From positions 12,980-76,979 of the forward strand of contig CAZMAF010000001.1 in NCBI GenBank assembly GCA_964564225.1: a stretch of DNA of 64,000 nucleotides. Reading direction: 5' to 3'. The DNA comes from an uncultured Lachnospiraceae bacterium. Lineage in GTDB: Bacteria; Bacillota; Clostridia; Oscillospirales; CAG-272. The notes beneath the pieces were generated by a model, which saw only the letters and a list, made by a program, of their open reading frames with translations, searched no databases and was not told where the DNA came from. The translations under genes were made by a program, and so were the position numbers. Positions 1 to 64,000 of the stretch are shown here, in pieces. Positions within the stretch are counted from its first letter, which is position 1. Each line of letters starts with the position of its first letter.

Positions 1-180
1 GAAAACGAGGAGGTCGTGAAGACCGTAAAGGAAGGACTTGCCGCGCGCGGCGGGCACTGTCCCTGCCGATTGGAAATGAGTGAAGATACCAAGTGCATCT
101 GCAGGGAGTTTCGCGCACAGATGGCTGACCCCGATTTTGAGGGTTATTGCCACTGCATGCTTTACTATAAGGAAAAATAA
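1..180 (+). CDS. 3' end of a ferredoxin-thioredoxin-reductase catalytic-subunit-like protein (partial, runs off the window)
   Basis: Frame 1 is open from base 1 to TAA at 178-180. It reads ...GGHCPCRLEMSEDTKCICREFR...GYCHCMLYYKEK, with the CPC / CxC / CHC cysteine pattern typical of the FTR beta family. Confidence 0.45.
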   Translation, partial: ENEEVVKTVKEGLAARGGHCPCRLEMSEDTKCICREFRAQMADPDFEGYCHCMLYYKEK

Positions 181-236
181 TTTTTTGTACGTTTGATCTT
201 GTACTGTGACAGAAGAAGGAAAGTAGAGGTAGATTT

Positions 237-1841
237 ATGACAAAGAGAGTTCTCATCGGTACGGCTTGGCCGTATGCCAATAATCATCTGCACGTCGGTC
301 ACTTAGCGGCGCTTTTGCCGAGTGACGTGCTTGCGCGCTATTCGCGTATGAAGGGCTATGAAACGGTGATGGTTTCGGGCTCGGATATGCACGGTACGCC
401 GATTACCGAGCGCGCCAAGAAGGAGGGTGTTTCGCCTGCCGAGATCGCGGGCACTTATCACGCCGAGTTCGTTGACAATTTTGAAAAAATGATGTTTACC
501 TTCGATCTGTATACCAATACCGACACCGATTATCATAAGAAGACGGTGCAGGAATTTCTCGGTATGATTGATAAGAACGGGTATTTGTATGAAACCACCG
601 AAGGTCAGGACTACTGCGAGGAATGCGGTAAGTTTCTTTCTGACCGTGAGCTTGAGGGTAAATGTCCCGATTGCGGTAAGGTAACGCGCGGTGACCAGTG
701 CGAGTTCTGTATGGCGACCTTTGATGCGGATAAAATGACTGACAAGGTTTGTCGCACCTGCAAAAAGGCGACGGTACAGCGTACCAATAAGCATCTGATG
801 TTCCGTTTGTCCGCTTTTCAGGAAGGCATTGAGGCTTTTGCCGCTAAATACGGTATGGAATGGCGTTGGAACGCTATCAATGAAACCAAGAAGTATCTTG
901 ATCAGGGTCTTCCCGACAGAGCGGTTACCCGCGATCTCGATTGGGGTGTTGAAGTACCTCTGCCCGGTTATGAGACCAAGCGTGTTTACGTCTGGTTTGA
1001 GGCGGTGCTTGGCTATCTTACCACCTGTAAGAGAGTTTGTGAGGAACGCGGTATTGATTTCAACGAGTTTATGAAGAAGGACTCGGGTCTTTCGGCATAC
1101 TACGTACACGGCAAGGATAATATTCCTTTCCATACCGTTATTTTCCCTGCGCTTCAGATGGCGATTGATCCCGAAATGCAGCTTCCCACGCATATCGTAT
1201 CGAGTGAGTATGTCAATATGAACGATGAAAAGATGTCGAAATCGAAGGGTAATCTGATCTCGGTCAGCGACCTTGCTGAAAATTATCCCATTGATGCCGT
1301 CCGTTTCTACACGATGCTTTACAATCCGGAGAAGCGTGACGTTAACTTCTCGATTTCCGATATGATTATGACCTTCAATAAGTTCCTTTGCGGCGGCTTC
1401 GGTAACTTTGTCAACCGTAACCTTTCCTTCCTTGTGAAAAAATTTGAGGGCGTTGTTCCCGCCGGAAAAGTCGAGGATGAGGTGAAAGCGCACGTTGAGG
1501 GACTGTATACGACGATTGGCGATATGATTGAAAAGGGCGAGCTTCGCTCGGCTACTGAGGCGATGGTTGAGTTCATTCAATATGCGAATAAGTATTACGA
1601 TGAGGCGAAGCCTTGGGTGGCGGCGAAGGAGGATCTCACTCGTTTCGGTGATATTACCGCTACTTGCCTCTATATGATCGCGAATATGGCAAATCTGTTT
1701 GCTCCCGTGATCCCCGTCGGTACGGATGCGCTTCGTAAGATGCTCTCGCTTCCCGAAGCAAAGTGGGAGGTAATTACTTTACCTGAAACCTTTACGCTGG
1801 GCGATATCGCGATCCTCTATACCAAGATCGACGAAAAGTAA
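237..1841 (+). CDS. metG: Methionyl-tRNA synthetase (short form with zinc knuckles)
   Basis: 534 aa. HVGH (HIGH-class) and KMSKS motifs are present, with CEECG/CPDCG/CEFC/CRTC zinc knuckles. An RBS precedes the ATG. Confidence 0.95.
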   Translation: MTKRVLIGTAWPYANNHLHVGHLAALLPSDVLARYSRMKGYETVMVSGSDMHGTPITERAKKEGVSPAEIAGTYHAEFVDNFEKMMFTFDLYTNTDTDYHKKTVQEFLGMIDKNGYLYETTEGQDYCEECGKFLSDRELEGKCPDCGKVTRGDQCEFCMATFDADKMTDKVCRTCKKATVQRTNKHLMFRLSAFQEGIEAFAAKYGMEWRWNAINETKKYLDQGLPDRAVTRDLDWGVEVPLPGYETKRVYVWFEAVLGYLTTCKRVCEERGIDFNEFMKKDSGLSAYYVHGKDNIPFHTVIFPALQMAIDPEMQLPTHIVSSEYVNMNDEKMSKSKGNLISVSDLAENYPIDAVRFYTMLYNPEKRDVNFSISDMIMTFNKFLCGGFGNFVNRNLSFLVKKFEGVVPAGKVEDEVKAHVEGLYTTIGDMIEKGELRSATEAMVEFIQYANKYYDEAKPWVAAKEDLTRFGDITATCLYMIANMANLFAPVIPVGTDALRKMLSLPEAKWEVITLPETFTLGDIAILYTKIDEK

Positions 1842-1856
1842 GCGTTCAATAATGAT

Positions 1857-1895
1857 AAAACCGCCGCAGACGATACAATTGTCCGCGGCGGTTTT
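1857..1895. terminator. Bidirectional hairpin terminator between metG and the convergent membrane-protein gene
   Basis: AAAACCGCCGC..GTC/GAC..GCGGCGGTTTT inverted repeat flanked by A and T runs. Confidence 0.6.
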
Positions 1896-2733
1896 ATGAT
1901 GCTTTACCGTTTTTTGGGGGTGGCGTTTTATATTTGGGAATAAATTGTCTTGCAAATTTGCCTCTGCCGCGATATTTAACGTAAAAAAAGCCGATGATGC
2001 TGAAGACGGTAGCGCCAATGAAGTTGACGAAAAGATCCTTCATCGTATCAATCAGACCGATATCGAGATAACCGTCAATCGTGACGGTATTGCCGTCCTT
2101 CATCGTGATTACGGTCTTGACGATATTTTCAAGTGCTGTTACGCGATTCTTTCTCTCAGAATCAAAGCGGATGGAATAGATGCTTGTGATGAGGCTGTCC
2201 TTTTGCATATCCTTGAGCATCAGTGAATCAATGCTGAATTCGATGAATTCCCACGCAACACCGACCGTCATTGAGAAACAAAAGGCGACGAAGGCGAGAA
2301 AAACGGGGGATACTTCCTGACTTTTCGATTTTCCGCGGCTTAAAATATCAACGAGCGAAAAACCGAATGCCGCGAACATAAAGCCGCAGACGGTATGAAG
2401 CAGGGTATCCCAGATGGGTACGCGCTCGTAGAAGTTGGCGATTTCTCCGAGGACTTCCGCCGCGAAGACGAAAACGAAGGCGATGATCTCAAGCGCTGTC
2501 GGTAATTCGATATGCGCGGTTTTTTCAACAAGAGGCGGAATGAAATAGAGAAGAACGGCAAGAAAGGAAATGAAGACGTTTTCCCACCGTCCTATGAATG
2601 CCGAGCGAAGTGCGACAGTGCCGGTCAGAACGAGCAGAACGAGATAAACGCGGTATGCGTTTTGGTTTTGGCGCATTTCGTGAAAAAGCGAAGGGCTTTG
2701 ACGGTCAGCGCGTTTTTTTGTTTTTTTTGACAC
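1894..2733 (-). CDS. Polytopic membrane protein of unknown function
   Basis: 279 aa with a GTG start preceded by AGGAAAAAAC. It has a basic N-terminus and about 6 hydrophobic helices. I did not recognise a catalytic motif. Confidence 0.6.
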   Translation of the reverse strand: MSKKTKKRADRQSPSLFHEMRQNQNAYRVYLVLLVLTGTVALRSAFIGRWENVFISFLAVLLYFIPPLVEKTAHIELPTALEIIAFVFVFAAEVLGEIANFYERVPIWDTLLHTVCGFMFAAFGFSLVDILSRGKSKSQEVSPVFLAFVAFCFSMTVGVAWEFIEFSIDSLMLKDMQKDSLITSIYSIRFDSERKNRVTALENIVKTVITMKDGNTVTIDGYLDIGLIDTMKDLFVNFIGATVFSIIGFFYVKYRGRGKFARQFIPKYKTPPPKNGKAS

Positions 2734-3004
2734 GTTTTTTCCTTTCTTGTGTATGGGATACGATTATATCATAGTATGGGATGTGTTTTGAAATATTTTG
2801 CATTTTTGAATAAAGTTTTTCGGCATTTTTCAGAAGTTTAATTTCAGAGAGTGAATGAATTTATCAATAAAAAATGATAAATTAAAAAAATTCAAAAAAA
2901 ATAAAAAAATTATAAAAAAATTCTTTTATTTTTGAAAAAAGTGTGCTATAATCATTCCAGAGCCTATTTCAATCGGTTCAGGACATCGAATCAGTGGGGA
3001 CAGT

Positions 3005-3721
3005 ATGCAGAACGAATTACCGATCAACGAAGGAAAACAGATTGCCGTCACACTTGACGGCATCAGCTATCAGCGCATTCCCATCAAAACCAAGCTCATT
3101 GTCAAGGACGACGATATTGCAAAGGTTGCCAAGGAAAGCGCGGGGGCGTATCTGAAGGAAGGAGATATTCTTTTTATTTCCGAAAAGGCGGTTGCCTGCT
3201 CGCAAGGTCGCGCCATTCCGATGGCAGATATTAAACCGCGCCGTCTTGCCAGGTTTTTGACGAAATTTGTATATAAAAGTCCTTACGGCATTGGACTCGG
3301 TATTCCCGAAACGATGGAAATGGCGCTTCGTGAATGCGGTGTTTTGCGTATTCTTTTTGCGGCGGGCTGTTCTGCTCTCGGCAAGCTGTTCCGTCGGCGG
3401 GGATGGTTTTATAAGGTGGCGGGCTATAAGGCGCGCTCAATCGACGGTCCTACGCAGAATACGATACCGCCCTATAACAACTACGTCGTGCTGGGTCCGA
3501 AAAAGCCAAACGAGGTAGCAAAGACTGTTTCGGATAAGCTCGGCTGTACGGTTTTGGTCGTCGACATCAACGATATTGACGGCGTGATTCTCGGATCATC
3601 GGACAAAACGCTTGATCGATCGCTTTTTGTCCGTATTTTAAAGGATAATCCGCTCGGGCAGGACTGTCAGCAGACACCGATGGGCATTATCCGTCGAAGC
3701 AACGATATTTTGGGAAATTAA
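3005..3721 (+). CDS. CofE-like (F420-0:gamma-glutamyl ligase family) protein
   Basis: 238 aa. The family-like segments GDILFISEKAVACSQGR and VVDINDIDG were recognised from memory and need HMM confirmation. Confidence 0.55.
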   Translation: MQNELPINEGKQIAVTLDGISYQRIPIKTKLIVKDDDIAKVAKESAGAYLKEGDILFISEKAVACSQGRAIPMADIKPRRLARFLTKFVYKSPYGIGLGIPETMEMALRECGVLRILFAAGCSALGKLFRRRGWFYKVAGYKARSIDGPTQNTIPPYNNYVVLGPKKPNEVAKTVSDKLGCTVLVVDINDIDGVILGSSDKTLDRSLFVRILKDNPLGQDCQQTPMGIIRRSNDILGN

Positions 3722-3751
3722 TCCCTCCATATAAAAAGAAAGGAATAAAAA

Positions 3752-4210
3752 ATGGATATTATTGACATCAAGATTTTGAACATCCTCAAAGAAAATGCAA
3801 GAACCAAGGCATCCGCGATTGCCGATCAGATCGATCTTTCGATCTCCGCTGTTACCGAGCGTATCAAAAAGCTCGAACAGAGCGGTATTATCGACAAGTA
3901 TACGCTGATCGTGAATCAAAAGAAGGTCGGTAATGACATTTCTGCCATTATGGAAGTTTCGATTGACCATCCCAGCCATATTGATTCCTTTATCAAATTT
4001 GTCAATGACACACAGAATATCATTTCCTGTTATTGTGTAACGGGTGATTTCGATTTTATTCTGAAGATTATGATTGACTCCTCGGAGGGTCTTGAACAGC
4101 TTTACCGCATGGTCAAGGGCTTTGAGGGCGTAAAGGCGACTAAGACCTATATTATTTTGAAAAATATTAAAAACGACCTGACACTCATTCCTGAAACGCT
4201 GGCAAACTGA
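3752..4210 (+). CDS. Lrp/AsnC family transcriptional regulator
   Basis: 152 aa. N-terminal HTH (DIKILNILKENARTKASAIADQIDLSISAVTERIKKLE) followed by a RAM/AsnC_trans_reg-type C-terminal domain. Confidence 0.85.
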   Translation: MDIIDIKILNILKENARTKASAIADQIDLSISAVTERIKKLEQSGIIDKYTLIVNQKKVGNDISAIMEVSIDHPSHIDSFIKFVNDTQNIISCYCVTGDFDFILKIMIDSSEGLEQLYRMVKGFEGVKATKTYIILKNIKNDLTLIPETLAN

Positions 4211-4369
4211 TTCGGGTAGAACGGTTTTGTGAATAATTCCCACAATTTTCTGTCAAAATACGCAATATTTCTACAGGATTTTTTGTCGAAAGCTCTTCAC
4301 AAAACCGTTTTTTTGTGGTACACTGATGGTGTTATTTTCAATTTAATCAACGATTCTTTGGAGGAAATC

Positions 4370-5488
4370 ATGAGCGAGCTTTTTGGAGAACTTAGTGTAA
4401 TCGGTATGCGTGGCTGCGAGGATTTTACAAAGCAGGTTGACCGTTATCTGATGGAGTCGCGTAATTCCCCCCGCAGCTTTGTTGTAGAGGCTGACTGCCC
4501 CCGTTTCGGCAGCGGTGAGGCAAAGGGTTGTTTGCATCAGTCGATGCGCGGTCACGATGTTTTTATCGTCAGTGACGTTTTCAATTACGGTGTGACCTAT
4601 AAAATGTACGAGCGCATCGTTCCGATGAGTCCGGACGATCATTTTCAGGACCTGAAGCGCATTATTGCCGCAATCGGTGGCAAGGCAAGACGTATTTCCA
4701 TTATTATGCCTATGTTGTATGAGGGCAGACAGCATAAGAGAACGGGCAGAGAGTCGCTCGACTGTGCGATCGCTCTCCAGGAGCTTGTCAATATGGGTGT
4801 TGAAAACATTATCACTTTTGACGCTCACGATGCTCGCGTACAGAATGCAATCCCGCTCAGCGGTTTTGAAAACGTGCGTTGCACCTATCAGATGATCAAA
4901 TCGCTCGTGAAAAACGTTCCCGGTATTTCCTTCAATAGCGATGATATTGCTATTGTATCGCCTGATGAAGGCGGTATGAGCCGTTGTATCTTCTATTCTT
5001 CGGTTTTGAAGGTCGATCTTGGTATGTTCTATAAGCGCCGTAACTTCTCGGTTATTATTGACGGTAAAAATCCCATTGAAGCGCATGAATATCTCGGTAA
5101 GAGCGTGCGTGGTAAGGACGTTATCGTTGTTGACGATATGATTTCGTCCGGCGGCTCGATTATTGACGTTGCCAAGCAGCTCAAGGAAAAGGGTGCTAAG
5201 AGAATTTTTGTATTCTCGACCTTTGGTCTTTTCTGCAACGGTCTTGAGATCATGGACAAGGCTTATGAGGAAGGCCTGATTGATAAGATTTTTACCACCA
5301 ATCTGATCTACCGTCCCGCAGAGCTTATCGCACGTCCTTGGTACGCCGAGGTCAATATGTGCAAGTACGTTGCGCTGATCGTCGATACGCTCAATCACGA
5401 CGAGTCGATCGCTTCGCTTCTCAATCCCGCGACACGTATTCATAATTTCATTGATCGCAAGGTCGCCGAAGGCGTTCTGAAGGTATAA
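4370..5488 (+). CDS. prs: Ribose-phosphate pyrophosphokinase
   Basis: The ORF track starts at 4229, but GGAGGAAATC-ATG at 4370 is the supported start. PRPP-binding loop VVDDMISSGGS; FDAHD motif. Confidence 0.9.
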   Translation: MSELFGELSVIGMRGCEDFTKQVDRYLMESRNSPRSFVVEADCPRFGSGEAKGCLHQSMRGHDVFIVSDVFNYGVTYKMYERIVPMSPDDHFQDLKRIIAAIGGKARRISIIMPMLYEGRQHKRTGRESLDCAIALQELVNMGVENIITFDAHDARVQNAIPLSGFENVRCTYQMIKSLVKNVPGISFNSDDIAIVSPDEGGMSRCIFYSSVLKVDLGMFYKRRNFSVIIDGKNPIEAHEYLGKSVRGKDVIVVDDMISSGGSIIDVAKQLKEKGAKRIFVFSTFGLFCNGLEIMDKAYEEGLIDKIFTTNLIYRPAELIARPWYAEVNMCKYVALIVDTLNHDESIASLLNPATRIHNFIDRKVAEGVLKV

Positions 5489-5504
5489 TTTCAATGTGAT
5501 ACAT

Positions 5505-5547
5505 AAAAATCCCAACCGCATCAAACGATGCGGTTGGGATTTTTTTG
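5505..5547. terminator. Bidirectional terminator (prs / HMA gene)
   Basis: AAAAATCCCAACCGCATC-aaac-GATGCGGTTGGGATTTTTTT. Confidence 0.85.
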
Positions 5548-5566
5548 TGAGAATTTTTTGCTGTGT

Positions 5567-5833
5567 TTATTTCTTTTTGAAAATTTTGGCAAGGACTCCC
5601 TTTTTCTCAACGTCTTCACTTTTAATGTCGGTAACGGTGAAGCCGACGGCTTTTACGGTAGCGGCGATGGATTCGTGATCGAGGGCGATCTCGGTGAGAA
5701 CGGTGGCAGTCTTATCGGTATGCGATACACTTACGCTTTTTACGGCATATTTATCGGCAATTGCCGCCTCAACCTTTGCTGCGCATTTGGGACAGTGCAT
5801 ACCGTCAACGGTTATTGTGATTTTTTTCATCAT
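5567..5833 (-). CDS. Heavy-metal-associated (HMA) domain protein, CopZ-like chaperone
   Basis: 88 aa. Contains the GMHCPKC metal-binding motif (MxCxxC) in a ferredoxin-like fold context. Confidence 0.85.
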   Translation of the reverse strand: MMKKITITVDGMHCPKCAAKVEAAIADKYAVKSVSVSHTDKTATVLTEIALDHESIAATVKAVGFTVTDIKSEDVEKKGVLAKIFKKK

Positions 5834-5947
5834 AAAGCTCCTTATTTTTACTTGCGGGGAAAGCCTCGCCTTTCAAAAAATTTAAAAAACAGAGAAAAAT
5901 CGTACGGTAACGTATCGTCTGAAAGTTTTTGAAAAGTCTTCCCGATA

Positions 5948-5976
5948 AGTATAGCACGAATTTTTGGATTTGTCAA
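5948..5976 (-). promoter_or_regulatory. Sigma-A type promoter for the HMA gene
   Basis: On the minus strand, TTGACA-17 nt-TATACT. It overlaps the stop codon of the upstream gene. Confidence 0.5.
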
Positions 5977-6884
5977 ATGATTGCCATAAAAATCAGTGTG
6001 AGGACGGTTGATACGAGTCCGATGAGAAGGCGCAGAGAGAAAAGTCGGACAAATGACAGACGGTTCTTCCAGACCGACATACTTTGCAACAGAATGGAAA
6101 ATCCCGAAAAGCCAAGTGCGAAGGCGATCAGGGGAAAGGCGATTCTTTGGGGCAGGGTGGCAAGATGGCGTACTGCCGCCGTCGGTTCTAACAAGAGAAT
6201 GAAGGCGGTGTAAAGTGAAGAAGGCAGGGAAAGCATGGACAGGGCTTTGGCAAGAGTGCCGAAGAAAGTGAGATAGCCGCATAAGACGAGCATGGCGTTT
6301 GTTGCCGATACGATTGACTCTGAAACGAGCGAGAAAAAGGAAGGGGTTTCAAAGGCAAGGGGAGCAGGTGTTGTATTTGTCTCTTTTGGCATAAAGAGAG
6401 CGCCGACGATTAGTGATGACAGCGTTTCTGAAAAGAAGAGCCAAAGACTTGCGCGGCGGTCGCCAATCAGTGAGCCAACGTTAAAATAGAGAAATGCAAA
6501 GCTTGCGTTGTTGGCAAATGCGGCGAGATGCTCGGCTGTAGCATATGTGAGAATACCGCGATCGTGCAGGCGTTTTGAGGCGTATGCTCCCATCGGAAAG
6601 CCTGAAAACAGTCCGATGGCAAGAGCTGGCAGGGCGCTCATCGGCAGAGAAAGAAGGGGAAGTTTTTTGTCGGATACAGGATTTGGCAGGGCAGTCGCCA
6701 TGCCCGTTGCCACGGCAAACAAAAACATCGAGGGTACGAGCTTTGATGCGGCAAAGAGAAGCGCATCATAAGCTGCCTCGGTCAAGGCATCGCCCCGATA
6801 GATGAGCAGGGTGAAAACGGCAAGCGCAATGAGCCACAACAAAAGGATAGAGGAACGCTCTTTGGATTTCAGGGTATGATTCAT
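5973..6884 (-). CDS. YlbJ-like sporulation integral membrane protein (nucleoside-recognition/Gate-domain type)
   Basis: Start moved to ATG 6884 (GGAGG 5 nt upstream). Polytopic. The motifs GFPMGA and FANNASF resemble the YlbJ family, and the gene lies next to yqfC/yqfD. Confidence 0.5.
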   Translation of the reverse strand: MNHTLKSKERSSILLLWLIALAVFTLLIYRGDALTEAAYDALLFAASKLVPSMFLFAVATGMATALPNPVSDKKLPLLSLPMSALPALAIGLFSGFPMGAYASKRLHDRGILTYATAEHLAAFANNASFAFLYFNVGSLIGDRRASLWLFFSETLSSLIVGALFMPKETNTTPAPLAFETPSFFSLVSESIVSATNAMLVLCGYLTFFGTLAKALSMLSLPSSLYTAFILLLEPTAAVRHLATLPQRIAFPLIAFALGFSGFSILLQSMSVWKNRLSFVRLFSLRLLIGLVSTVLTLIFMAII

Positions 6885-6937
6885 AATGCCTCCGAATAGG
6901 TATGGTATTGACAATATAAGAAAGAAAGAGGCTTTTT

Positions 6938-7198
6938 ATGAATTTGCGTTTTTTACGACTGCCGAAGGAGAGCGAAGCATTGTCGCCTCCGTTTTTTATC
7001 AGCGTGTCGGGAGATAGGGAGATCACGCTGTCACCCTGCCGCCGTGTGCTTTTATATGAAAGTGATTGCATTCGTATCGAAACGGTCGGCTGTACCGTTG
7101 AGATTCAGGGAGGGGCTCTTACGTTATCCGCCTATCACGGTCAGGAAGTGCGGATCAAGGGGCTTATTTTGTCGGTAGCAATCGAAAGAGGCGCGTAA
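6938..7198 (+). CDS. yqfC: YabP/YqfC family sporulation protein
   Basis: 86 aa, small beta-rich protein. It sits immediately upstream of yqfD, as in Bacillus. Confidence 0.75.
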   Translation: MNLRFLRLPKESEALSPPFFISVSGDREITLSPCRRVLLYESDCIRIETVGCTVEIQGGALTLSAYHGQEVRIKGLILSVAIERGA

Positions 7199-7199
7199 T

Positions 7200-8363
7200 A
7201 TGTTTTGGCTTTTTGCATATTTTGTGGGATATTACGAGCTTTCTTTTCAAAAGCCGCTGAAAGTGTCGGGGCGTTATCTGAAGGGACGGCTTTCGCTGTT
7301 TTCATTGTTTCGCCAAGGCGACACGATGCTCGGGTACTGTTTAAGCTTTCGAAAACGGCGGTTATTTGCCGAGCTTACGAGAGAGGGGCTTGCGCCCGAT
7401 ACCGTAAAACTGAAAGGATTGCCGCAGTTTTTATATCTCCGCCGTTATCGCGTGGGTGCGCTTCTCGGTATTATTTTCGGCATTTTCCTTTCAATTCTGT
7501 CGGGGCAGTATATCTGGCAGATTGACGTTGTAGGTAATGAAACGCTGACCGACGAGGAGGTTTTGTTGCTTCTTCGCGGTGAGGGTGTCTATGAGGGCGC
7601 GCCGACAAACGCAATTGACGCGCTTGCTGTTGCCAACCGCCTTTGCGAGAAATCGCCTTCACTTGCTTTCGTCGGCGTGAATATTGTCGGTAATCGGGTG
7701 GAGGCAATGGTGCTTGAACACAAGGAAAAGGATACGCCGCTTGCCGACGGTACACCTTCCAATATTGTAGCGAAGAAAAACGGTGTGATCGTGTCGGTGG
7801 CTCTTGAATCGGGGGTGTGCAAGCTGAAGGTGGGGGATACGGTGTCGGCAGGCGAGCTTCTCATTTCGGGGGTTAATCTTTTGCGCAATGAGAAATATCA
7901 CTATCAGCGGGCAAAAGGCGTGGTGCTTGCCGAAACGCTGAACGAGATTTCCGTGACACAGGCGCTTTACCGTTATGAAAAAACTTATACGGGGCGCTAT
8001 TTTGAGGAAAAAACGCTGATTTTTTTTACAAAATCAAAAAAACTTTCAAAAGAGTGTGGAAATTTACCCCTGACTTGTGATAGAATAGAGACGAGGGAGC
8101 GCGTGATGCTGTTTGGTAAAGTGCCGCTGCCCATCTGGATCAAAGTGGTGAGTTATCGTGAGTTCGTCCCTGTGGAAATTGCGCTTTCCGAGGAGGAAGC
8201 CATCCGTCTTGCCCGTGAGAAGATTCTCATCGGGCTGTCAGAAGAACCTCTCGTTTCCTATCAGGAAAACATAACGACCGACGGCGACTCAGTGACGCTT
8301 ACCGTGATCTATCGCGCCATAGAGGATATTGCCCAGGAGTATCTTCTGTTTGACCTGCCGTAA
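7200..8363 (+). CDS. yqfD: Sporulation protein YqfD
   Basis: 387 aa with a single TM segment (LLGIIFGIFLSILSG). It occupies the conserved position between yqfC and phoH. Confidence 0.75.
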   Translation: MFWLFAYFVGYYELSFQKPLKVSGRYLKGRLSLFSLFRQGDTMLGYCLSFRKRRLFAELTREGLAPDTVKLKGLPQFLYLRRYRVGALLGIIFGIFLSILSGQYIWQIDVVGNETLTDEEVLLLLRGEGVYEGAPTNAIDALAVANRLCEKSPSLAFVGVNIVGNRVEAMVLEHKEKDTPLADGTPSNIVAKKNGVIVSVALESGVCKLKVGDTVSAGELLISGVNLLRNEKYHYQRAKGVVLAETLNEISVTQALYRYEKTYTGRYFEEKTLIFFTKSKKLSKECGNLPLTCDRIETRERVMLFGKVPLPIWIKVVSYREFVPVEIALSEEEAIRLAREKILIGLSEEPLVSYQENITTDGDSVTLTVIYRAIEDIAQEYLLFDLP

Positions 8364-8414
8364 GGGGTTGTGCGGCAGTAACCGACTCTTCAAAAGAAAG
8401 GAAGGATACAACCG

Positions 8415-9425
8415 ATGATAGAAAAAACCTTTTTAACCGATTCCGCCGATCAGGCAATGATGATTTTTGGGGCGTATGACGCCAATCTTTCGCTGATTGA
8501 GGACCGTTTTCACGTTAAAGTCTTTAACCGCGACGGTGTGGTGGTGATATCGGGAGATGAGGAAGGCGTGAAGTACGCCTACGATGCACTCAGCTATTTA
8601 AAAAAGCTCGCTCTGCTGGGCGAGGAGCTGTCTGCGCAAAAGACAGAATACGTGATGAATATGGTCGCCGAGGGGGAGGGCGAGGCGCTTGACGAAATGG
8701 AAAAGGGCTGTGTTCTCATTACCTCGCGCGGCAAGCCGATCAAGGCAAAGACCGTCGGACAGAAGCAGTACGTTGACAAGATCGCCAAGAACACAGTGGT
8801 TTTCGGCGTTGGTCCTGCGGGTACGGGCAAGACGTTTCTGGCAGTTGCGATGGCAGTGGCGGCGCTTCGTCGCAAGGAAGTGGCGAGGATCGTTTTAACG
8901 CGCCCTGCCGTGGAAGCCGGCGAAAAGCTCGGGTATTTGCCCGGTGACCTTCAGACTAAGATTGATCCGTATCTGCGCCCTTTGTACGATGCGCTTTTTG
9001 AAATGATGGGTTCTGAAGGTTATGCGCGCAACATGGAAAAGGGCGTTATTGAGATCGCGCCTCTTGCTTATATGCGCGGCAGAACGCTTGATGACAGCTT
9101 TATTATTCTTGACGAGGCGCAGAATACCACGCCCGAGCAGATGAAGATGTTTCTCACCCGTCTCGGCGTTTCGTCGAAGGCGATCATTACGGGCGATATT
9201 ACCCAGACAGACCTGCCGTTTGGCAAGGAAAGCGGTCTTGTGGAAGCACTTTCGATTCTCGACGGTATTGAGGAAATCGCCATTCACCGTTTTACCGAAA
9301 AAGACGTGGTGCGTCACAGACTTGTGCAGAAGATCATTTTGGCCTACGATAAGGTAAGCCGCGATAGAGCGGCACAGCGACATAACGGGCAAAAGCCCGG
9401 CAAGGTCTATCGTAGGAAGGAGTAA
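8415..9425 (+). CDS. phoH: PhoH family ATPase
   Basis: 336 aa. Walker A GPAGTGKT and Walker B ILDEAQN. Confidence 0.9.
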   Translation: MIEKTFLTDSADQAMMIFGAYDANLSLIEDRFHVKVFNRDGVVVISGDEEGVKYAYDALSYLKKLALLGEELSAQKTEYVMNMVAEGEGEALDEMEKGCVLITSRGKPIKAKTVGQKQYVDKIAKNTVVFGVGPAGTGKTFLAVAMAVAALRRKEVARIVLTRPAVEAGEKLGYLPGDLQTKIDPYLRPLYDALFEMMGSEGYARNMEKGVIEIAPLAYMRGRTLDDSFIILDEAQNTTPEQMKMFLTRLGVSSKAIITGDITQTDLPFGKESGLVEALSILDGIEEIAIHRFTEKDVVRHRLVQKIILAYDKVSRDRAAQRHNGQKPGKVYRRKE

Positions 9426-9428
9426 GAA

Positions 9429-9890
9429 GTGAAGCATAACGTAATGATCGAAAACAGTCAGAATCAGGTGAAATTTACGCTTTCTCACCGCCGTCTGATT
9501 AAAAAGGCTATTGCTAAGGCGCTTCTCCATGAAGGCTTTGGGCGTTCAGCCGAGATTTCGGTAACGATCGTTGATAATGAAATGATTCGCAAGATCAATA
9601 AAGAGCATCGCGGTATTGACCGACCGACCGATGTGTTATCGTTTCCGATGTTTGATGAGGATTTCGGGGATGGCGAGGATGCCGTTCTTGGCGATATTGT
9701 GCTTTCGCTTGAAAAGGCGGTGGAGCAGGCAGAGGCATACGGACATTCGCTTCGTCGCGAGATCGCTTTTCTGACGGTGCATTCTTTGCTTCATCTTCTC
9801 GGGTACGATCACGAGGAAGGAAAAGCGGAGGAAAGCGAGATGTTTTCCCGTCAGGAAGCTATTTTAACTATTTTGAATTTAACGAGATAA
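9429..9890 (+). CDS. ybeY: rRNA maturation endoribonuclease YbeY
   Basis: 153 aa. Zinc motif HSLLHLLGYDH. GTG start with GGAG upstream. Confidence 0.9.
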   Translation: MKHNVMIENSQNQVKFTLSHRRLIKKAIAKALLHEGFGRSAEISVTIVDNEMIRKINKEHRGIDRPTDVLSFPMFDEDFGDGEDAVLGDIVLSLEKAVEQAEAYGHSLRREIAFLTVHSLLHLLGYDHEEGKAEESEMFSRQEAILTILNLTR

Positions 9891-9902
9891 AGGAAATACA
9901 AT

Positions 9903-10796
9903 ATGAAAAAGACAGGATTTGTTGCCATCGTCGGCAGACCGAACGTTGGTAAAAGTACACTCTTAAACGCAATGCTCGGTGAAAAGGTATCGATCGTTTC
10001 AAAAAAGCCGCAGACTACCCGTAACCGTATTACCGGTATTCTGACCAGAGAGAATACGCAGTTTGTGTTCGTTGATACGCCCGGTATGCATAAGCCCAGG
10101 ACTTCGCTCGGCACGTATATGGTGAAGGCGATCAATGGCGCGGTTGCCGACGTTGATGCCGCTATTCTTGTAGCAGATGTTTCGCACAAACCGGGTGACG
10201 TGGAAAAGAAGCTGATTGAAAAGATCAAGGGACAGGGACTTGAGATTATTCTCGTTCTGAATAAGACTGATCTTGCGAGTCCTGAGTTGATTGCCGAGAC
10301 CATTACCGCTTATGCCGAGATTTCGGACTATGCTTCGGTGATTCCGATGTGCGCGATGAAGAATGACGGTGTGGAAATCATTTTATCCGAGGTGGAAAAA
10401 ATATTGCCCGAGGGTGATTTTATTTTCCCCGAGGATTCCCTGACCGATCAGCCTGAGCGACAGATTGCTTCCGAGGTCATTCGCGAGAAGATTCTTCGTA
10501 CCTGTGACGATGAAATTCCTCACGGTGTTGCCGTTGTGATTGAGGAATTTAAGGAAGGGCGCGACGTTCTCAAAATCCGTGCTGAGATCTACTGCGAGAG
10601 GGAGTCGCATAAACGTATTCTGATCGGTAAAAACGGCTCGGCTCTCAAAACGATCGGTACTTACGCAAGAGAAGACCTTGAAAAGTTCTTCGGCGTGAAG
10701 GTGTATCTTGATCTTTGGGTAAGAGTCAAGGAAAATTGGCGCGACAGACCGAGTGCCGTATACGATTTCGGTTATAAACCGAGCGACGAGGAGTAA
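9903..10796 (+). CDS. era: GTPase Era
   Basis: 297 aa. G1 GRPNVGKST, G3 DTPG, G4 NKTD, and a C-terminal KH domain. Confidence 0.95.
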   Translation: MKKTGFVAIVGRPNVGKSTLLNAMLGEKVSIVSKKPQTTRNRITGILTRENTQFVFVDTPGMHKPRTSLGTYMVKAINGAVADVDAAILVADVSHKPGDVEKKLIEKIKGQGLEIILVLNKTDLASPELIAETITAYAEISDYASVIPMCAMKNDGVEIILSEVEKILPEGDFIFPEDSLTDQPERQIASEVIREKILRTCDDEIPHGVAVVIEEFKEGRDVLKIRAEIYCERESHKRILIGKNGSALKTIGTYAREDLEKFFGVKVYLDLWVRVKENWRDRPSAVYDFGYKPSDEE

Positions 10797-10833
10797 ATTT
10801 TTATCCGAAAGGAAAACGAAAGGGGGGGCGCGT

Positions 10834-11604
10834 ATGGCGGCTTCTGCCATTTCCGTTAAGGCGATCGTTTTAAAAGAAACGAATTATAAGGAAACGGACA
10901 AGCTTTTGACCGTTTTATCCGATCGTTTGGGTCTTGTTACCTTGCGTTGCCGCGGCGTGCGCTCCTTAAAAAGCCGCCGCTTTGCTTCCTGTCAGCAGTT
11001 CGTTTATTCCGATATGATGCTTTCCGAGAAAAAAGGACAGTATTCGCTTGAAGAAGCAGAGCCGATCGAGAGTTTTTTTGCTTTGCGAGAGCGTTTTGAA
11101 GCTATAGCAATGGCAAATTATTTTGCCGACGTCATTTCTTCGGTAACCGTCGAGGGAGAAGACGAGGGGGCGATTTTGTCGCTCCTTCTCAATTCACTTT
11201 ACCTGCTTTCCGAAAAGCCGGACGAGCCGTTTTTTAAAATCAAGGCGGTCTTTGAACTTCGTCTTGCCGCCTTGCTCGGCTTTTTGCCCACCGCTTCGTT
11301 TTGCGGTGAGTGCGGTAAAAGCGAGGGACTTTGTTGGTTTAATATTGCGGGGGGCGTGACACTGTGTGACGACTGTGCTTTACGTGAGACTCCCGACGTG
11401 CTTGAGCGTGTGCTTGTTCCAATTGACGAGGCGACACGTTCTCTTGTTCGCTACGTTATCACGGCAAACGATCGGCGTATTTTCGCATTTCGCTGTGATG
11501 AGCGGCTTCTGTCAACGCTTAGCGCGTTCAGCGAGAAATATCTTATCTACCACCTTGGCAGAAGCTTTGACACGCTAACCTTTTTACAATCCATAATTGA
11601 GTAG
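10834..11604 (+). CDS. recO: DNA repair protein RecO
   Basis: Start moved to ATG 10834 (AAAGGGGGGG RBS). N-terminal OB fold and zinc finger CGECG...CDDC. Confidence 0.85.
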   Translation: MAASAISVKAIVLKETNYKETDKLLTVLSDRLGLVTLRCRGVRSLKSRRFASCQQFVYSDMMLSEKKGQYSLEEAEPIESFFALRERFEAIAMANYFADVISSVTVEGEDEGAILSLLLNSLYLLSEKPDEPFFKIKAVFELRLAALLGFLPTASFCGECGKSEGLCWFNIAGGVTLCDDCALRETPDVLERVLVPIDEATRSLVRYVITANDRRIFAFRCDERLLSTLSAFSEKYLIYHLGRSFDTLTFLQSIIE

Positions 11605-11608
11605 TGCT

Positions 11609-13975
11609 ATGATAGATTTTAAAAAAGCCTTAACTACACTTGAATTTTATAAAATCACGGAAGAGCTGGCTTCTCTTGCCGCGACCGAGGGGGCAAAGTC
11701 GCTTTGCCGCCGTTTGACACCTTACGGTGATATTGTGTACGTCCGCAGAAAGCTTCGGGAAACGAGCGATGCGAAGGCAATGTCTGCCGCTAACGGTTCG
11801 CCTTCTTTTGGCGGTGTCGCGGACGTAACGGCGTCGGCTGAGCGTGCCGCTAAGGGCGCGCAGCTCACGACGCGCGAGCTTCTCGATATTGCCGATCTTC
11901 TGAACGTCACAAGCCGTCTTGTTGCCTATGCAGGTGATAAGGGCGCGACGGCAGGCTCGCTTTCAGAGCTTTTTTCGCGTCTCATTCCGAATGGGCGTGT
12001 GGAAAACGCCATCAAGCGCGCGATCATCTCGGAGGATATGATTGCCGATGACGCTTCGCCCAAGCTTTACGAGATCCGCCGTTCTATCAAGATTGCGAAT
12101 AATAAGGTGCGCGAGATCTTACAGCGGTATATTACGGGTGATGCTTATTCCAAAATTTTACAGGAAAACCTTATTACCCAGCGAAACGGCAGATTCGTGA
12201 TTCCCGTCAAGGTTGAGCATAAAGGCGAGATCAAGGGACTTGTGCATGATACTTCCTCGTCGGGTGCGACGGTTTTTATTGAGCCGATTGCTGTTGTTGA
12301 GCAAAATAATACCCTGAAAGAGCTTGAAATTGCCGAGGCGAAGGAAATCGACAGGATTCTTTATGAGCTTTCGGAGGAGGTTGCCGCCATTTCGGAGGTT
12401 TTGACCTTTAATTATCTGAACATCACCGAGCTTGCTTTTATTTTTGCAAAGGCGGAGCTGTCGTGGAAGTATCGCGCCGTATGTCCCGAGCTTACCGAAA
12501 ACGGTGAGCTTCGTCTGATTGCCGCGCGGCATCCGCTTTTAAATAAGGATACCTGCGTGCCGATCGACATCCGTCTGGGCGGTGATTTTGACGCTCTTAT
12601 CATCACGGGTCCGAATACGGGCGGTAAGACGGTTACGATGAAGACTTTGGGACTGCTTACCCTGATGGCACAGGCAGGCTTACACATTCCTTGCCGCGAC
12701 GGTTCTGTGGTGCGTGTATTTGAATCGGTACACGCCGATATTGGCGACGAGCAGTCGATCGAGCAGTCGCTTTCGACTTTTTCGGCGCATATGAAGAATA
12801 TCGTGCATATTCTGAAGAATGCCGACGATAAAAGTCTTGTACTTTTTGACGAGCTTGGCGCGGGAACAGATCCCGTTGAGGGCGCGGCTCTTGCCGTTTC
12901 GGTCATTGAGCGTGTGCGCTCCTACGGTTCGATTGTAGCTGCCACTACGCATTATTCTGAAATGAAGGTTTACGCGCTCGAAACCGAGGGTGTTTGCAAC
13001 GCGGCGTGTGAGTTTGACATACACACCCTTGCGCCTACCTACCGTCTGATTATTGGTGCGCCCGGCAAATCGAACGCCTTTGCGATTTCGCGTCGTCTTG
13101 GACTTGATGAGGCGCTGATTGAGCGCGCTGATCAGCTGATTGACAAGGGAAACCGCAATTTTGATTCTGTACTCGGTAAGCTTGAGGCTGAGCGTCAGAA
13201 GATCGAGCAAGAACGGCTGGCGCTTGAGGGTGTTAAGCAGGATTATGAAACGCGGCTTCTTAACGCCGAGCGCGAGGCGAAGCGTATGATTGCTGAGGCA
13301 GAACGCCGTGCCGCGGATGCGCAGGCAAAGGCGACGGCAATGCTTGAATCGGCACGCGCGACGAGTGAATACGTTATTGCCGAGCTTGATCGCGCAAAGA
13401 AAGCAGGCTTTAAAAATCTTGATGAAGCTAAGCAGAACGTCCGCCGCAGCATTAAGGAAAGCGATGATTTTGTCAATCCTGTCGTGGATATGCGCGATAA
13501 GGGCTACGTTTTGCCTCGTCCCTTGAAGGCGGGCGATGAGGTTATTATTATGACACTCGATCGCCGCGGCACGCTTCTGTCTGCTCCCGATGCCAAGGGT
13601 AACGTCACGGTGAAGACGGGATTCATTAATACCAAAACGAATGTCAAGAATCTGAAGCTTTGTGAGGATGCCGAAACAACGGCGAAAACGGTTGCGAAGA
13701 CGGTTGCCAAAGGGCAGTCGCTTGCCAAGGATTTTAAAGTGGAGATCGATTTGCGCGGTATGACGGGCGAGGAGGCTTGGGCGGCAGTTGACCGCTATCT
13801 CGACAATGCCATTCTTGTCGGTATGCACTCGGTCAGACTTATTCACGGTAAGGGTACGGGTGCTTTGAAGCGCTATCTTTGGGAGGCGCTTCGCGTGGAC
13901 AAGCGTATTTCGTCTTACCGTATCGGTCAGTATGGCGAAGGCGACGGCGGCGTTACCGTTGTCGAATTGAAATAA
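11609..13975 (+). CDS. mutS2: Endonuclease MutS2
   Basis: About 788 aa. Walker A GPNTGGKT and a C-terminal Smr domain (LIHGKGTGALK). TTG at 11597 is an alternative start. Confidence 0.9.
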   Translation: MIDFKKALTTLEFYKITEELASLAATEGAKSLCRRLTPYGDIVYVRRKLRETSDAKAMSAANGSPSFGGVADVTASAERAAKGAQLTTRELLDIADLLNVTSRLVAYAGDKGATAGSLSELFSRLIPNGRVENAIKRAIISEDMIADDASPKLYEIRRSIKIANNKVREILQRYITGDAYSKILQENLITQRNGRFVIPVKVEHKGEIKGLVHDTSSSGATVFIEPIAVVEQNNTLKELEIAEAKEIDRILYELSEEVAAISEVLTFNYLNITELAFIFAKAELSWKYRAVCPELTENGELRLIAARHPLLNKDTCVPIDIRLGGDFDALIITGPNTGGKTVTMKTLGLLTLMAQAGLHIPCRDGSVVRVFESVHADIGDEQSIEQSLSTFSAHMKNIVHILKNADDKSLVLFDELGAGTDPVEGAALAVSVIERVRSYGSIVAATTHYSEMKVYALETEGVCNAACEFDIHTLAPTYRLIIGAPGKSNAFAISRRLGLDEALIERADQLIDKGNRNFDSVLGKLEAERQKIEQERLALEGVKQDYETRLLNAEREAKRMIAEAERRAADAQAKATAMLESARATSEYVIAELDRAKKAGFKNLDEAKQNVRRSIKESDDFVNPVVDMRDKGYVLPRPLKAGDEVIIMTLDRRGTLLSAPDAKGNVTVKTGFINTKTNVKNLKLCEDAETTAKTVAKTVAKGQSLAKDFKVEIDLRGMTGEEAWAAVDRYLDNAILVGMHSVRLIHGKGTGALKRYLWEALRVDKRISSYRIGQYGEGDGGVTVVELK

Positions 13976-13983
13976 CCCAAACC

Positions 13984-14042
13984 GAGAAGACCTTAGCGTA
14001 GTGTCCTTAAGGGCACTGCGCTAAGGTCTTCTCAGCTTTTTT
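13984..14042 (+). terminator. Rho-independent terminator after mutS2
   Basis: GAGAAGACCTTAGCG..AGTG/CACT..CGCTAAGGTCTTCTC long hairpin followed by a T run. Confidence 0.85.
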
Positions 14043-14314
14043 GCGGGCGTGATTTGAAAAAAGTTTCTTCTTACCGTTTCATAAAACTTCAAATGGAATA
14101 TCCTTTCGGTTTTCAACAATAAAACCAAAAATACCGTTGTTTTTGTTAATAAAAACCGTAAATTTTCGTTACAAATTATACAGATTTCACAAAAACCTAT
14201 TGAAATCTTTGTGTAGTATTCGGGTAAATTCTGAATGAAAGCGGTGATTACTGTAAGTGAGTATAGATGATATATTAGCCGCGATTTTGAATCAGGGAAA
14301 GGAGGTATCGTACT

Positions 14315-14368
14315 GTGACCAAGAAAAAGAAAGCGTTACAGGAGCAGCTCCCGTTCTCTGACACATAA
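14315..14368 (+). CDS. Candidate 17-codon small ORF (MTKKKKALQEQLPFSDT), speculative
   Basis: AAAGGAGG lies 9 nt upstream of a GTG. There is no other support for it. Confidence 0.2.
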   Translation: MTKKKKALQEQLPFSDT

Positions 14369-14534
14369 TCTTCATATTGCCCTACGCTTGGCGCGGGGGA
14401 GTTTTTAAGTAGCGGGCTTGTTGCCTACTGTTACCGCGATCAGAGTGCCTTTCGGTACGGTCTGATAAAAACGCTGTTACGGGGTGTAATTCGCATCTTT
14501 TGGGGCAAGATAACTCATAAAAAGAGGTGGTTGT

Positions 14535-15440
14535 ATGTGTACGGCGTTTTCTTGGGGTGAGGGGCGGTATTTCGGACGTAATTTGGATCTGGAATATCAT
14601 TATGACGAGGCGGTGGTAATAGTTGGGCGCGATTTTTCGCTTTCTTATCGGCATTTGCCGTGTGATCATGCCCATTATGCGATGATCGGTATTGCGACGG
14701 TGCGCGAGGGCTATCCCTTGTTTTACGATGCGATGAATGAATACGGATTGTGCATGGCGGGGCTGAATTTTGTCGGCAATGCTTATTATCACGAGGAGGG
14801 CGGCGGAAGGCTCGCTCTTGCGCCCTATGAGCTTATCCCGTATCTGCTCTCGCGTGCGAAAACCGTTCAAGAGGCAAGGGGCTTACTCGAAGAAATTACC
14901 TTGGTGGCAACGCCTTTTACCGATGATCTTCCTCTTGCCGAGCTTCATTTTCTTTTGTCTGACGGAAAGGAGTCGCTTGTCATCGAGCCTCGTCGCTCGG
15001 GACTGAAATGCTATTTGTCGAAGGCGGAGCTTCTGACGAACAATCCGCCGTATGCGTTTCACGTTTTCAATGCAGAGCAGTACCGTCATCTTTCCGCAAA
15101 GGACGATGAAAACACGTTCAGCCGAGGACTTTCGGCGTTTGGGCTTCCGGGGGATCTTTCTTCGGCATCGCGTTTTGTACGCGCGCTATTCGTGAAGAAA
15201 AATGCGGTAGTGTCGGGGGATGCGGAAAGGGATATCCGGCAGTGTTTTCACATTCTTTCGTCGGTTGAAATGGTCGAGGGCTCTGTGCGCTTGCCGTCGG
15301 GTATGCCGAAAACGGTTTATTCGGTATGCCTCGATCGGAAAAAGCTTGCTTATCACGTTGCGACTTATGATAAATTTTCGCTCTTTTCGCTGTCTTTATC
15401 GCCTGATACCACCTTTTCCGAGCATAAAATCTTCTCTTGA
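14535..15440 (+). CDS. Choloylglycine (bile salt) hydrolase / linear amide C-N hydrolase family, Ntn hydrolase
   Basis: 301 aa. The N-terminal MCTAF...FGRNLD has Cys2 as the Ntn nucleophile. AGAGGTGG RBS. Confidence 0.85.
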   Translation: MCTAFSWGEGRYFGRNLDLEYHYDEAVVIVGRDFSLSYRHLPCDHAHYAMIGIATVREGYPLFYDAMNEYGLCMAGLNFVGNAYYHEEGGGRLALAPYELIPYLLSRAKTVQEARGLLEEITLVATPFTDDLPLAELHFLLSDGKESLVIEPRRSGLKCYLSKAELLTNNPPYAFHVFNAEQYRHLSAKDDENTFSRGLSAFGLPGDLSSASRFVRALFVKKNAVVSGDAERDIRQCFHILSSVEMVEGSVRLPSGMPKTVYSVCLDRKKLAYHVATYDKFSLFSLSLSPDTTFSEHKIFS

Positions 15441-15488
15441 CTTTTTGTCTTGAATCCTTTAGAATAGAGAAGGAAAGGGGTGGGACGT

Positions 15489-16334
15489 ATGGGAAAGCCT
15501 TTGAAAAAAGCGTATCTTGAAATTACCAATATTTGCAATCTCGATTGCAGCTTTTGTCATAAAACCAAGCGCGAAAAGGCGTTTATGTCAACGGAAAGCT
15601 TCACTTATGCGGCAAACGAGCTTTATCGCGTGGCGGACTATCTCTATTTTCACGTTATGGGCGAGCCGCTTTTACACCCTGAGCTTGAAGAATTTTTAAA
15701 AATTGCCGCCGGGATCGGTTTTAAGGTCATTTTGACGACCAATGGCACGCTTTTAAAAAAGCAGGAGTCGGTATTACTTGCCGCGCCTGCTATACATAAA
15801 ATTTCGATCTCGCTTCATGCGTATGAAGCTAACGGTATGAAGGCGTCGCTTGACACGTATATTGATGACTGTCTTGATTTTGCCGATAAAGCCTCGATGA
15901 AGGGAATCATCGTTGCGCTTCGCCTTTGGAATATCGGCGGTAAGGAGGCACTCAATGAGGCGATCCTTGAAAAACTGCATGAAAAATTCGGAAACGCTTT
16001 TGAAATAACGAGGGGAGGGCTTAAGCTTCGTGATAAGCTCTATCTGGAATGGGGCGATGCGTTTGAATGGCCTGATCCCGAGGCTTCCGTTTATTCGGAG
16101 CATCATTCCTGCTATGCTCTGCGTGATCAGGTAGCGGTGCAGGTCGACGGTACGGTTATTCCTTGCTGTCTTGATGCCGAGGGGCTGCTTGCGCTTGGCA
16201 ATCTTTTCAAAACGCCGATTGAGGACATTCTTGCCTCTTTCCGTGCCGTCAGCCTGAAGGAGTCGTTTGAGCGGCGCTGTATCAAGGAAGAACTCTGTCG
16301 TCGCTGTGACTTTGCGATCAAGAGAGTGAAATAA
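15489..16334 (+). CDS. Radical SAM protein with C-terminal SPASM/twitch-like Cys cluster
   Basis: CNLDCSFC (CxxxCxxC) near the N-terminus and C-terminal CCLD...CRRCDF. The ATG at 15489 is better spaced from the GGAAAGGGG RBS than the GTG at 15480. Confidence 0.85.
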   Translation: MGKPLKKAYLEITNICNLDCSFCHKTKREKAFMSTESFTYAANELYRVADYLYFHVMGEPLLHPELEEFLKIAAGIGFKVILTTNGTLLKKQESVLLAAPAIHKISISLHAYEANGMKASLDTYIDDCLDFADKASMKGIIVALRLWNIGGKEALNEAILEKLHEKFGNAFEITRGGLKLRDKLYLEWGDAFEWPDPEASVYSEHHSCYALRDQVAVQVDGTVIPCCLDAEGLLALGNLFKTPIEDILASFRAVSLKESFERRCIKEELCRRCDFAIKRVK

Positions 16335-16362
16335 AAAACCGCCTTTAAACGGCGGTTTTTTT
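16333..16362. terminator. Bidirectional terminator (radical SAM gene / ECF S gene)
   Basis: AAAAAACCGCC-tttaaac-GGCGGTTTTTTT. Confidence 0.75.
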
Positions 16363-16941
16363 ATGGATGAGATTGAGAATACGAAGGATAGCGGGGGAAA
16401 GAACGACATTTACGATGAGCTCGAAAACGAAGTTCAGACCGACGTAGAAAACGATAAGAAAGGCGAAGACTGACATACCTTCACCGATTGCTTGGGTGCT
16501 GACGGTATCCATAAAGAACACAAGACAGCCGAGCAGGAAAACACCGGTATTGACAACGGGACATACAATGGCGGCGACGATGACGGCAAGATAGCGGTTA
16601 AACTTTTCGAGAAGCTTGTAGGTAACGCCGGCTAAAAGACCTGCCAGGATTGCCTTGAGCATAACCGTGATGATCGTTCCGTGAAGGCTGAGTCCGAACC
16701 AAAATGCTGCATCGGGCGTCATAAAGAAAATGATGCCTGAAATGCCGCCGAGCAGCGCGCCTGCCCATGGGCCGTAGAGGGCTGCGCCGAGTACAACGGG
16801 AATGAGTGTGAGTGAGATCGAGGCGAAGCCGCCGATTTTGATAAATCCGCCGAAATAGGAAAGAATTGCTACCATAGCGGTGAGCAATGCCATAAGCACA
16901 AGCTTTTCGGTTCTCTCTTTTTTGGTGATTGCTGTTTTCAT
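16345..16941 (-). CDS. ECF transporter S component (substrate unknown)
   Basis: 198 aa with 6 hydrophobic helices. The segment LTLIPVVLGAALYGPWAGALLG is typical of ECF S units. GGAG RBS. Confidence 0.8.
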   Translation of the reverse strand: MKTAITKKERTEKLVLMALLTAMVAILSYFGGFIKIGGFASISLTLIPVVLGAALYGPWAGALLGGISGIIFFMTPDAAFWFGLSLHGTIITVMLKAILAGLLAGVTYKLLEKFNRYLAVIVAAIVCPVVNTGVFLLGCLVFFMDTVSTQAIGEGMSVFAFLIVFYVGLNFVFELIVNVVLSPAILRILNLIHKKTAV

Positions 16942-17360
16942 AAAATACTCCTTGTGCTGTCATCAGCTTGTGCGGTACAACGCTTATATCAATCGCTGAT
17001 GCGGTGAGATACCTTGAAGTATCGGATTTTTGGACGGTTTTTGCGGTATAAGAGATAGAGTTTTTTAAGCGGGATGCTTGCCGAGCAGGATCGTATGTTT
17101 GCAGACGACGGTTGCTGAGGTATTGAGGCTGATTTTGGAAAGCTGTGCGGTCCTTTCCCGGAGTGAATCGAGTTACATCGCATCGCCCGGCAAAATTGAC
17201 GTGCCGATAAACGTCCTTTTTTATCGACGACGGTCATTTTGGCTGCTGTTGCGACGCCGATGAAAGAAAGCGTATCGCCCGAAAAGCCGTCGGATGCAAT
17301 GCGGCTGTTGCCAATGTTTACTGTCAGGAGTATACCGTGTGTCTCTCTTTATTTTTTATC

Positions 17361-17389
17361 ATTGTAGCACGCTTTTCCTGGCTTGTCAA
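17361..17389 (-). promoter_or_regulatory. Strong sigma-A promoter about 420 nt upstream of the ECF S gene
   Basis: On the minus strand, TTGACA-17 nt-TACAAT. Confidence 0.7.
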
Positions 17390-17439
17390 GAAACAATAGG
17401 GCGAAAAGTGGCGGAGAAATGCCAAAATACTTTGTGAAA

Positions 17440-17493
17440 CTGCATAAAACCCTTCCGATTTTTTAAAAATCTGAAGGGTTTTATGCAGTTTTT
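17440..17493. terminator. Hairpin terminator downstream of the DUF4177-like gene
   Basis: 16-bp perfect arms CTGCATAAAACCCTTC / GAAGGGTTTTATGCAG. Confidence 0.7.
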
Positions 17494-17723
17494 CAGCGAA
17501 GTTCTCGTCTGAAGAACAATAAGAGACCTTCGCTTGACGTTTGGGTGGTTGAGACGAGCATCCAGCCTTCTTTGCCAAGCTTTACCATAGCGTCGTTGAG
17601 ATTGGCGGCGTTTATAGAGCTACTTCCATTTCCCACTGAGCCGGGAATGGTTGGCTTATACACGTTAAAATTACCGGGACGGGAGTGAAAAAAGGATTGT
17701 AAGGTCAGGTATTCGTATTTCAT
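17493..17723 (-). CDS. DUF4177-like small protein
   Basis: 76 aa. MKYEY... start and a KLGKEGWMLVS segment resemble DUF4177. This is from memory and needs an HMM check. Confidence 0.55.
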   Translation of the reverse strand: MKYEYLTLQSFFHSRPGNFNVYKPTIPGSVGNGSSSINAANLNDAMVKLGKEGWMLVSTTQTSSEGLLLFFRRELR

Positions 17724-17911
17724 GATTTCACCTTCATTCTTTTTTTGTAGTTGGAAAGATTATCTTTTATATAAGATTTTCGGATGTAAAGCGTACCGCT
17801 TTGTGTGGTGACAACGTTTTCAAAAAGAGAAAGATACCGCGGATTTTGTGTACGTCGCAAATAATTGCATAAAAGCCTCCCTTGTGTAAAGAAAGGCTTT
17901 CTTGCGTTCAA
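17720..17911 (-). CDS. Candidate 63-aa basic protein
   Basis: TTG start. Its TGA overlaps the ATG of the downstream gene (ATGA), which suggests translational coupling. I found no recognisable domain. Confidence 0.35.
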   Translation of the reverse strand: MNARKPFFTQGRLLCNYLRRTQNPRYLSLFENVVTTQSGTLYIRKSYIKDNLSNYKKRMKVKS

Positions 17912-17955
17912 ACTTTCTGCAAAATGTTCTTAATGCAACAGCTTCTTTCGGATAA

Positions 17956-18366
17956 TTATTTCCACATATAGAAAATAAATTTTTTGCCGGTGTAGCCGTT
18001 GTATTCCTTCATATCGAGTACTTCGGTATGCTCGCCGATTTTTTGGAGTAATCGTTTTGCCTGTTCCGATTTCCAATGTTTGCGGCGCATACAGAAGACG
18101 AAGGATGAACCGTCTACGATGCATTGCAGCCAGAGCTGCCCTGAACCGATGCCAAATTCCGCGCGGGTAAAGGACGAGAAGGGAACTTCTTTTTTCACTT
18201 TCAATACGTCGTTTGTGAAAATGATCGACGTTTCGGTTATTTCGGCAAAATAGCCCTGAAAGCCGGTTTTCTGCGGCAGAATATTGCCGCCTTGACCGAT
18301 AACGAGTTCAAGCGCGTTTTCGGGGTTTACGTTGTTTTTTTCGCAAAAGGTAGCTAAGGTTTCCAT
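17956..18366 (-). CDS. Hypothetical protein, possibly a bacterial PH-like domain
   Basis: 136 aa with a good RBS (AAGGAGA). It begins 25 nt downstream of the M48 gene stop. Confidence 0.6.
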   Translation of the reverse strand: METLATFCEKNNVNPENALELVIGQGGNILPQKTGFQGYFAEITETSIIFTNDVLKVKKEVPFSSFTRAEFGIGSGQLWLQCIVDGSSFVFCMRRKHWKSEQAKRLLQKIGEHTEVLDMKEYNGYTGKKFIFYMWK

Positions 18367-18391
18367 AAAAATCTCCTTTGTATATATATGC

Positions 18392-20416
18392 TTATTTTTG
18401 ATCGTTTTTGGTATAGACGAGGCTTCCCTCGATCTTTTCGACTTTGATTGCCCTTACCTCAAAGTAATCGAAAAGCGAAAATTGCCATTCGATCGGATAG
18501 GAGTCGAGGTAGCGGAAGATTTTGTGCATAATTTCGTCACGTTTCTGATCTGTACCGCCGTAAAAATGAACGATGAAAGCGCTTGTGAAAAAGTTTTCCG
18601 AAACCGTCTTTCTGACGAGGTAGATATTTTCGATAATATTTTCTCCGACCGAGAGAATGAACCTTACGATTTCTTCGCGCATTTCGTCCGGCATTGTGTC
18701 ACGCGAGAGTTTATCGCCTTTTTCAAGATAACCCGCTTTATCGTCCTCGTCCTTGTTTTTCTGTGTGAGCGCGAGGGCGCGGCTTCGGTAGTCGGAAAGC
18801 GCTTTTTCTCTGCCTGTAATACAGCAGAACAGCCCAATCAGCGAAAGACCGTCCTCTAAATAGTTGTGATTGTTTTCGATGGCGTGATAGATGTAGTCAA
18901 GCCCTTGTTCATCGTAGCGGTAGAGAAGGTAACAGCCTTTTGTGAAGTATGCCTGATATGCGGAGGCGTCGGGCAGGGTTTCGATCGCTTCGTCACAAAG
19001 CGTTTCGGCATCGTGAAAACGGCAGAGCGATTCGAGCGCTTCGATTACGTCAGCATAGTTTTCAGCGAGGATCGGTTTTCCTTCTGCTTCCCATGCGGTC
19101 ACGTCTTTCAGCGGATCAAGATAGCGTTTCTGACGGTCATCGGCGTAGGTTTTTTCGCGCGCTTCAAAAATTGTCTGTTCTGCGGCTGCCAGCGCTTTGT
19201 TAAGCTCGTTTTGATATGCGGGGTTGTTTTCGGAAAACAGCGGTTTAATATCCTGTATGCCAAAGCTATCAAGGCGCATTCTGAGGGTGGGGTGCGTTGC
19301 GTTATTGGCAATGATTTCAAGGGCAATCATTGCATTCCAATCGTTCTTGCGTGTGGCGATCGCTTGCTGCAAACGGTTAAGATGAGTTTTGATATAATCG
19401 GACGTCGGGCTTTCAGCTTGATAGAGGGGGATTTCATCGACGGCGTTGCTTTCAAAGCGATAGAAATTTTCGTATTCGAGCTTGATGAGTGCTGAGGCGG
19501 CAATTTCGGCAGAGGTGTTTCGGGACATTGCGCTGTCGGCATCGTTTTCCTCCAAAATCGCACTCGCGTACTGATATACGTTGTAATAGAGAGCGTAGGG
19601 AAGGTCAAAGAGCAAAAAGAAACCGGAAAGACGGTCGGCGCGCTCGTCGCCGTAAGGGGAAATCCCTATTCTTTCGTAATGGTCTTTTTCGGTAAACCGT
19701 CTTTTATGCTTGTCGGTGACGTGTGCGAACTCGTGCAGGAGGATGGCATACAGTTCATCTTCTGACAAAAGATGAAGCAGTAGAATGCCGAGCGTTAAAA
19801 AACAGCGGTTTTGATCGGTGACGATCGAGGCGTTGGCATCGTAGGCGAGAACGGTTATTACTTCTTGGTTTACGTCGAGTGCCTTTTTTGCGCGTTCGAT
19901 CTGTGTGTGCAGGACAGGATAGTCCTCCTTTGACAGTACGGTGGTGGTTTCGCTGATGGAAAGTTCCTTTTTTTGCGGTATACGCGCGCCGGCGGCAAGA
20001 AATAAAATGCCGCCGCCGAGGATACCAACGGCAAGGAAAGCTTTGCTGAGGAAATAAAGCATACCGCCCGAAAAGGCAAGCGCTATGGCGATCAGGGCAA
20101 GGAGCAGTGTATAGACGGTGACTGACACGCGGAGCGTTTTCAGCTTTTTCAGAAGTGTGTTTGCCGATTCTTTTGCTTTCTCACGGTGCTTCAGAAGATA
20201 GCTTTGCCCTTCAGCAATCTTTGTGTTATGAAGCTTTGCGAAAAGGGTTTTGGCAAAAATCGTATGTAGGATATAGAGAATGGCGGAAAGTGAGAGGGTC
20301 AGAATAAAAGAGGTGAGCGCTACGGCTTGAGTTTCGGGATATGCCGTGCTGAGCGCGATACCGCCAAGAGAGATGAGAAAGGAAAAGAGCAGACTTAAAA
20401 TAATTGGTTTTTTCAT
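18392..20416 (-). CDS. Membrane-anchored M48-family (HtpX/Ste24-like) zinc metallopeptidase with long helical C-terminal extension
   Basis: HEFAH zinc motif (LLHEFAHVTDKH). About 4 N-terminal TM helices. The ATG at 20416 has GAGGA upstream; the ORF track starts at TTG 20428. Confidence 0.8.
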   Translation of the reverse strand: MKKPIILSLLFSFLISLGGIALSTAYPETQAVALTSFILTLSLSAILYILHTIFAKTLFAKLHNTKIAEGQSYLLKHREKAKESANTLLKKLKTLRVSVTVYTLLLALIAIALAFSGGMLYFLSKAFLAVGILGGGILFLAAGARIPQKKELSISETTTVLSKEDYPVLHTQIERAKKALDVNQEVITVLAYDANASIVTDQNRCFLTLGILLLHLLSEDELYAILLHEFAHVTDKHKRRFTEKDHYERIGISPYGDERADRLSGFFLLFDLPYALYYNVYQYASAILEENDADSAMSRNTSAEIAASALIKLEYENFYRFESNAVDEIPLYQAESPTSDYIKTHLNRLQQAIATRKNDWNAMIALEIIANNATHPTLRMRLDSFGIQDIKPLFSENNPAYQNELNKALAAAEQTIFEAREKTYADDRQKRYLDPLKDVTAWEAEGKPILAENYADVIEALESLCRFHDAETLCDEAIETLPDASAYQAYFTKGCYLLYRYDEQGLDYIYHAIENNHNYLEDGLSLIGLFCCITGREKALSDYRSRALALTQKNKDEDDKAGYLEKGDKLSRDTMPDEMREEIVRFILSVGENIIENIYLVRKTVSENFFTSAFIVHFYGGTDQKRDEIMHKIFRYLDSYPIEWQFSLFDYFEVRAIKVEKIEGSLVYTKNDQK

Positions 20417-20452
20417 AAAAGTCCTCAACGTGTGGATAAGGTATATAGATAC

Positions 20453-20481
20453 AGTATAGCGAAAAAATAGTGAAAAAGCAA
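20453..20481 (-). promoter_or_regulatory. Candidate promoter of the M48 operon
   Basis: On the minus strand, TTGCTT-17 nt-TATACT. Confidence 0.4.
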
Positions 20482-20513
20482 GAGGAAAAATGCGTTTTAT
20501 GGCATTTTTCCTC
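20472..20513 (-). terminator. 12-bp hairpin with T-rich tail (minus strand)
   Basis: GAGGAAAAATGC / GCATTTTTCCTC perfect stem, followed on the minus strand by TTGCTTTTT. Confidence 0.5.
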
Positions 20514-20567
20514 TGATATAACGATTTATAAAAGACAGATCATCAATATGAGGTGTTGCATTTCATT

Positions 20568-20697
20568 AAGCCGCAGGAGAGGATGCGTTATGCACGCTAA
20601 AGCGTGATGAGATATTGCCCCGCAGGGGCTGATGAGATGCCCCGCACGTTGTCTTGTGATGATATACCAAGCCGAAGGCTTGAAGCCTGCGGCTTGG
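20568..20697. ncRNA. Candidate structured RNA or repeat element of unknown class
   Basis: A 10-bp long-range helix (AAGCCGCAGG / CCTGCGGCTT) encloses three short GC hairpins and three copies of TGATGA(G/T)AT spaced 25-27 nt apart. Terminator hairpins flank it on both sides. Confidence 0.25.
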
Positions 20698-20703
20698 AAA
20701 AAC

Positions 20704-20743
20704 AAAAACCGAACATTTGTCGGTAGACAAATGTTCGGTTTTT
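20704..20743. terminator. Bidirectional terminator downstream of tRNA-Tyr
   Basis: AAAAACCGAACATTTGTC-ggta-GACAAATGTTCGGTTTTT. Confidence 0.85.
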
Positions 20744-20745
20744 GT

Positions 20746-20830
20746 TGGTGGGGGAAGGTGGATTCGGACCACCGAAAGCGAAGCTAACAGATTTACAGTC
20801 TGCCCCCTTTGGCCACTCGGGAATTCCCCC
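20746..20830 (-). tRNA. tRNA-Tyr (GUA), long variable arm, CCA encoded
   Basis: 85 nt. Acceptor GGGGGAA/TTCCCCC, anticodon loop CTGTAAA, T-loop GGTCCGAATCC. Confidence 0.95.
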
Positions 20831-20833
20831 ATA

Positions 20834-20908
20834 TGGAGCTGGTGAACGGAGTCGAACCATCAACCTGCTGATTACAAATCAGCTGCTCTGCCATTGAGCC
20901 ACACCAGC
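20834..20908 (-). tRNA. tRNA-Thr (UGU), CCA encoded
   Basis: 75 nt. Acceptor GCTGGTG/CACCAGC, anticodon loop TTTGTAA, T-loop GGTTCGACTCC. Confidence 0.95.
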
Positions 20909-20941
20909 GTGCAAGGCTCCGTTCTTTCAACGGCACGATTG

Positions 20942-20970
20942 ATTATAGCATAACAAAATCGGTTTGTCAA
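20942..20970 (-). promoter_or_regulatory. Promoter of the tRNA-Thr/tRNA-Tyr operon
   Basis: On the minus strand, TTGACA-17 nt-TATAAT, about 30 nt upstream of the tRNA-Thr 5' end. Confidence 0.75.
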
Positions 20971-21057
20971 TACTTATTTTGAAAAAAGTTATATTTTTTT
21001 ATTTTTATTTTTGAGAAAAAAACAAGAAAGAAAACGGAGTGAAAGGTATGAAAACTA

Positions 21058-21086
21058 TTGCAAAATTACCGATTTTGTGGTATACT
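21058..21086 (+). promoter_or_regulatory. nadE promoter
   Basis: TTGCAA-17 nt-TATACT with a TG-extended -10. Confidence 0.6.
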
Positions 21087-21118
21087 GTAGTAACAGTATT
21101 TCATATTCGGAGGTTTTT

Positions 21119-21853
21119 ATGATGTTTGATGCTAAAAAGACAAAGGACGCTTGTGTTCAGTGGATTTGCGATTGGTTTGAAGCAAACGGTAAGGGCTGTA
21201 ATGCCGTGCTTGGCATTTCGGGCGGTAAAGATTCCTCGATTGCCGCGGCGCTCTGCGTAGAGGCTCTTGGCAAGGAGCGTGTGATCGGCGTTCTGATGCC
21301 CAACGGCGAGCAGAGCGATATTGATTGTTCCTATCAGCTTGTCAATCATCTCGGCATTGAGCATTATGTTGTGAATATCAAGGATGCTTACGATGGCGTT
21401 CTTAACAATTTTCCGAAAGAGCTTGCTATCAGTGAGCAGACGCGCGTCAATCTTGCGCCTCGCGTACGTATGACGACACTTTATGCTATTTCACAGAGTC
21501 GCAACGGACGTGTTGTGAATACCTGCAATTGGAGTGAGAATTATGTCGGTTATTCGACGCGCTACGGCGATGATGCGGGTGATTTCTCTCCTCTCGGCAA
21601 GCTGACGGTTAAGGAAGTGCTTGAAATCGGTTTTCTGCTTGATCTGCCTGAAAATCTTGTAACAAAAGTACCTGCCGACGGACTTTGCGGCAAGACCGAT
21701 GAGGATAATCTCGGATTTACTTATGCCGCGCTTGATGAGTATATTCGTACCGGTGTTTGCGAAAATGCTGCATACAAGGCGCGTATTGATACCTTGCACG
21801 AAAGAAATCTCTTTAAACTCAGGACTATTCCTTGCTTTGAGCCTGAGGTGTAA
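21119..21853 (+). CDS. nadE: NH3-dependent NAD+ synthetase
   Basis: Start moved to ATG 21119 (GGAGG upstream). PP-loop SGGKDS. Confidence 0.9.
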   Translation: MMFDAKKTKDACVQWICDWFEANGKGCNAVLGISGGKDSSIAAALCVEALGKERVIGVLMPNGEQSDIDCSYQLVNHLGIEHYVVNIKDAYDGVLNNFPKELAISEQTRVNLAPRVRMTTLYAISQSRNGRVVNTCNWSENYVGYSTRYGDDAGDFSPLGKLTVKEVLEIGFLLDLPENLVTKVPADGLCGKTDEDNLGFTYAALDEYIRTGVCENAAYKARIDTLHERNLFKLRTIPCFEPEV

Positions 21854-21888
21854 GGTTCGTTTCGGGTATACGTTGCTATCATTTTGAT

Positions 21889-21925
21889 AAAAAAGCAGAG
21901 AACATGATGGTTCTCTGCTTTTTAT
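21889..21925 (+). terminator. Terminator after nadE
   Basis: AAAAAAGCAGAGAAC-atgatg-GTTCTCTGCTTTTT. Confidence 0.8.
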
Positions 21926-21957
21926 GGTGTTCAGATCATATGAATATGCTTGCTTAC

Positions 21958-22197
21958 TCACGGCTTCAATTTGATCTGAAGCCGGAAGGCGTAAATACCA
22001 ACGGTAACGATTCGGAAAAGCAGCCATTTAATGTAATTGCCGAAGAGTTGACCGCCGTTTCCGTCAAAAGTCAACTGATGACCGTCAATGGTGGTGTGTT
22101 TTACGTATCAGGACTCTTTTAAGCAAATTGCCTACGGAGCGGCGATTCCGAGGGTAAACGCGATAAGGAGTTCTTGGAAAATGTCGATACTGATCAT
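21958..22197 (-). pseudogene. Possible frame-disrupted relic of a DUF898/YjgN-like membrane protein
   Basis: Two short minus-strand frames: MISIDIFQELLIAFTLGIAAP-stop, and ...LTFDGNGGQLFGNYIKWLLFRIVTVGIYAFRL...-stop. Both resemble the FxGxGxxxF...LLxIxTLGIY repeat. There is no intact ORF. Confidence 0.3.
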
Positions 22198-22283
22198 GAC
22201 GAGTAAGCCGCCTGTAAATTTGGATGATCGTTGGGTGCGGTATAAAATTATTTAAAAAAATAAAAAAAATTTATCATAAATAC

Positions 22284-22312
22284 TTGACAAATTGGTTTTC
22301 CTTTGTTATAAT
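22284..22312 (+). promoter_or_regulatory. Promoter of tRNA-Thr(GGU)
   Basis: TTGACA-17 nt-TATAAT, 16 nt upstream of the tRNA. Confidence 0.75.
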
Positions 22313-22328
22313 GGTCAAGCATTGTGAT

Positions 22329-22404
<76 letters not shown>

Positions 22405-22438
22405 GAAAAAAAGCACTTCGTAAGAGGTGCTTTTTGTT
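22405..22438 (+). terminator. Short terminator after tRNA-Thr(GGU)
   Basis: AAAAAAGCAC-ttcgtaagag-GTGCTTTTTGTTTT. Confidence 0.6.
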
Positions 22439-22805
22439 TTGGGAATGAAGCGCACTGATTCACATGAATAGAGTTGCGAAGCAACTCATGAAGCAGGGCT
22501 ACGTCTTCGGAAGCGAGCCTTCGGCGCAAGGAAAGGTTTGCGTGCGCTTCGCTTCATATGAGCGGAAAATGCGGAGCAATTCGCGAGTGCTTCGCGGCGC
22601 AACGCGCCGCTTATGCTTTATATTGAAAACAAAGCTTTTTAAGTATGTTCAAGGCGGCGTTTTTGTCAAGACAAGCTCCAAACTCCTCAGATTCTGTCTG
22701 AGGCGTTTTTACTTGTGCGCTCCTTGCTCCTCGCTTTTCGTTTTCTGACGTGTGCGATTTTTTGCCGTAAAATCGCGTGACTTTGCGAAAATTGCTCTCG
22801 TTCTC

Positions 22806-22834
22806 TTGACAGTGGAAAAAATTGGTGATATACT
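22806..22834 (+). promoter_or_regulatory. Promoter of the AraC-family gene
   Basis: TTGACA-17 nt-TATACT. Confidence 0.65.
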
Positions 22835-22865
22835 GATAGAAAAGTGAGAAGGTGAGGGGACGGAT

Positions 22866-23732
22866 ATGCTTGATTATCGCTTGGAATTATCAGATGCTTC
22901 CTATATGCGTGTGTATACGCCGGATGCGCTGGCGCTTTCTTTCCCTTTTTGCTTATACGAGGAGGGCTATTTTGAGGCAGGGCGGGAGTATTACACCGTC
23001 CGCGATGCCAAATCGACCTATCTTCTCATGTATACCGTTTCGGGTTCGGGTACGGTGAGGGTGGACGGCAAGCTCCGTCAGCTTTCGGCGGGCTATGCGA
23101 CACTTGTTGATTGCCGTGAAAAGCATGAATTTCGTACAGTGTCGAAAGAGCCCTGGTGCTTTCATTTTGTGCATTTTAATTCCGCGGTGATGGAGGGTTA
23201 CAAAAAGCTTTTGCTCGATGAATTTGACATACGCCGCGTGAGCGAAAAGCTACAGTTTATGCGCTATTTTGAGCGTATTCACACTCTTTCTTCCGAAAAT
23301 AATGTGATGCTTCGCTATGCCTTATTCAGCGATCTTGTGTCAGGACTTCTTCTCGTTCTCGGAAATTCGCAGGGGTCGGCAGAGAGACAGCGCGACGTGG
23401 ATTCCGAGGCGGTACATACTGCTTGCCGTTATATTGAGGAAAATCTTAAAAGCGATATTTCGATTGATCAGCTTGCCTCGCTGGTGCATTTGTCGAAATT
23501 CTATTTTATTCGCTTGTTCAAGCGTCTGATGGGCGTATCGCCCTATCAATACGTGCTGATCACGCGGATCAATTCAGCGAAAAAGCTGCTGATGTCGCCT
23601 GATTTTCGTATCAACGAGATTGCGGATGCCGTCGGTTTTTCCTCTGCGGCTCGCTTTACGAAATTCTTTTCCGAAATGACGGGCATGAGTCCGAGTGAAT
23701 TCAGAAAAAACTCAATTCCGCTTGTGAAGTAA
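22866..23732 (+). CDS. AraC family transcriptional regulator (cupin sensor + HTH)
   Basis: 288 aa. C-terminal double HTH (ISIDQLASLVHLSKFYFIRLFKRLMGVSPYQY ... GFSSAARFTKFF). Confidence 0.9.
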   Translation: MLDYRLELSDASYMRVYTPDALALSFPFCLYEEGYFEAGREYYTVRDAKSTYLLMYTVSGSGTVRVDGKLRQLSAGYATLVDCREKHEFRTVSKEPWCFHFVHFNSAVMEGYKKLLLDEFDIRRVSEKLQFMRYFERIHTLSSENNVMLRYALFSDLVSGLLLVLGNSQGSAERQRDVDSEAVHTACRYIEENLKSDISIDQLASLVHLSKFYFIRLFKRLMGVSPYQYVLITRINSAKKLLMSPDFRINEIADAVGFSSAARFTKFFSEMTGMSPSEFRKNSIPLVK

Positions 23733-23812
23733 CGTTTTGGGGGTACATAGGATATTTACACTATACCAAAATTGCTCTTTCTTTTGCCGTTTTGAATTTC
23801 GCGGTAAAGCAC

Positions 23813-23841
23813 TTGCATTTTTCTTTGAAATCTGCTATACT
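23813..23841 (+). promoter_or_regulatory. Promoter of the XRE-family gene
   Basis: TTGCAT-17 nt-TATACT. Confidence 0.6.
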
Positions 23842-23885
23842 GACGGTAGCAGAAAACGATTTTAGTAGAAAAAGGGGGACGGAGT

Positions 23886-24488
23886 ATGACCGAACTCAAA
23901 AAGACGGTTGCGAAAAATATTGCGACCTTGCGTGTTGCGGCGCATCTGACGCAGTTTGAGCTTGGCGAAAAGCTGAGCTATTCCGATAAAGCCGTGTCCC
24001 GTTGGGAGCGCGGCGAGGCGATTCCCGATGCTTACGTACTGTTGCAGATGGCTGAGATTTTCGGCGTTACGGTCGATTTTATCCTGAGGTCACATGACGA
24101 TGAAGAATTTCTGCCTTGCGAGGAGGATAAGCCGATTGAAAATTCTTCCGGCAAAGTGAAACGGCTTGTGATGCTTTTGTCTTTTCTTGGCGTATGGTCG
24201 CTTGCCCTCGTGGTTTTCGTTGTCAGTGCGTTTTTCTATCGTTATTTTTGGCTTGCGTTTATTTATGCATTGCCCGTTTCCTTTCTTGTCTTGTTTATTT
24301 TTAACTGTCTTTGGGGAAAGCGAAAGCTGGGGGCGATCTATCTGTCGGCTGTTGTGTGGGGGCTTCTTTTGTCCTTGCATCTTACGTTTCTTGCCTATAC
24401 GAATGCCTGGCTTTTTTATCTTATCGGCATTCCTGCGCAGATTATCATTCCGATTGCCTTTTCTTCCTGGCACAGTAAGGCGAAATAA
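23886..24488 (+). CDS. Membrane-tethered XRE-family HTH regulator
   Basis: 200 aa. N-terminal HTH_3 (LTQFELGEKLSYSDKAVSRWERGE) followed by about 4 TM helices. Confidence 0.85.
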   Translation: MTELKKTVAKNIATLRVAAHLTQFELGEKLSYSDKAVSRWERGEAIPDAYVLLQMAEIFGVTVDFILRSHDDEEFLPCEEDKPIENSSGKVKRLVMLLSFLGVWSLALVVFVVSAFFYRYFWLAFIYALPVSFLVLFIFNCLWGKRKLGAIYLSAVVWGLLLSLHLTFLAYTNAWLFYLIGIPAQIIIPIAFSSWHSKAK

Positions 24489-24673
24489 GGCGTTTTCAGG
24501 GACGTTTTGGTCAATTCTCAAAATCTGAGAGTTGTTTATGGCGATCTCTCGGATTTCTTTTTGCTGTTTTTGTAAGTATAGAGTGCTGTATCATGCTTTG
24601 GGGTTGTAATTTTTCTTTTGTCACATATAATAAAAGACGGCAAAAGTTATTTTTTACCTGAAAGGATATTGTT

Positions 24674-25558
24674 ATGAAATCTTACGTAATTACTTGCTGT
24701 TCAACAGTCGATCTTACTCCTGAAGTGTTGCAGTCTCTTGACGTTTCTTATGCGCCGTTTCATTATTATTTGGATTCGACGGCGTTTGAGGACGATTTGT
24801 TTACCTCGCTTTCCGCTTCTTCTTTTTATAAAGCGCTGTCCGACGGCGCATCGCCACGTACCTCGCAGGTCAATGCCGATGAGTTTATCGCCTTTTTCAA
24901 AGGGTTTCTTGAGGCGGGGCAGGATATTCTGCATATCGCGTTTTCGTCCGGCTTGTCGGGGACGGTACAGGCGGCAAGGGTGGCGGCGGACACGCTGTCG
25001 GAAAGCTATCCTGACCGTCGTATTGCGGTTATCGACTCGCTTTCGGCGTCGTCGGGTTATGGGTTGCTTGTGACAATGGCGGCGAATATGCGTCTTGACG
25101 GCAAGGCGTTTGATGACGTTGCCGATTGGGTTGAAAAGAATAAGGGCAAGGTACATCATTGGTTTTTCTCGACAGACCTTACCTTTTACGTGAAGGGGGG
25201 ACGGCTGTCGCGCGTGTCGGGATGGTTCGGGACGGTTCTGAAAATCTGTCCGCTTCTGAATATGGATGCAGCGGGAAAGCTCGTACCCCGTTTTAAACTG
25301 CGTGGTAAAAAGCGTGCGATGGAGGCGGCGTTTGAACAGTTTAAGACGTATGCCGAAGGCGGCGAGGATTATGATGGGCTCTGTTATCTTTCGCATTCCG
25401 ATTGCTATGGCGATGCTCGCGCGCTTGCCGATGCGATTGAAGCTTACGCGCCCCGTCTTTGCGGAAAGATCAGGATTTTTTCAATCGGTCCAACGATCGG
25501 CTGTCATACAGGTCCAGGTACCGTAGCGCTTTTCTTTATGGGAAGTAAACGGGATTAA
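24674..25558 (+). CDS. DegV family fatty-acid-binding protein
   Basis: 294 aa with typical DegV layout (TCCSTVDL..., FSSGLSGT, SHSDC). Confidence 0.9.
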   Translation: MKSYVITCCSTVDLTPEVLQSLDVSYAPFHYYLDSTAFEDDLFTSLSASSFYKALSDGASPRTSQVNADEFIAFFKGFLEAGQDILHIAFSSGLSGTVQAARVAADTLSESYPDRRIAVIDSLSASSGYGLLVTMAANMRLDGKAFDDVADWVEKNKGKVHHWFFSTDLTFYVKGGRLSRVSGWFGTVLKICPLLNMDAAGKLVPRFKLRGKKRAMEAAFEQFKTYAEGGEDYDGLCYLSHSDCYGDARALADAIEAYAPRLCGKIRIFSIGPTIGCHTGPGTVALFFMGSKRD

Positions 25559-25570
25559 AAAACTTCAGAT

Positions 25571-25606
25571 TGACTCAGACCTATAAACAGTCTGAGTCAT
25601 TTTTTT
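25571..25606 (+). terminator. Terminator after degV-family gene
   Basis: TGACTCAGAC-ctataaaca-GTCTGAGTCA followed by T7. Confidence 0.85.
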
Positions 25607-25804
25607 GTAAAACTTTCAGATTATATGGTTTATACACCGTTTTGGTTTTGAAGGTTTTGGACGGGGCTCGGGAAATTTTTTCTGAAAGATTTTTCTGATA
25701 ACTTCTGCTTTATATACTTTATATAAAGGTACGAATTGATATCAAGGTACGAACAGCGCTGTCAGAAACGTTTTCAAAAAAATTGAAAAAATTTTGAAAA
25801 AACC

Positions 25805-25852
25805 TTGACAAGAGGGTTAATCTTTGTTATAATCAAATCAGGAATAATTCCT
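25805..25852 (+). promoter_or_regulatory. perR-rbr promoter with candidate Fur/PerR-type operator
   Basis: TTGACA-17 nt-TATAAT (25805-25833), followed by the palindrome AGGAATAATTCCT (25840-25852) over the predicted transcription start region. Confidence 0.6.
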
Positions 25853-25874
25853 AATCCTAATTTGGGGTGATGAC

Positions 25875-26249
25875 TTGAAATACCTGACCAAGCAGTGTAA
25901 GCTGATCCTCGCGATTATTCAGGAGTATGGCCATATGACTGCTGAGGAGGTATATGCCGAGGCAATCAAGGAGATGCCGAAGATCGCGCTCGGTACAGTC
26001 TACCGCAATTTGAATGAACTTGTGCAGGACGGTATAATTCGTAAGATCCGCGTGGCAGACGGTCCTGATCGTTTTGATAAGACGGTGAAGCCTCACGAAC
26101 ATATTATTTGCTCGGTTTGCGGCGGCGTTTTTGATCTTTTTGTTCCCGGTCTCAATCAATGTCTGGAACGTGCGGTCGGTTCGTGTGATTTTATTTACGA
26201 ATTATCTGTCAACGCAACCTGCCTGCAATGTCGGGCAGCTAAACAATAA
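25875..26249 (+). CDS. perR: Fur family regulator, PerR-like
   Basis: 124 aa with a TTG start. Winged helix (LGTVYRNLNELV) and CxxC pairs (CSVCG, CLQC). It lies directly upstream of rubrerythrin. Confidence 0.8.
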   Translation: MKYLTKQCKLILAIIQEYGHMTAEEVYAEAIKEMPKIALGTVYRNLNELVQDGIIRKIRVADGPDRFDKTVKPHEHIICSVCGGVFDLFVPGLNQCLERAVGSCDFIYELSVNATCLQCRAAKQ

Positions 26250-26282
26250 TATTTAATTTTTAAAATAAGAAGGAGAACTACT

Positions 26283-26816
26283 ATGGAACTCAAGGGCACC
26301 AGAACCGAACAAAATCTTCAGGCGGCATTTGCCGGCGAATCGCAGGCAAGAAACAAGTATACCTATTTTGCAAGTGTTGCAAAGAAGGAAGGCTATGAGC
26401 AGATCGCAGAACTTTTCTTAAAGACCGCTAACAATGAAATGGAGCATGCAAAGATGTGGTTCAAGCATCTTCAGGGCATCGGTACGACGGCTGAAAACCT
26501 TAAGGCTGCTGCCGAAGGTGAAAATTACGAGTGGACCGATATGTACGCTGAATTTGCAAGAGTTGCTGAAGAAGAAGGCTTTAAGCAGATTGCATATCAG
26601 TTCAGAGCTGTTGCCGCTATCGAAAAGGCACACGAGGAAAGATATCGCGCTCTTCTGAATAACGTTGAAATGCAGGCTGTTTTTGCAAAGGCTGACGAAA
26701 CCATGTGGGAATGCCGTAACTGCGGTCATCTTGTAATGGGCAAGAAGGCTCCCGCGGTTTGCCCTGTTTGCGCGCATCCTCAGAGCTACTTCGAAGTCAG
26801 AAAAGAAAACTATTAA
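26283..26816 (+). CDS. rbr: Rubrerythrin
   Basis: 177 aa. Diiron ExxH motifs (EMEH, EKAHE) and a C-terminal rubredoxin-like CRNCG...CPVC. Confidence 0.95.
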
Positions 26817-26827
26817 GATATCATTTC

Positions 26828-26857
26828 AAAAAATCCGCCGATTTCGGCGGATTTTTT
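26828..26857. terminator. Bidirectional terminator shared by rbr and the TIR gene
   Basis: AAAAAATCCGCCG-attt-CGGCGGATTTTTT. Confidence 0.85.
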
Positions 26858-29800
26858 AGTTTGTTGGGGGTTGTTTGGTATGCTTTCGATCGGCGTTTTT
26901 CTTTATCGCGCGGTAGCGACAGCGCTTTACTGCAAGCACAAGGCGCTTGAAGATGGGAGCTTTGGCTTCGCGATAGGCTTTGGCAAGAAATGTGGCGGCG
27001 TCGAGTATGAAGTCGAGGAGATAGGCTTGCTTGTTTTTGCGGTAGAAATCTTGGGTATTTGTGAAATAGTCTTCTATGATTGAAACCGTGTCGGTGCCTG
27101 AATTATGAGCCGCATTGAGAAGCTTGATGATAATGTCGTAAATTCTTTGAAAATCTTTTTCTTCGTGGCTTTTCTTGAAAATTTCTTTTTGCGCCTCAAG
27201 TTCTTTTTGGTAATAAGAAAGTGCAACGGTATGGCGGTTGTGGTTTTCTGCTATTGTTGCAACCCAAGCATATTCTTGGACGAGGGTTTTCTCGAGTGTG
27301 CCTTCAGGATATTTTGATAGCACCGCCTTTAGTGCCTCGATAGATTGATCGTAGTAGTCAAGTGCTGAGTTGACGTCGCCAAGATAATTCGCCTCAGCGC
27401 CTTGCATTCGCAGGACGAGATGGTCGTGCATAGCGAGCTCCTTGAGAAGGTCTTCGTCATTGGCTTCGGGAAGATAGGTGGGATAAACATTCGGTTTTTC
27501 GTCACTGTGTACCCATGTATTCAGGTATGAGTATTCAGCAAAACCTCTGCGCATATCACCGCCGATCAACAAGATTTTAATATCTGCGAACATAAAGTAA
27601 AGCGCAAGCATATACTCTCCGTATGCGGTAGCCAATTCTTTCAATCTTTTATAGCTTTCTTTCAGCGCTTTTCGTGATTCTAAAGAGCTTGTTTCTCTTG
27701 CCAAAAGCTCACGAACGGTGAGTGCTTCCCGATACTTTTGGAAGGCAAGAGAAAATTCGCTTTTTTGGAAAGCGACATCGCCCCAGTCATCATAGCAGGT
27801 GGCAAGAATATATCGGGACTCGAGGGTGGACAAGGTTTCGCAAAACCGTTTGGCAAGAATAAATGCTTCCTGATAATCGTGCATGGCATCGTCAAGGCGG
27901 TTTTGTAATTTTGCCAGATGCGCTGAGCGGCGATAAGAGTAAAGAAGCGTTCGGCGAGTTTGATACGTATCGTTCTTCTTGAAAAGCTGTAATGCTTTCG
28001 CGTGGGAATCGTTTACATATGGGGCAGCGTCTGTGAAGCTTTGGGTACGAAGAAATATATCGGCAATGGCACCGATGATATTGGTATATTCAAGTTTTAT
28101 TTCCGTATTGTCGGCGTAGTCTTGTATGCGCTCCAATAGGCTTTTTGCTTTTGTATAGTTTTGGATGGCAAAGAGAAGGTTGGCGGTCTCGGGATCACGA
28201 TCGAGGAACACTTTTCCGTAGATATGGGCAAATCCCGGACCGATATCCTTGTGGCTCAGCAGATTGCCGATGTGAATATGCGTGATGGCAAGAAGGTGTG
28301 TGGTTTCAGACGTATTTGCGGTATCTGCCATGACGGTAGCGATCGACAAAGCTTTTTCATATTCGCGATAGGCTTCACTTAGCGCATCGGCAGCGATGTG
28401 AAAATCACCGTAATGGATATAGCTGTTCCACAAACTGCGTTTGGCATCGAAACTTTCGTCTGTCTCGGCGATTTTCTCTCGAATTTCAAGAGCGTTGCGG
28501 TAATGCCTCATAGCTGTGTTGAGGTTTTCGGTGCTTTTTTCTACTTGACCGAGGCCGTCATAGCAGTGCGCCTGATAGGATAGCGCCCAGCTTGGGTTGA
28601 GCCTTTCGGCGACCGCAAGTGTGGTGTCGAGTGCCGTTTGAAAGGTAGCATGGGTATTTTTATAGTCACAAAGAACAAAATAGGCATCACCGAGAGAAAG
28701 CAGAGCGTCTATGTAGCTTTTGGCGTTCTCTTCGCTGCCGCTGTTTTCAAATGCGCGCTGATAGTGGTTGACCAGCTTTTCCTGCCACTTGATGGCTGTG
28801 TGAAGGTCACGCTCGACACCCTCGCCGTTTTCGTACATCGTAACGAGCTTTTCTATTGCCTCGGGGAGGTCTCTCTCGGCGGCAAAGGTGATCATATCAA
28901 GCGCGCGGGTGGGATTTTTCTCGACGTCGATGCCCGAAAGATAGGCAAGACCGATGAGGAAGTTGTGTCTGGGATCGTCGTCGTTATCGCGGAGCATGAC
29001 CCACTGAAAGGCATCGAGCAGGGCATCTCGCAGGGCTTCGGCGTTTTGGCTGTTGATCGCATTCCGAATGCCGCTGTAGGCGTTCGCGAGAGCCGCGCGG
29101 TCGGTGGGGACGAGCTCGACGGGCAGGACGGTTTTCTCAGCCGCCTTTGCCATCGGGTATTCGACCGTCATGATGTAGTTTTCCTCGCTGACGAGGTTGG
29201 GGGTGACGGCAAGGGCGAAGAGCTTGCTTTTTTTGAGAGCCTCGGCGATCGTGTCGTTGAAATTCTCGCCGGGCGTTAAAAACTCGTCGTACCAGATGGC
29301 GATATCGCGGCAAAAATCGTTTTTGTGGATCAGCTCCATCAGCTCTTTGGCGTACTTACGGTCTTTTTTACGGTAAGAGAGAAAAATATAGGCGTCAAAA
29401 GCAGCTCGGATCTCCTCGGCAAGCGTATCGCCGACGAGGATCGCGGTGAGATAATTTTTGAGCTTATCTTCGTAAGAGATCGCGGTATTGTCGCGCGCGT
29501 TTTTGTCAAGATACTGCAGATCCCCGCATTTTTGGTTGAAAAGCTCGTCGAGTCCCGATTCCTGCATCAGGGGGAGAATGGGGATATGATTCATTTTGGC
29601 AAACGGGATATCCACCCGGGTGACGTAGCAATCCTGCATCAGCAGATTGGTTGTGACAGGCAGGACAAAGAGGTTCATTTCGTTAAGATTGTGAAAATGC
29701 TCGTCTTGGTCAAAGTCATCCCCCGGCGCGTGGTACACGGCGCAGTCGACGTAGGAAAGAATTTCGTCGGCAATCGCATCAAACAGATGAAGATCACAGG

Positions 29801-29876
29801 GTCGGCAGGCGAAATACACCTTGGGCTTGTCTTGCGGCGAAGCGTTGCCCCTTGTTTTATAAATGAAATTTCCCAT
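26856..29876 (-). CDS. Tandem TIR-domain / Sel1-repeat / TPR-like repeat protein (1006 aa)
   Basis: The real start is ATG 29876 (GGAGG RBS and its own promoter); the ORF-track N-terminal 92 aa are spurious. Residues ~162-255 read IFLSYRKKD...WYDEF...LFALAVTPN...TVEYPMA (TIR/TIR_2 pattern). Residues ~17-103 are a degenerate TIR-like copy. Sel1-like repeats follow (LAYLSGIDVEKN..., MYENGEGVERD...), then about 650 aa of helical repeats. Confidence 0.8.
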   Translation of the reverse strand: MGNFIYKTRGNASPQDKPKVYFACRPCDLHLFDAIADEILSYVDCAVYHAPGDDFDQDEHFHNLNEMNLFVLPVTTNLLMQDCYVTRVDIPFAKMNHIPILPLMQESGLDELFNQKCGDLQYLDKNARDNTAISYEDKLKNYLTAILVGDTLAEEIRAAFDAYIFLSYRKKDRKYAKELMELIHKNDFCRDIAIWYDEFLTPGENFNDTIAEALKKSKLFALAVTPNLVSEENYIMTVEYPMAKAAEKTVLPVELVPTDRAALANAYSGIRNAINSQNAEALRDALLDAFQWVMLRDNDDDPRHNFLIGLAYLSGIDVEKNPTRALDMITFAAERDLPEAIEKLVTMYENGEGVERDLHTAIKWQEKLVNHYQRAFENSGSEENAKSYIDALLSLGDAYFVLCDYKNTHATFQTALDTTLAVAERLNPSWALSYQAHCYDGLGQVEKSTENLNTAMRHYRNALEIREKIAETDESFDAKRSLWNSYIHYGDFHIAADALSEAYREYEKALSIATVMADTANTSETTHLLAITHIHIGNLLSHKDIGPGFAHIYGKVFLDRDPETANLLFAIQNYTKAKSLLERIQDYADNTEIKLEYTNIIGAIADIFLRTQSFTDAAPYVNDSHAKALQLFKKNDTYQTRRTLLYSYRRSAHLAKLQNRLDDAMHDYQEAFILAKRFCETLSTLESRYILATCYDDWGDVAFQKSEFSLAFQKYREALTVRELLARETSSLESRKALKESYKRLKELATAYGEYMLALYFMFADIKILLIGGDMRRGFAEYSYLNTWVHSDEKPNVYPTYLPEANDEDLLKELAMHDHLVLRMQGAEANYLGDVNSALDYYDQSIEALKAVLSKYPEGTLEKTLVQEYAWVATIAENHNRHTVALSYYQKELEAQKEIFKKSHEEKDFQRIYDIIIKLLNAAHNSGTDTVSIIEDYFTNTQDFYRKNKQAYLLDFILDAATFLAKAYREAKAPIFKRLVLAVKRCRYRAIKKNADRKHTKQPPTN

Positions 29877-29904
29877 AATTGCCTCCGTCTTTGTCGTTAC
29901 CGAC

Positions 29905-29933
29905 AGTATAGCATATTGCAACAAAAGTGTCAA
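29905..29933 (-). promoter_or_regulatory. Dedicated promoter of the TIR gene
   Basis: On the minus strand, TTGACA-17 nt-TATACT, about 28 nt upstream of the ATG. Confidence 0.7.
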
Positions 29934-30190
29934 TGATTTTTGGTGAAACTGAGGAAAAACGAAAGCGTTTTTGGCCTTCTCTTGGCAAAAACAGTGTTGT
30001 CGGGTATAATGATAACAATGACAGATTTGCCCCGAATGCCGATGAAAAGAGGGGCAAAGCGCAACCGTCGGTTGCGTTTCCAGGGCTTTCAAAAAACGCG
30101 CCCGTTGGTTGCGCTTCTTAGCTTTTATCGGACATTTTTCGTTCATTTTCAAAGATTTTTGAAGTTTTTTGGGATTTTCGGAAAAAACTA

Positions 30191-30219
30191 TTGAAAAGAG
30201 CAGTGTTTTGTGATATGAT
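30191..30219 (+). promoter_or_regulatory. Transketolase operon promoter
   Basis: TTGAAA-17 nt-TATGAT. Confidence 0.6.
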
Positions 30220-30268
30220 GATGTATCATATTGATTAATTGCATCATCCGATGCACAAGGAGGCTTTC

Positions 30269-31081
30269 TTGACTAACGAGCAGTTGATCGCTTTGAAAGA
30301 AAAAGCGAAAAAAAACAGACTTCTTTCGCTGGAAGGCATTTATTCTGCGAAAAGCGGCCATCCCGGCGGTTCTTTTTCGATTGCGGAAATCGTAACCTAT
30401 CTTTATTTTGTTGAAATGAACGTATCGGCAGAAAATCCCGACGATCCTATGCGTGATCGCCTTGTGCTGTCGAAGGGACATGCCGCGCCTGCAATCTATG
30501 CAGCTCTTGCACAAAAGGGCTTTTTCCCTGAAGATACCATGAAAACTCTTCGCCGTGTCGGTTCGATCTTGCAGGGACATCCCTCATCCTTGAAGACACC
30601 CGGTGTCGATATGTCAACAGGTTCGCTCGGACAGGGACTTTCCGCTGCATGCGGTATGGCGATCAGCGGCAAGGAAAAGTTTAACGTCTACTGCATCGTT
30701 GGCGACGGTGAATTGCAGGAAGGACAGATCTGGGAAGCGGTTATGCTTGCCAATCATTATGCGCTTTCCAATCTTTACGTTTTTGTGGATTTCAACAAGG
30801 TACAGCTTTCCGGTCCTACCGATGAACTCAGTCAGACGCTTGATATCAAGGCCAAATTTGAGGCATTCGGTTGGAATACCGAAGAAATCGACGGTCACGA
30901 TTTTGAGGCGATTGAGGGTGCGCTTACGTCGCTCAAGGCAAAGAGCGGGCCTTCGGTTATGATTTGTCATACGGTCAAAGGCAAGGGTGTTTCCTTTATG
31001 GAGGGTAATCCCAAGTGGCACGGTAACGCGCCGAACGCGGAGCAGTATACTGCTGCCTGCGCCGAAATTGAAGCAAATTAA
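30269..31081 (+). CDS. Transketolase, N-terminal (TPP-binding) subunit
   Basis: A TTG start at 30269 sits 6 nt after AAGGAGG; the ORF track starts at 30239. GHPGGS and GDGELQEG motifs. Confidence 0.9.
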   Translation: MTNEQLIALKEKAKKNRLLSLEGIYSAKSGHPGGSFSIAEIVTYLYFVEMNVSAENPDDPMRDRLVLSKGHAAPAIYAALAQKGFFPEDTMKTLRRVGSILQGHPSSLKTPGVDMSTGSLGQGLSAACGMAISGKEKFNVYCIVGDGELQEGQIWEAVMLANHYALSNLYVFVDFNKVQLSGPTDELSQTLDIKAKFEAFGWNTEEIDGHDFEAIEGALTSLKAKSGPSVMICHTVKGKGVSFMEGNPKWHGNAPNAEQYTAACAEIEAN

Positions 31082-31094
31082 GGGGGATGAGAAA

Positions 31095-32021
31095 ATGGCT
31101 GATATTGCAACGAGAGAAGCTTATGGCAGAGCGTTGGTCGAGCTTGGCAAAAAGCACGATTTTTACGTACTTTCCGCCGATCTTGCCGACTCAGTCAAGG
31201 TGGAATATTTCAGAAAGGCATTTCCCGAGCGTTATATTGAATGCGGCATTGCTGAAGCCAATATGATGGGCGTGGCGGCAGGTATTGCCACTACGGGCGT
31301 TCCCGCTGTTGCCTCGTCTTATGCTATGTTTACGGCAGGCAGAGCATATGAGCAGATCCGTAACTCGATCGCTTATCCCAATCTTCACGTTGTGATCGGC
31401 GCATCTCACGCAGGTGTGTCGGTTGGTGAAGACGGTGCTTCGCATCAGTGCTGTGAGGACATTGCCTTGATGCGCGTAGTTCCCAATATGACGGTTATTT
31501 CGCCTTGCGATGCGATCGAAGCAGAACAGGCAACTGCAGCGGCGCTTCTTGAGGTAAACGGACCTGTATATCTCCGATTGAGCCGTCCCAATACGCCTGC
31601 CGTCAATGCGCCTGATTATCAGTTTGAGCTTGGCAAGGGCGTTGTTCTTGCCGACGGTAAGGATGTTACCATTGTTGCGACAGGTTTTATGGTCGCAAAG
31701 GCTTTAGCGGCAAGAGAGCTTCTCAAAGAGAAGGGTATTGATGCGGCTGTTATCAACATTCATACCATCAAGCCGATTGACAGAGAATTGATTGCCCAAT
31801 ATGCCGAGAAGACGAAGAATATTGTAACAGTCGAGGAGCATTCGATTATCGGGGGGCTCGGTTCGGCTGTTGCCGAGGTGCTTTGCGAAACTGCGCCCTG
31901 CAAGCTGACGAGAGTCGGTGTCAACGATACCTTTGGTCTTTCCGGCTCGTCTGATGCCGTGCTTGAATACTTCGGTCTTACTGCCGAGGGTATTGCGGAT
32001 AAGGTTGAAAAGGCAATGTAA
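31095..32021 (+). CDS. Transketolase, C-terminal (pyrimidine-binding) subunit
   Basis: Start moved to ATG 31095 (AGGGGGA RBS). ECGIAEANM motif. Confidence 0.9.
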   Translation: MADIATREAYGRALVELGKKHDFYVLSADLADSVKVEYFRKAFPERYIECGIAEANMMGVAAGIATTGVPAVASSYAMFTAGRAYEQIRNSIAYPNLHVVIGASHAGVSVGEDGASHQCCEDIALMRVVPNMTVISPCDAIEAEQATAAALLEVNGPVYLRLSRPNTPAVNAPDYQFELGKGVVLADGKDVTIVATGFMVAKALAARELLKEKGIDAAVINIHTIKPIDRELIAQYAEKTKNIVTVEEHSIIGGLGSAVAEVLCETAPCKLTRVGVNDTFGLSGSSDAVLEYFGLTAEGIADKVEKAM

Positions 32022-32036
32022 TGTGATATGAATATA

Positions 32037-32066
32037 AAAAACCGCCGGAAATCGGCGGTTTTTTTG
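32037..32066. terminator. Bidirectional terminator after transketolase
   Basis: AAAAAACCGCCGG-aaat-CGGCGGTTTTTTT. Confidence 0.85.
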
Positions 32067-32435
32067 CGCTTTTTAAAAGTTTCCACATACCGACAACCCA
32101 AAATTTGGAGCTACGAAGAAATGATTATGACGGAAAAAGCGAAGAACGCTTTGCTCAGATAAACGTATCGGAAGAAACGGTTTGATATGACAAGGATGTA
32201 ATCCGGGAAAGGACAACGATTGAGAAACGTTTGTTGATGTGTATGTGATTGCCGCAAGGAAAGCCGGGCGATTGGGATACCGAATGATCCCCGGAGCATA
32301 ATTCAAATATCTCGTAGTCATTATTTTTTTTGTGTAATGGCTTCAGCATAGCATATCAACCCAAAAAGTCAATAGAAATCAGTGAAAATGCACAAGTATT
32401 CTCCGGCTTTCATGATATTTCGACTCAAAGTATAA

Positions 32436-32472
32436 GAAAAAACCCGTCATCTTTTTAAGCTGACGGGATTTT
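32436..32472. terminator. Terminator downstream of pduL
   Basis: AAAAAACCCGTCA-tctttttaagc-TGACGGGATTTTT. Confidence 0.75.
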
Positions 32473-32504
32473 TGATGTGTTATATTTTGGATTACGTTGC
32501 GTTT

Positions 32505-33083
32505 TTACTTTACGATGTAACCAACCGTGCCGGCAAATGCGCAAGCGGCGTTGGCTTCGTCGGTGTCGATGTGCATCGCGAGCGCGAAGTTCTTGTTAAC
32601 GCGGACAACAGTGTCGCCGAATACTGTGCTTCTGCCGTCGGTATCGACCTTGACAGAAACGATTTCCTTGTCGGATACGCCAAAGGTTTCGGCATCTGTG
32701 GGAGTCATGTGAATGTGGCGTTTTGCTACGATCACGCCTTCGGTAAGCTCTACCGATGCGCCGTTCAGGGGATTCACGAGTTTAACGCCGGGTGTGCCTG
32801 CGGTATCGCCGCTTTCACGGACAGGGGCGGCAACGCCGAGGGTTCTTGCATCGGTGAGAGAGATTTCAACCTGGCTTGCGGGGCGAGCAGGACCGAGGAT
32901 CGAAACGCCTGCGATAGTCTTCTTAGGACCAACGACGTCAAGGCGTTCGGCGCAAGCGAACTGACCGGGCTGAGAGAGGTCTTTTTTGTTGGTGAGGGTA
33001 TAGCCTTCGCCAAAGAGAATGTCGATATGCTCTTGCGAAAGATGAATGTGGCGGGCAGAGGTTTCTACAATAAAGGTTTCCAT
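32505..33083 (-). CDS. pduL: Phosphate propanoyl/acetyl-transferase PduL
   Basis: Start moved to ATG 33083 (AGGAG RBS), giving 192 aa. Two PduL repeats (SARHIHLSQEH, AKRHIHMTPTD). Confidence 0.85.
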   Translation of the reverse strand: METFIVETSARHIHLSQEHIDILFGEGYTLTNKKDLSQPGQFACAERLDVVGPKKTIAGVSILGPARPASQVEISLTDARTLGVAAPVRESGDTAGTPGVKLVNPLNGASVELTEGVIVAKRHIHMTPTDAETFGVSDKEIVSVKVDTDGRSTVFGDTVVRVNKNFALAMHIDTDEANAACAFAGTVGYIVK

Positions 33084-33197
33084 ATTTTTACTCCTGTATT
33101 CTTTGGTATTCAGCCGAAAAACGACCATACTATTTGTATTCTTCATACAGTATAGCATAGGTTTTAAAAAAAGTAAACAAGAAAGGAAGAAAATTTT

Positions 33198-33875
33198 ATG
33201 AAAAAGGTCGATTTTTTGAACGAAGACTTGGAATTTTCGCAGGCGGAATGTGAAACGTGTGAACAAAAGCGCTCGATTCGCTCGCTTTCGATCATCGGGC
33301 AGGTTGAGGGACACACAGCGCTATCCGAAGGGCAGAAGGTGACGAAATATGAGGAAATTCTCCCCTCGCTTGTGGCGTTTGAGGAGGATGTCCGTGTGGG
33401 AGGACTTCTCGTTTTGCTGAATACTGTTGGCGGCGACGTTGAAGCGGGGCTCGCCATAGCCGAGTTGATCGCTTCGCTGAAAAAGCCTACCGTTTCGCTC
33501 GTTCTCGGAGGAGGACATTCGATCGGCGTGCCGCTTGCCGTCAGCGCGAAGCGTTCCTTTATCGTGCCAAGCGCAACCTTGACCCTGCACCCCGTCAGAA
33601 TTAACGGCACGGTGATTGGCGCGGAGCAGACTTATGCCTATCTGGAAGGGGTGCAGAGCCGTATCAATCGCTTTATCGTGTCGCATTCCGAGATTGCTTC
33701 CGACCGTCTTTCCGAACTTATGAGCGTGCCCGATCAGCTTGCCACAGATATCGGCAGTGTGCTTGACGGCGAGACAGCGGTGAAGGAGGGACTCATCGGA
33801 TCGCTCGGCGGACTCAAAGAGGCGATGGCAACTCTTTACGAAATGATCGCCCGGGAAGACCGTCGGGAAAAATAA
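33198..33875 (+). CDS. ClpP-fold TepA-like protease family protein
   Basis: 225 aa. LLNTVGGDVEAGLAIAELI...GGGHSIG...LTLHPVR resembles the ClpP/TepA family. Confidence 0.7.
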   Translation: MKKVDFLNEDLEFSQAECETCEQKRSIRSLSIIGQVEGHTALSEGQKVTKYEEILPSLVAFEEDVRVGGLLVLLNTVGGDVEAGLAIAELIASLKKPTVSLVLGGGHSIGVPLAVSAKRSFIVPSATLTLHPVRINGTVIGAEQTYAYLEGVQSRINRFIVSHSEIASDRLSELMSVPDQLATDIGSVLDGETAVKEGLIGSLGGLKEAMATLYEMIAREDRREK

Positions 33876-33929
33876 TGCGTTTTTTTTGCTTTATTTTGTG
33901 AGAAAGTTGTATTTTTTTATCTTGATTTA

Positions 33930-33958
33930 TTGACAGAGGGATAGAAACGCGGTATAAT
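33930..33958 (+). promoter_or_regulatory. Promoter upstream of the cdaA cluster
   Basis: TTGACA-17 nt-TATAAT. Confidence 0.65.
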
Positions 33959-34031
33959 ATATTAGATATTTATATATATAATAGGCGGAGTGTTCCGGTT
34001 TGCCGCGATGCTTGAAAGGGGGGAATCGAAT

Positions 34032-34934
34032 ATGGATATTTTCAAACGTCTTGACCGTATCAGGCGGCGCATTTTGCTTTGGTCCTGTATGACAATCGTT
34101 TTTCTCATTTCGGCGTTTTTGTCGATGATTCTGATAGACGGTGTGTTTTACCGTGTGCTTTGCACAGGCGGTTCTCTTCTGTTTTTACTGATCGGTCTTC
34201 TTTTCATTTTTCTGGCAGTGTCGTCTTACAAACGGCTTTTTTACAGACGGATTCCGGAAAGCGTGATGTTGGCGGTATTTGAGAACGTGAGCTATGAGCC
34301 TGAGCGCGCACTCCCCCGATCTGTGATCGAAAATACGGATATGATCTTTATGGGTAATGATTACAGTTCGGCGGAATATCGGGAGGGCGTTTATCATTCC
34401 GTTTCTTTTTCGATGGCGGACGTACTTCTTAAAAACGTTATCCGTCAGGGAAAAAGGATGGCAAGCGTTACCTATTTTTCAGGGACGTGGATGATCTTCA
34501 ATTTTGAAAAGCCGTTTTGTTTTCCGATTCAGATTAAGGAAAAATCGTTTCTGAATGCGCAAAAGCCGCGCGGGGAAAATCCCGATCTTGATCGCGTAAC
34601 GGTATCCGATGAAGAATTTTCCCGATTTTTTAAGGTGTATGCCGAAAACGAAGCGGCGGCAGAGGCGTTTTTATCGCCTTTCGTCCGTGAAGCGATCCTT
34701 GCTCTCAATTATGAGCTTCGGGGCGATCTTATGTTTTATTTTATCGGCAACAGTTTACATATTGCGCTTCACGGTAAAAAGGCGCATTACGAGCCGCCGA
34801 TGCTTGGCAAGCTTGACCGTGAAGAAGTGGAAAAAGTCCTGCTTGCCGATTGCCGCGCATTCAGCGTTTTTTTAGATCGCCTGCTTGCGATTGATACGAT
34901 TTTTGAAGACGGTACTACCGTTACGGAAGGGTAA
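34032..34934 (+). CDS. Membrane protein of unknown function (possibly DUF3137-like)
   Basis: Start moved to ATG 34032 (GGGGGGA RBS). Two N-terminal TM helices followed by a soluble domain. Confidence 0.5.
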   Translation: MDIFKRLDRIRRRILLWSCMTIVFLISAFLSMILIDGVFYRVLCTGGSLLFLLIGLLFIFLAVSSYKRLFYRRIPESVMLAVFENVSYEPERALPRSVIENTDMIFMGNDYSSAEYREGVYHSVSFSMADVLLKNVIRQGKRMASVTYFSGTWMIFNFEKPFCFPIQIKEKSFLNAQKPRGENPDLDRVTVSDEEFSRFFKVYAENEAAAEAFLSPFVREAILALNYELRGDLMFYFIGNSLHIALHGKKAHYEPPMLGKLDREEVEKVLLADCRAFSVFLDRLLAIDTIFEDGTTVTEG

Positions 34935-34940
34935 TTTGAT

Positions 34941-35828
34941 ATGGAAAAGCTAAAGGAATTGTTCGGTTATATATCCGAAATTGGCATTCTTGATATTCTG
35001 GATATCTGTCTTGTCTGGATCATGTTTTATATGGTTTACAAGTTTATCCGCGAGCGCCGCGCGACAAAGCTTGCTATCGGCGTTATGATCCTTTTTGCGC
35101 TTCGCTTTATCAGCGAGTTTTTCAATCTGATTGCGCTGGAGTTTATTTTGCAGAACGTACTTCAGGTCGGGTTGATTGCGCTTGTCGTGGTCTTTCAGCC
35201 CGAGCTTCGCTCGGCACTGGAAAAGGTGGGCGGCGAGCCGCTTCGCTCGATCAAAAGCCTGACCGACTCAAAGGCGATTGCCGAGTATAACGATGTAATT
35301 GCCAATATCTGTGAGGCGGTCTGCGATATGGCGCTTGATCGTACGGGAGCTCTCATTGTCGTTGAACGCTATACTAATCTTGACGGCTTTATCAAGAGCG
35401 GTACTGAGATCAATGCGAGCGTCAAGAGCTATCTTCTCAAAAATATTTTCTTTGATAAAGCACCCCTTCATGACGGCGCTGTGATCATTCGTAATATGCA
35501 GATTGTTGCGGCGGGTTGTTTTCTTCCTCTTTCGACCAATCCCGATATTGTGAAGGATCTTGGTACGCGCCATCGTTCCGCGATCGGTATGAGTGAAAAC
35601 TCGGATGCGGTGGTCATCGTCGTCAGCGAGGAAACGGGTACGATTTCGGTAGCGCAGGACGGTGTTCTGACGAGAAACTTTGACTACGGTAAGCTTCAGA
35701 AGGTTCTGACCGATGCGATGGTTACGCGCGGTGAGAAAAACGGAAAGCCTACCGTGACCGCGTTCTTCCGCAAGATCGGCGGTTTTATGGGTAAAAAGAA
35801 TGAAAAAGAGGAGGGTGACGGCAAATGA
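34941..35828 (+). CDS. cdaA: Diadenylate cyclase CdaA
   Basis: 295 aa. Three N-terminal TM helices plus a DAC domain (TGALIVVER, HDGAVII, GTRHRSA). Confidence 0.9.
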   Translation: MEKLKELFGYISEIGILDILDICLVWIMFYMVYKFIRERRATKLAIGVMILFALRFISEFFNLIALEFILQNVLQVGLIALVVVFQPELRSALEKVGGEPLRSIKSLTDSKAIAEYNDVIANICEAVCDMALDRTGALIVVERYTNLDGFIKSGTEINASVKSYLLKNIFFDKAPLHDGAVIIRNMQIVAAGCFLPLSTNPDIVKDLGTRHRSAIGMSENSDAVVIVVSEETGTISVAQDGVLTRNFDYGKLQKVLTDAMVTRGEKNGKPTVTAFFRKIGGFMGKKNEKEEGDGK

Positions 35829-37204
35829 GTGAGAAGTATCAGGACTATACGGATATTCCAAAGCCGCAGGCATCCGGCGAGGAAATTGTACAGCAAAAAA
35901 AGACCCGTATCATGGATACGGTTGCGAAGATCGTTACTCTTTTGATTGCCTTTTTATTCTGGTTTTACGTTTTCGCCACCAATGATGCGACGAAGGTGGA
36001 GGAAATGAAATTTGAGCTGATTCCGATTGAAATACGGGGCGGCGAGACTATCGCAAGCCGCGATCTTGCCGTTCAGAATATGAGCTTTTTCAATATTGAC
36101 GTTACGCTGAAGGGTACGCGCGGCGCGCTTTCCGGCGTGACAAGCGATGACATTAAGGCGTATATCAATATTTCCGATATAACCGGTCCCGGTGTGTATT
36201 ATCGCACGCTCTATTATGATATTCCCACCGGACTTTCGGATGCGCCGATGGGTACGCGCATGGTGGAAATTACCGTTGATACCATTGCAGAAAAGAGTTT
36301 TTCGCTTGATTACTCAAATGTAGTCATTGATACCTTTGTTCTGCCTGCATCCTGTGAGATTGATTATGAAAATATCGTTCTGAACGTGGCATCTTTGACG
36401 CTCGAAGGTCCGACAATGGTACTTGACCGCATTGAAAATATTAAAATCCTCTCGCGCGAGTCGCTCACGCTTGAAGGCAGTACCACGCTTACGGCTGCGG
36501 TGGAAGCGCTTGATGCGGCGGGTGACGTTGTAAACATTTCCTCCTGTAAGGTGGTTATGCTGACGAAAAGCGGAGTGATTCTCAGTACCCTTACCGTGAC
36601 GGTGCCGATCTATCAAACAAAGACGTTACCCGTTGTCATTTACGATAAAGACGGACTTACTGATAAGGACGTTTCGGTATTCCCCGCCTCTGTTACCGTG
36701 CGCGGCACGCCGGAGGAAATGAACGATATGACGTCGTTTACGCTTGACAGCTTTTCTGTGCAAACGCTTCTTGCGGGCGAGGACGGAACGGCGAGTTTTC
36801 AGGTGTCGCTGCCCAAGGCGTATCAGGCATATACGGTGACGGATGCGGATGGCAATGCGATTGATAGCTTTACCGTAACAGTGGCGCTTTCCGAGGAAAA
36901 GACCTTGACTTTTCCCGCGTCCTGTATCAAGACGGTAGGCGGTACGGTCGGGATCGTAAGCGAGAGCGTAGCGATCACTTTCCGTGCGACGGACGGTAAT
37001 GAAGATCTGCTTACCCAGCTGTTATTGGCTGCGGAAAAAGGTGAAGACGTTGTTTCGCTTGTTGCCGACGTTGACGGTATAAAGCTGACAGGGGAGCAAG
37101 AGGTTAAGCTTATGATTGTTCTTTTGGGTGAATATAAAACGAAGATATACGAAGTGCTTGCCGAAGGTAAGCCGTATACCGTAACAGTGAAGCCGATCAG
37201 TTGA
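35825..37204 (+). CDS. cdaR: CdaR (YbbR-domain) regulator of CdaA
   Basis: 459 aa. Overlaps the cdaA stop. One TM helix followed by repeated YbbR-like beta domains. Confidence 0.8.
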   Translation: MSEKYQDYTDIPKPQASGEEIVQQKKTRIMDTVAKIVTLLIAFLFWFYVFATNDATKVEEMKFELIPIEIRGGETIASRDLAVQNMSFFNIDVTLKGTRGALSGVTSDDIKAYINISDITGPGVYYRTLYYDIPTGLSDAPMGTRMVEITVDTIAEKSFSLDYSNVVIDTFVLPASCEIDYENIVLNVASLTLEGPTMVLDRIENIKILSRESLTLEGSTTLTAAVEALDAAGDVVNISSCKVVMLTKSGVILSTLTVTVPIYQTKTLPVVIYDKDGLTDKDVSVFPASVTVRGTPEEMNDMTSFTLDSFSVQTLLAGEDGTASFQVSLPKAYQAYTVTDADGNAIDSFTVTVALSEEKTLTFPASCIKTVGGTVGIVSESVAITFRATDGNEDLLTQLLLAAEKGEDVVSLVADVDGIKLTGEQEVKLMIVLLGEYKTKIYEVLAEGKPYTVTVKPIS

Positions 37205-38847
37205 TGACGTATACGCTTTTACTGCAAAATATCAAAATCCCGCTTTCCCTTGTGGGAAGGCGGGATTATGACAGGGAAGCGCTTTCTCTTGCGAAAAAGA
37301 AGCTTTCCTCGGTCGGTCTTGCGCCGACTTTCCTGAATATTTCCAAGCGTTCCGTCGATGCCCGTAAGAAAAACGCGGTTTCCTATCTGTATTCGGTGGC
37401 GGCGACGGTGGAGTTTTTACCGTCTGAAGATACGCTTGCAAAGCTTTCTGCTGTTATTCTTGAAAAGGCGACCTATGCACCCAAGATTGGAACGGCGCTT
37501 CTTTCGGCGCGCCCCTGTGTTATAGGTTTTGGACCTGCGGGCATGTTTGCCGCTCTTGCGCTTGCTGAGCGCGGTTACCGTCCCGTTGTTCTTGAACGCG
37601 GCGCTTCGATTGCCGAGCGCGAGCGGGACGTTCTGGATTTTGTTGAAAACGGTTTACTGCATACCGAGTCGAATATTCAGTTCGGCGCGGGCGGCGCGGG
37701 GACTTTTTCTGATGGCAAGCTTGTAACGCGCAAAAATGATCCTTTGTGCGCTTACGTTCTTGCCCGGCTTGTGGAGTTCGGTGCGCCTTCTGATATTCTG
37801 ACGAATGCCAAGCCCCATATCGGAACGGATATTTTAAAAAAGGTTGTCGAGGCAATCGCCGCGCGTATTCTGTCGCTTGGCGGTGAGATTTGTTACCGCA
37901 CGCGCGTGAATGAAATTATTTCCTGTCGCGACGGTGTCGTATTGAAGACCGATTGCGGTGAAATTGCCGCGGGCGCGTGTATTCTTGCCATTGGACATTC
38001 GGCGCGCGATACTTATCGGCATTTATATGAAACGGGGCATACCCTTGTGCCGAAGGCGTTTTCGGTTGGCGTGAGATGCGAGCATTTGGCTAACGATATT
38101 GACGACGCGATGTACGGCAAATTTGCTCCCGTACTTCCGCACGCCGAGTATACGCTATCCTATCGCGAGGGCAATCGCGGCGTATATTCCTTCTGTATGT
38201 GTCCCGGCGGTGAGGTAGTTGCTGCTGCAAGCGAGGCGGAAACCGTTGTGACAAACGGAATGAGTTATCGTGCGCGTGACGGCAAAAACGATAATGCGGC
38301 ACTTTGTCTTTCGGTTTTGCCGGAGGATTACGGCAACGATCCGATGCAGGCAATTGCGTACCAACGAAGGCTTGAGAGAGGGGCATATATCCTTTCAAAG
38401 AAGGCGGGAGGCGAGCCTTATGCCGCGCCCTTTATGACAGTGGGCGATCTGCTTTCGGGAAAGAGCGGGAGTTCTTACGGGAAGGTTGTGCCGAGCTATC
38501 GCGGCGGTAAGGTTGTACCTTGCGATTTTAAAGAATTATTCAGCGAGGCACAGCTTTCGCTTCTTATGACGGGTCTTCGCCGTTTCGGTCGCATAATCAG
38601 CGGTTTTGATGCGCCTTACGCTACCTTGACGGGGGTTGAAACGCGCACCTCCGCTCCTCTTCGCATTCTGAGAGGAGATTCGGGCGAAAGCGTCAGTATG
38701 CCCTGTCTTTATCCCTGCGGAGAGGGCGCGGGTTATGCCGGCGGTATTACTTCTGCCGCTCTTGACGGTCTTCGGATTGCCGCTTCTGTGATCGGCAAAT
38801 TCAAGCCGGTCGAATCTATGGAAAGTGATAAAATCAATGAACAGTAA
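37204..38847 (+). CDS. FAD-dependent oxidoreductase (COG2509-type)
   Basis: The ATG overlaps the cdaR TGA. GFGPAGMFAALALAERG dinucleotide-binding motif and a C-terminal GEGAGYAGGI motif. Confidence 0.8.
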   Translation: MTYTLLLQNIKIPLSLVGRRDYDREALSLAKKKLSSVGLAPTFLNISKRSVDARKKNAVSYLYSVAATVEFLPSEDTLAKLSAVILEKATYAPKIGTALLSARPCVIGFGPAGMFAALALAERGYRPVVLERGASIAERERDVLDFVENGLLHTESNIQFGAGGAGTFSDGKLVTRKNDPLCAYVLARLVEFGAPSDILTNAKPHIGTDILKKVVEAIAARILSLGGEICYRTRVNEIISCRDGVVLKTDCGEIAAGACILAIGHSARDTYRHLYETGHTLVPKAFSVGVRCEHLANDIDDAMYGKFAPVLPHAEYTLSYREGNRGVYSFCMCPGGEVVAAASEAETVVTNGMSYRARDGKNDNAALCLSVLPEDYGNDPMQAIAYQRRLERGAYILSKKAGGEPYAAPFMTVGDLLSGKSGSSYGKVVPSYRGGKVVPCDFKELFSEAQLSLLMTGLRRFGRIISGFDAPYATLTGVETRTSAPLRILRGDSGESVSMPCLYPCGEGAGYAGGITSAALDGLRIAASVIGKFKPVESMESDKINEQ

Positions 38848-40954
38848 ATGGATCTTGAAAAACGGTTTTGGCGAGGATGCGCCCGAGGTGCTTCTTTTGC
38901 GGGAAACACTTGGTATTTCGTCGGTAACGGCGCGGCTTCTCTGTCAGCGCGGCTATACCGATCCCGCTCTTGCCAAAAAGTTTTTGTTTGAGGAGGGCGA
39001 GTTTCATTCTCCTTTTTTAATTCCCGATATGGAAAAGGCAGTCGAGCGTATCGAGCGCGCTATACAAGATCGCGAAAAAGTCGTGATTTACGGCGATTAC
39101 GACGTGGACGGCGTGACTTCGGTGAGCGTTCTTACGCTTTATCTTAAGGCGCGCGGTCTGAAAACGGAGTATTACATTCCTTCGCGTAACGGTGAGGGTT
39201 ACGGTATGAATAACGCTGCCATTGATAAGCTTCACGAAAGCGGTGTCAGTCTGATGATCACCGTTGACACGGGTGTGACGGCGATCGACGAGGTAGCGTA
39301 CGCTTCCTCGCTCGGTATGGATACCGTTGTGACTGACCATCACGAGTGTCAGGCGGTATTGCCCGATGCTTATGCCGTTGTCAATCCCAGACGGCACGAC
39401 AGCGTTTATCCGTTTAAGGAGCTTGCAGGCGTTGGCGTGGTTTTCAAGCTGATCTCTGCCTGTGAGCTTTCGCACGCAAGGAGCGAAGAAGAAAAGAATA
39501 CGCTGATGGAGTCGCTTTGTGCGCGTTACGTTGATCTTGTGGCAATGGGTACGGTGGCAGACGTTATGCCTCTTGTGGATGAAAACCGTCTGCTTGTGAA
39601 AAAGGGGCTTGCTATTATGAATAGCTGTCCGAGAATGGGTCTTTCGGCGCTTCTTGCGGCGGCATCGGGCGGCGAGCGCAAAACGGCGGCTATTACCGCC
39701 ACGACGATCAGCTTTACGGTAGCGCCCCGTATCAATGCGGCGGGCAGAATTGACTCTGCCGAGCGTGCGGCGCGCTTGTTTTTAACCGATTATCCTGCTG
39801 AAGCCGAGAAGATCGCCGTCGAGCTTTGCGAGATCAATCGCGCCCGTCAGGCGGAGGAAAATCGTATTATCGAGGAAGCGGAGGCGAAGATCGCCGCTGA
39901 ATGCGATCTTGAGAACGACCGTGTGATCGTGCTTGCCGACGACGGATGGCATCACGGCGTTATCGGAATTGTTGCTTCGCGTATTACCGAGCGCTACGGA
40001 TTACCCTCAATTCTCATTTCCTTTGACGGCGATATCGGCAAGGGGAGCGGCAGAAGCGTAAAGGGCTTGAATCTTGTCGAAGCCCTGACCGATTCTGCTG
40101 AATATCTCATTAAGTTCGGCGGTCATGAGCTTGCCGCCGGGCTTTCGGTTGAGCGCGGTCGTATTGACGATTTCCGCCATCATCTTAACGATTACGTGAA
40201 GTCGCATTTCGGTGACGGTGAGAGCGGCGCCGGAGTTGAAGTTGATTGTGAGATCTCGCTTGACGACGTTACGCTTTCGCTTGCCGAAGATCTTTTCAAG
40301 CTTGAGCCCTTCGGCATTGCCAATCCTTCTCCTGTCTTTTTGCTTTCGGGAATTATCCTTCGCGGCGTGATGCCGCTTGGCGAAAAGCATGCCCGTTTTC
40401 TCATTGCCAAAGAAAACTGTCAGGCATCGGCGCTGCGCTTTGGCAGGAGCCGTTCGGAGCTTGAATATTATGGCGGTGATACCGTTGATCTGCTTGTACA
40501 GGTTTCCGTCAATGAATTTCGCGGTACGCGCTCGGCGCAGATGATCGTTAAGGATATGCGGCTATCCGAAGAAAGCTTTGCTATTTCGGACGATGATCGC
40601 CGCCGTTTTGAAGAACTGATGAACGGCGCGCCTTTTGATAAAAGCGAGGATATTTTGCCGACACGCGACGATATTGCGCCGATTTATCTTTGGTTCAAAC
40701 GCCATTATGGGAATACCAAGGACGATATTACGGGTGTCCGAGAGCTTCTTTCACAATTTTCGGGCAATGCGCGTATGAACTACGTCAAGCTTCGTGTGAT
40801 TCTTAAAATTCTTGATGAATGCGGTATCGTAGCGATCAGCTATTCGGGTGAAAACGGTGAAAATATCCGTTATGCCGTGAATTACGTCAAAAATAAGGTC
40901 GATACCGAGCGCGCACCGACCTATACGAAATTAAAGCAGCAAATGATGAAATAA
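38837..40954 (+). CDS. recJ: Single-stranded-DNA-specific exonuclease RecJ
   Basis: DHH motifs (GDYDVDG, VVTDHHE) and DHHA1 (GGHELAAG). Confidence 0.9.
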   Translation: MNSKWILKNGFGEDAPEVLLLRETLGISSVTARLLCQRGYTDPALAKKFLFEEGEFHSPFLIPDMEKAVERIERAIQDREKVVIYGDYDVDGVTSVSVLTLYLKARGLKTEYYIPSRNGEGYGMNNAAIDKLHESGVSLMITVDTGVTAIDEVAYASSLGMDTVVTDHHECQAVLPDAYAVVNPRRHDSVYPFKELAGVGVVFKLISACELSHARSEEEKNTLMESLCARYVDLVAMGTVADVMPLVDENRLLVKKGLAIMNSCPRMGLSALLAAASGGERKTAAITATTISFTVAPRINAAGRIDSAERAARLFLTDYPAEAEKIAVELCEINRARQAEENRIIEEAEAKIAAECDLENDRVIVLADDGWHHGVIGIVASRITERYGLPSILISFDGDIGKGSGRSVKGLNLVEALTDSAEYLIKFGGHELAAGLSVERGRIDDFRHHLNDYVKSHFGDGESGAGVEVDCEISLDDVTLSLAEDLFKLEPFGIANPSPVFLLSGIILRGVMPLGEKHARFLIAKENCQASALRFGRSRSELEYYGGDTVDLLVQVSVNEFRGTRSAQMIVKDMRLSEESFAISDDDRRRFEELMNGAPFDKSEDILPTRDDIAPIYLWFKRHYGNTKDDITGVRELLSQFSGNARMNYVKLRVILKILDECGIVAISYSGENGENIRYAVNYVKNKVDTERAPTYTKLKQQMMK

Positions 40955-40992
40955 AGGACTTTCTACCGAGGGTCAATAAAGAGGTGACGACT

Positions 40993-43197
40993 ATGTATGG
41001 AGCGATTGCCAAGCTGGTAATGACGCTTGACGACAACAACCGTTCATACGACATGAATAAGATCAAGCGCGCGTATAAATATGCGTACCGTTTGCACGAC
41101 GGGCAGTTCCGCATCAGCGGCGAGCCTTATATTATGCATCCGATTGCCGTTGCCGAGATTGTGGCATCGCTTGGTCTTGATACCGATTCGGTTTGCGCCG
41201 CGCTTTTACACGATACCGTTGAGGACTGCGGATCGAAGATCTCACTTGATATTATCAAAAAGGAATTCGGTGACTCGGTTGCTCAGCTTGTTGACGGTTT
41301 GACAAAGCTCGTGCAGATTCCCTTTGACGATAAAGAAGAGGAGCATATGGAAAACCTTCGCAAGATGTTTCTTGCGATGGCAAAGGACGTGAGAGTTATT
41401 TTCATTAAGCTCTGCGACCGCCTTCATAATATGCGTACCCTGAACGTCAAAACCGATCAGAAGCGCCGTATCACCGCTCTTGAAACGATGCAGGTCTACG
41501 CGCCTCTTGCTCACAGACTCGGTATGCAGCGTATCAAGCAGGAACTTGAAAATCTTTCGCTTCGCTATCTTGACCCCATCGGTTACGATGAGGTCAGTGA
41601 GGATATTGAAAACAAATACGGACAGAATATCGACTTTATCGCTCGTACCAAAGCGGTGCTTCTCGATAAGCTTTATGAAAACGGACTGTCTTTTATCATA
41701 GACGGACGTGTTAAAAGTGTATACAGTATCTACCGTAAAATGTTTTCGCAGAATAAATCTTTTGATGAGATTTATGACTTTTACGCTTTCCGTATTATTA
41801 CCAACGATGATATTGAATGCTATACTGTTCTCGGTATCATTCACGATGCCTTCAAGTCGATGCCGGGACGTTTTAAAGATTATATTTCTACCCCGAAGCC
41901 CAATATGTATCAGTCGCTTCATACTACGGTAATCGGACGTGACGGTATACCCTTTGAGGTACAGATCCGTACCAAAAAGATGCACCAGATCGCAGAATAC
42001 GGTGTGGCGGCGCACTGGAAATACAAATCGGGTATCAAGGAATCGGACGAGAGCTTTGATGAAAAGCTCCGCTGGATCTCCAAGCTGATCGAAAGCGAGG
42101 AGGGAACGCACGACTCTGAAGAATTTATGCGCGCTTTAAAAGTGGACATCGTTCAGGATGAAATTTTTGTCTTTACGCCCAAGGGGGATGTGATCACACT
42201 TCCGCAGGGTGCGACGCTTATCGACTTTGCTTATGCGATTCACTCGGCAGTCGGCAATAAAATGGTGGGTGCGAAGATTAACGGTATTATTGCGCCGATT
42301 GATCGTATTCCTGAAAACGGCGATATCGTGCAGATCATCACCTCGGCTTCCTCGCGCGGTCCTTCGCGTGACTGGTTGAAGATCGTGAAGACGGGCGAAG
42401 CGCGCTCCAAGATCCGTCAGTGGTTTAAAAAGGAGCGCCGTGCTGAGAATATTCTTGTAGGTAAGGCGGAAATTGAGCGCGAGTTCAAAAAATACAAACG
42501 TCCTTATACGCCTGCTCAGCGTGATGAAATTCTCGAAAATGTCATCCACCGTCTTGGCATTGCTTCGGTTGAGGATCTTTTCAACACGATTGGTTTCGGC
42601 GGTATGGCGGTGTCGAAGATATCGGTCAAATTGCGCGACGAGTTTGATCGCGTGGTGGGCGTGGAAGAAGAACCCAGAGAAGAATTAAAGGTCGAAACGA
42701 TTGTCACTAAGCCCCGTAAAAAGAATAAGGGCGGCGTGATCGTTGACGGCGTTGACGGCTGTGAGGTGAAGTTTGCACGATGCTGTAATCCTTTGCCGGG
42801 CGATGAAATTGCCGGCTTCATTACCAAAGGATTTGGCATTTCGATCCATAAGAGCGATTGTCCCAATCTCATTGTTGCTGAAAATAATCCTGAAAACAAG
42901 GGACGTTTTGTGACGGCTTCATGGGAGCAGAATGCAGGCAGAGGCTCGGGGGACGGCAATTTGTTCGAGGCGATCATTCAGGTATTTGCCGAGCAGGATA
43001 TGCTCCTTCTTGCAAATCTGACGATGGCGCTTGCCGAAATGAAGGTGTCCTTACATCAGATCAATACGCAAACCAAGCAAAACGGTATTCTTGTGAATAT
43101 GACGGTTGGCTGCCGTGACATCGACCATTTCAAGTCGATCATGTCGCGCTTAAAATCAATCGCGCACGTGATTGACGTAAAGCGCGGTTATACCTGA
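40993..43197 (+). CDS. relA: Bifunctional (p)ppGpp synthetase/hydrolase RelA/SpoT
   Basis: HD domain (HDTVED), synthetase domain, TGS and ACT regions. The ATG at 40993 follows an AAAGAGG RBS. Confidence 0.95.
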   Translation: MYGAIAKLVMTLDDNNRSYDMNKIKRAYKYAYRLHDGQFRISGEPYIMHPIAVAEIVASLGLDTDSVCAALLHDTVEDCGSKISLDIIKKEFGDSVAQLVDGLTKLVQIPFDDKEEEHMENLRKMFLAMAKDVRVIFIKLCDRLHNMRTLNVKTDQKRRITALETMQVYAPLAHRLGMQRIKQELENLSLRYLDPIGYDEVSEDIENKYGQNIDFIARTKAVLLDKLYENGLSFIIDGRVKSVYSIYRKMFSQNKSFDEIYDFYAFRIITNDDIECYTVLGIIHDAFKSMPGRFKDYISTPKPNMYQSLHTTVIGRDGIPFEVQIRTKKMHQIAEYGVAAHWKYKSGIKESDESFDEKLRWISKLIESEEGTHDSEEFMRALKVDIVQDEIFVFTPKGDVITLPQGATLIDFAYAIHSAVGNKMVGAKINGIIAPIDRIPENGDIVQIITSASSRGPSRDWLKIVKTGEARSKIRQWFKKERRAENILVGKAEIEREFKKYKRPYTPAQRDEILENVIHRLGIASVEDLFNTIGFGGMAVSKISVKLRDEFDRVVGVEEEPREELKVETIVTKPRKKNKGGVIVDGVDGCEVKFARCCNPLPGDEIAGFITKGFGISIHKSDCPNLIVAENNPENKGRFVTASWEQNAGRGSGDGNLFEAIIQVFAEQDMLLLANLTMALAEMKVSLHQINTQTKQNGILVNMTVGCRDIDHFKSIMSRLKSIAHVIDVKRGYT

Positions 43198-43228
43198 TAA
43201 TTTTTTGAAAACAGAGGAATGATAACCT

Positions 43229-43687
43229 ATGAAAGCGGTAGTTCAGCGTGTAACTTATGCAAAAGTAACGGTGGAGGGCAAGGTGACAGGCGAGATCGGT
43301 CAAGGTCTTGCCATCCTTCTCGGTGTAGCGGAGGGCGATACCGAGCTTGATGCCGATCTGCTTGCTCCGAAAATTGCGAAGCTTCGCATTTTTTGCGATG
43401 AAAATGATAAAATGAATCTTTCACTTCTTGATATCGGGGGAGGCGCAATCGTGGTATCGCAGTTTACCCTGATGGCAAATTATAAAAAAGGCAACCGTCC
43501 CGATTATCTTGCGGCGGCAGCTCCTGATGAGGCAAACCGTCTTTATGAGTATTTTATCGGGGAATTTGAGAAAAATCTCGGAAAAAAAGTCGGCCGCGGT
43601 GTTTTTGGGGCGGATATGGCGTATGAGATCCATAACGACGGTCCCGTTACCATCGTGATGGACAGCGACGTGTTAAAGAAAAAGTAA
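43229..43687 (+). CDS. dtd: D-aminoacyl-tRNA deacylase
   Basis: 152 aa. MKAVVQRV..., SQFTL and NDGPVT motifs. Confidence 0.95.
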   Translation: MKAVVQRVTYAKVTVEGKVTGEIGQGLAILLGVAEGDTELDADLLAPKIAKLRIFCDENDKMNLSLLDIGGGAIVVSQFTLMANYKKGNRPDYLAAAAPDEANRLYEYFIGEFEKNLGKKVGRGVFGADMAYEIHNDGPVTIVMDSDVLKKK

Positions 43688-43706
43688 GTCAAAAGGATTG
43701 TAACGT

Positions 43707-45200
43707 ATGAAGCTGATTTTAAATACCGACGTCAATATGAATTATATTCAGGCGCTTTGTATGATCTTCTTTCCGGGCGCGAAATTTGCACAGGATGAGG
43801 AGATTACCGAGGAAACGCCGATCGTATCGGTTTCTTCTGTACACGGTGAGGATGGCAGTATTTCTGCTCAGGCAACCATTACCATCGGTTCGCAAAGCGC
43901 GTCGGGTGAATTTACCCAGCCTTTGAAAAGCGGTATTGATGAAAAGCGCGCGGGCAAGATTGCCGTTGGTAAGGCGGTATTCCGTGCAGGCGAGGTCTTT
44001 TTCGGCCATACGCCCTCGTGGGGCATTATGACGGGCATTCGTCCTGCCAAGATCGCGGGGGAATTGTACGAGCAGTACGAGGGCAGTGAGTTTCATGTCA
44101 GAAAGGCGCTTCGCCACGAGTATTTTCTCAATCCCAAAAAGGCATCGCTTCTCACTGATATTATTGTCAATGAAAAAAAGATCATATCAAATCTGAAGCC
44201 TGATTCTTGCAGCGTGTATATTTCCATTCCGTTTTGTCCGACACGCTGTGCCTACTGTTCCTTTGTGTCCTATGCGACAAAACGGTTGCATTCGCTTATT
44301 CCTGAATATTTGGAGCGATTGCTGTTAGACCTTGACCGTGTATTTCGCATCATCAAAGAGAAAAAGCTGACCGTTACAACGGTCTATATCGGGGGCGGAA
44401 CACCCACGACTCTTGACGAAGATCAGATGATGAGAATTCTTGATAAGCTGGCAGAGCATATTGATATTTCGTCGCTTGAGGAATTTACTTGCGAGGCGGG
44501 ACGTCCCGATACCATCACTGAAGCGAAGATGAGGCTGCTGTGCGAGGCGGGCGTTACGCGCGTGAGCATCAATCCGCAGACATTAAACGACGAGGTGCTG
44601 TTACGGATCGGTCGCCGTCATACGAGTGAGGATTTTTTCAAAGCCTATGATATTGCAAGGAATTCCGGCATACAGTATATCAATACCGACCTCATTGCCG
44701 GGCTTCCCGGTGATACGTATCGCAGTTTTTCGAGGAGCGTTGAGAACATTCTGAAGATTCGTCCCGATAATTTAACCATTCACACCTTTTGCATTAAAAA
44801 AAGCGCCGATATGGCGCAGGAAGGCGGTTTTAACAGCTATGCGATTACCAGCGGCGAGGCACAGAAGAGTGTCGATTATTCGCAGATCAAGGCAAAGCTG
44901 GCAGGTTACGTGCCCTATTATATTTACCGACAGAAGAATACGGTAGGCAATCTTGAAAACGTCGGCTTTTCACTGCCGGGCGCGGAGGGACTGTATAACG
45001 TACTGATTATGGAGGAGCTTCACCATATCTTTGCGGTGGGCGCGGGTTCGGTTACAAAGCTTGTATCGCGCGAAAACGCTAAGATTGAGCGTACCTTTAT
45101 GCCGAAATATCCCTTTGAATATCTGAAAATATCTGACAAAGAGTTTGAAGAGCAGTATACCGATAAGATCAAGTGCTTTTTTGATACGTATGTAAACTGA
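43707..45200 (+). CDS. HemN/HemZ-family radical SAM protein (coproporphyrinogen dehydrogenase-like)
   Basis: 497 aa. CPTRCAYCSF cluster motif and GGGTPT. Confidence 0.8.
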   Translation: MKLILNTDVNMNYIQALCMIFFPGAKFAQDEEITEETPIVSVSSVHGEDGSISAQATITIGSQSASGEFTQPLKSGIDEKRAGKIAVGKAVFRAGEVFFGHTPSWGIMTGIRPAKIAGELYEQYEGSEFHVRKALRHEYFLNPKKASLLTDIIVNEKKIISNLKPDSCSVYISIPFCPTRCAYCSFVSYATKRLHSLIPEYLERLLLDLDRVFRIIKEKKLTVTTVYIGGGTPTTLDEDQMMRILDKLAEHIDISSLEEFTCEAGRPDTITEAKMRLLCEAGVTRVSINPQTLNDEVLLRIGRRHTSEDFFKAYDIARNSGIQYINTDLIAGLPGDTYRSFSRSVENILKIRPDNLTIHTFCIKKSADMAQEGGFNSYAITSGEAQKSVDYSQIKAKLAGYVPYYIYRQKNTVGNLENVGFSLPGAEGLYNVLIMEELHHIFAVGAGSVTKLVSRENAKIERTFMPKYPFEYLKISDKEFEEQYTDKIKCFFDTYVN

Positions 45201-45236
45201 GAAAAAAGAATAGGATGCACAGAGAGAGGAAAGAAA

Positions 45237-46163
45237 ATGGATCCGATTATTTCAATTTCTTATTATTTTAAATCATCTGACGAGGAAAAGAATTTTATTT
45301 TGTCTTGTGAGGACAATTTTAATCGACAAATTGAGGACTGTGCTGATCGAATTTTAGCGAGTAAAACGCATTTTGTGATGCTGTCCGGACCGTCCTGTTC
45401 GGGTAAGACTACTGCCTCAAGCCGTATCGTCTCTGCCTTTTCTCAAAAGGGTGTAAGGGTTAAGGTTATTTCGATTGACGATTTTTACCTGAGTCGCGCG
45501 CTTCTTGAAAAACGCGCCAAGGAGGCGGGGCAACCGATTGATTTTGATTCGCCCACTACCATTGATCTTGAAGGATTGAAGGAAGCGATGCTTGCGCTTC
45601 GGGAACGTCGTATGGCGATGCTTCCGCATTATTCTTTTAAAACGGGTGAGCGTGACCGCACAGATGCGTTTGATGCTTCGACGGCAGATATGTACCTTTT
45701 TGAGGGTATTCAGGCGATTTATCCCGAGGTGCTTGCGCTTCTTGGCAATGAACCCTATTTTTCGGTGTATATCCGTCCTGCAAGCTCAATTGCGGCAGGA
45801 GGGGAGCTTTTTGAGTCGCATGAGCTTCGTTTTGCAAGACGTCTTGTGCGTGACTTTCGGTATCGCGCGGCTCAGCCCGATACAACCTTTATGCTTTGGG
45901 AAGGGGTACGCGCCAACGAAAAGCAGTATCTTGAGCCTGTTGAATACGACGTTGATTTTCGTATTGATTCGACGATGGGCTATGAGCCTGCCATGATTCG
46001 CGATCTTTACCTTGCCTATCTTGCGGTGGTAAAGGAAGACTCACCTTATTACGAAAAAGCGAAGCTTCTGATGACGGAATACGATCACGTACCGTCAATT
46101 TCGTCGGATTTTCTGCCTGATGATTCCATCTTCCGCGAGTTTATCGGGAAACGGGGAGAATGA
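45237..46163 (+). CDS. Uridine-kinase-like P-loop nucleoside kinase family protein
   Basis: 308 aa. Walker A GPSCSGKTT and an ISIDDFY segment. Confidence 0.65.
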   Translation: MDPIISISYYFKSSDEEKNFILSCEDNFNRQIEDCADRILASKTHFVMLSGPSCSGKTTASSRIVSAFSQKGVRVKVISIDDFYLSRALLEKRAKEAGQPIDFDSPTTIDLEGLKEAMLALRERRMAMLPHYSFKTGERDRTDAFDASTADMYLFEGIQAIYPEVLALLGNEPYFSVYIRPASSIAAGGELFESHELRFARRLVRDFRYRAAQPDTTFMLWEGVRANEKQYLEPVEYDVDFRIDSTMGYEPAMIRDLYLAYLAVVKEDSPYYEKAKLLMTEYDHVPSISSDFLPDDSIFREFIGKRGE

Positions 46164-46185
46164 CCTGTAACAAGGAGGACTGTTT

Positions 46186-47451
46186 ATGAAATTGTTGTTT
46201 CAGAACGCGATGTTACTCGATCGTCGCATTGTGTATCTTGCAACTGAGGATAAAAAAATAGCGTATATCGGTGAAGACCGTCCAAGCGGTCATTTTGAAC
46301 GTGTGATCGACTGCCGCGGTAACCTTCTTATGAGCGGTTTTTATAATACGCACTGTCATGCGGCAATGACGCTCTTTCGCGGCTACGGTGAGGATATGTC
46401 GCTTCGTGAGTGGCTGGATACCCGCATTCTGCCTGCTGAAGACCGTCTTGACAACGATAAAGTCAAGTACGGCTCGCTGATGGCGATCGCCGAAATGCTG
46501 GCAAGCGGCATCGTATCCTTTTCCGATATGTATTTCTTTTGCGATAAGACTGCCGAGGCGGTGTTGGAGTCGGGTATTAAGGCAAATCTTTCCCGCTCGC
46601 TCGTTTCTTTTGAGGAGGGAATGACGGCAAGGAATGATTCTCGCTTTTTAGAGGGTGTTTCGCTTGCGAAAACCTATCATAATGCTGATGACGGCAGAAT
46701 CAAGATTGATATGTCGATCCACGCTGAGTATTCAAATGTCGAAAGTTATATCCGCGACGTGTCGGCGTACACCGCTGAAAACGGTTATATGATGCAGCTG
46801 CACCTTTCGGAAACTGAAAACGAGCATAATGAATGTATTGCCCGCCGTGGCAAGACGCCAACCGAGTTTTTCCGCGATTGCGGCACGTTCTCAGCACCCA
46901 CGACCTGCGCGCACGGTGTATGGCTGACCGAGAGCGATATGGATATTCTTGCCGCGCATAAGGCGACGGTATCGCATAATCCTTGCAGTAATTTAAAGTT
47001 GGGAAGCGGTATTGCGCGCGTAAAAACGATGACCGAGCGCGGTGTGAACGTTGCGCTTGGCACGGACGGCGCGGCATCGAACAATTCGCTCGATTTTTTC
47101 CGCGAAATGTACGTGGCGTCCCTGATTGCCAAGGGCTCGGCTAAAGACCCTACGGCAGGAAAGGCAAAGGATATTCTGGAGATCGCAACCGCTAATGGTG
47201 CGTTTGCACAAAGACGGCTCGACTGCGGAAAGCTTGAAGTCGGTTATCGCGCCGATCTTGTGCTTCTTTCGCTGGACGAGATTAATACCACGCCGACTTA
47301 CGATCCCATTTATACGGTGCTTTATGCCGCAAAATCGGCGAACGTGAAAATGACGGTGGCAGACGGACGTATTCTCTACGAAAATGGCGCATATACCACG
47401 CTGGATATTGAAAAGATCAAGGATAATTTCAAACGGGTTTGTGATTATTAA
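46186..47451 (+). CDS. Amidohydrolase, MTA/SAH deaminase-like
   Basis: 421 aa. HCH metal motif (NTHCHAAMTLFRG) and GTDG. Confidence 0.8.
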   Translation: MKLLFQNAMLLDRRIVYLATEDKKIAYIGEDRPSGHFERVIDCRGNLLMSGFYNTHCHAAMTLFRGYGEDMSLREWLDTRILPAEDRLDNDKVKYGSLMAIAEMLASGIVSFSDMYFFCDKTAEAVLESGIKANLSRSLVSFEEGMTARNDSRFLEGVSLAKTYHNADDGRIKIDMSIHAEYSNVESYIRDVSAYTAENGYMMQLHLSETENEHNECIARRGKTPTEFFRDCGTFSAPTTCAHGVWLTESDMDILAAHKATVSHNPCSNLKLGSGIARVKTMTERGVNVALGTDGAASNNSLDFFREMYVASLIAKGSAKDPTAGKAKDILEIATANGAFAQRRLDCGKLEVGYRADLVLLSLDEINTTPTYDPIYTVLYAAKSANVKMTVADGRILYENGAYTTLDIEKIKDNFKRVCDY

Positions 47452-47498
47452 GCCGTTTGGCATTTGCCTTCGGCATCAGAAGGCGAGGGTGATCGGTT

Positions 47499-49061
47499 TT
47501 GGTGAAAAAGAGTGCTGACGGCGTTGTCAAGGGCGCTTTGTTTTTGACGGCGGCGGGACTTTTTGTTAAAGTTATCGGTATGATTTATAAAATTCCTCTG
47601 ACCAATCGGTTGGGGGATGACGGTATGGGTTATTTTAATGCGGCGTATACCGTCTACACCTTCTTTTTTGTTTTGTCAAGCTCGGGACTACCCACGGCGC
47701 TTTCGCTGTCGGTGGCAAAGGATCTTGCGGGCGAGTCACAAAATCGGGCGTATGCACGTTTTTTGATGATGAAGCGTTTTTCCTTTATTCTCGGTATCTC
47801 GCTTTTTTTGCTCCTTTTTCTTTTGGCAAAGCCGTTTGCTCTCATGCTCGGCTCTCGTGACGCTTATCTTTCGCTTCTTGCCGTTTCTCCGTCTTTGTGG
47901 TTTGTAACTGCCGCCTCGGTGTATCGTGGCTACCATCAGGGCAGGGGAAATATGCTTCCGAGCGCTTTGTCGCAGATGATCGAGGCGTTTGGAAAGCTTT
48001 TTTTCGGTCTTTTTTTTCTGGGGCTTGCCGCATCCTACGGCTTTACCAAGGACAAAATGGCGGCGTATGCGATTTTAGGGCTTTCCTTTGCAACCTTTTT
48101 GACCTATCTTTTTCTGTCGCTTTTTTGCCGCGAGAAAAGAAGTGCGGTATTGCTTTCGCGCGATGAAAGGCGGTATCTTACGCTTGATACGCTGAAAACG
48201 GCAACGCCGATCACGCTGTCGGCACTTGCGGCGACGCTTGTGACTACGCTCGATCTTTTGCTTCTGATGCGCGCATTGCAGAGGGTGGGATACAGTCCTG
48301 ATGCCGCCAATGCGGCGTGGGGCAATTATTCTTCTCTCGTTTTGCCGCTTTTTCACATGCCTCAGATTTTGATTACGCCGATTGCTGCTTCTGCCTTGCC
48401 TGCGCTTCGCCGCGCGATTGCAAAAGGGGAAAAGGAGCGCGCGCATTCGCTTGTTTCGGGCGCTTTGGTGATTACGGCGCTTGTATCGGTGCTGTCCGCG
48501 CTCGGACTTTCGCTTTTTTCACGCGATGCGTTATTACTTATTTATACCGATTCTGCTGCTATTTCGCGTGCTTATCCGCATCTTGCCTTAGTTGCCATTG
48601 CCATTTTCCCCTTTGGCATTATGACGGTTTCGGCAGCATTTTTGCAGGCTCACGGAAAGCTCTGGCTGCCGACGGTATCGCTTCTTGTCGGCGCTCTTTT
48701 AAAGCTTTTATTTACTCTTTTGGGTGTTTCTTTTCTTGGGGAAGCGGTATCGCCTTTTGGCACGCTGCTTTCCTATGCCGTGTCGGCGGCGATCAATCTT
48801 GCAGCTCTTGCGAAATGTTCGGATCGGAAGCTTCTTTCGCGGATTGTGCTCTTACCTTTTTCGATTTCGACGATTTCGGTTGGTGTGGGATATTTCGCGA
48901 AGCATTATTTCGATAGCTATATTGTCGACTTTCGCATTGCTACACTTCTTGCGATCTTTCTTTCGGGTGCGCTTGCCCTCGTTCTGATCGCAGTCTCCGG
49001 CATTTTACGATCAAAAGAATTTGTTGAATTTTTTAAAAAGGAAAATAAATCCATATCATAA
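47499..49061 (+). CDS. MOP-superfamily flippase (YabM/SpoVB/MurJ-like polysaccharide biosynthesis protein)
   Basis: 520 aa with about 14 TM helices. It sits upstream of mazG-yabO-yabP-yabQ-divIC, as in Bacillus. Confidence 0.8.
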   Translation: MVKKSADGVVKGALFLTAAGLFVKVIGMIYKIPLTNRLGDDGMGYFNAAYTVYTFFFVLSSSGLPTALSLSVAKDLAGESQNRAYARFLMMKRFSFILGISLFLLLFLLAKPFALMLGSRDAYLSLLAVSPSLWFVTAASVYRGYHQGRGNMLPSALSQMIEAFGKLFFGLFFLGLAASYGFTKDKMAAYAILGLSFATFLTYLFLSLFCREKRSAVLLSRDERRYLTLDTLKTATPITLSALAATLVTTLDLLLLMRALQRVGYSPDAANAAWGNYSSLVLPLFHMPQILITPIAASALPALRRAIAKGEKERAHSLVSGALVITALVSVLSALGLSLFSRDALLLIYTDSAAISRAYPHLALVAIAIFPFGIMTVSAAFLQAHGKLWLPTVSLLVGALLKLLFTLLGVSFLGEAVSPFGTLLSYAVSAAINLAALAKCSDRKLLSRIVLLPFSISTISVGVGYFAKHYFDSYIVDFRIATLLAIFLSGALALVLIAVSGILRSKEFVEFFKKENKSIS

Positions 49062-49075
49062 TGAAAATATAAAGG

Positions 49076-49738
49076 ATGATGGTTATGAACGAACAGGCAA
49101 AACGCTTAAAAAATAAGGAAAAATACACAGTGGACGATCTTGTTGATATTATGGCACTTCTTCGTGCCGAGGACGGATGCCCTTGGGACAGAGAGCAAAC
49201 ACATGAGTCGATTCGTTCGAATTTTATTGAGGAAACCTACGAAGTTATTGAGGCAATCGATACGGAAAATGCGTCGCTTCTTCGTGAGGAGCTTGGTGAC
49301 GTGCTTTTGCAGGTTGTTTTTCATGCGCGTATTTCGGAGGAAGCGGGTGATTTTACCTTTGACGACGTGGCTGATGAGGTTTGTCGCAAGCTCGTGGTGC
49401 GCCATCCTCATATTTTCGCTGACGTAGAGGCGGATACCACCGATAAGGTTTTAACAAATTGGGATAAGATCAAGGCGGAAACCAAAAAACAGAAGACGGT
49501 ATCTGATACCTTAAACTCGGTGTCGCGCAGTCTGCCTTCGCTGATGCGCGCGACAAAAATTGCAAAAAAAGCGGCAAAAGCGGGCTATGGGAAGCCGTTC
49601 GACGTTGTGGTAGGCGATCTTTTATTCGATATTGCCACCCTTTGTAATGAGAACGGTATTGATCCCGAAAAGGCGCTTTACGATGCTTGTGATCGCCGTA
49701 TTCTTGAAGTAACGGAAGAGGAAAATAATGAGAATTGA
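49076..49738 (+). CDS. mazG: MazG nucleoside triphosphate pyrophosphohydrolase
   Basis: EEGCPWDREQTHESI..EExYEV and ELGDVLLQV motifs. The start could instead be ATG 49085. Confidence 0.85.
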   Translation: MMVMNEQAKRLKNKEKYTVDDLVDIMALLRAEDGCPWDREQTHESIRSNFIEETYEVIEAIDTENASLLREELGDVLLQVVFHARISEEAGDFTFDDVADEVCRKLVVRHPHIFADVEADTTDKVLTNWDKIKAETKKQKTVSDTLNSVSRSLPSLMRATKIAKKAAKAGYGKPFDVVVGDLLFDIATLCNENGIDPEKALYDACDRRILEVTEEENNEN

Positions 49739-49976
49739 TAAATATCTGAAGGTGTCGCGCCTGATCAAGCGTAGAACGGTGGCATCGGATGCTTGCGACG
49801 GCGAGCATATTTACGTTAACGGCAAGCTTGTCAAGCCGAGTTACAGAGTCAGGATCGGGGATGAGATTGAGATCCGTTTCGGTCAGCGCACGCTGGTGGT
49901 ACGGGTGCTTTCGACTGTCGAGCATATCGGCAAAGCGGAGGCATCGTCGATGTTTGAGGTCATTTCGCAGTCCTAA
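49728..49976 (+). CDS. S4-domain RNA-binding protein (YabO/Hsp15-like)
   Basis: 82 aa. MRIDKYLKVSRLIKRR is an S4 signature. Confidence 0.8.
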   Translation: MRIDKYLKVSRLIKRRTVASDACDGEHIYVNGKLVKPSYRVRIGDEIEIRFGQRTLVVRVLSTVEHIGKAEASSMFEVISQS

Positions 49977-50018
49977 GCATAAAATCACTCTGCCTTTGCA
50001 TAGAATAGGCTAAAACCT

Positions 50019-50309
50019 ATGGCAAAGGAGAGGCGTATGGCAGAAGGAAAAAATTTCAGAAATGAGCTTACGATGGTGGGACGGCAGACGCTTTCGCTCG
50101 ACGGAGTTCACGATATTTTAGCATTTGATACGAATTTCGCGCTCTTATCGACAGAGCTTGGCGTTCTTACCGTCGAGGGTGAGGCGTTACATATTGAAAA
50201 GACAGACGTTGCAAGCGGCGTACTTGTGTTGAACGGTCGGATTGATTCGCTTTTATACTCGGATGATCAGCCTTCGCGCAAAAAGGGTTTGTTCGGGCGC
50301 AAGGGATGA
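50019..50309 (+). CDS. yabP: Sporulation protein YabP
   Basis: 96 aa, YabP/YqfC family, at the conserved position. Confidence 0.8.
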   Translation: MAKERRMAEGKNFRNELTMVGRQTLSLDGVHDILAFDTNFALLSTELGVLTVEGEALHIEKTDVASGVLVLNGRIDSLLYSDDQPSRKKGLFGRKG

Positions 50310-50662
50310 AGCTCTATCTTTCCCAAAAAGCGCTTCTTTGCCTGTTTTCAGGCGGATTTCTTGTGGGCGTTCTGGCATCTCTTATCTATATTTTGAGTGA
50401 GCTTTTCTTTTTTCATAAGCCACGTTCGGTATTTGGGCGCGTTTTGCGGCATGTTTTGGTGGCGTTCCGTGATTTTTTGCTCTTTACCGCAGTCGGTGTT
50501 GTGGATGCCATTCTGTTTTTTGTCTATCATAGCGGAAGGGTACGGGCGACGGTTTTCGTTTTGAATATGCTTGGCTTTGGTTTGGGGTATTATCTGTTTT
50601 TTCGCCCGATCTTTCGTTTTTTGCGACAGTGGATCGGTAAGCGTTTTTGGGAAAAGAAGTGA
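50306..50662 (+). CDS. yabQ: Spore cortex biosynthesis protein YabQ-like
   Basis: 118 aa membrane protein. It overlaps the yabP stop and is in the conserved position. Confidence 0.65.
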   Translation: MKLYLSQKALLCLFSGGFLVGVLASLIYILSELFFFHKPRSVFGRVLRHVLVAFRDFLLFTAVGVVDAILFFVYHSGRVRATVFVLNMLGFGLGYYLFFRPIFRFLRQWIGKRFWEKK

Positions 50663-50671
50663 GGACGTTAT

Positions 50672-50959
50672 ATGAAGAAAAAGATTTGGTTTTTGATTAT
50701 CATTACTGTGGTCGTTCTTGTGGCGATCGTGACGGTCATTTCCACGCAGATCGCGCTTTCCAAGGAAAAGGAGCGCATTCGGGAGCTTGAAATCTTGCGT
50801 GATCAGCTTCTTCTTGAAAACGAGCGCTTGACACATGATCTGAATGAAGATATTACCGACGCTTATATTGTCAGAATGATGCGAAAGCTTGGGTATTATT
50901 TTCCCGGTGAGAAACAACTTACCTTCGTGGACACGCCGACAACCGAGGAAAAAGAATAG
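50672..50959 (+). CDS. Septum formation initiator (DivIC/FtsB family)
   Basis: 95 aa. One TM helix followed by a coiled coil (ELEILRDQLLLENERL). Confidence 0.7.
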   Translation: MKKKIWFLIIITVVVLVAIVTVISTQIALSKEKERIRELEILRDQLLLENERLTHDLNEDITDAYIVRMMRKLGYYFPGEKQLTFVDTPTTEEKE

Positions 50960-50980
50960 GTTCAAGCGTTTTTGGTCAGT

Positions 50981-51016
50981 AAAAAACTGTCTTCAAAAAA
51001 TGAAGACAGTTTTTTG
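50981..51016. terminator. Bidirectional terminator
   Basis: AAAAACTGTCTTCA-aaaaa-TGAAGACAGTTTTTT. Confidence 0.85.
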
Positions 51017-51018
51017 TT

Positions 51019-51735
51019 TTACGTTTTTCCTTTCAGTGTAATGAGCAAAAGCTCGGTGGGATTGAAAATGCGGGGGATAAAGGTGTGGTTGCCGATGCCT
51101 CGGCTGACGATGAGGTGGCGTGCATTCTCGGTATACAGTCCTGACGTGTAGCGCGGGAAAATGCCTTGTCCCGGCGCGTAGGCGGCAAGCTTTCCAAGTC
51201 GCCACTGACCGCCGTGTGCGTGTCCCGATACGGTGAGGTTGATGTTTTTATCGCGGATATAGTCCTTGAAATATTCGGGATGGTGCGCGATGAGAATTTT
51301 GTATCCGTCAAGGGCGGTGAAGTTTTCCAAAAAGGCAAGATCGGGGGCAGGTGTTTGGGAAAAATGCGGAATGTGTCCAAAGCCAGACTTCAGTCCGCCA
51401 ATGCGGATGGCATCCAAAGCGGCATCGTCGTTTTCAAGCAGTAAAACACCCGTGTCTTTGATGAGCTTGCGGTCGGTATCGGTAAACAGCTCGTGATTCC
51501 CCGTGGCATAATAGGTGGGGGCAAGCTCGGACAATCTGACAAGCAGCGCGAGCATTGCGGGATGTTCTGACATTTTGCCGTCGACGAAGTCGCCGGCGAT
51601 GAGAATGAAATCGGGGGCAAGGTTTGTTGCTTTTTGAAGGAAATCTTTTGGAATCTTCGAGTGCATATCGGCGATGAGCAGTACGCGGTAGGATTTTTCA
51701 AGTGGGGTTTCTAGGAAGATATTGGTGATCTTCAT
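51019..51735 (-). CDS. Metallophosphoesterase
   Basis: Motifs DMH, GDFVDG, GNHE and GHAHGGQ. The ATG at 51735 follows an AAGGAA RBS. Confidence 0.85.
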   Translation of the reverse strand: MKITNIFLETPLEKSYRVLLIADMHSKIPKDFLQKATNLAPDFILIAGDFVDGKMSEHPAMLALLVRLSELAPTYYATGNHELFTDTDRKLIKDTGVLLLENDDAALDAIRIGGLKSGFGHIPHFSQTPAPDLAFLENFTALDGYKILIAHHPEYFKDYIRDKNINLTVSGHAHGGQWRLGKLAAYAPGQGIFPRYTSGLYTENARHLIVSRGIGNHTFIPRIFNPTELLLITLKGKT

Positions 51736-51867
51736 GGTGTTTCCTTTCACATTTCTTCCTTTATATTATAGAGGGCTTTTTGGAAAATGTCAAGGGGCGT
51801 CTGTTTGGGAAAATGCTGTTAGAAACAAAAAACTTGACAAGTTTTTTTAAAAAATTAAAAATTCTTC

Positions 51868-51896
51868 TTGACAAATTCTTTTTGCTGTGCTATAAT
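51868..51896 (+). promoter_or_regulatory. Promoter of the T-box operon
   Basis: TTGACA-17 nt-TATAAT. Confidence 0.75.
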
Positions 51897-51902
51897 GCCC
51901 CT

Positions 51903-52165
51903 TGTAAACGCAATGATGAAGGTCATGCAGGGTCAAAAGTCACTTTCAGAGAGCCGACGGATGCTGTGAGTCGGTAGGGGCTGACAATGCAAGCTCGCCT
52001 TCGTAGCGGAGCTTTTGAAATAGCAGTAAAAGGCTACGGTTTGCCCCGTTATCACGGCATAGGACTTATTTTGAGTCCGATCAGAGTGGTCATTTATGGC
52101 AATTCGGGTGGTACCGACGATATTTATCGTCCCCGAAGCGAAAGCTTCGGGGACGTTTTATTTTG
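51903..52165 (+). promoter_or_regulatory. T-box leader (probable Leu, CUC specifier) with terminator
   Basis: GA motif AAUGAUGAAGG, CAGAGAG bulge, and distal loop GGAUGCUGUGA. The T-box sequence AAUUCGGGUGGUACCG is at 52101-52116. The terminator CGUCCCCGAAGC/GCUUCGGGGACG plus a U run is at 52128-52159. The candidate specifier CUC is at 51994-51996, from a manual fold. Confidence 0.85.
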
Positions 52166-52183
52166 ATTGTATAGGAGAATTAT

Positions 52184-53575
52184 ATGAAACAGATTCGCAT
52201 CACTGATACGACTTTTTCTCAGGTAAAAGGACTTACCTTTAAAGAAAAGCTTTTTTTTATTCGTTCGCTTGCCGCGCTTAAAGTAGACGCGATCGCGCTT
52301 GGCGCTCTCAGTGCATCGGGCGAGGATAAGCTTTTTATTAAGACGGTTGCCCCTTTTGTACAGAACGTGACGGTCGTTGCTTCTGCGGGCAAGACCGAAG
52401 AGGAGGCTCGCGGCGCATGGGAAGCGCTCCTTCCTCTTGAAAACAAGCGTCTTGCCGTGGCTTTTCCCGTATCGGTCGTTCAGATGGAGTATTTTTGCAA
52501 GGCAAAGCCTGCACAGGTGCTTGATATGATCGCCGCACAGATCGCTTTTGCGGCATCTCTCGGCGCGAGCGTTGAGTTCGTTGCTCTCGATGCGACGAGA
52601 AGTGAGGAAGCCTTCCTGAAACAAGCGATGGCGGTTGCTGAAAAAGCGGGCGCTACTTATTTCACTTTATGCGACAGCGAGGGCGTAATGACTCCTATGG
52701 AATTTACCGAATTCCTTTCACGCTTCGTTTCTGAAAATCCCGAAATCGCAGTGTATCCGATTGACATTGCGGTATCCAACGAGCTTTCGATGGCATGTGC
52801 CAATGCTACTGCCGCTCTTTGCGGTGAAGCGGGCGGCGTTAAGACCACGATGATCGGCGGTCATACCGTTAGTCTTGATGCTTTGGTACGCACGGTTGCT
52901 TTGCGCGGCACAGATCTTTCGCTTTCGATGGCGATTGATTCGACGGGCGTGCACCGAGCCGTTTCTTCGATGCCTTGGCTGAACGGCGAAAAACGCGAGA
53001 GCGCGGCAACGGCAGTGGAAGCCAAGCAGAATGAAGATGATATTTTATTGAGCCGCGGTACGTCGATCTCGCAGATCGGTGAAGTGATTTCGCATCTCGG
53101 GTACGTTTTGACCGATGATGACGTTGCTAAGGTGTACGAGGCGTTTGAAAGGCTTGCTGAGAAAAAATCGGTCAGCGGCAAGGAGCTTGAAACCATCATT
53201 GCCGACGTTGCCGACGAAGTACCGCCTACTTACGTGCTTCGTTCCTACATCGTGAACAGCGGCGACCGCATTTCTCCCATGGCGCAGGTTGAGATCGAAA
53301 AAGACGGTGAGATCCGTCACGGTGTTGCTATTGGCGACGGTCCGATCGACGCGGCTTTCCTTGCAGTTGAGCGCGTGATCGGTACGCATTACGAGCTTGA
53401 CGATTTCCGCATTGCTTCTGTTACAAGAGGGCAGGAGGCAATGGGCGAAGCTCTTGTTCGTTTGCGCTCGAACGGCAGAGTTTATTCAGGTACGGGCGCA
53501 TCGACCGATATTATCGGTGCTTCCTTAAAGGCTTACGTTACGGCACTGAACAAGATTGTTTTTGAAGAACGCTAA
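52184..53575 (+). CDS. 2-isopropylmalate/citramalate synthase paralog with degenerate active site and intact LeuA-dimer regulatory domain
   Basis: 463 aa. Where the family has DTTLRDGEQ it reads DTTFSQVKG, and where it has HxHxD it reads AVSNE. The C-terminal domain is well conserved (GDGPIDAAF, GASTDIIGASLKAY). Confidence 0.8.
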   Translation: MKQIRITDTTFSQVKGLTFKEKLFFIRSLAALKVDAIALGALSASGEDKLFIKTVAPFVQNVTVVASAGKTEEEARGAWEALLPLENKRLAVAFPVSVVQMEYFCKAKPAQVLDMIAAQIAFAASLGASVEFVALDATRSEEAFLKQAMAVAEKAGATYFTLCDSEGVMTPMEFTEFLSRFVSENPEIAVYPIDIAVSNELSMACANATAALCGEAGGVKTTMIGGHTVSLDALVRTVALRGTDLSLSMAIDSTGVHRAVSSMPWLNGEKRESAATAVEAKQNEDDILLSRGTSISQIGEVISHLGYVLTDDDVAKVYEAFERLAEKKSVSGKELETIIADVADEVPPTYVLRSYIVNSGDRISPMAQVEIEKDGEIRHGVAIGDGPIDAAFLAVERVIGTHYELDDFRIASVTRGQEAMGEALVRLRSNGRVYSGTGASTDIIGASLKAYVTALNKIVFEER

Positions 53576-53596
53576 TTAAAAGAAAAGAGATATACT

Positions 53597-56101
53597 ATGA
53601 AGCTTTGTTTTTCGACCGATTATTGGAGCGGTCTTTCCTGGGCAGAATATGTTGCGCTGGCGAAGGATATGCAGTTTTCGGGCATTGAAATACACAATAT
53701 TGATAAAGATGTTTTTAAGGTTGAGGGCGCGATTTTTTCGGGTGAAACGCTGACAGCGTATCGCTCGCTTGCCAATCTCGGTATCGTGATTCCCTGTATT
53801 GATACAGTTTTTAATATGGCTGACGGTAACGCGGTTGAGGATAATCTCAAAATGCTTGCCGACTATATTGCCGCTGCCAAGAGTGTGAGATGTCCTTACA
53901 TCCGTTTGTATGCCAAAGAAACCGACGGTGAATCCTTTGATACGTTGAATGGCGTTGTGATTGAATTTTTAACAAAAGCGCTGGCAATGGCGGAAAAGTC
54001 AGGTATCGTGCTTCTTGTTGAAACGGCAGGCATTTATGCTGATACCTCAAGGCTTGCCGCTATTCTCGGTGTATTTGCTTCCGACTATCTTGGTGCGCTC
54101 TGGGATATTTCGCATCCTTACCGTCTGTACAGTGAAGAACCCGAGAAGACGGTTGAAAATCTTGGCGCGTATATTAAGCACGTGCATATTAAAGATATGA
54201 AGGGCACGAAGGATCAGGTCACCTACTGCCTGATGGGCGAGGGCGAGCTGCCCGTGGAGCGTTTTATCAACGCGCTTCGCTCGGTTATTTTTGACGGTTA
54301 TCTGTCGTTTGAATGGAATCCCGAGTGGGAGGCGGAGCTTGCTGATCCGGAAATTGTTTTCCCGCATTTTGTAACCTATATGGAGCGTTTTGAGGAAAAG
54401 AAGCACCGCGACGTTGCGATGTATCAAAATCGCGCGGGTACGGGACGCTTCATTTGGCCGAAATATTCGCTTATAAATGAAACCTTTGGCTCATTGCTTG
54501 ACAAGATTGTGGATCATTTTCCCGATCAGCTTGCATTTCGTTATACCACACTCGACTACACGAGAACTTACGCGGAATTTCGTGACGACGTTGACGAGTT
54601 TGCGCGCGCGCTGATTGCAATCGGTGTTCGTCCCGGCTCGCATGTTACCGTCTGGGCGACTAACGTCCCCGCGTGGTATATCGCTTTCTGGGCAACCACC
54701 AAGATCGGTGCGGCGCTCGTAACGATGAATACCGCTTATAAGGTTCATGAGGCGGAATATCTGCTTCGTCAGTCTGATACGCACACGCTCATTCTCGTTG
54801 ACGGTTGGCGTGATTCCGACTATGTCGGTATCATTAAGGAGCTTTGTCCCGAGCTTGAAAGTATGAAGTCGGGTGAGAGTCTGCACGCCAAGCGATTGCC
54901 TTTCCTTCGTAACGTGATTACGGTTGACTCCCGTCAAAAAGGCTGTCTGACATGGGAGGATGCGCTTGAGAGAGGTAAGAGTGTTCCTATGGACGAGGTT
55001 AAGCGTCTTGCTTCGCTTGTTAAACCCGACGATGTTTGCAATATGCAGTATACTTCGGGTACGACGGGTTTCCCGAAGGGCGTTATGCTGACGCACTATA
55101 ACGTTATCAATAACGGTAAATGTATCGGTGATAAGATGGATCTTTCGACGGCTGACCGTATGATGATCCAGGTGCCGATGTTCCATTGTTTCGGCATGGT
55201 ACTTTCGATGACGTCTTCGATGACACACGGCGCGACCATTTATCCTCTTCCGTATTTTTCCCCGAAGCCTGCGCTTTCCTGCATCCACCGCGAGCATATC
55301 ACCTGTTTCAACGGTGTTCCGACGATGTTTATTGCGATGCTTCATCACGAGGATTTTGAGAAGACTGATTTTTCGCATATTCGCACAGGCATTATGGCGG
55401 GCGCAAACTGTCCTGCCGATTTGATGCGCGAGGCGATTGATAAGATGAATATGACCGAGATCGTGTCGGTTTACGGACAAACCGAGGCTTCTCCCGGCTG
55501 TACGATGAGTTTTGTTGAGGATTCGGTGGAAGTGAGAACCGAAACGGTTGGTTCGGCATTTCCGAACGTGGAATGTAAGATCATTGATCCCGAAACGGGT
55601 GAAGACCTGCCCGACGGTGCAAACGGTGAGTTTGTGGCGCGCGGTTACAACGTCATGAAGGGCTATTATAAGATGCCTCTTGCGACAGCGGCGGCTATTG
55701 ACAAAGACGGTTGGCTTCATACGGGTGATATCGCCTGCCGTGATGCCGACGGTAATTATCGCATTACCGGCAGACTTAAGGATATGATCATCCGTGGCGG
55801 TGAGAATATTTATCCGAGAGAGATCGAGGAGTTCATTCTGACATCACCCAAGGTCAAGGACGTTCAGGTTATCGGTGTTCCTGATAAGCGTTACGGTGAG
55901 GAAATTATGGCTTGCATTATTCTGAACGAAGGCGAGAGCATGACCGAGGAAGATGTAAAGGCTTACGTTACTTCTCATATGGCACGGCATAAAGTACCGC
56001 GCTATATTGAATTTGTGAAAGAATTTCCGATGAATGCGGCGGGTAAGATTTTAAAATATAAGATGCGTGAAAACGCGATCGAAAAATATAAGTTAGGTTA
56101 A
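53597..56101 (+). CDS. Fusion protein: xylose-isomerase-like TIM barrel (AP_endonuc_2) + AMP-forming acyl-CoA ligase (ACSF2/YngI-like)
   Basis: 834 aa. The N-terminal ~275 aa carry TIM-barrel motifs (GIEIH, LLVET, HVHIKD, SFEW). The C-terminal ~545 aa carry YTSGTTGFPKGV, PMFHCFG, TGD and RGGENIYP. Confidence 0.85.
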   Translation: MKLCFSTDYWSGLSWAEYVALAKDMQFSGIEIHNIDKDVFKVEGAIFSGETLTAYRSLANLGIVIPCIDTVFNMADGNAVEDNLKMLADYIAAAKSVRCPYIRLYAKETDGESFDTLNGVVIEFLTKALAMAEKSGIVLLVETAGIYADTSRLAAILGVFASDYLGALWDISHPYRLYSEEPEKTVENLGAYIKHVHIKDMKGTKDQVTYCLMGEGELPVERFINALRSVIFDGYLSFEWNPEWEAELADPEIVFPHFVTYMERFEEKKHRDVAMYQNRAGTGRFIWPKYSLINETFGSLLDKIVDHFPDQLAFRYTTLDYTRTYAEFRDDVDEFARALIAIGVRPGSHVTVWATNVPAWYIAFWATTKIGAALVTMNTAYKVHEAEYLLRQSDTHTLILVDGWRDSDYVGIIKELCPELESMKSGESLHAKRLPFLRNVITVDSRQKGCLTWEDALERGKSVPMDEVKRLASLVKPDDVCNMQYTSGTTGFPKGVMLTHYNVINNGKCIGDKMDLSTADRMMIQVPMFHCFGMVLSMTSSMTHGATIYPLPYFSPKPALSCIHREHITCFNGVPTMFIAMLHHEDFEKTDFSHIRTGIMAGANCPADLMREAIDKMNMTEIVSVYGQTEASPGCTMSFVEDSVEVRTETVGSAFPNVECKIIDPETGEDLPDGANGEFVARGYNVMKGYYKMPLATAAAIDKDGWLHTGDIACRDADGNYRITGRLKDMIIRGGENIYPREIEEFILTSPKVKDVQVIGVPDKRYGEEIMACIILNEGESMTEEDVKAYVTSHMARHKVPRYIEFVKEFPMNAAGKILKYKMRENAIEKYKLG

Positions 56102-56132
56102 CTGCCATCATAGCGACAAAGAATTTCAAAAG

Positions 56133-56168
56133 AAAAAATCCATCACGATGTTCGTGATGGATTTTTTT
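56133..56168. terminator. Bidirectional terminator
   Basis: AAAAAATCCATCACG-atgtt-CGTGATGGATTTTTTT. Confidence 0.85.
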
Positions 56169-56180
56169 GTTTCAGTTTGT

Positions 56181-59100
56181 TTAGTCGATTGATGAGCCGT
56201 AAGGCGTATTGTAGAATGCGTTAAGTGCGATGGCTTCGACAAGCGCCGAGCTGTCGTTGATCAAAACGGTAGCAAGCGCGGTACAATCAGTGAAGATATA
56301 GCTGCCGAATACCGTAGCGTTTGCCAGATTAACGGTGTTGAGCTTGGTGCAGCCTGCGAAAGCGTAGTCTCCAATTTCGGTTGCCGTATTGGTGAAGCTC
56401 GTGAGCAGTACGCATCCCTCAAAGGCGTGTGCGCCGATCTTGGTAACAGTCTTGGGAAGCGTCAGTGTGTTGACCTTGTTCAGACCGGCAAATGCGTAAT
56501 CACCGATTTCACTGATATTCTTTACGGTAACAGCGGTAATGATGGGCGCATAAGCTGACCAAGGCGCGTTTTCCATTGACGTGAAGGAGGGCATTGCGAC
56601 TGCCGTCTCTTCGTCGCATACGATCTCAAGCGTGCCGTTCAGCTTAACGGTAGCGGTGATTTTGCCGTTGGCAAGCGAGAAGGTGGCAATGGCGGTGCTA
56701 AGATTGGAAGCTGCAACGTAGCCGTTCCATTTGCTGTTTTCGTCCAATTCGTAACCTTCAGCCGTCTTGGTGATGGTGAAGTAACAGTAGATCGGTGCGC
56801 CTGCAAGGACGTTGTTGCCGAGAGTAGGCGCATTGCCCGTGAGCTGAATCTTTGCAAGATTTACGCAATTTGCGAAAGCTTCATCGCCGATCGTCTGGAC
56901 GTTGCCATCAAGCTTGATTTCGGTGATGGCGGTGTTCTTGAATGCCTTTGCGCCGATCGTTTCGGGTTTGCTCTTGATTGAAATGGTAGCGAGAGCGGAG
57001 CAGTTTTCAAATGCGGAATCGCCGATGGTCGTACCGTAGATCGTAGCCGAGGTGAGCGATGCACAATCCTTGAAAGCTTCGTTGCCGATTACGGTAACAG
57101 TTGTGGGAAGTGTGACGGTGGTAAGCGCGGTGTTCGTGAAGGCTTTTGCGCCAACCGTTGTAAGCGCGGTGTTTGACGTGAATTTTACGAGCTGTGCGCA
57201 GTTCATAAAGGCTTCGTCTTTAATTTCGGTGATACCCTTCGAGAGTGTAACTTCGGTAAGAGCGGTATTCTTGAATGCGCCGATTCCGATGGTCGTCAGC
57301 TCATCGTTTTGGAGTTCAACGGTTGTCAGATTGATACAATCCGCGAAAGCGTAGTCGCCAATCGAGGTGTTGACCGTATCAAGAGTGATGGTCGTGATTG
57401 CGGTGTGATCGGCAAATGCGTAATTACCGATTCCGGTAACGTTTTTCAGCGTGACCTTGTTGATCTGATGACGGTATGCATACCACGGAACTTCGGATGC
57501 CGAGGCGTAATCGGGAATTGCTACCGAACCGCTGATAACAAGCTCGCCGTTGTATTTCAGCTCTACCGTCAGACCGTCGGGAAGATTGTCAAAATCGTTT
57601 TTAAACACGGACGTGGGTTGGTTGCTGGTTATGTTGTAGCCATTCCATTTGCCGTTTTCATCAACGACGAAGGTGGTGTTGTTCGATGAATATTTGAAGA
57701 ATGTCATTACCATGTCGCTGCTGATGACATTTTTACCGATTACGGGAGCGTCGCCGTTAAAGGTAATGGTAAGAAGCGTTTTGCAGTTAGCAAATGCTTC
57801 GTCGCCGATCTGTTCAACAGACTTGGAAAGAGCAAACGAGGTGATTGACGTACCCTTAAATGCAGAAGCGCCGATTTCTTTCAGCGGTACGCCGGTACCG
57901 ACACCGATCGTAGTGAGCGACGTACAGTTTTCAAATGCTGATGCGCCGATTGATTCAAATGCCGCGCCGAATTTTGCAATAGAGATGGCGGTGTTCATAA
58001 AGGAACGGTTACCAATCGAAACGAGCGTTGCAGGGAAGTTGATTGTAGCAAGGGCGGTACAGCCTTCAAATGCCGATGCGCCGATCGTCGTTATTGTTTC
58101 AGGGAGTGTAACTTCGGTAACTTCGGTATTGCCTTTGAGGAAATTGTTGCCGATGCCGACAACCGTACCGTTTTTGTAGGTTTTGTGGATATTAAGCAAG
58201 GTAGCAGTGCCGTTATAGCCCGTAAGGATATACTGATCGGTCGTACCTGCTTTAAGTTCAGCGGTGAGTTCGTCGTTGCTGGCGTAACCGGAGTGACCGA
58301 GAGAGGTGAAGGTGAGTCCGAGACCGGAAAGATAGGTGTCAACCGCGCCTCCGGTGAAAGCATGAACTTCGGTTGTGGTGACGGGTGTATTCACGCCGTT
58401 TATCTGAACGATGCAGATAGAACCCTTGATGATCTTCGTGATCGTGTCGGGAAGAACGATCTTTTTGATTTTAGGGCAGTTGAGAAAGGCGTTAAGAGCG
58501 AGTTCGGTCGTATAGGGACTGAGCGTTACGTCTTCCAGCGCCGAGCATCCCGAGAAGGCGCCGTTCTGAATAGCGAGCATCGAATCGGGAATGACAATGG
58601 ATTTTAAGGAAGTACAGTAAGTAAAGATAAGCTGAGGAACTGCGGAAAGCGTCGTGCCTTCAGCAAAGGTAAAGCTTTCGAGTGAAGAACAATATGCAAA
58701 TACCGAAATACCAAGCTCGGTAACGCTTGCGGGAAGCGTAAAGCTGCGGAGCGCGGTATACGAGAATGCGCTGGCGCCGATTGCGGTAAGCTCGCCCTCG
58801 ATGTTGACGGTCGCGAGCTTGTCACACTTGAAGAACAAGCGATCGCTGATCTCGGTCAGGGTATCGGGCAGAGTGATTGATTCAAGGCCGGTGCAGTATG
58901 CAAATGCGCCGATGTCGAGCGTTTTGACCTTTTCGGGAAGGGTGACGGTCTTGAGAGCCGAACAGCCGTAGAAGGCATAAGAGCCGATATAGTCGATCTT
59001 TGTGCCGAAAGAAACTTCATTCAGTGAAGAGCAGTTGTAGAACGCATACTTCGGAATATAGGTAATGCTTTCGGGAAGCTTTAATTCGGTAAGCGAGGTG

Positions 59101-59882
59101 CAGTCGTAGAAAGCTCTTTCGCCGATCGCCTTGATGGTATTGCTGAAGGTGAAGGTTTTAAGCGACGAGCAGAAGGAAAAGGCTTCCGCACCGATGGTAG
59201 TGACGGTTGCGGGAATGTCTATGCTTTCAAGCGACGGGCAATGCGCGAAGGTCTGGTTCTTGATTGCGGTGATATTCGCAGGCAACTTGACCGATTTCAA
59301 CGATACGCAGTTGTAGAAGGTATCGTCGCCCATCGTGGTAACCGAGTCAGGAAGGACAATGGTTGTCAATGCTTCACAGAAACGGAAAGCACCGTCATTC
59401 ATTGTGGTAAGCGTTGAGGGGAGCGATACATCGGTAAGGTTACGGCAGCTATAAAATACGTCGTGACCGAGTGCTACGATTCCTTCGCTGACGGTGATCT
59501 TGGTTGCCGTCAGATCTCTGAGCGCAGAGTTTCCGATCTGCGTTACGTTAACGGCGCCCGATTTGATTGTCGAGGGAATTACAATTTCGGTATCTTTTCC
59601 CGTATAAGAAAGAAGCTTAGCGTGATCGGCAAAGACCATATAGGTGAAGTCGCCTTCAACATATTCCGGTTCGACGGCTTCGCTTGACTTATTACCGAAT
59701 TCGTCAGTCGTTGCGTAGACGACCGGTGACGTTGCGGTGGTAGTTAACGTACTGCCGCTATCCGTCGTGCTGACGGTTTGACTGGTTGTGGTTTGGACAG
59801 AGCTGATCGGATCTTCGCCGCAAGCGGTGATCGCTGCAACGATGAGGACGAGCATTGCCAAAAGGACGATGAGTTTCTTCAT
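56181..59882 (-). CDS. Large surface lipoprotein with BspA-type leucine-rich repeats
   Basis: 1233 aa. Signal peptide with lipobox (LIVAAITAC), a Thr/Ser-rich linker, then dozens of ~23-aa units of the type LxxVxLPxxVTxIGxxAFxxCxxL. Confidence 0.85.
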   Translation of the reverse strand: MKKLIVLLAMLVLIVAAITACGEDPISSVQTTTSQTVSTTDSGSTLTTTATSPVVYATTDEFGNKSSEAVEPEYVEGDFTYMVFADHAKLLSYTGKDTEIVIPSTIKSGAVNVTQIGNSALRDLTATKITVSEGIVALGHDVFYSCRNLTDVSLPSTLTTMNDGAFRFCEALTTIVLPDSVTTMGDDTFYNCVSLKSVKLPANITAIKNQTFAHCPSLESIDIPATVTTIGAEAFSFCSSLKTFTFSNTIKAIGERAFYDCTSLTELKLPESITYIPKYAFYNCSSLNEVSFGTKIDYIGSYAFYGCSALKTVTLPEKVKTLDIGAFAYCTGLESITLPDTLTEISDRLFFKCDKLATVNIEGELTAIGASAFSYTALRSFTLPASVTELGISVFAYCSSLESFTFAEGTTLSAVPQLIFTYCTSLKSIVIPDSMLAIQNGAFSGCSALEDVTLSPYTTELALNAFLNCPKIKKIVLPDTITKIIKGSICIVQINGVNTPVTTTEVHAFTGGAVDTYLSGLGLTFTSLGHSGYASNDELTAELKAGTTDQYILTGYNGTATLLNIHKTYKNGTVVGIGNNFLKGNTEVTEVTLPETITTIGASAFEGCTALATINFPATLVSIGNRSFMNTAISIAKFGAAFESIGASAFENCTSLTTIGVGTGVPLKEIGASAFKGTSITSFALSKSVEQIGDEAFANCKTLLTITFNGDAPVIGKNVISSDMVMTFFKYSSNNTTFVVDENGKWNGYNITSNQPTSVFKNDFDNLPDGLTVELKYNGELVISGSVAIPDYASASEVPWYAYRHQINKVTLKNVTGIGNYAFADHTAITTITLDTVNTSIGDYAFADCINLTTVELQNDELTTIGIGAFKNTALTEVTLSKGITEIKDEAFMNCAQLVKFTSNTALTTVGAKAFTNTALTTVTLPTTVTVIGNEAFKDCASLTSATIYGTTIGDSAFENCSALATISIKSKPETIGAKAFKNTAITEIKLDGNVQTIGDEAFANCVNLAKIQLTGNAPTLGNNVLAGAPIYCYFTITKTAEGYELDENSKWNGYVAASNLSTAIATFSLANGKITATVKLNGTLEIVCDEETAVAMPSFTSMENAPWSAYAPIITAVTVKNISEIGDYAFAGLNKVNTLTLPKTVTKIGAHAFEGCVLLTSFTNTATEIGDYAFAGCTKLNTVNLANATVFGSYIFTDCTALATVLINDSSALVEAIALNAFYNTPYGSSID

Positions 59883-59925
59883 ATCTTTTTCCCATTTCTC
59901 CGCCGATGGATTCAGTTGTCTTCAA

Positions 59926-59953
59926 AAGACACCCGGCGGGAGTGTCTTTTTTT
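59926..59953. terminator. Terminator-like hairpin inside the LRR gene leader
   Basis: AAGACAC-ccggcggga-GTGTCTT, flanked by A7 and T-rich runs. It lies between the candidate promoter and the LRR start codon. Confidence 0.4.
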
Positions 59954-60020
59954 GTTGTAGCGGATTCGGAATTTTACGCCTTAACCGCTTTGAAACGACA
60001 TAGGTCTGCATCATAGGTTT

Positions 60021-60050
60021 ATTATACTATAAATATAATGATTTTGTCAA
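60021..60050 (-). promoter_or_regulatory. Candidate promoter of the LRR lipoprotein gene
   Basis: On the minus strand, TTGACA-18 nt-TATAAT. Confidence 0.5.
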
Positions 60051-60083
60051 GGTCAAATTGTGCTTTTTTGTATAAAAATACTC

Positions 60084-60112
60084 TTGACAAAGGAGTTTTT
60101 TTATCATATAAT
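60084..60112 (+). promoter_or_regulatory. Promoter of the TPP riboswitch-thiT unit
   Basis: TTGACA-17 nt-TATAAT. Confidence 0.75.
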
Positions 60113-60126
60113 AACAATGTCGAAAA

Positions 60127-60285
60127 TATAGTCGGGGGTGCTTTACGCTGAGACGGCTTTTTGCCGAACCCCAATAACCTGATGCGGATAATGCCGCCGT
60201 AGGAAGATTATACTCTTTTCGGGAAATTTCGTTTTAAGCTTACGAAACCGGTAGATTCTTCCACGGCTTTTGCCGTGGTTTTTTT
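60127..60285 (+). promoter_or_regulatory. TPP (THI-box) riboswitch with terminator expression platform
   Basis: GGGGUGC...GCUGAGA...ACCC...AACCUGAUGCGGAUAAUGCCGCCGUAGGAA (60127-60212), then the CCACGGC-tttt-GCCGTGG hairpin with T7 (60261-60285). Confidence 0.9.
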
Positions 60286-60339
60286 GTTTTTCTTCACGTG
60301 GGAAAAACGGTTTTCGACAGAACGAATTTAAAAGAAAGG

Positions 60340-60948
60340 ATGGTTTTTGACGTGAAAGACAGACAAAAGTTGCAAAGGCTTTGTGAATGTGCGATGCTGG
60401 TGGCGCTTGCTACCGTTTTGTCCTTCGTAAAGCTTTACGAAGCGCCTCTCGGCGGCGCGGTTACGCTTTTTTCGATGGTGCCCATTCTGATGTGCGGTTT
60501 CGTATACGGTGTTAAGGCGGGCTTTGCCGCAGCCTTTGTATACAGTTTGATGCAGCTCATTTTCGGTATCGGAACGGTCGCTTACGTACCCGATCCCATC
60601 GGTGTCATTGTGTGTATTTTTCTTGACTATCTTCTTCCGTTTACGTTGCTTGGCGTGGCGGGCTTTTTCAAGAAATTACAGATCAATCCATACGTTAAAG
60701 TGACACTCGGCTCGCTTGCGGCACTTCTTCTGCGCTTTGCCTCGCATTTTGTGGGCGGCGCGTGGATCTGGTATCAGATTACGAAGGACGGCGCTTGGAA
60801 CGATTACGTTTTCCGTTATGGAAGATGGGCGTATTCGCTGATTTATAATGCATGGTACATGCTTCCTGAGAGTCTTCTGTGTCTGATTGCCGTACCGGCA
60901 ACGGTTGCGCTCATGCGTGTGATCTGGGGCAAGCGGATCGACAGCTGA
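60340..60948 (+). CDS. thiT: Thiamine ECF transporter S component ThiT-like
   Basis: Six-helix membrane protein directly behind the TPP riboswitch. The start is uncertain: GTG 60298, ATG 60340 or GTG 60352. Confidence 0.75.
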   Translation: MVFDVKDRQKLQRLCECAMLVALATVLSFVKLYEAPLGGAVTLFSMVPILMCGFVYGVKAGFAAAFVYSLMQLIFGIGTVAYVPDPIGVIVCIFLDYLLPFTLLGVAGFFKKLQINPYVKVTLGSLAALLLRFASHFVGGAWIWYQITKDGAWNDYVFRYGRWAYSLIYNAWYMLPESLLCLIAVPATVALMRVIWGKRIDS

Positions 60949-60967
60949 AGGACAAAACGTAAAAAAG

Positions 60968-61005
60968 AAAGCCATCGGAAAATGCGCATTTCCGATGGCT
61001 TTTTT
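60968..61005. terminator. Bidirectional terminator (thiT / SGNH gene)
   Basis: AAAGCCATCGGAAA-atgcgc-ATTTCCGATGGCTTTTTT. Confidence 0.8.
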
Positions 61006-61007
61006 GA

Positions 61008-61631
61008 TTATTTCAGTGATTCGATTATGGGGGAAATCGTATCGAGATAATAGCCGGCGATCAATTTAGCTCCTGCTTCGGTGGGATGAACACCGTCAGC
61101 CGCCCAGTAGGTGGGTGTTTGTTCGATTGATGCTTTGGCAAAAAGACCGTCCATTGGAATGTAGGCGTCGGCAAATTCGCGCGCAAGCTTTCTTGTGATT
61201 TCGATCTTGGGGGCGAGGTCTTCGCGGAAATATGCTTTATCGGGCGTGTAGAGAAGGAACTGTTCGATCATAATGATCTTGGCGTGCGTTTTTTCCTTAA
61301 GCATCGTCAGAATTGAGCGGTAGCAGTTTTCAAAATAGCTGTTTTTCATCCAGTTATCGTCAGCGCCTGCGTTGTGCCACGTGTCGTTAACGCCGATGAG
61401 GATTGAAATGATGTCGGGATCGTGTGCGATGGCATCGTTTTCCCAACGGGCGAGGAGGTTTTCCGCGCGGTTGCCGCTGATGCCCTGATTGATAAATTCA
61501 AAGTCGATATCGGGATATTTTTCCGCAATCAGCTCTGCCGAAAATTTGGCATAGCCTTTGCCGAGCGAGTGAATGTCGTTCCGATCTCTGTGACAGTCGG
61601 TAATGCTGTCGCCCTGGAATAAAATTTTCAT
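61008..61631 (-). CDS. SGNH/GDSL family hydrolase
   Basis: 207 aa. Block I FQGDSITD, block III GxND (IGVNDTW), and a C-terminal DGVHPT. Confidence 0.85.
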   Translation of the reverse strand: MKILFQGDSITDCHRDRNDIHSLGKGYAKFSAELIAEKYPDIDFEFINQGISGNRAENLLARWENDAIAHDPDIISILIGVNDTWHNAGADDNWMKNSYFENCYRSILTMLKEKTHAKIIMIEQFLLYTPDKAYFREDLAPKIEITRKLAREFADAYIPMDGLFAKASIEQTPTYWAADGVHPTEAGAKLIAGYYLDTISPIIESLK

Positions 61632-61759
61632 AAGAATGCTCCTTTGTAATCTTTGGTGTTCGATTTTCTTTTATTATAGCACAGGCAATTGTCATTATCA
61701 ATGTGGTTTTTCTACAAAAGATTTTTTATTTTTTGTGCAAAAGAGCGAAAAAACAGATA

Positions 61760-61788
61760 TTGACAAATGACAAAGTTTATAATATAAT
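61760..61788 (+). promoter_or_regulatory. Promoter of the AMP-ligase/ACP pair
   Basis: TTGACA-17 nt-TATAAT. Confidence 0.7.
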
Positions 61789-61844
61789 GGGAGTAATAAG
61801 ATGGATGAATGTGCTATCTTTTACAAGGAAAGGAAGAACACTAT

Positions 61845-63545
61845 ATGAAAAAAAACGCTTTCAAAGATAAAATTATCACCGATCTGCGTCATTTGGTTGT
61901 ATCCAGCGCGGAGCTTTATGGCGATAAACCTCGATATATCTATAAAGAAAAGCGCGAGGAAAAAACGTTTACTTATAACGACTTTTTAAATTCCATGAAC
62001 AATTTCGGTACGGCGCTTTCAAAGCTCGGACTTGCGGGTAAGACGGTTGCTGTTATCGGCGAAACGCATCCTGCGTATGTTGTAGCTTATTTTGCCGTTG
62101 CTAACGGTAACGGTATGATCGTACCGCTTGACAAGGAAATCAACGATGAGGAGCTTGTGAATTTCCTGCATCGCTCACGTTCTGAGGCAATCGTTTATAC
62201 CGAGATTATGAACGAGAGAATCATGTCGATCGCCGACAAGGTTCCCGCAATCAAATGCTTTATTCCGATTACGCCTCGCGAGAACGATCTTGCCGATGAG
62301 CGTGTGAAGTCGTGGACTGAACTTCAACAGCTCGGCGAGGCAGCGCTTGGCGAGGGCGATCGTAGCTATCTTGATATCAAGCTTGATCTCGAAAAACCCT
62401 GCGCGCTTCTATTTACTTCGGGTACGACGGGTACAAGTAAGGGCATTCTGCTTTCGCAGAACAATCTTACTGCCGCTACCAATTCCTCTTGTCTTTCGAT
62501 GCATCATATCAACGATACGACGAGACTCATTTCGGTTCTGCCGATCAACCATACTTACGAAATGACCTGCGGTCACCTTGCTGCTATGAATAAGGGCGCT
62601 GTGACCTTCATCAACGATTCGATCAAGTACGTTACCAAGAATCTGGCATCCTTTAAGCCGACCGCCGTTCCGTTTGTTCCTCTTTTTGTAGAGACTCTTT
62701 ATAAGAGAATCTGGGATAATATTGAAAAGCAGGGCAAGACGGAGAAGGTCAGAAAGGCGATCAAGATTTCAAACGGTCTTCGCCGCGTGGGTATCGACCT
62801 TCGCAAGAAGTTCTTTGGACAGATTCTTTCGGTCTTTGGCGGTGAGCTTGAAAGTATTATCTGCGGCGGCGCGCCCCTTGACCAGCGTCTGATCGACGAT
62901 TTTGAAGCCTTTGGTATTCCGATCCTGAACGGCTATGGTATCACCGAATGTGCGCCTCTTGTTGCCGTTAACAGACTTGGCAAACAGCGCGCGGGTACGG
63001 TGGGTACTGCGGTTGAAAACTGCGAGATCAAGGTTATCCTCGACGAAGGTCAGGATACCGGTGAAATTCTTGTTAAGGGCGGAAACGTCATGCTGGGCTA
63101 TTTTGAGGACGAAGAAGCTACCGCTGCCGTTTTCACGGAGGACGGTTGGTTCAAGACGGGTGACGTCGGTTTCCTTGATGAAGACGGTTATCTTCACATC
63201 ACCGGCAGAAAGAAGAATATTATCATTCTTTCTAACGGCAAGAACATTTATCCCGAAGAGATCGAGCAGTACCTTGCGCCCATTCCGCTCATCGCGGAAT
63301 CGGTTGTCGTCGGCAGAAAGAACGCTGTCGGCGAGGTCGTGATCACGGCTCTCGTATATCCCAATCAGGATATGGTAGAGGCTGAAGGTCTTTCGAAGGA
63401 AGACGTTTATACGAAGCTGAAGGAAGCCATTAACGAGGTCAACAAAGGTCTGCCTGTCTTCAAGCAGATTCACGATCTTGAGGTTCGTGATACTGAATTT
63501 GAAAAGACCACCACCAAAAAGATCAAGCGCTATAAAGTGCAGTAA
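61845..63545 (+). CDS. Long-chain-type AMP-dependent acyl-CoA/acyl-ACP synthetase
   Basis: Start moved to ATG 61845. Motifs FTSGTTGTSKG, GYGITE, TGD and GRKKNIIILSNGKNIYPEE. Confidence 0.85.
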   Translation: MKKNAFKDKIITDLRHLVVSSAELYGDKPRYIYKEKREEKTFTYNDFLNSMNNFGTALSKLGLAGKTVAVIGETHPAYVVAYFAVANGNGMIVPLDKEINDEELVNFLHRSRSEAIVYTEIMNERIMSIADKVPAIKCFIPITPRENDLADERVKSWTELQQLGEAALGEGDRSYLDIKLDLEKPCALLFTSGTTGTSKGILLSQNNLTAATNSSCLSMHHINDTTRLISVLPINHTYEMTCGHLAAMNKGAVTFINDSIKYVTKNLASFKPTAVPFVPLFVETLYKRIWDNIEKQGKTEKVRKAIKISNGLRRVGIDLRKKFFGQILSVFGGELESIICGGAPLDQRLIDDFEAFGIPILNGYGITECAPLVAVNRLGKQRAGTVGTAVENCEIKVILDEGQDTGEILVKGGNVMLGYFEDEEATAAVFTEDGWFKTGDVGFLDEDGYLHITGRKKNIIILSNGKNIYPEEIEQYLAPIPLIAESVVVGRKNAVGEVVITALVYPNQDMVEAEGLSKEDVYTKLKEAINEVNKGLPVFKQIHDLEVRDTEFEKTTTKKIKRYKVQ

Positions 63546-63576
63546 TCTATAAATATTATTTTAGGAGTTTATTACT

Positions 63577-63801
63577 ATGTTTGAACGCATTAAGAAAATC
63601 CTTGTAGACGATCTTCATGTTGAAGGTGCAGAAATCACCATGGAGGCTGAACTGATCAACGATCTTGGTATCAACTCGCTCGAGCTTGCAGATCTCATCT
63701 GCGCTTGCGAAGAGGAATTTGATCTTGAGATTGATGACGACGATCTCCGCAACTTTATTACGGTGGGCGACGTTGTTAAGTATCTTGAAGAAAACGCATA
63801 A
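63577..63801 (+). CDS. Acyl carrier protein
   Basis: 74 aa, acidic. Contains LGINSLELADL (phosphopantetheine Ser in a D/N-S-L context). Confidence 0.9.
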   Translation: MFERIKKILVDDLHVEGAEITMEAELINDLGINSLELADLICACEEEFDLEIDDDDLRNFITVGDVVKYLEENA

Positions 63802-63821
63802 TAACAGAGTTTAACGTCCTG

Positions 63822-63855
63822 AAAGTCCTTTGTCATTTTGACAGGGGACTTTTTG
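63822..63855 (+). terminator. Terminator after the ACP gene
   Basis: AGTCC..GTCA-ttt-TGAC..GGACT followed by TTTTT. Confidence 0.6.
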
Positions 63856-63874
63856 CGTGGGAGTAAAAAACATT

Positions 63875-63913
63875 CAAGGGGAAGACCTTTTTTCAAAAAA
63901 GGTCTTCCCCTTG
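63875..63913. terminator. 19-nt-arm perfect palindrome, probably the terminator of a minus-strand gene beyond the window edge
   Basis: CAAGGGGAAGACCTTTTTT-ca-AAAAAAGGTCTTCCCCTTG. The T run follows it on the minus strand. Confidence 0.5.
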
Positions 63914-64000
63914 ACGTTATATTTTAATATCATTTTCCCGAAATCACGATGTCTGAAAAGGCAATGGAGGGAAGGACGGAGCTTCCGTTTTCGGTTGTTT

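Follow-up and report, generated by a model that had tools for sequence, protein, structure and literature searches.

TIR enzymes are central to the immunity of bacteria, plants and animals, and the gating of their activity is an active question. In E. coli, the TIR-II system unites TIR and TPR regions in one protein. Its protection against phage has been shown experimentally and requires the TIR active site, and among the new E. coli TIR systems it is reported to have the widest distribution (PMC11350192). SpbK is a one-protein TIR NADase that is activated by the phage portal YonE, which clusters the TIR domains, and TIR NADase activity relies on head-to-tail TIR assemblies (PMC12847820). A preliminary description of the clostridial gene studied here had recognized no named defence architecture in it; given TIR-II, a one-protein TIR and TPR antiphage system, that statement is outdated.

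The clostridial gene is located on the minus strand at positions 26856 to 29876 of the window, the 64,000-nucleotide stretch of DNA that was analysed. It comprises 1006 codons plus a stop, with the ATG start at 29876 and the stop codon at 26856-26858. The program-made open reading frame spans 26856 to 30152 on the same strand, but the true start is the ATG at 29876, and the same start Met was present in all 120 best homologues. A database record (P0001) holds the identical protein with a start annotated 15 codons too far upstream. A GGAGG ribosome-binding site, read from the sequence, precedes the ATG by 5 nt (29882-29886, minus strand). The promoter is of the sigma-70 type, TTGACA-17-TATACT with a TG extension, and matches at 11 of 12 positions (29905-29933, minus strand). 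Downstream, a bidirectional intrinsic terminator (26828-26857) consists of a perfect 14-bp hairpin (inverted repeat I6) with 100% complementary arms, an A tract upstream and a T tract downstream. It lies between the converging rubrerythrin (rbr) and TIR genes and is common to both. These signals and the monocistronic organization of the gene verified its earlier description as a single-gene unit with its own promoter and ribosome-binding site and a terminator shared with rbr. The surrounding genes encode a Fur-family/PerR protein, rubrerythrin and a split transketolase (tkt), and the source genome of the window has sporulation genes such as YqfD.

The 1006-residue protein is cytoplasmic and consists of a degenerate TIR-like domain, a canonical TIR_2 domain, two Sel1 repeats and a helical TPR solenoid, all encoded on the minus strand. 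The degenerate domain (aa ~5-117; mapped as aa 1-117, 29526-29876) is supported by profile-profile comparison and AlphaFold2 modelling. It is followed by a conserved helical linker (aa 118-160, 29396-29525), which has helices at 135-147 and 150-159 in the model and in which L123 and D129 are invariant in the homologue alignment. The TIR_2 domain (aa 162-258, 29103-29393) was assigned from Pfam, conservation and Foldseek. The two Sel1-like repeats (aa ~300-370, 28767-28979) still belong to the conserved head, while the TPR-like alpha-solenoid of ~630 residues (aa ~371-1000, 26877-28766) forms the variable part.

Pfam TIR_2 (PF13676) scored 41.2 bits over aa 164-258, against a cut-off of 28 (E=2.8e-10). 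TPR_12 scored above its cut-off, and TPR_2 and related profiles also matched the solenoid. Sel1 matched two stretches at 27.2 bits, slightly below the cut-off of 30.7; the invariant residues of this region include H304, G309, A311, Y312, L313, G315 and W364. The AlphaFold2 model of the full protein (pLDDT 88.1, pTM 0.75) showed two beta-alpha-beta-alpha domains followed by an all-helical solenoid, which in Foldseek matched the TPR domains of Ctr9, Ski3, LGN and OGT. No signal peptide was found at the hydrophilic N-terminus; the peak 19-residue hydropathy was 1.63, with one borderline helix (aa 755-773). A motif scan revealed no Walker A motif ([AG]xxxxGK[ST]) in the protein, NTPase families were absent among its Pfam and NCBIfam matches, and just 5 of the 120 homologues carried a Walker A motif anywhere. 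The preliminary description had proposed profile searches and a structure prediction, and these agreed with its Sel1 and TPR tail and with its view that signal peptide and P-loop are absent. The motifs it quoted were confirmed at residues 164 (IFLSYRKKD), 195 (WYDEF), 219 (LFALAVTPN), 237 (TVEYPMA) and 87 (RVDIPFA).

Constraint is strongest in the TIR domain, and 54 columns of residues 1-300 were invariant across 27 diverse homologues. E239 (codon at 29160-29162, minus strand), W195, Y196, D197 and E198 were each retained in 120 of 120 homologues, and the WYDE-x-L-x-PG BB-loop motif (aa 195-203) was invariant, despite an overall identity of just 33-56% among these proteins. With the model of residues 1-300, Foldseek returned the TIR domains of SARM1, AbTir (TM 0.73, rmsd 3.0), TLR1/2/10, TIR-STING and SPARTA. 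In fold and profile, the TIR domain came closest to SARM1 and AbTir, both of which carry NADase TIRs. E239 aligned with the catalytic E642 of human SARM1, the sequence of which was checked against the PDB, and the two proteins shared the spacing E-x3-A-x3-G-K-x-I-[LV]-P. In alignments with AbTir, the catalytic E208 of that protein fell four residues ahead of E239. This shift may be attributed to an alphaC-betaD segment that appears longer by 4 residues in AbTir. With its TIR_2 profile, flavodoxin-like fold and alphaC Glu, the protein is a member of the TIR-domain superfamily, and its TIR_2 domain is intact and probably NAD-cleaving. Both the TIR/TIR_2 pattern first noticed at residues ~162-255 and the Glu near position 239, placed at the usual catalytic spot, were thus recovered by these comparisons.

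Searched alone, the first domain gave no Pfam or PDB sequence match. An hhalign comparison of the family N-domain (20-103) with the TIR domain (164-253) gave a probability of 97.2% with E=4e-11 and paired D89 with E239, and BLASTP between the two halves found 33% identity over 64 residues. D89 (29610-29612, minus strand) takes the position of the catalytic Glu. This position was acidic in 106 of the 120 homologues, with Glu in 76 and Asp in 30. In the AlphaFold2 model, the first domain had a beta-alpha-beta-alpha topology with pLDDT values of 84-95. The second, degenerate TIR-like copy with Asp at the matching spot, as originally suggested, was thereby substantiated by the profile comparison, and the structure prediction gave both N-terminal domains this topology.

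The N-terminal module defines a large family, with at least 1600 clusters when grouped at 50% identity. Its members come from Clostridia and from metagenomes of the animal gut, and the family is restricted to abundant, uncultured Clostridia of gut and rumen. Some genomes carry several paralogues, which differ chiefly in the TPR region, and two copies were found on several loci or contigs. Compared with the syntenic orthologue, identity was 79% in the TIR domain, 85% in Sel1, 44-48% in the TPR region and 35% at the C-terminus. Compared with a probable paralogue from the same genome, it was 76% in the N-domain, 80% in TIR, 68% in Sel1 and 21-26% in TPR. The Sel1 region was 77-85% identical to orthologues. 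A tandem gene pair (L103) exhibited this gradient from conserved head to variable tail, too, and among 80 family members the mean per-column identity to the query fell to 4-29% in 50-residue blocks of the solenoid. A widespread 804-aa orthologue was 98-99.9% identical over many metagenomes. It therefore lacks within-species hypervariability, an observation that speaks against defence.

In GCA_017508605.1 (L002), a MAG and the closest relative with assembled flanks, an orthologue occupies the same junction between perR-rbr and tkt. The two proteins are only 51% identical, compared with 77-90% for the flanking genes, and a 71-nt promoter block (29905-29975) shares 90% identity with the sequence that precedes the orthologue. 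In the next relative (L007) and 78 more distant Clostridia genomes the gene is missing beside tkt, and it is therefore accessory. Its G+C content is in line with that of the flanks. The sole repeat spanning it is a weak, A-rich, imperfect direct repeat of 16 nt (family D4, 88% identical), one copy of which is the terminator stem, and no integrase, transposase or tRNA was found at the gene borders. Searches of 72,556 plasmids and 50,697 phages found no member of the family, and 2.9 million viral contigs contained next to none. Because the junction and promoter are shared with the relative, the G+C is unremarkable and the repeat is weak, the gene is inherited in place and is not a recent insertion. 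The comparison of the rbr-tkt interval proposed at the outset gave a divided answer, with an orthologue at the junction in GCA_017508605.1 and none beside tkt in L007 and the 78 more distant genomes, and the idea of a small single-gene insertion did not hold up against the syntenic orthologue, its promoter and the flank-like G+C. A core-gene setting, synteny with a conserved promoter and absence from plasmids and phages are unusual for a defence gene.

No conserved partner gene was found, since no neighbour family recurred in more than 7 of 87 family loci. ABC transporters, regulators and metabolic enzymes made up most of the 140 neighbouring open reading frames at ~70 non-redundant loci. Plausible defence neighbours among them were one McrBC, one MkoA and one MzaA, and the other defence-type matches were generic ABC or radical-SAM cross-hits. 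Raw counts over these ~70 loci, uncorrected for background, showed no enrichment beside defence genes. Three IU_nuc_hydro genes lie beside the homologue at one locus (L005), and an NT5C/guanylate-kinase gene beside another (L003). PADLOC returned a weak ThsB1 match (E=7.7e-5, 20 bits) that covered the generic TIR core only. A locus with neither partner gene nor NTPase, as first described, is consistent with these results. The immune role proposed at the same time is plausible but no firmer, as the surroundings of the family consist of ordinary housekeeping genes and almost no defence genes, and plasmids and phages are without it.

We infer that the protein is most likely a repeat-gated TIR NADase. 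In the reading we prefer, to which we assign a probability of about 0.5, it would be a self-contained sensor-effector that combines a catalytic TIR, a diverged TIR and a repeat gate in conflict or abortive-infection defence. The second domain, a TIR of the SARM1/AbTir type, would cleave NAD+ via E239. The first domain would most likely be a built-in partner, with weak or no catalytic activity, for the TIR-TIR contacts by which TIR enzymes open their active site. The Sel1 pair and the variable TPR solenoid may autoinhibit the TIR head until a specific protein or peptide ligand is bound. Such a ligand on the solenoid would release or cluster the TIR heads, and NAD+ would be consumed, resulting in depletion or in an ADPR-derived product. 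Conflict or abortive-infection defence seems the most likely role of this switch, with a separate ligand for each paralogue.

A repeat-gated TIR NADase or ADPR-signal generator could instead be a physiological regulator that couples an endogenous cue to NAD+ turnover in spore-forming gut Clostridia, the candidate cues being stress, sporulation and NAD/nucleotide status. We consider this possible, if doubtful. The family is chromosomal and lies outside defence islands, it is not carried on mobile elements, and synteny and promoter are conserved in a related species. The almost invariant 804-aa orthologue, the nucleotide and nucleoside enzymes at L005 and L003 and the sporulation genes of the window's genome would also suit such a regulator. 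However, the many paralogues with divergent TPR tails and variable C-termini fit many ligands better than one cue, the absence of the gene from the junction in L007 and 78 other Clostridia marks it as accessory, and no metabolic neighbour recurs at the 87 loci. If the family is not immune, it would be a rare case of housekeeping use of a bacterial TIR enzyme.

A more speculative view, which we regard as unlikely, is that these proteins are NTPase-free, chromosomally inherited NLR-like receptors, in which pseudo-TIR and catalytic TIR form a pre-assembled asymmetric pair switched by a TPR ligand. NAD+ cleavage would then proceed without the filament or resistosome assembly needed by other TIR enzymes, and the paralogues of a genome would represent a receptor repertoire with a shared, possibly co-evolving head and differing sensor tails.

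It is improbable that the protein responds to infection as Thoeris does, by producing a cyclic-ADPR-type messenger for an effector encoded elsewhere in the genome. ThsB TIR domains make signalling molecules, ~30 effector types are predicted, and TPR partners are known in type VIII ThsI and BcTir/BcTpr (10.64898/2025.12.03.692087; 10.1101/2023.05.26.542521). The weak PADLOC match would agree with this, but neither the window nor the 87 family loci show a linked effector-like gene. To our knowledge, Thoeris systems are all operons and ThsB proteins have no long repeat tails. Very improbable, too, is a non-enzymatic scaffold in which the TIR, TIR-like and TPR/Sel1 parts serve solely for protein-protein assembly. 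TPR and Sel1 are generic interaction modules, and animal TIR domains such as those of the TLRs, also among the Foldseek matches, are scaffolds; against this stand the candidate catalytic Glu and BB-loop motif, invariant in 120 of 120 proteins of such low overall identity, and the NADase TIRs as nearest matches. The single-gene insertion of the preliminary description, read as a mobile defence cassette that recently entered between housekeeping operons, is extremely improbable, because the monocistronic organization with a promoter and terminator of its own, the absence beside tkt in L007 and more distant relatives and the spanning direct repeat are outweighed by the orthologue and promoter at the GCA_017508605.1 junction, a synteny that largely refutes it even at 51% protein identity, and by the flank-like G+C, the borders free of integrase, transposase and tRNA, the A-rich repeat with one copy merely a terminator stem, and the plasmid and phage searches.

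Under the preferred sensor-effector reading, the clostridial protein would be a repeat-gated TIR that operates with neither an NTPase nor a SAM oligomeriser. With a degenerate and an intact TIR naturally joined in one chain, it may serve as a simple model in which to test whether a TIR can act purely as the activator of another. Despite its at least 1600 clusters, the family would have been missed by systematic defence screens, because these choose genes by their association with defence islands and drop TIRs that stand alone (10.64898/2025.12.03.692087). NAD-derived products of the family could matter for gut NAD/ADPR chemistry, in which other gut bacterial TIRs have a demonstrated role (PMC9092222).

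Several known systems resemble this protein in part. Dictyostelium TirE, compared by description, also joins two diverged tandem TIRs to repeats, but it is eukaryotic and its repeats are RCC1 (PMC13142454). TIR-bearing Avs and bacterial TIR-NLR (STAND) proteins are likewise large and cytoplasmic, with an N-terminal TIR and a C-terminal TPR-type sensor. Their defining central STAND NTPase is missing here, with no Walker A motif and no NTPase match in Pfam or NCBIfam, which places the protein outside that group. As a monocistronic gene between rbr and tkt, it also does not form a Thoeris operon with ThsA or a ThsC-L effector. Type VIII Thoeris and BcTir-BcTpr combine a TIR, a TIR-related N-glycosidase-type domain and a TPR for which a regulating or sensing role has been proposed (10.64898/2025.12.03.692087; 10.1101/2023.05.26.542521). 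These systems are two-gene operons, whereas the clostridial protein is a single chain, and their TPR is fused to a CMP-hydrolase/MilB-like domain. In BcTpr, a protein of ~415 aa, the TPR part covers only aa 190-415. The clostridial repeats adjoin a canonical TIR_2 domain instead, no separate TIR gene adjoins, and MilB was not among the top 50 Foldseek matches of the 1-300 model; the protein is thus not of the ThsI/BcTpr type.

SARM1 (ARM repeats, tandem SAM, TIR) is the best fold and profile match, with E642 at the position of E239 and identical alphaC-betaD spacing, and its alpha-solenoid repeats control the TIR NADase of the same chain, as we propose for the clostridial protein. The order is reversed, however, as the clostridial TIR is N-terminal; its repeats are Sel1/TPR rather than ARM, and it has no SAM oligomerisation module but a degenerate second TIR where such a device would be. 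SpbK of Bacillus subtilis is small and carried on the mobile element ICEBs1, whereas the clostridial gene is chromosomal and syntenic. Both are single TIR proteins from Bacillota, but the published abstract on SpbK mentions no repeat solenoid or tandem TIR (PMC12847820). E. coli TIR-II, likened by description, also has TIR and TPR in one protein encoded by a single gene. About 30% of TIR-II relatives also have an ATPase, whereas the clostridial family has none, and a tandem TIR and Sel1 pair have not been described for TIR-II (PMC11350192). TIR-II also occurs in Caudoviricetes, while phage and viral collections contain essentially no member of the clostridial family. Overall, the family resembles known one-protein antiviral TIR systems, yet it is inherited in place among housekeeping genes.

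Profile searches and structure prediction gave a consistent picture of the protein encoded by the TIR-TPR gene. Pfam placed TIR_2 (aa 164-258, E=2.8e-10) and TPR_12 above their cut-offs, together with several further TPR families, and two Sel1 stretches scored slightly below the gathering score. An NCBIfam search returned no specific family, and PADLOC gave weak TPR and ThsB1 matches only. The protein sequence contains no Walker A motif, and its N-terminus is hydrophilic. The full-length AlphaFold2 model, built on an 81-sequence alignment (pLDDT 88.1, pTM 0.75), showed two β-α-β-α domains, the first with strands at 19-22, 46-49, 69-74 and 100-104 and the second with strands at 162-167, 192-196, 219-224 and 249-254. 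An unbroken helical solenoid followed from about aa 279 to 1000. Because a fold search with the whole model retrieved only generic TPR solenoids, such as Ctr9, Ski3, LGN and OGT, a separate model of aa 1-300 was predicted (pLDDT 79). This model matched the TIRs of SARM1, AbTir, TLR1/2/10, TIR-STING and SPARTA, with a TM score of 0.73 and an rmsd of 3.0 against AbTir (7uxu), so that profile and predicted structure both supported the TIR fold. The sole borderline hydrophobic helix of the protein lies at aa 755-773 (window 27558-27614; YMLALYFMFADIKILLIGG; 19-residue hydropathy 1.63). It marks the end of family-wide conservation, and the model pLDDT falls to 52-68 there. This is probably a buried helix of the solenoid, but it may alternatively be a membrane-associating segment.

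The TIR domain was by far the most constrained region of the protein among 120 homologous sequences with overall identities of 33-56%. The block R157-A-F-D-A-Y-x-F-L-S-Y-R-K-K, the motifs W195-Y-D-E and L200-x-P-G, and N233-Y and E239-x-P-x-A were invariant in all 120, and Y240 was present in 118. In the alignment with the human SARM1 TIR, E239 stood opposite E642, and the downstream pattern E-x3-A-x3-G-K-x-I-[LV]-P was the same in both proteins; the SARM1 query was identical to the PDB chains, and the residue count puts the aligned Glu at 642. Alignments with AbTir (HMMER and hhalign) were anchored on the common WYDEF motif and then ran without gaps, which left the Glu of the AbTir NYE motif, presumably E208 in that protein's numbering, opposite I235. 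We rejected this equivalence. The match of E, A, GK and I-[LV]-P with SARM1 is gapless, and in AbTir the stretch from the Glu to the GxK-x-ILP strand (βD) is four residues longer, which explains the shifted alignment. That the diverged first domain has kept an acidic residue at the corresponding position further supports E239. The assignment of a Glu near residue 239 to the catalytic spot, made in the preliminary description, thus holds on the SARM1 alignment and the invariance of the residue, and we accept E239 as the predicted catalytic-position Glu.

The first domain was compared with the second in two ways. Direct alignment of the two halves of the head gave 33% identity over 64 aa, and a comparison of family profiles for aa 20-103 and aa 164-253 gave a probability of 97.2% (E=4e-11), with D89 pairing with E239. 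At position 89 the 120 homologues carry Glu in 76 cases and Asp in 30, so the first domain mostly retains the acidic residue. It does not have the WYDE/PGE loop motif. Taken alone, the N-domain was unrecognised by Pfam, NCBIfam and PADLOC, and its family profile had no significant match among PDB sequences. Judged by the internal profile-profile match and the predicted topology, the N-domain is a diverged TIR copy, and its earlier reading as a degenerate TIR-like domain with Asp at the matching spot proved correct.

The family to which the protein belongs is large and uncharacterised. Of 8000 candidates scored in a word-indexed search, 2743 clusters (90% identity) reached E<=1e-5; the few with names were annotated as "TIR domain-containing" or "tetratricopeptide repeat" proteins and came from Clostridia, Ruminococcaceae or Firmicutes MAGs. 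When aa 1-290 served as the HMMER query in an exhaustive search, 1607 representatives of 50%-identity clusters were retrieved at E<=1e-30. In the best 150 of these, the module always stood at the extreme N-terminus, in proteins of 523-1903 aa. The sequences came from animal gut samples (goat, sheep, buffalo, roe deer, pika and human). Along the chain, similarity to the query fell off steadily, with a mean identity of 0.84 at aa 151-200, 0.64 at aa 301-350, 0.12-0.29 over aa 401-750 and at most 0.17 past aa 750.

The same gradient was seen between paralogues, with two family copies found in 3 of 87 loci. The homologue P0004 (L003, 577-3189), 47% identical to the window protein, shares a sequencing run with the window's own protein. 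Genome kinship was judged by tetranucleotide similarity. The correlation with the window was 0.969 for the P0004 contig, as high as for a contig forming part of the window (0.948), and 0.33-0.87 for other Clostridia. P0004 is therefore very probably a paralogue from the same genome. The two proteins share 76% identity in the N-domain, 80% in the TIR, 68% in Sel1 and 21-26% in the TPR region, and their C-termini differ. The P0004 gene adjoins an NT5C/guanylate-kinase fusion gene and a radical-SAM gene. For the N-domain, TIR, Sel1 and TPR regions in turn, a tandem pair (L103) gave 91, 84, 68 and 62%, and L144 and L152, old paralogues that share an 89-kb contig, gave 37, 66, 44 and 23%. These comparisons indicate that divergence after duplication concentrates in the repeat tail. 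Hypervariability within species was rejected. An 804-aa homologue (P0073-P0104) occupies 14 database clusters that are nominally split at 90% but are really 98-99.9% identical; they represent one very widespread conserved orthologue across many gut metagenomes, and the near-identity across many samples means that tails are stable within species. At two loci (L135 and L137), a shortened family copy (ORF of 250-308 aa, minus strand) with an unrecognisable start adjoins a full-length gene in divergent orientation and looks like a decaying duplicate.

The mechanical ORF of the TIR-TPR gene ran from 26856 to 30152 on the minus strand. We placed the start of the 1006-aa coding sequence at the ATG at 29876 because GGAGG is read 5 nt 5' of it, the alignments of all 120 best homologues begin at residue 1, and the 1021-aa database copy of the window protein (P0001) starts at a TTG falling within the -10 box. 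A consensus scan located the promoter, TTGACA-17-TATACT with a TG extension, at 29933..29905 on the minus strand (11/12 positions) and a hairpin of 13 pairs, with A and T tracts on its sides, at 26828-26857, between the stop codons of rubrerythrin and the TIR-TPR gene. The sequence details first reported for this gene were all borne out. Its G+C content (0.44-0.55) is the same as that of its surroundings. On one side lie genes for an AraC-type regulator, an HTH membrane protein, DegV, a Fur-family (PerR-like) regulator and rubrerythrin, and on the other a split transketolase, PTAC, a ClpP-like protease and DUF3137. The remainder of the window holds housekeeping genes (MetG, YqfD, MutS2, RecJ and RelA). 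The window also contains a 1233-aa protein consisting almost entirely of BspA-type leucine-rich repeats (56181-59882, minus strand; LRR_5, E=2e-199, 9 stretches), a T-box leader (51904-52137, plus strand; 94.9 bits) and a TPP riboswitch (60124-60222, plus strand; 73.1 bits). A predicted 678-aa ORF (18392-20428, minus strand) overlaps two shorter plus-strand ORFs and matched no Pfam family at E<=1e-6.

The closest homologue with flanking sequence, P0002 in GCA_017508605.1 (locus L002; 51% identity), lies at the same perR-rbr/tkt junction, with one additional GxGYxYP gene beside tkt. The neighbours are 90% (rbr), 89% (tktC), 83% (tktN), 77% (perR) and 77% (clp) identical between the two genomes. 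Within the TIR-TPR protein, identity is 52% in the N-domain, 79% in the TIR, 85% in Sel1, 44-48% in the TPR region and 35% at the C-terminus, so that the coding sequence evolves far faster than its neighbours. A 71-nt promoter block (window 29905-29975; L002 9902-9972) is 90% identical, including the sequence 5' of the -35 box, which suggests a conserved regulatory site, with CAGTTTCACCAAAAAT just upstream of that box. Together, the conserved junction and promoter block show orthology and vertical inheritance of both the gene and the regulatory region. The interpretation of the locus as a single-gene insertion therefore fails, since the rbr-tkt interval is syntenic in this relative. Farther away the gene is missing. 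In the next relative (L007; tktN 75%), GxGYxYP, malic enzyme and fumarase genes lie upstream of tkt, with neither rbr nor a TIR gene there, and at 78 tkt loci of greater distance the TIR-TPR gene was never found within 8 kb. On these comparisons the gene is an accessory one within the order, and its position does not reflect a recent insertion.

No integrase, transposase or tRNA was found at the borders of the gene in the window. The sole direct repeat spanning it, of 16 nt, was rejected as an insertion mark, because it overlaps the terminator and, being A-rich, was taken to match by chance. Genes for tRNA-Tyr and tRNA-Thr(TGT) (both minus strand) and tRNA-Thr(GGT) (plus strand) lie about 4.5 kb away (20746-20908 and 22329-22404). 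The TIR and tkt promoters diverge, and a strong inverted repeat with 23-nt arms (30057-30116) lies in the interval that separates them; its RNA fold has a dG of -38.7 kcal/mol (z = -5.0). This repeat occupies the exact place of the GxGYxYP gene in L002 and L007, and may be an operator, or else a terminator or insulator that remained when the GxGYxYP gene was lost.

All-against-all clustering of the three nearest ORFs per side in 87 family loci gave no neighbour family in more than 7 loci; a conserved partner gene was rejected, and the stand-alone design proposed for the protein was confirmed. A scan of 140 neighbours from about 70 non-redundant loci found ABC transporters, HTH regulators, response regulators, ClpP, MFS and AMP-binding enzymes to be the commonest Pfam families. 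PADLOC hits among these neighbours were largely generic cross-matches (mad3 to ABC ATPases, pVip to radical SAM), along with one McrBC, one MkoA and one MzaA. The usual signature of a defence island is missing around the family loci. In one locus (L005, 7036-12360), the family member P0032 is flanked by three inosine-uridine nucleoside hydrolase (IU_nuc_hydro) genes, a possible link to ribose, nucleoside or ADPR salvage. A mobile origin was also rejected. With tblastn, 50,697 phage records contained no family relative and 72,556 plasmids gave one distant TIR match only, and IMG/VR held the family in 2 loci among 2.9 million viral contigs (L086 and L087). In both contigs the gene sits in the last third and may belong to host DNA flanking a prophage.

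The analysis established that the protein carries an intact TIR in which a Glu occupies the catalytic position and the BB-loop motif is conserved. A diverged TIR copy comes before this domain, and a conserved pair of Sel1 repeats and a variable TPR solenoid come after it; both an NTPase and a partner gene are absent. SARM1 is autoinhibited by its repeat domains. According to the SpbK report (PMC12847820), activity of TIR enzymes requires head-to-tail TIR-TIR contacts, and SpbK, a one-protein TIR NADase of Bacillus subtilis, is activated by a phage protein through clustering. From these three points we infer that the solenoid might hold the TIR head inactive until a ligand binds, that the first domain might provide or regulate the TIR-TIR interface, and that NAD+ would be cleaved after binding. 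We give a probability of roughly one half to the combined statement that the protein is a repeat-gated TIR NADase with a defence or conflict role. Such a role is favoured by the paralogues with conserved heads and variable tails and by the precedent of TIR-II. The housekeeping surroundings and the lack of family members on mobile elements count against it. The main rival, a non-immune regulatory NADase, seems to us rather unlikely.

Defence by a single TIR protein has a precedent in TIR-II of E. coli, a one-protein system of TIR and TPR whose protection against phage needs the TIR active site, and the most widespread of the newly found E. coli TIR systems; some relatives have an added ATPase, or encode TIR and TPR as two genes (PMC11350192). 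The preliminary description did not know the architecture as a named defence type, a view that this precedent contradicts; of its overall interpretation, the architecture and the catalytic residue stand, and the insertion and the lack of a name do not. Type VIII Thoeris combines a TIR protein with ThsI, which has a CMP-hydrolase domain plus TPR (10.64898/2025.12.03.692087), and BcTir/BcTpr has the same architecture (10.1101/2023.05.26.542521). The systematic Thoeris survey explicitly left out TIR proteins that stand alone and kept to those associated with defence islands (10.64898/2025.12.03.692087), so a family of this sort would be missed. Cleavage of NAD+ in vitro is reported for TIR domains of gut bacteria in general (PMC9092222). 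We came across no literature account of a bacterial protein that combines tandem TIR, Sel1 and TPR, and Dictyostelium TirE was the only tandem TIR encountered. The single-protein TIR-plus-repeat sensor-effector is a known class, to which the window protein belongs. Like E. coli TIR-II, it joins TIR and TPR in one chain. What is new here is the tandem TIR and the Sel1 bridge, in a protein that lacks an NTPase and is encoded by a chromosomal, vertically inherited gene.

Follow-up and report, generated by a model that had tools for sequence, protein, structure and literature searches.

In this work we describe a two-gene operon, found in the analysed stretch of DNA (the window, 64 kb in length), which we believe, with reasonable though far from full confidence, to be induced by leucine starvation and to supply the entry step of leucine salvage from the fermentation acid isovalerate. 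The route from isovalerate to leucine has long been known (Allison and co-workers reportedly observed in the 1960s that ruminococci incorporate isovalerate into leucine), and its genetic entry is undescribed. The pair probably marks that entry, since in related gut and rumen bacteria it adjoins the two enzymes required to turn isovalerate into leucine. No published description of the gene pair was found in the literature searched, nor were any genes assigned, in the literature that could be searched, to the activating enzyme of reductive carboxylation or to its regulation; a paper from 2020 describes the reverse reaction as 'not proven yet' and presumes that a promiscuous acetyl-CoA synthetase is involved (PMC7709123). 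All computationally testable claims of an initial annotation of this DNA held, and independent evidence points the same way.

Promoter and T-box leader

All features given below lie on the forward strand of the window. The initial annotation had described a consensus promoter, a complete T-box leader, a terminator and two genes, and each was found in its place. The promoter (51868-51896) is of the sigma-70 type, TTGACA-17 nt-TG-TATAAT, with 12 of 12 hexamer matches and an extended -10 TG. It is followed by the leader (51904-52137), comprising stem I with its GA motif, AGAGA bay and specifier loop, stem III and the antiterminator. The covariance scan which the annotation had named as a check matched the leader to Rfam RF00230 over the full model (1-219) with 94.9 bits and an E value of 1.5e-19, the gathering score being 93. 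The conserved T-box sequence AAUUCGGGUGGUACCG (52101-52116), containing the UGGU bulge for the tRNA acceptor end, was located both in the Rfam alignment and by direct reading of the sequence. The leader ends in an intrinsic terminator (52128-52165, or 52128-52155 in a shorter delimitation) of 12 pairs, nine of them G-C, with a T run. The 5' arm of this terminator shares nucleotides with the 3' arm of the antiterminator, and the region folds with a minimum free energy of -41.9 kcal/mol (z -5.4). The operon is closed downstream of gene 2 by a second terminator (56132-56168), a stem of 17 pairs with a T run after it.

A manual fold had placed the leucine codon CUC followed by G directly 5' of the lower-stem strand CCUUC, and the Rfam covariance-model alignment assigns the specifier to the same letters (CUC at 51994-51996, G at 51997). 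This assignment extends to homologous loci. A T-box was found in 57 of 84 regions upstream of the pair, and directly upstream it is absent from the remaining 27; the readable specifiers are without exception leucine codons (CUC, CUG or CUA, with CUC dominant), one of which occupies the specifier column in all 36 aligned homologous leaders. In the same 36 leaders the helix immediately 3' of the specifier has compensatory changes, and such changes are seen in 15 of 18 consensus pairs. The leucine specifier was also confirmed by Rfam alignment in loci L001, L002, L004 and L041. The leuS and ilv-leu leaders of Bacillus subtilis belong to the same RNA family and share the CUC specifier, a triplet that confers leucine control on ilv-leu (cited in PMC2494555), whereas the pair described here is no tRNA synthetase, isopropylmalate pathway or transporter. 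The RNA anatomy is shown, and the response is an inference from the known behaviour of T-boxes: uncharged tRNA-Leu would pair with the CUC specifier and stabilise the antiterminator, leading to readthrough of the leader.

The two encoded proteins

Gene 1 (52184-53575; RBS AGGAG at 52173-52177) encodes a protein of 463 aa, which has the architecture and fold of LeuA (2-isopropylmalate synthase, EC 2.3.3.13): an HMGL-like TIM barrel (52232-52858; Pfam residues 17-225, E 5.9e-28), a linker and a LeuA_dimer, i.e. LeuA allosteric, domain (53171-53557; Pfam residues 330-458, E 5.9e-32). Over its length it shares about 27% identity with E. coli LeuA. The AF2 model (pLDDT 88.5) keeps the LeuA fold, with MAM synthase and LeuA, including leucine-bound 3fig, as the top Foldseek matches; the regulatory domain alone gives no more than a weak sequence match to any solved structure (3f6g, E 0.004). 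Unlike LeuA, the barrel has no Arg/Asp/His/His substrate and metal ligands. Alignment to 3rmj, 6e1j, 3ewb and E. coli LeuA bears out the loss of catalytic signatures claimed earlier: DTTFSQVKG stands where LRDGEQ, with its Arg and Asp, is expected (replaced or deleted), AVSNE occupies the HxHxD site with both metal-binding His residues gone, and GERAGN is missing. A deletion of about 30 residues, which had escaped the initial annotation, takes out the HSSGIHQDG segment. Arg80 and Glu218 are listed as essential for the activity of M. tuberculosis LeuA (PMC10464499); at the position of the former the window protein has Ser, and the latter aligns with the retained Glu131. The loss is family-wide, as in all 104 gene 1 homologs both HxH positions lack His and the metal-ligand position lacks Asp, and the putative active-site positions vary freely across the family. 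The C-terminal LeuA_dimer domain is the best-conserved region of the family; the annotation had noted it as well conserved in the window protein. In further distinction from LeuA, gene 1 stays far under every NCBIfam LeuA cut-off (254 bits vs 532) and is always partnered by the ligase, not by leuBCD. Judged from these alignments, gene 1 cannot carry out the Claisen condensation of LeuA and retains its regulatory domain, the leucine binding of which is inferred.

Gene 2 (53597-56101, 834 aa) starts 21 nt after gene 1. That a xylose-isomerase-like TIM barrel is here fused to a complete acyl-CoA ligase, as proposed, is supported by Pfam, which places AP_endonuc_2 at 53651-54325 (residues 19-243) and an ANL-type ligase at 54503-56047 (AMP-binding, residues 303-691; AMP-binding_C, residues 742-817). 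All core ANL motifs are present, including those for adenylation and thioester formation, and the identity of the ligase region across species is 70-79%, from which we conclude that the ligase is intact and under strong constraint. In its ANL fold and complete motifs it resembles ACSF2/YngI-like (PRK12583) and MbcS-type short/medium-chain acyl-CoA synthetases, and we presume it to be related to YngI and MbcS. It differs from them in its N-terminal TIM barrel and in being paired with a pseudo-enzyme of its own; its best NCBIfam match, PRK12583 (generic 'fatty acid CoA ligase'), reaches 681 bits, under the cut-off of 832.

The pair, for which a search beyond the window had been proposed, is present in no fewer than 595 species genomes, most of them from gut and rumen Clostridia, with Synergistaceae in addition. 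Wherever the contig continues past gene 1, gene 2 comes directly after it; in 35 loci the stop codon of the first overlaps the start codon of the second, and in 80 of 85 no more than 30 nt separate the two, so that by arrangement the two genes are usually translationally coupled.

The fused TIM barrel (AF2 pLDDT 93.7) matches ketose epimerases and isomerases in Foldseek searches (TM about 0.7-0.8). It is tied to the ligase and may serve for docking or as a structural element, its role being unknown. Its metal site (E142, D170, H197, E239) is complete in the window, and the domain could therefore carry out chemistry beyond isovalerate activation. It is thus conceivable, though in our view unlikely, that this barrel, that of gene 1, or both are active enzymes with new functions, and that another leucine precursor is converted in several steps, e.g. 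a hydroxy or oxo acid isomerised before or after CoA activation. Such a reading draws on the full tetrad also being present in about half of the orthologs, on stand-alone TIM relatives which adjoin a ligase without pseudo-LeuA (L010, L096) or reside in a panBCD operon, and on the polar barrel residues D8, T10, E131, D136, R139 and D164 common to gene 1 and LeuA. Yet roughly a third of the orthologs or more have a degraded canonical metal site, and entire clades carry Lys, Asn, Val or Leu at ligand positions (E142K in 9 of 70, D170N combined with E239V in about 8 of 70), which, together with the free variation at the putative gene 1 active site, argues against a conserved catalytic requirement. 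Moreover, ligase, VOR and IlvE are already complete as a route.

Probable enzymes of leucine synthesis beside the pair in relatives

The suggestion that isovalerate is carried to leucine gains strong support from the gene neighbourhood in many species, the ligase substrate remaining an inference. A VorB-type branched-chain 2-oxoacid:ferredoxin oxidoreductase (VOR) and/or IlvE shares the operon with the pair in 35 of 80 species, counted by VOR alpha or IlvE. Among 29 loci with long flanks 20 have VOR alpha, and in 27 of 28 cases it is on the strand of the pair. In L041 one leucine T-box (CUC) precedes the entire gene set, in the order P-loop NTPase, VOR alpha/beta/gamma, IlvE, pseudo-LeuA, fusion and Amidohydro_2. 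Both assignments exceed their NCBIfam cut-offs (VOR alpha, 541 bits over 399 for VorB; the aminotransferase, 484 over 307 for IlvE). L030 has the same genes in another order. The neighbouring VorB-type subunits (alpha, beta, gamma and delta) and IlvE correspond to what rumen and gut anaerobes require for VOR-type reductive carboxylation of branched-chain acids, and by their annotation ligase, VOR and IlvE are the enzyme set for conversion of isovalerate through isovaleryl-CoA and 2-oxoisocaproate to leucine. The gene 2 ligase would spend ATP to form the CoA thioester of a short branched acid, most likely isovalerate, which is inferred without substrate data; VOR would then reductively carboxylate isovaleryl-CoA to 4-methyl-2-oxopentanoate, and IlvE would transaminate the latter to leucine. 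No VOR or IlvE gene was found in the 64-kb window, and the pathway is therefore assembled from relatives, many of which have these genes in the same operon; in the source genome they would have to lie outside the window.

The pair standing alone in the window also suits a different purpose, in which exogenous isovalerate is activated mainly as primer for iso-branched fatty acids, scarce leucine is spared from breakdown for primer supply, and leucine synthesis is secondary or absent. A leucine T-box fits this equally well. In Staphylococcus aureus the short branched-chain acyl-CoA synthetase MbcS feeds fatty-acid synthesis. Incorporation of short-chain acids into membrane lipids, reported in PMC7709123, can be counted on the same side. 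Nevertheless, we hold this purpose to be quite improbable: primer supply needs neither IlvE nor VOR, yet their same-operon linkage is frequent, no fatty-acid synthesis genes were seen adjoining the pair in the annotated loci, and a subunit with the LeuA regulatory domain better suits end-product control of an amino-acid pathway. Lipid primer use and leucine synthesis are not mutually exclusive.

A proposed regulatory part for gene 1

In the proposed salvage route gene 1 would most likely associate with the ligase and subject it to feedback inhibition by leucine; its action as a leucine-sensing regulatory subunit is inferred, as there are no binding or complex data. The proposed logic is that of HisZ and HisG, where an inactive paralog from the same system serves as a subunit giving end-product inhibition of the first committed enzyme: HisZ, a catalytically inactive HisRS paralog, is the regulatory subunit of the ATP phosphoribosyltransferase HisG (PMC9734150). 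The proteins themselves are unrelated, and in contrast to HisZ-HisG both the complex of gene 1 with the ligase and its allostery are inferred only. Gene 1 could instead be a structural partner without any leucine response, for example one that stabilises the ligase or binds its acyl-CoA product and passes it to VOR, leaving leucine control entirely transcriptional; translational coupling points to a complex, Glu131 (aligned with the Glu listed as essential for LeuA activity; PMC10464499) and other barrel residues are retained, and pairing with a CoA-dependent partner is known for HMGL-like barrels, DmpG/DmpF-type structures being among the fold matches, but we find this very doubtful, as the most conserved part of gene 1 is LeuA_dimer, for which no role beyond effector binding and dimerisation is known, and pseudo-LeuA is confined to the leucine-specific form of the ligase/TIM pair and missing from the split pairs without a T-box.

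The LeuA paralog encoded by gene 1

The first gene of the operon (52184-53575, + strand) is an ORF of 463 aa, in which Pfam models delimit an HMGL-like barrel (residues 17-225) and a LeuA_dimer domain (PF08502, residues 330-458, E 5.9e-32). The NCBIfam equivalog models of LeuA, CimA and NifV all match it, far under their cut-offs, the best score being 253.8 bits versus the required 532. The initial annotation held that this protein, named here pseudo-LeuA, had lost the catalytic signatures of LeuA and had kept a well conserved C-terminal LeuA_dimer domain, and both claims were borne out. In residue alignments with the solved LeuA structures 3rmj, 6e1j and 3ewb, and with E. coli LeuA, LRDGEQ is lost, the corresponding stretch reading DTTF-SQVKG with S-Q at the Arg-Asp positions, H-x-H-x-D is replaced by A-V-S-N-E and GERAGN is absent; about 30 residues, including the accessory segment HSSGIHQDG, are deleted in gene 1 and in all aligned family members. 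None of the 104 aligned family members has His at either HxH position or Asp at the metal-ligand position. At the substrate-Arg position R or K is found in 74 of them and S, A, C or P in the others, the window having Ser. For M. tuberculosis LeuA, Arg80 and Glu218 were reported as essential for activity, with R80A and R80K both destroying it (PMC10464499). Because the residue losses hold in the window as well as in the 104-member alignment, the conclusion that gene 1 is catalytically dead as an isopropylmalate synthase, across its whole family, is well supported.

Despite these losses, gene 1 is predicted to keep the LeuA fold: its AlphaFold2 model (pLDDT 88.5) has as best structural matches methylthioalkylmalate synthase, full-length M. 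tuberculosis LeuA, including the leucine-bound 3fig, and catalytic domains of LeuA, with a target-length-normalised TM of 0.90 to 3ewb. The C-terminal LeuA_dimer domain is the best conserved part of the family. Compared alone with the PDB, this regulatory domain gave a weak match to that of Leptospira citramalate synthase (E 0.004), and therefore leucine-contact residues could not be mapped. Gene 1 shows the sequence marks of a pseudo-enzyme regulator, i.e. loss of the ancestral catalytic residues and conservation of the effector domain, and it may be a clean new case of a biosynthetic enzyme that was turned to regulatory use as a pseudo-enzyme. In automated metabolic reconstructions it would be wrongly counted as LeuA. 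The proteins of the pair appear in databases solely as 'hypothetical protein', '2-isopropylmalate synthase', 'alpha-isopropylmalate synthase regulatory domain-containing protein' or 'AMP-binding protein'.

The TIM-barrel::ligase fusion and its pairing with gene 1

Gene 2 (53597-56101, + strand, 834 aa) had been described as a xylose-isomerase-like TIM barrel fused to a complete acyl-CoA ligase, an architecture upheld by Pfam, which places AP_endonuc_2 at residues 19-243, AMP-binding at 303-691 (E 1e-92) and AMP-binding_C at 742-817 (E 3.8e-18). As far as sequence can tell, the ligase part is intact and strongly constrained, with the ANL core motifs TSGTTGxPKG, YGxTE, TGD, GRxKD and the C-terminal GK all present and near-invariant in 70 orthologs. 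The best NCBIfam match of gene 2 is PRK12583, 'fatty acid CoA ligase family protein' (681 bits, under the cut-off of 832), and the nearest solved ligases are feruloyl/fatty-acyl-CoA synthetases, malonyl-CoA synthetase and 4-coumarate ligases.

The TIM domain scores 81.2 bits with PF01261 (Pfam cut-off 31.1) and its AlphaFold2 model reaches pLDDT 93.7; with Foldseek the model showed generic likeness to ketose 3-epimerases, UlaE and the isomerase Art22 (TM 0.70-0.79, at most 21% identity). The canonical metal site Glu142-Asp170-His197-Glu239 is present in the window and whole in about half of the 70 orthologs, and it is replaced in whole clades, e.g. by E142K in 9 orthologs and by D170N together with E239V in about 8, plus other changes. 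Since the site is eroded in some clades, a structural or docking role of this domain is suggested, with catalysis left possible by the whole site in the window. The domain is functionally tied to the ligase. Constraint, as read from identities across species, is very uneven within this one operon: 70-79% for the ligase, 40-45% for pseudo-LeuA and 32-49% for the TIM domain.

Relatives of gene 1 were found in at least 595 species, one genome per species being scanned. The best 80 of these, all represented by MAGs, belong to gut and rumen Clostridia (Oscillospiraceae, Acutalibacteraceae, Lachnospiraceae, Ruminococcus, Blautia), Synergistaceae and Peptococcaceae; the 80 loci compared are those of the closest of these relatives and lack phylogenetic independence. 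The pair noticed in the initial annotation recurs in other Clostridia, the fusion following gene 1 in every locus where the contig continues. In 35 loci the stop codon of gene 1 overlaps the start codon of gene 2, and no more than 30 nt separate the two genes in 80 of 85. Such strict adjacency with stop/start overlap is the pattern expected of subunits of one complex, which is indirect evidence only, the complex itself being inferred.

A split form of gene 2 occurs in other lineages (L010, 6286-8795, and L096, 4329-6789), where the ligase (552-553 aa) and the TIM protein (262-264 aa) are encoded, in that order, by separate genes; the ligase of L010 is 53% identical to the ligase domain of the fusion. 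These split pairs adjoin a class I aminoacyl-tRNA synthetase gene (Pfam tRNA-synt_1) and pta-ackA, and pseudo-LeuA is absent beside them. A word-index search restricted to the TIM domain yielded fragments for the most part and was informative only for stand-alone relatives. The gene of one such relative (33% identical) closes a panB-panC-panD operon in Limnochordia, where it overlaps panD (L008, 6928-8807; L009, 5589-8466), and this link to pantothenate/CoA synthesis is unexplained.

The T-box leader and its specifier

The promoter, the T-box leader with CUC (Leu) followed by G as specifier, the T-box sequence and the strong terminator, all inferred earlier by eye, were each recovered in their places. 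The sigma-70 promoter (51868-51896, +) is a perfect match with TG extension, and the leader (51904-52137, +) was detected along the full-length Rfam model RF00230 with 94.9 bits against a gathering score of 93 (E 1.5e-19). In the Rfam alignment the unpaired CUC and the following G (51994-51997, +) lie directly 5' of the basal stem I 3' strand CCUUC, and the T-box sequence AAUUCGGGUGGUACCG, with its UGGN bulge, occupies 52101-52116 (+). The leader terminator (52128-52155, +), of 12 pairs and a T run, has a fold z of -5.4 versus shuffled controls, and the operon terminator is located at 56132-56168 (+). The 5' arm of the leader terminator is at the same time the 3' arm of the antiterminator (CGUCCCC in common), so the two structures are mutually exclusive.

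MFE folding of stem I alone left CUC unpaired and was not significant (z -0.69), and for this reason the specifier call rests on the covariance model and on covariation. By Rfam, a T-box with CUC and a purine at the specifier precedes the pair also in a 2.4-Mb Clostridia contig (L001), a Synergistaceae genome (L002) and a syntenic Clostridia MAG (L004), and the T-box motif is found in 57 of 84 upstream regions of pair loci. The specifier column of the aligned stem I regions reads mostly CUC, several times CUG and once CUA, no non-Leu codon family being found there, and one of these three codons stands at the specifier in all 36 aligned homologous leaders. RNAalifold of the 36 leaders leaves the three specifier columns and the next base unpaired, and pairs the four columns 3' of the specifier region with the strand that follows the GA motif. 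In this helix, compensatory changes include GC replaced by AU (5 leaders), AU by CG or UA (4) and AU by GC (8), and of the 18 consensus pairs overall, 15 bear such changes. As synonymous Leu codons drift while the covarying helix fixes the frame, there is strong comparative evidence that the signal read by the leader would be tRNA-Leu. Uncharged tRNA-Leu would induce the operon by readthrough, a step which is inferred from an RNA anatomy that is itself observed.

In the remaining 27 of 84 loci no T-box lies directly upstream, and control seems to be of another kind. For one of them (L030), Rfam found nothing in the upstream region at a permissive E-value, and a search of T-box-less loci for CodY boxes gave only matches with three or more mismatches. 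A conserved palindrome 3' of the promoter occurs in Acutalibacteraceae-type loci. In L047, L060 and L072, all without a T-box, a strong promoter is followed by the conserved palindrome CTTATAGTGCATAAG, about 60-80 nt upstream of gene 1 (which starts at 10001 in these loci), with a variant in L030; no known RNA was found by Rfam in the palindrome region. At the end of the operons with this palindrome lie genes for an HTH-plus-cupin regulator and for a second AMP-binding ligase (L030, 18303-20550), which may constitute the alternative control.

Pathway neighbours and the proposed role of the pair

Genes for a VorB-type branched-chain 2-oxoacid:ferredoxin oxidoreductase (VOR) and a branched-chain aminotransferase (IlvE) accompany the pair in many related loci. 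In L041 a CUC-specifier T-box (86 bits, E 7e-19) heads a single co-directional, tightly spaced operon encoding, in this order, a CbiA/ParA-like NTPase, VOR alpha, beta and gamma, a class IV aminotransferase, pseudo-LeuA, the fusion and Amidohydro_2. Its VOR alpha passes the NCBIfam cut-off for VorB (3-methyl-2-oxobutanoate dehydrogenase; 541 versus 399 bits), and its aminotransferase that for IlvE (484 versus 307 bits). The order in L030 is pseudo-LeuA, fusion, IlvE, NTPase, ferredoxin-type delta, VOR alpha/beta/gamma, HTH-cupin regulator and second ligase. Among the best 80 of the at least 595 species, 28 have VOR alpha within 10 kb of the pair, 32 have IlvE and 35 have at least one of the two; of the 29 loci whose flanks are long on both sides, 20 have VOR alpha and 18 have both genes. 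VOR alpha is co-stranded with the pair in 27 of the 28 cases. Inherited synteny alone is an unlikely source of this linkage, because it persists across at least two different gene orders.

Ligase, VOR and IlvE are exactly the enzymes needed for the route from isovalerate through isovaleryl-CoA and 4-methyl-2-oxopentanoate to leucine. All three are encoded together in L041, L030 and other loci and not in the window, whose 64 kb hold no VOR, IlvE or true LeuA; a true LeuA is absent from the flanks of every related locus as well. We infer that the ligase would activate isovalerate, the sole evidence for which is context (the Leu T-box, VOR and IlvE), and that its product would be reductively carboxylated and then transaminated to leucine. 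Pseudo-LeuA, in turn, would bind leucine and inhibit the ligase, an inference made without binding data. The closest functional analogy we can infer for such a leucine-sensing step is HisZ-HisG, in which HisG becomes subject to inhibition by histidine through HisZ, an inactive paralog of HisRS (PMC9734150). The likeness consists in a dead paralog with a kept regulatory domain; complex formation and effector inhibition are inferred for the pair.

Tentatively, and with slightly less belief than doubt, we propose that the pair constitutes the dedicated enzyme, hitherto missing, through which isovalerate enters leucine synthesis in anaerobes of gut and rumen. It would work as a leucine-gated complex, the LeuA-derived pseudo-enzyme, paired with a degenerating TIM-barrel domain, serving as the allosteric leucine sensor of the ligase. 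If true, it would be a second, independent case of HisZ-type regulation by a dead paralog, placed under a Leu T-box. A role of isovaleryl-CoA as a lipid primer is possible and does not exclude leucine synthesis. The catabolic reading, from leucine to isovalerate, is unlikely, because leucine shortage, sensed as uncharged tRNA-Leu, is inferred to induce the operon and the ligase is AMP-forming.

The dependence of fibre-degrading Clostridia of rumen and gut on branched-chain volatile fatty acids, which are used as feed additives, has been known for decades, and the entry of isovalerate carbon into leucine in ruminococci is old knowledge. Full-text literature searches returned no description of the pair, of the fusion or of a gene basis of isovalerate activation for leucine synthesis. 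According to a 2020 Prevotella study, the reverse reaction, by which branched-chain amino acids would be made from branched short-chain acids, 'was not proven yet'; a promiscuous acetyl-CoA synthetase was assumed there (PMC7709123). For isovalerate activation and commitment to leucine, steps without assigned genes in the literature searched, the module (the pair with its leader) is a concrete and widespread candidate (at least 595 species), directly testable through its built-in regulatory signature, and it is of real value because an old question becomes testable. The module combines known kinds of elements, namely a T-box regulon, an ANL ligase and a pseudo-enzyme regulator. Surveys of T-boxes list leuA, leuS, ilv-leu and transporters in the Leu class and not this module (PMC2494555; PMC11477304), which extends the range of T-box-controlled genes.

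Several neighbouring genes were recorded as well. In both L030 (15020-15909) and L041 (5549-6289) the CbiA/ParA-like P-loop NTPase is encoded immediately ahead of VOR alpha and is possibly a maturation or iron-sulfur delivery factor for VOR; in L030 a small 2x[4Fe-4S] ferredoxin-type (delta) subunit is inserted between the two. The Amidohydro_2 gene (PF04909; L041, 13927-14730), which has no NCBIfam match, abuts or overlaps the fusion stop codon in 17 of the best 80 species.

In the window the pair stands alone between a metallophosphoesterase gene (51019-51750) and a BspA-type leucine-rich-repeat gene. The former is served by a second perfect (12/12) sigma-70 promoter (51793-51765, -), divergent from the T-box promoter. 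The latter (56181-59882, -) is convergent with the operon, conserved in the syntenic MAG L004, and encodes a surface protein of 1233 aa with LRR_5 in 9 stretches and a lipoprotein-like N-terminus. A TPP riboswitch (60124-60222, +; 73.1 bits versus a gathering score of 54.3) precedes a 216-aa ORF (60298-60948), the L004 counterpart of which, at the syntenic place, is a Thia_YuaJ (ThiT-type thiamine transporter) gene.
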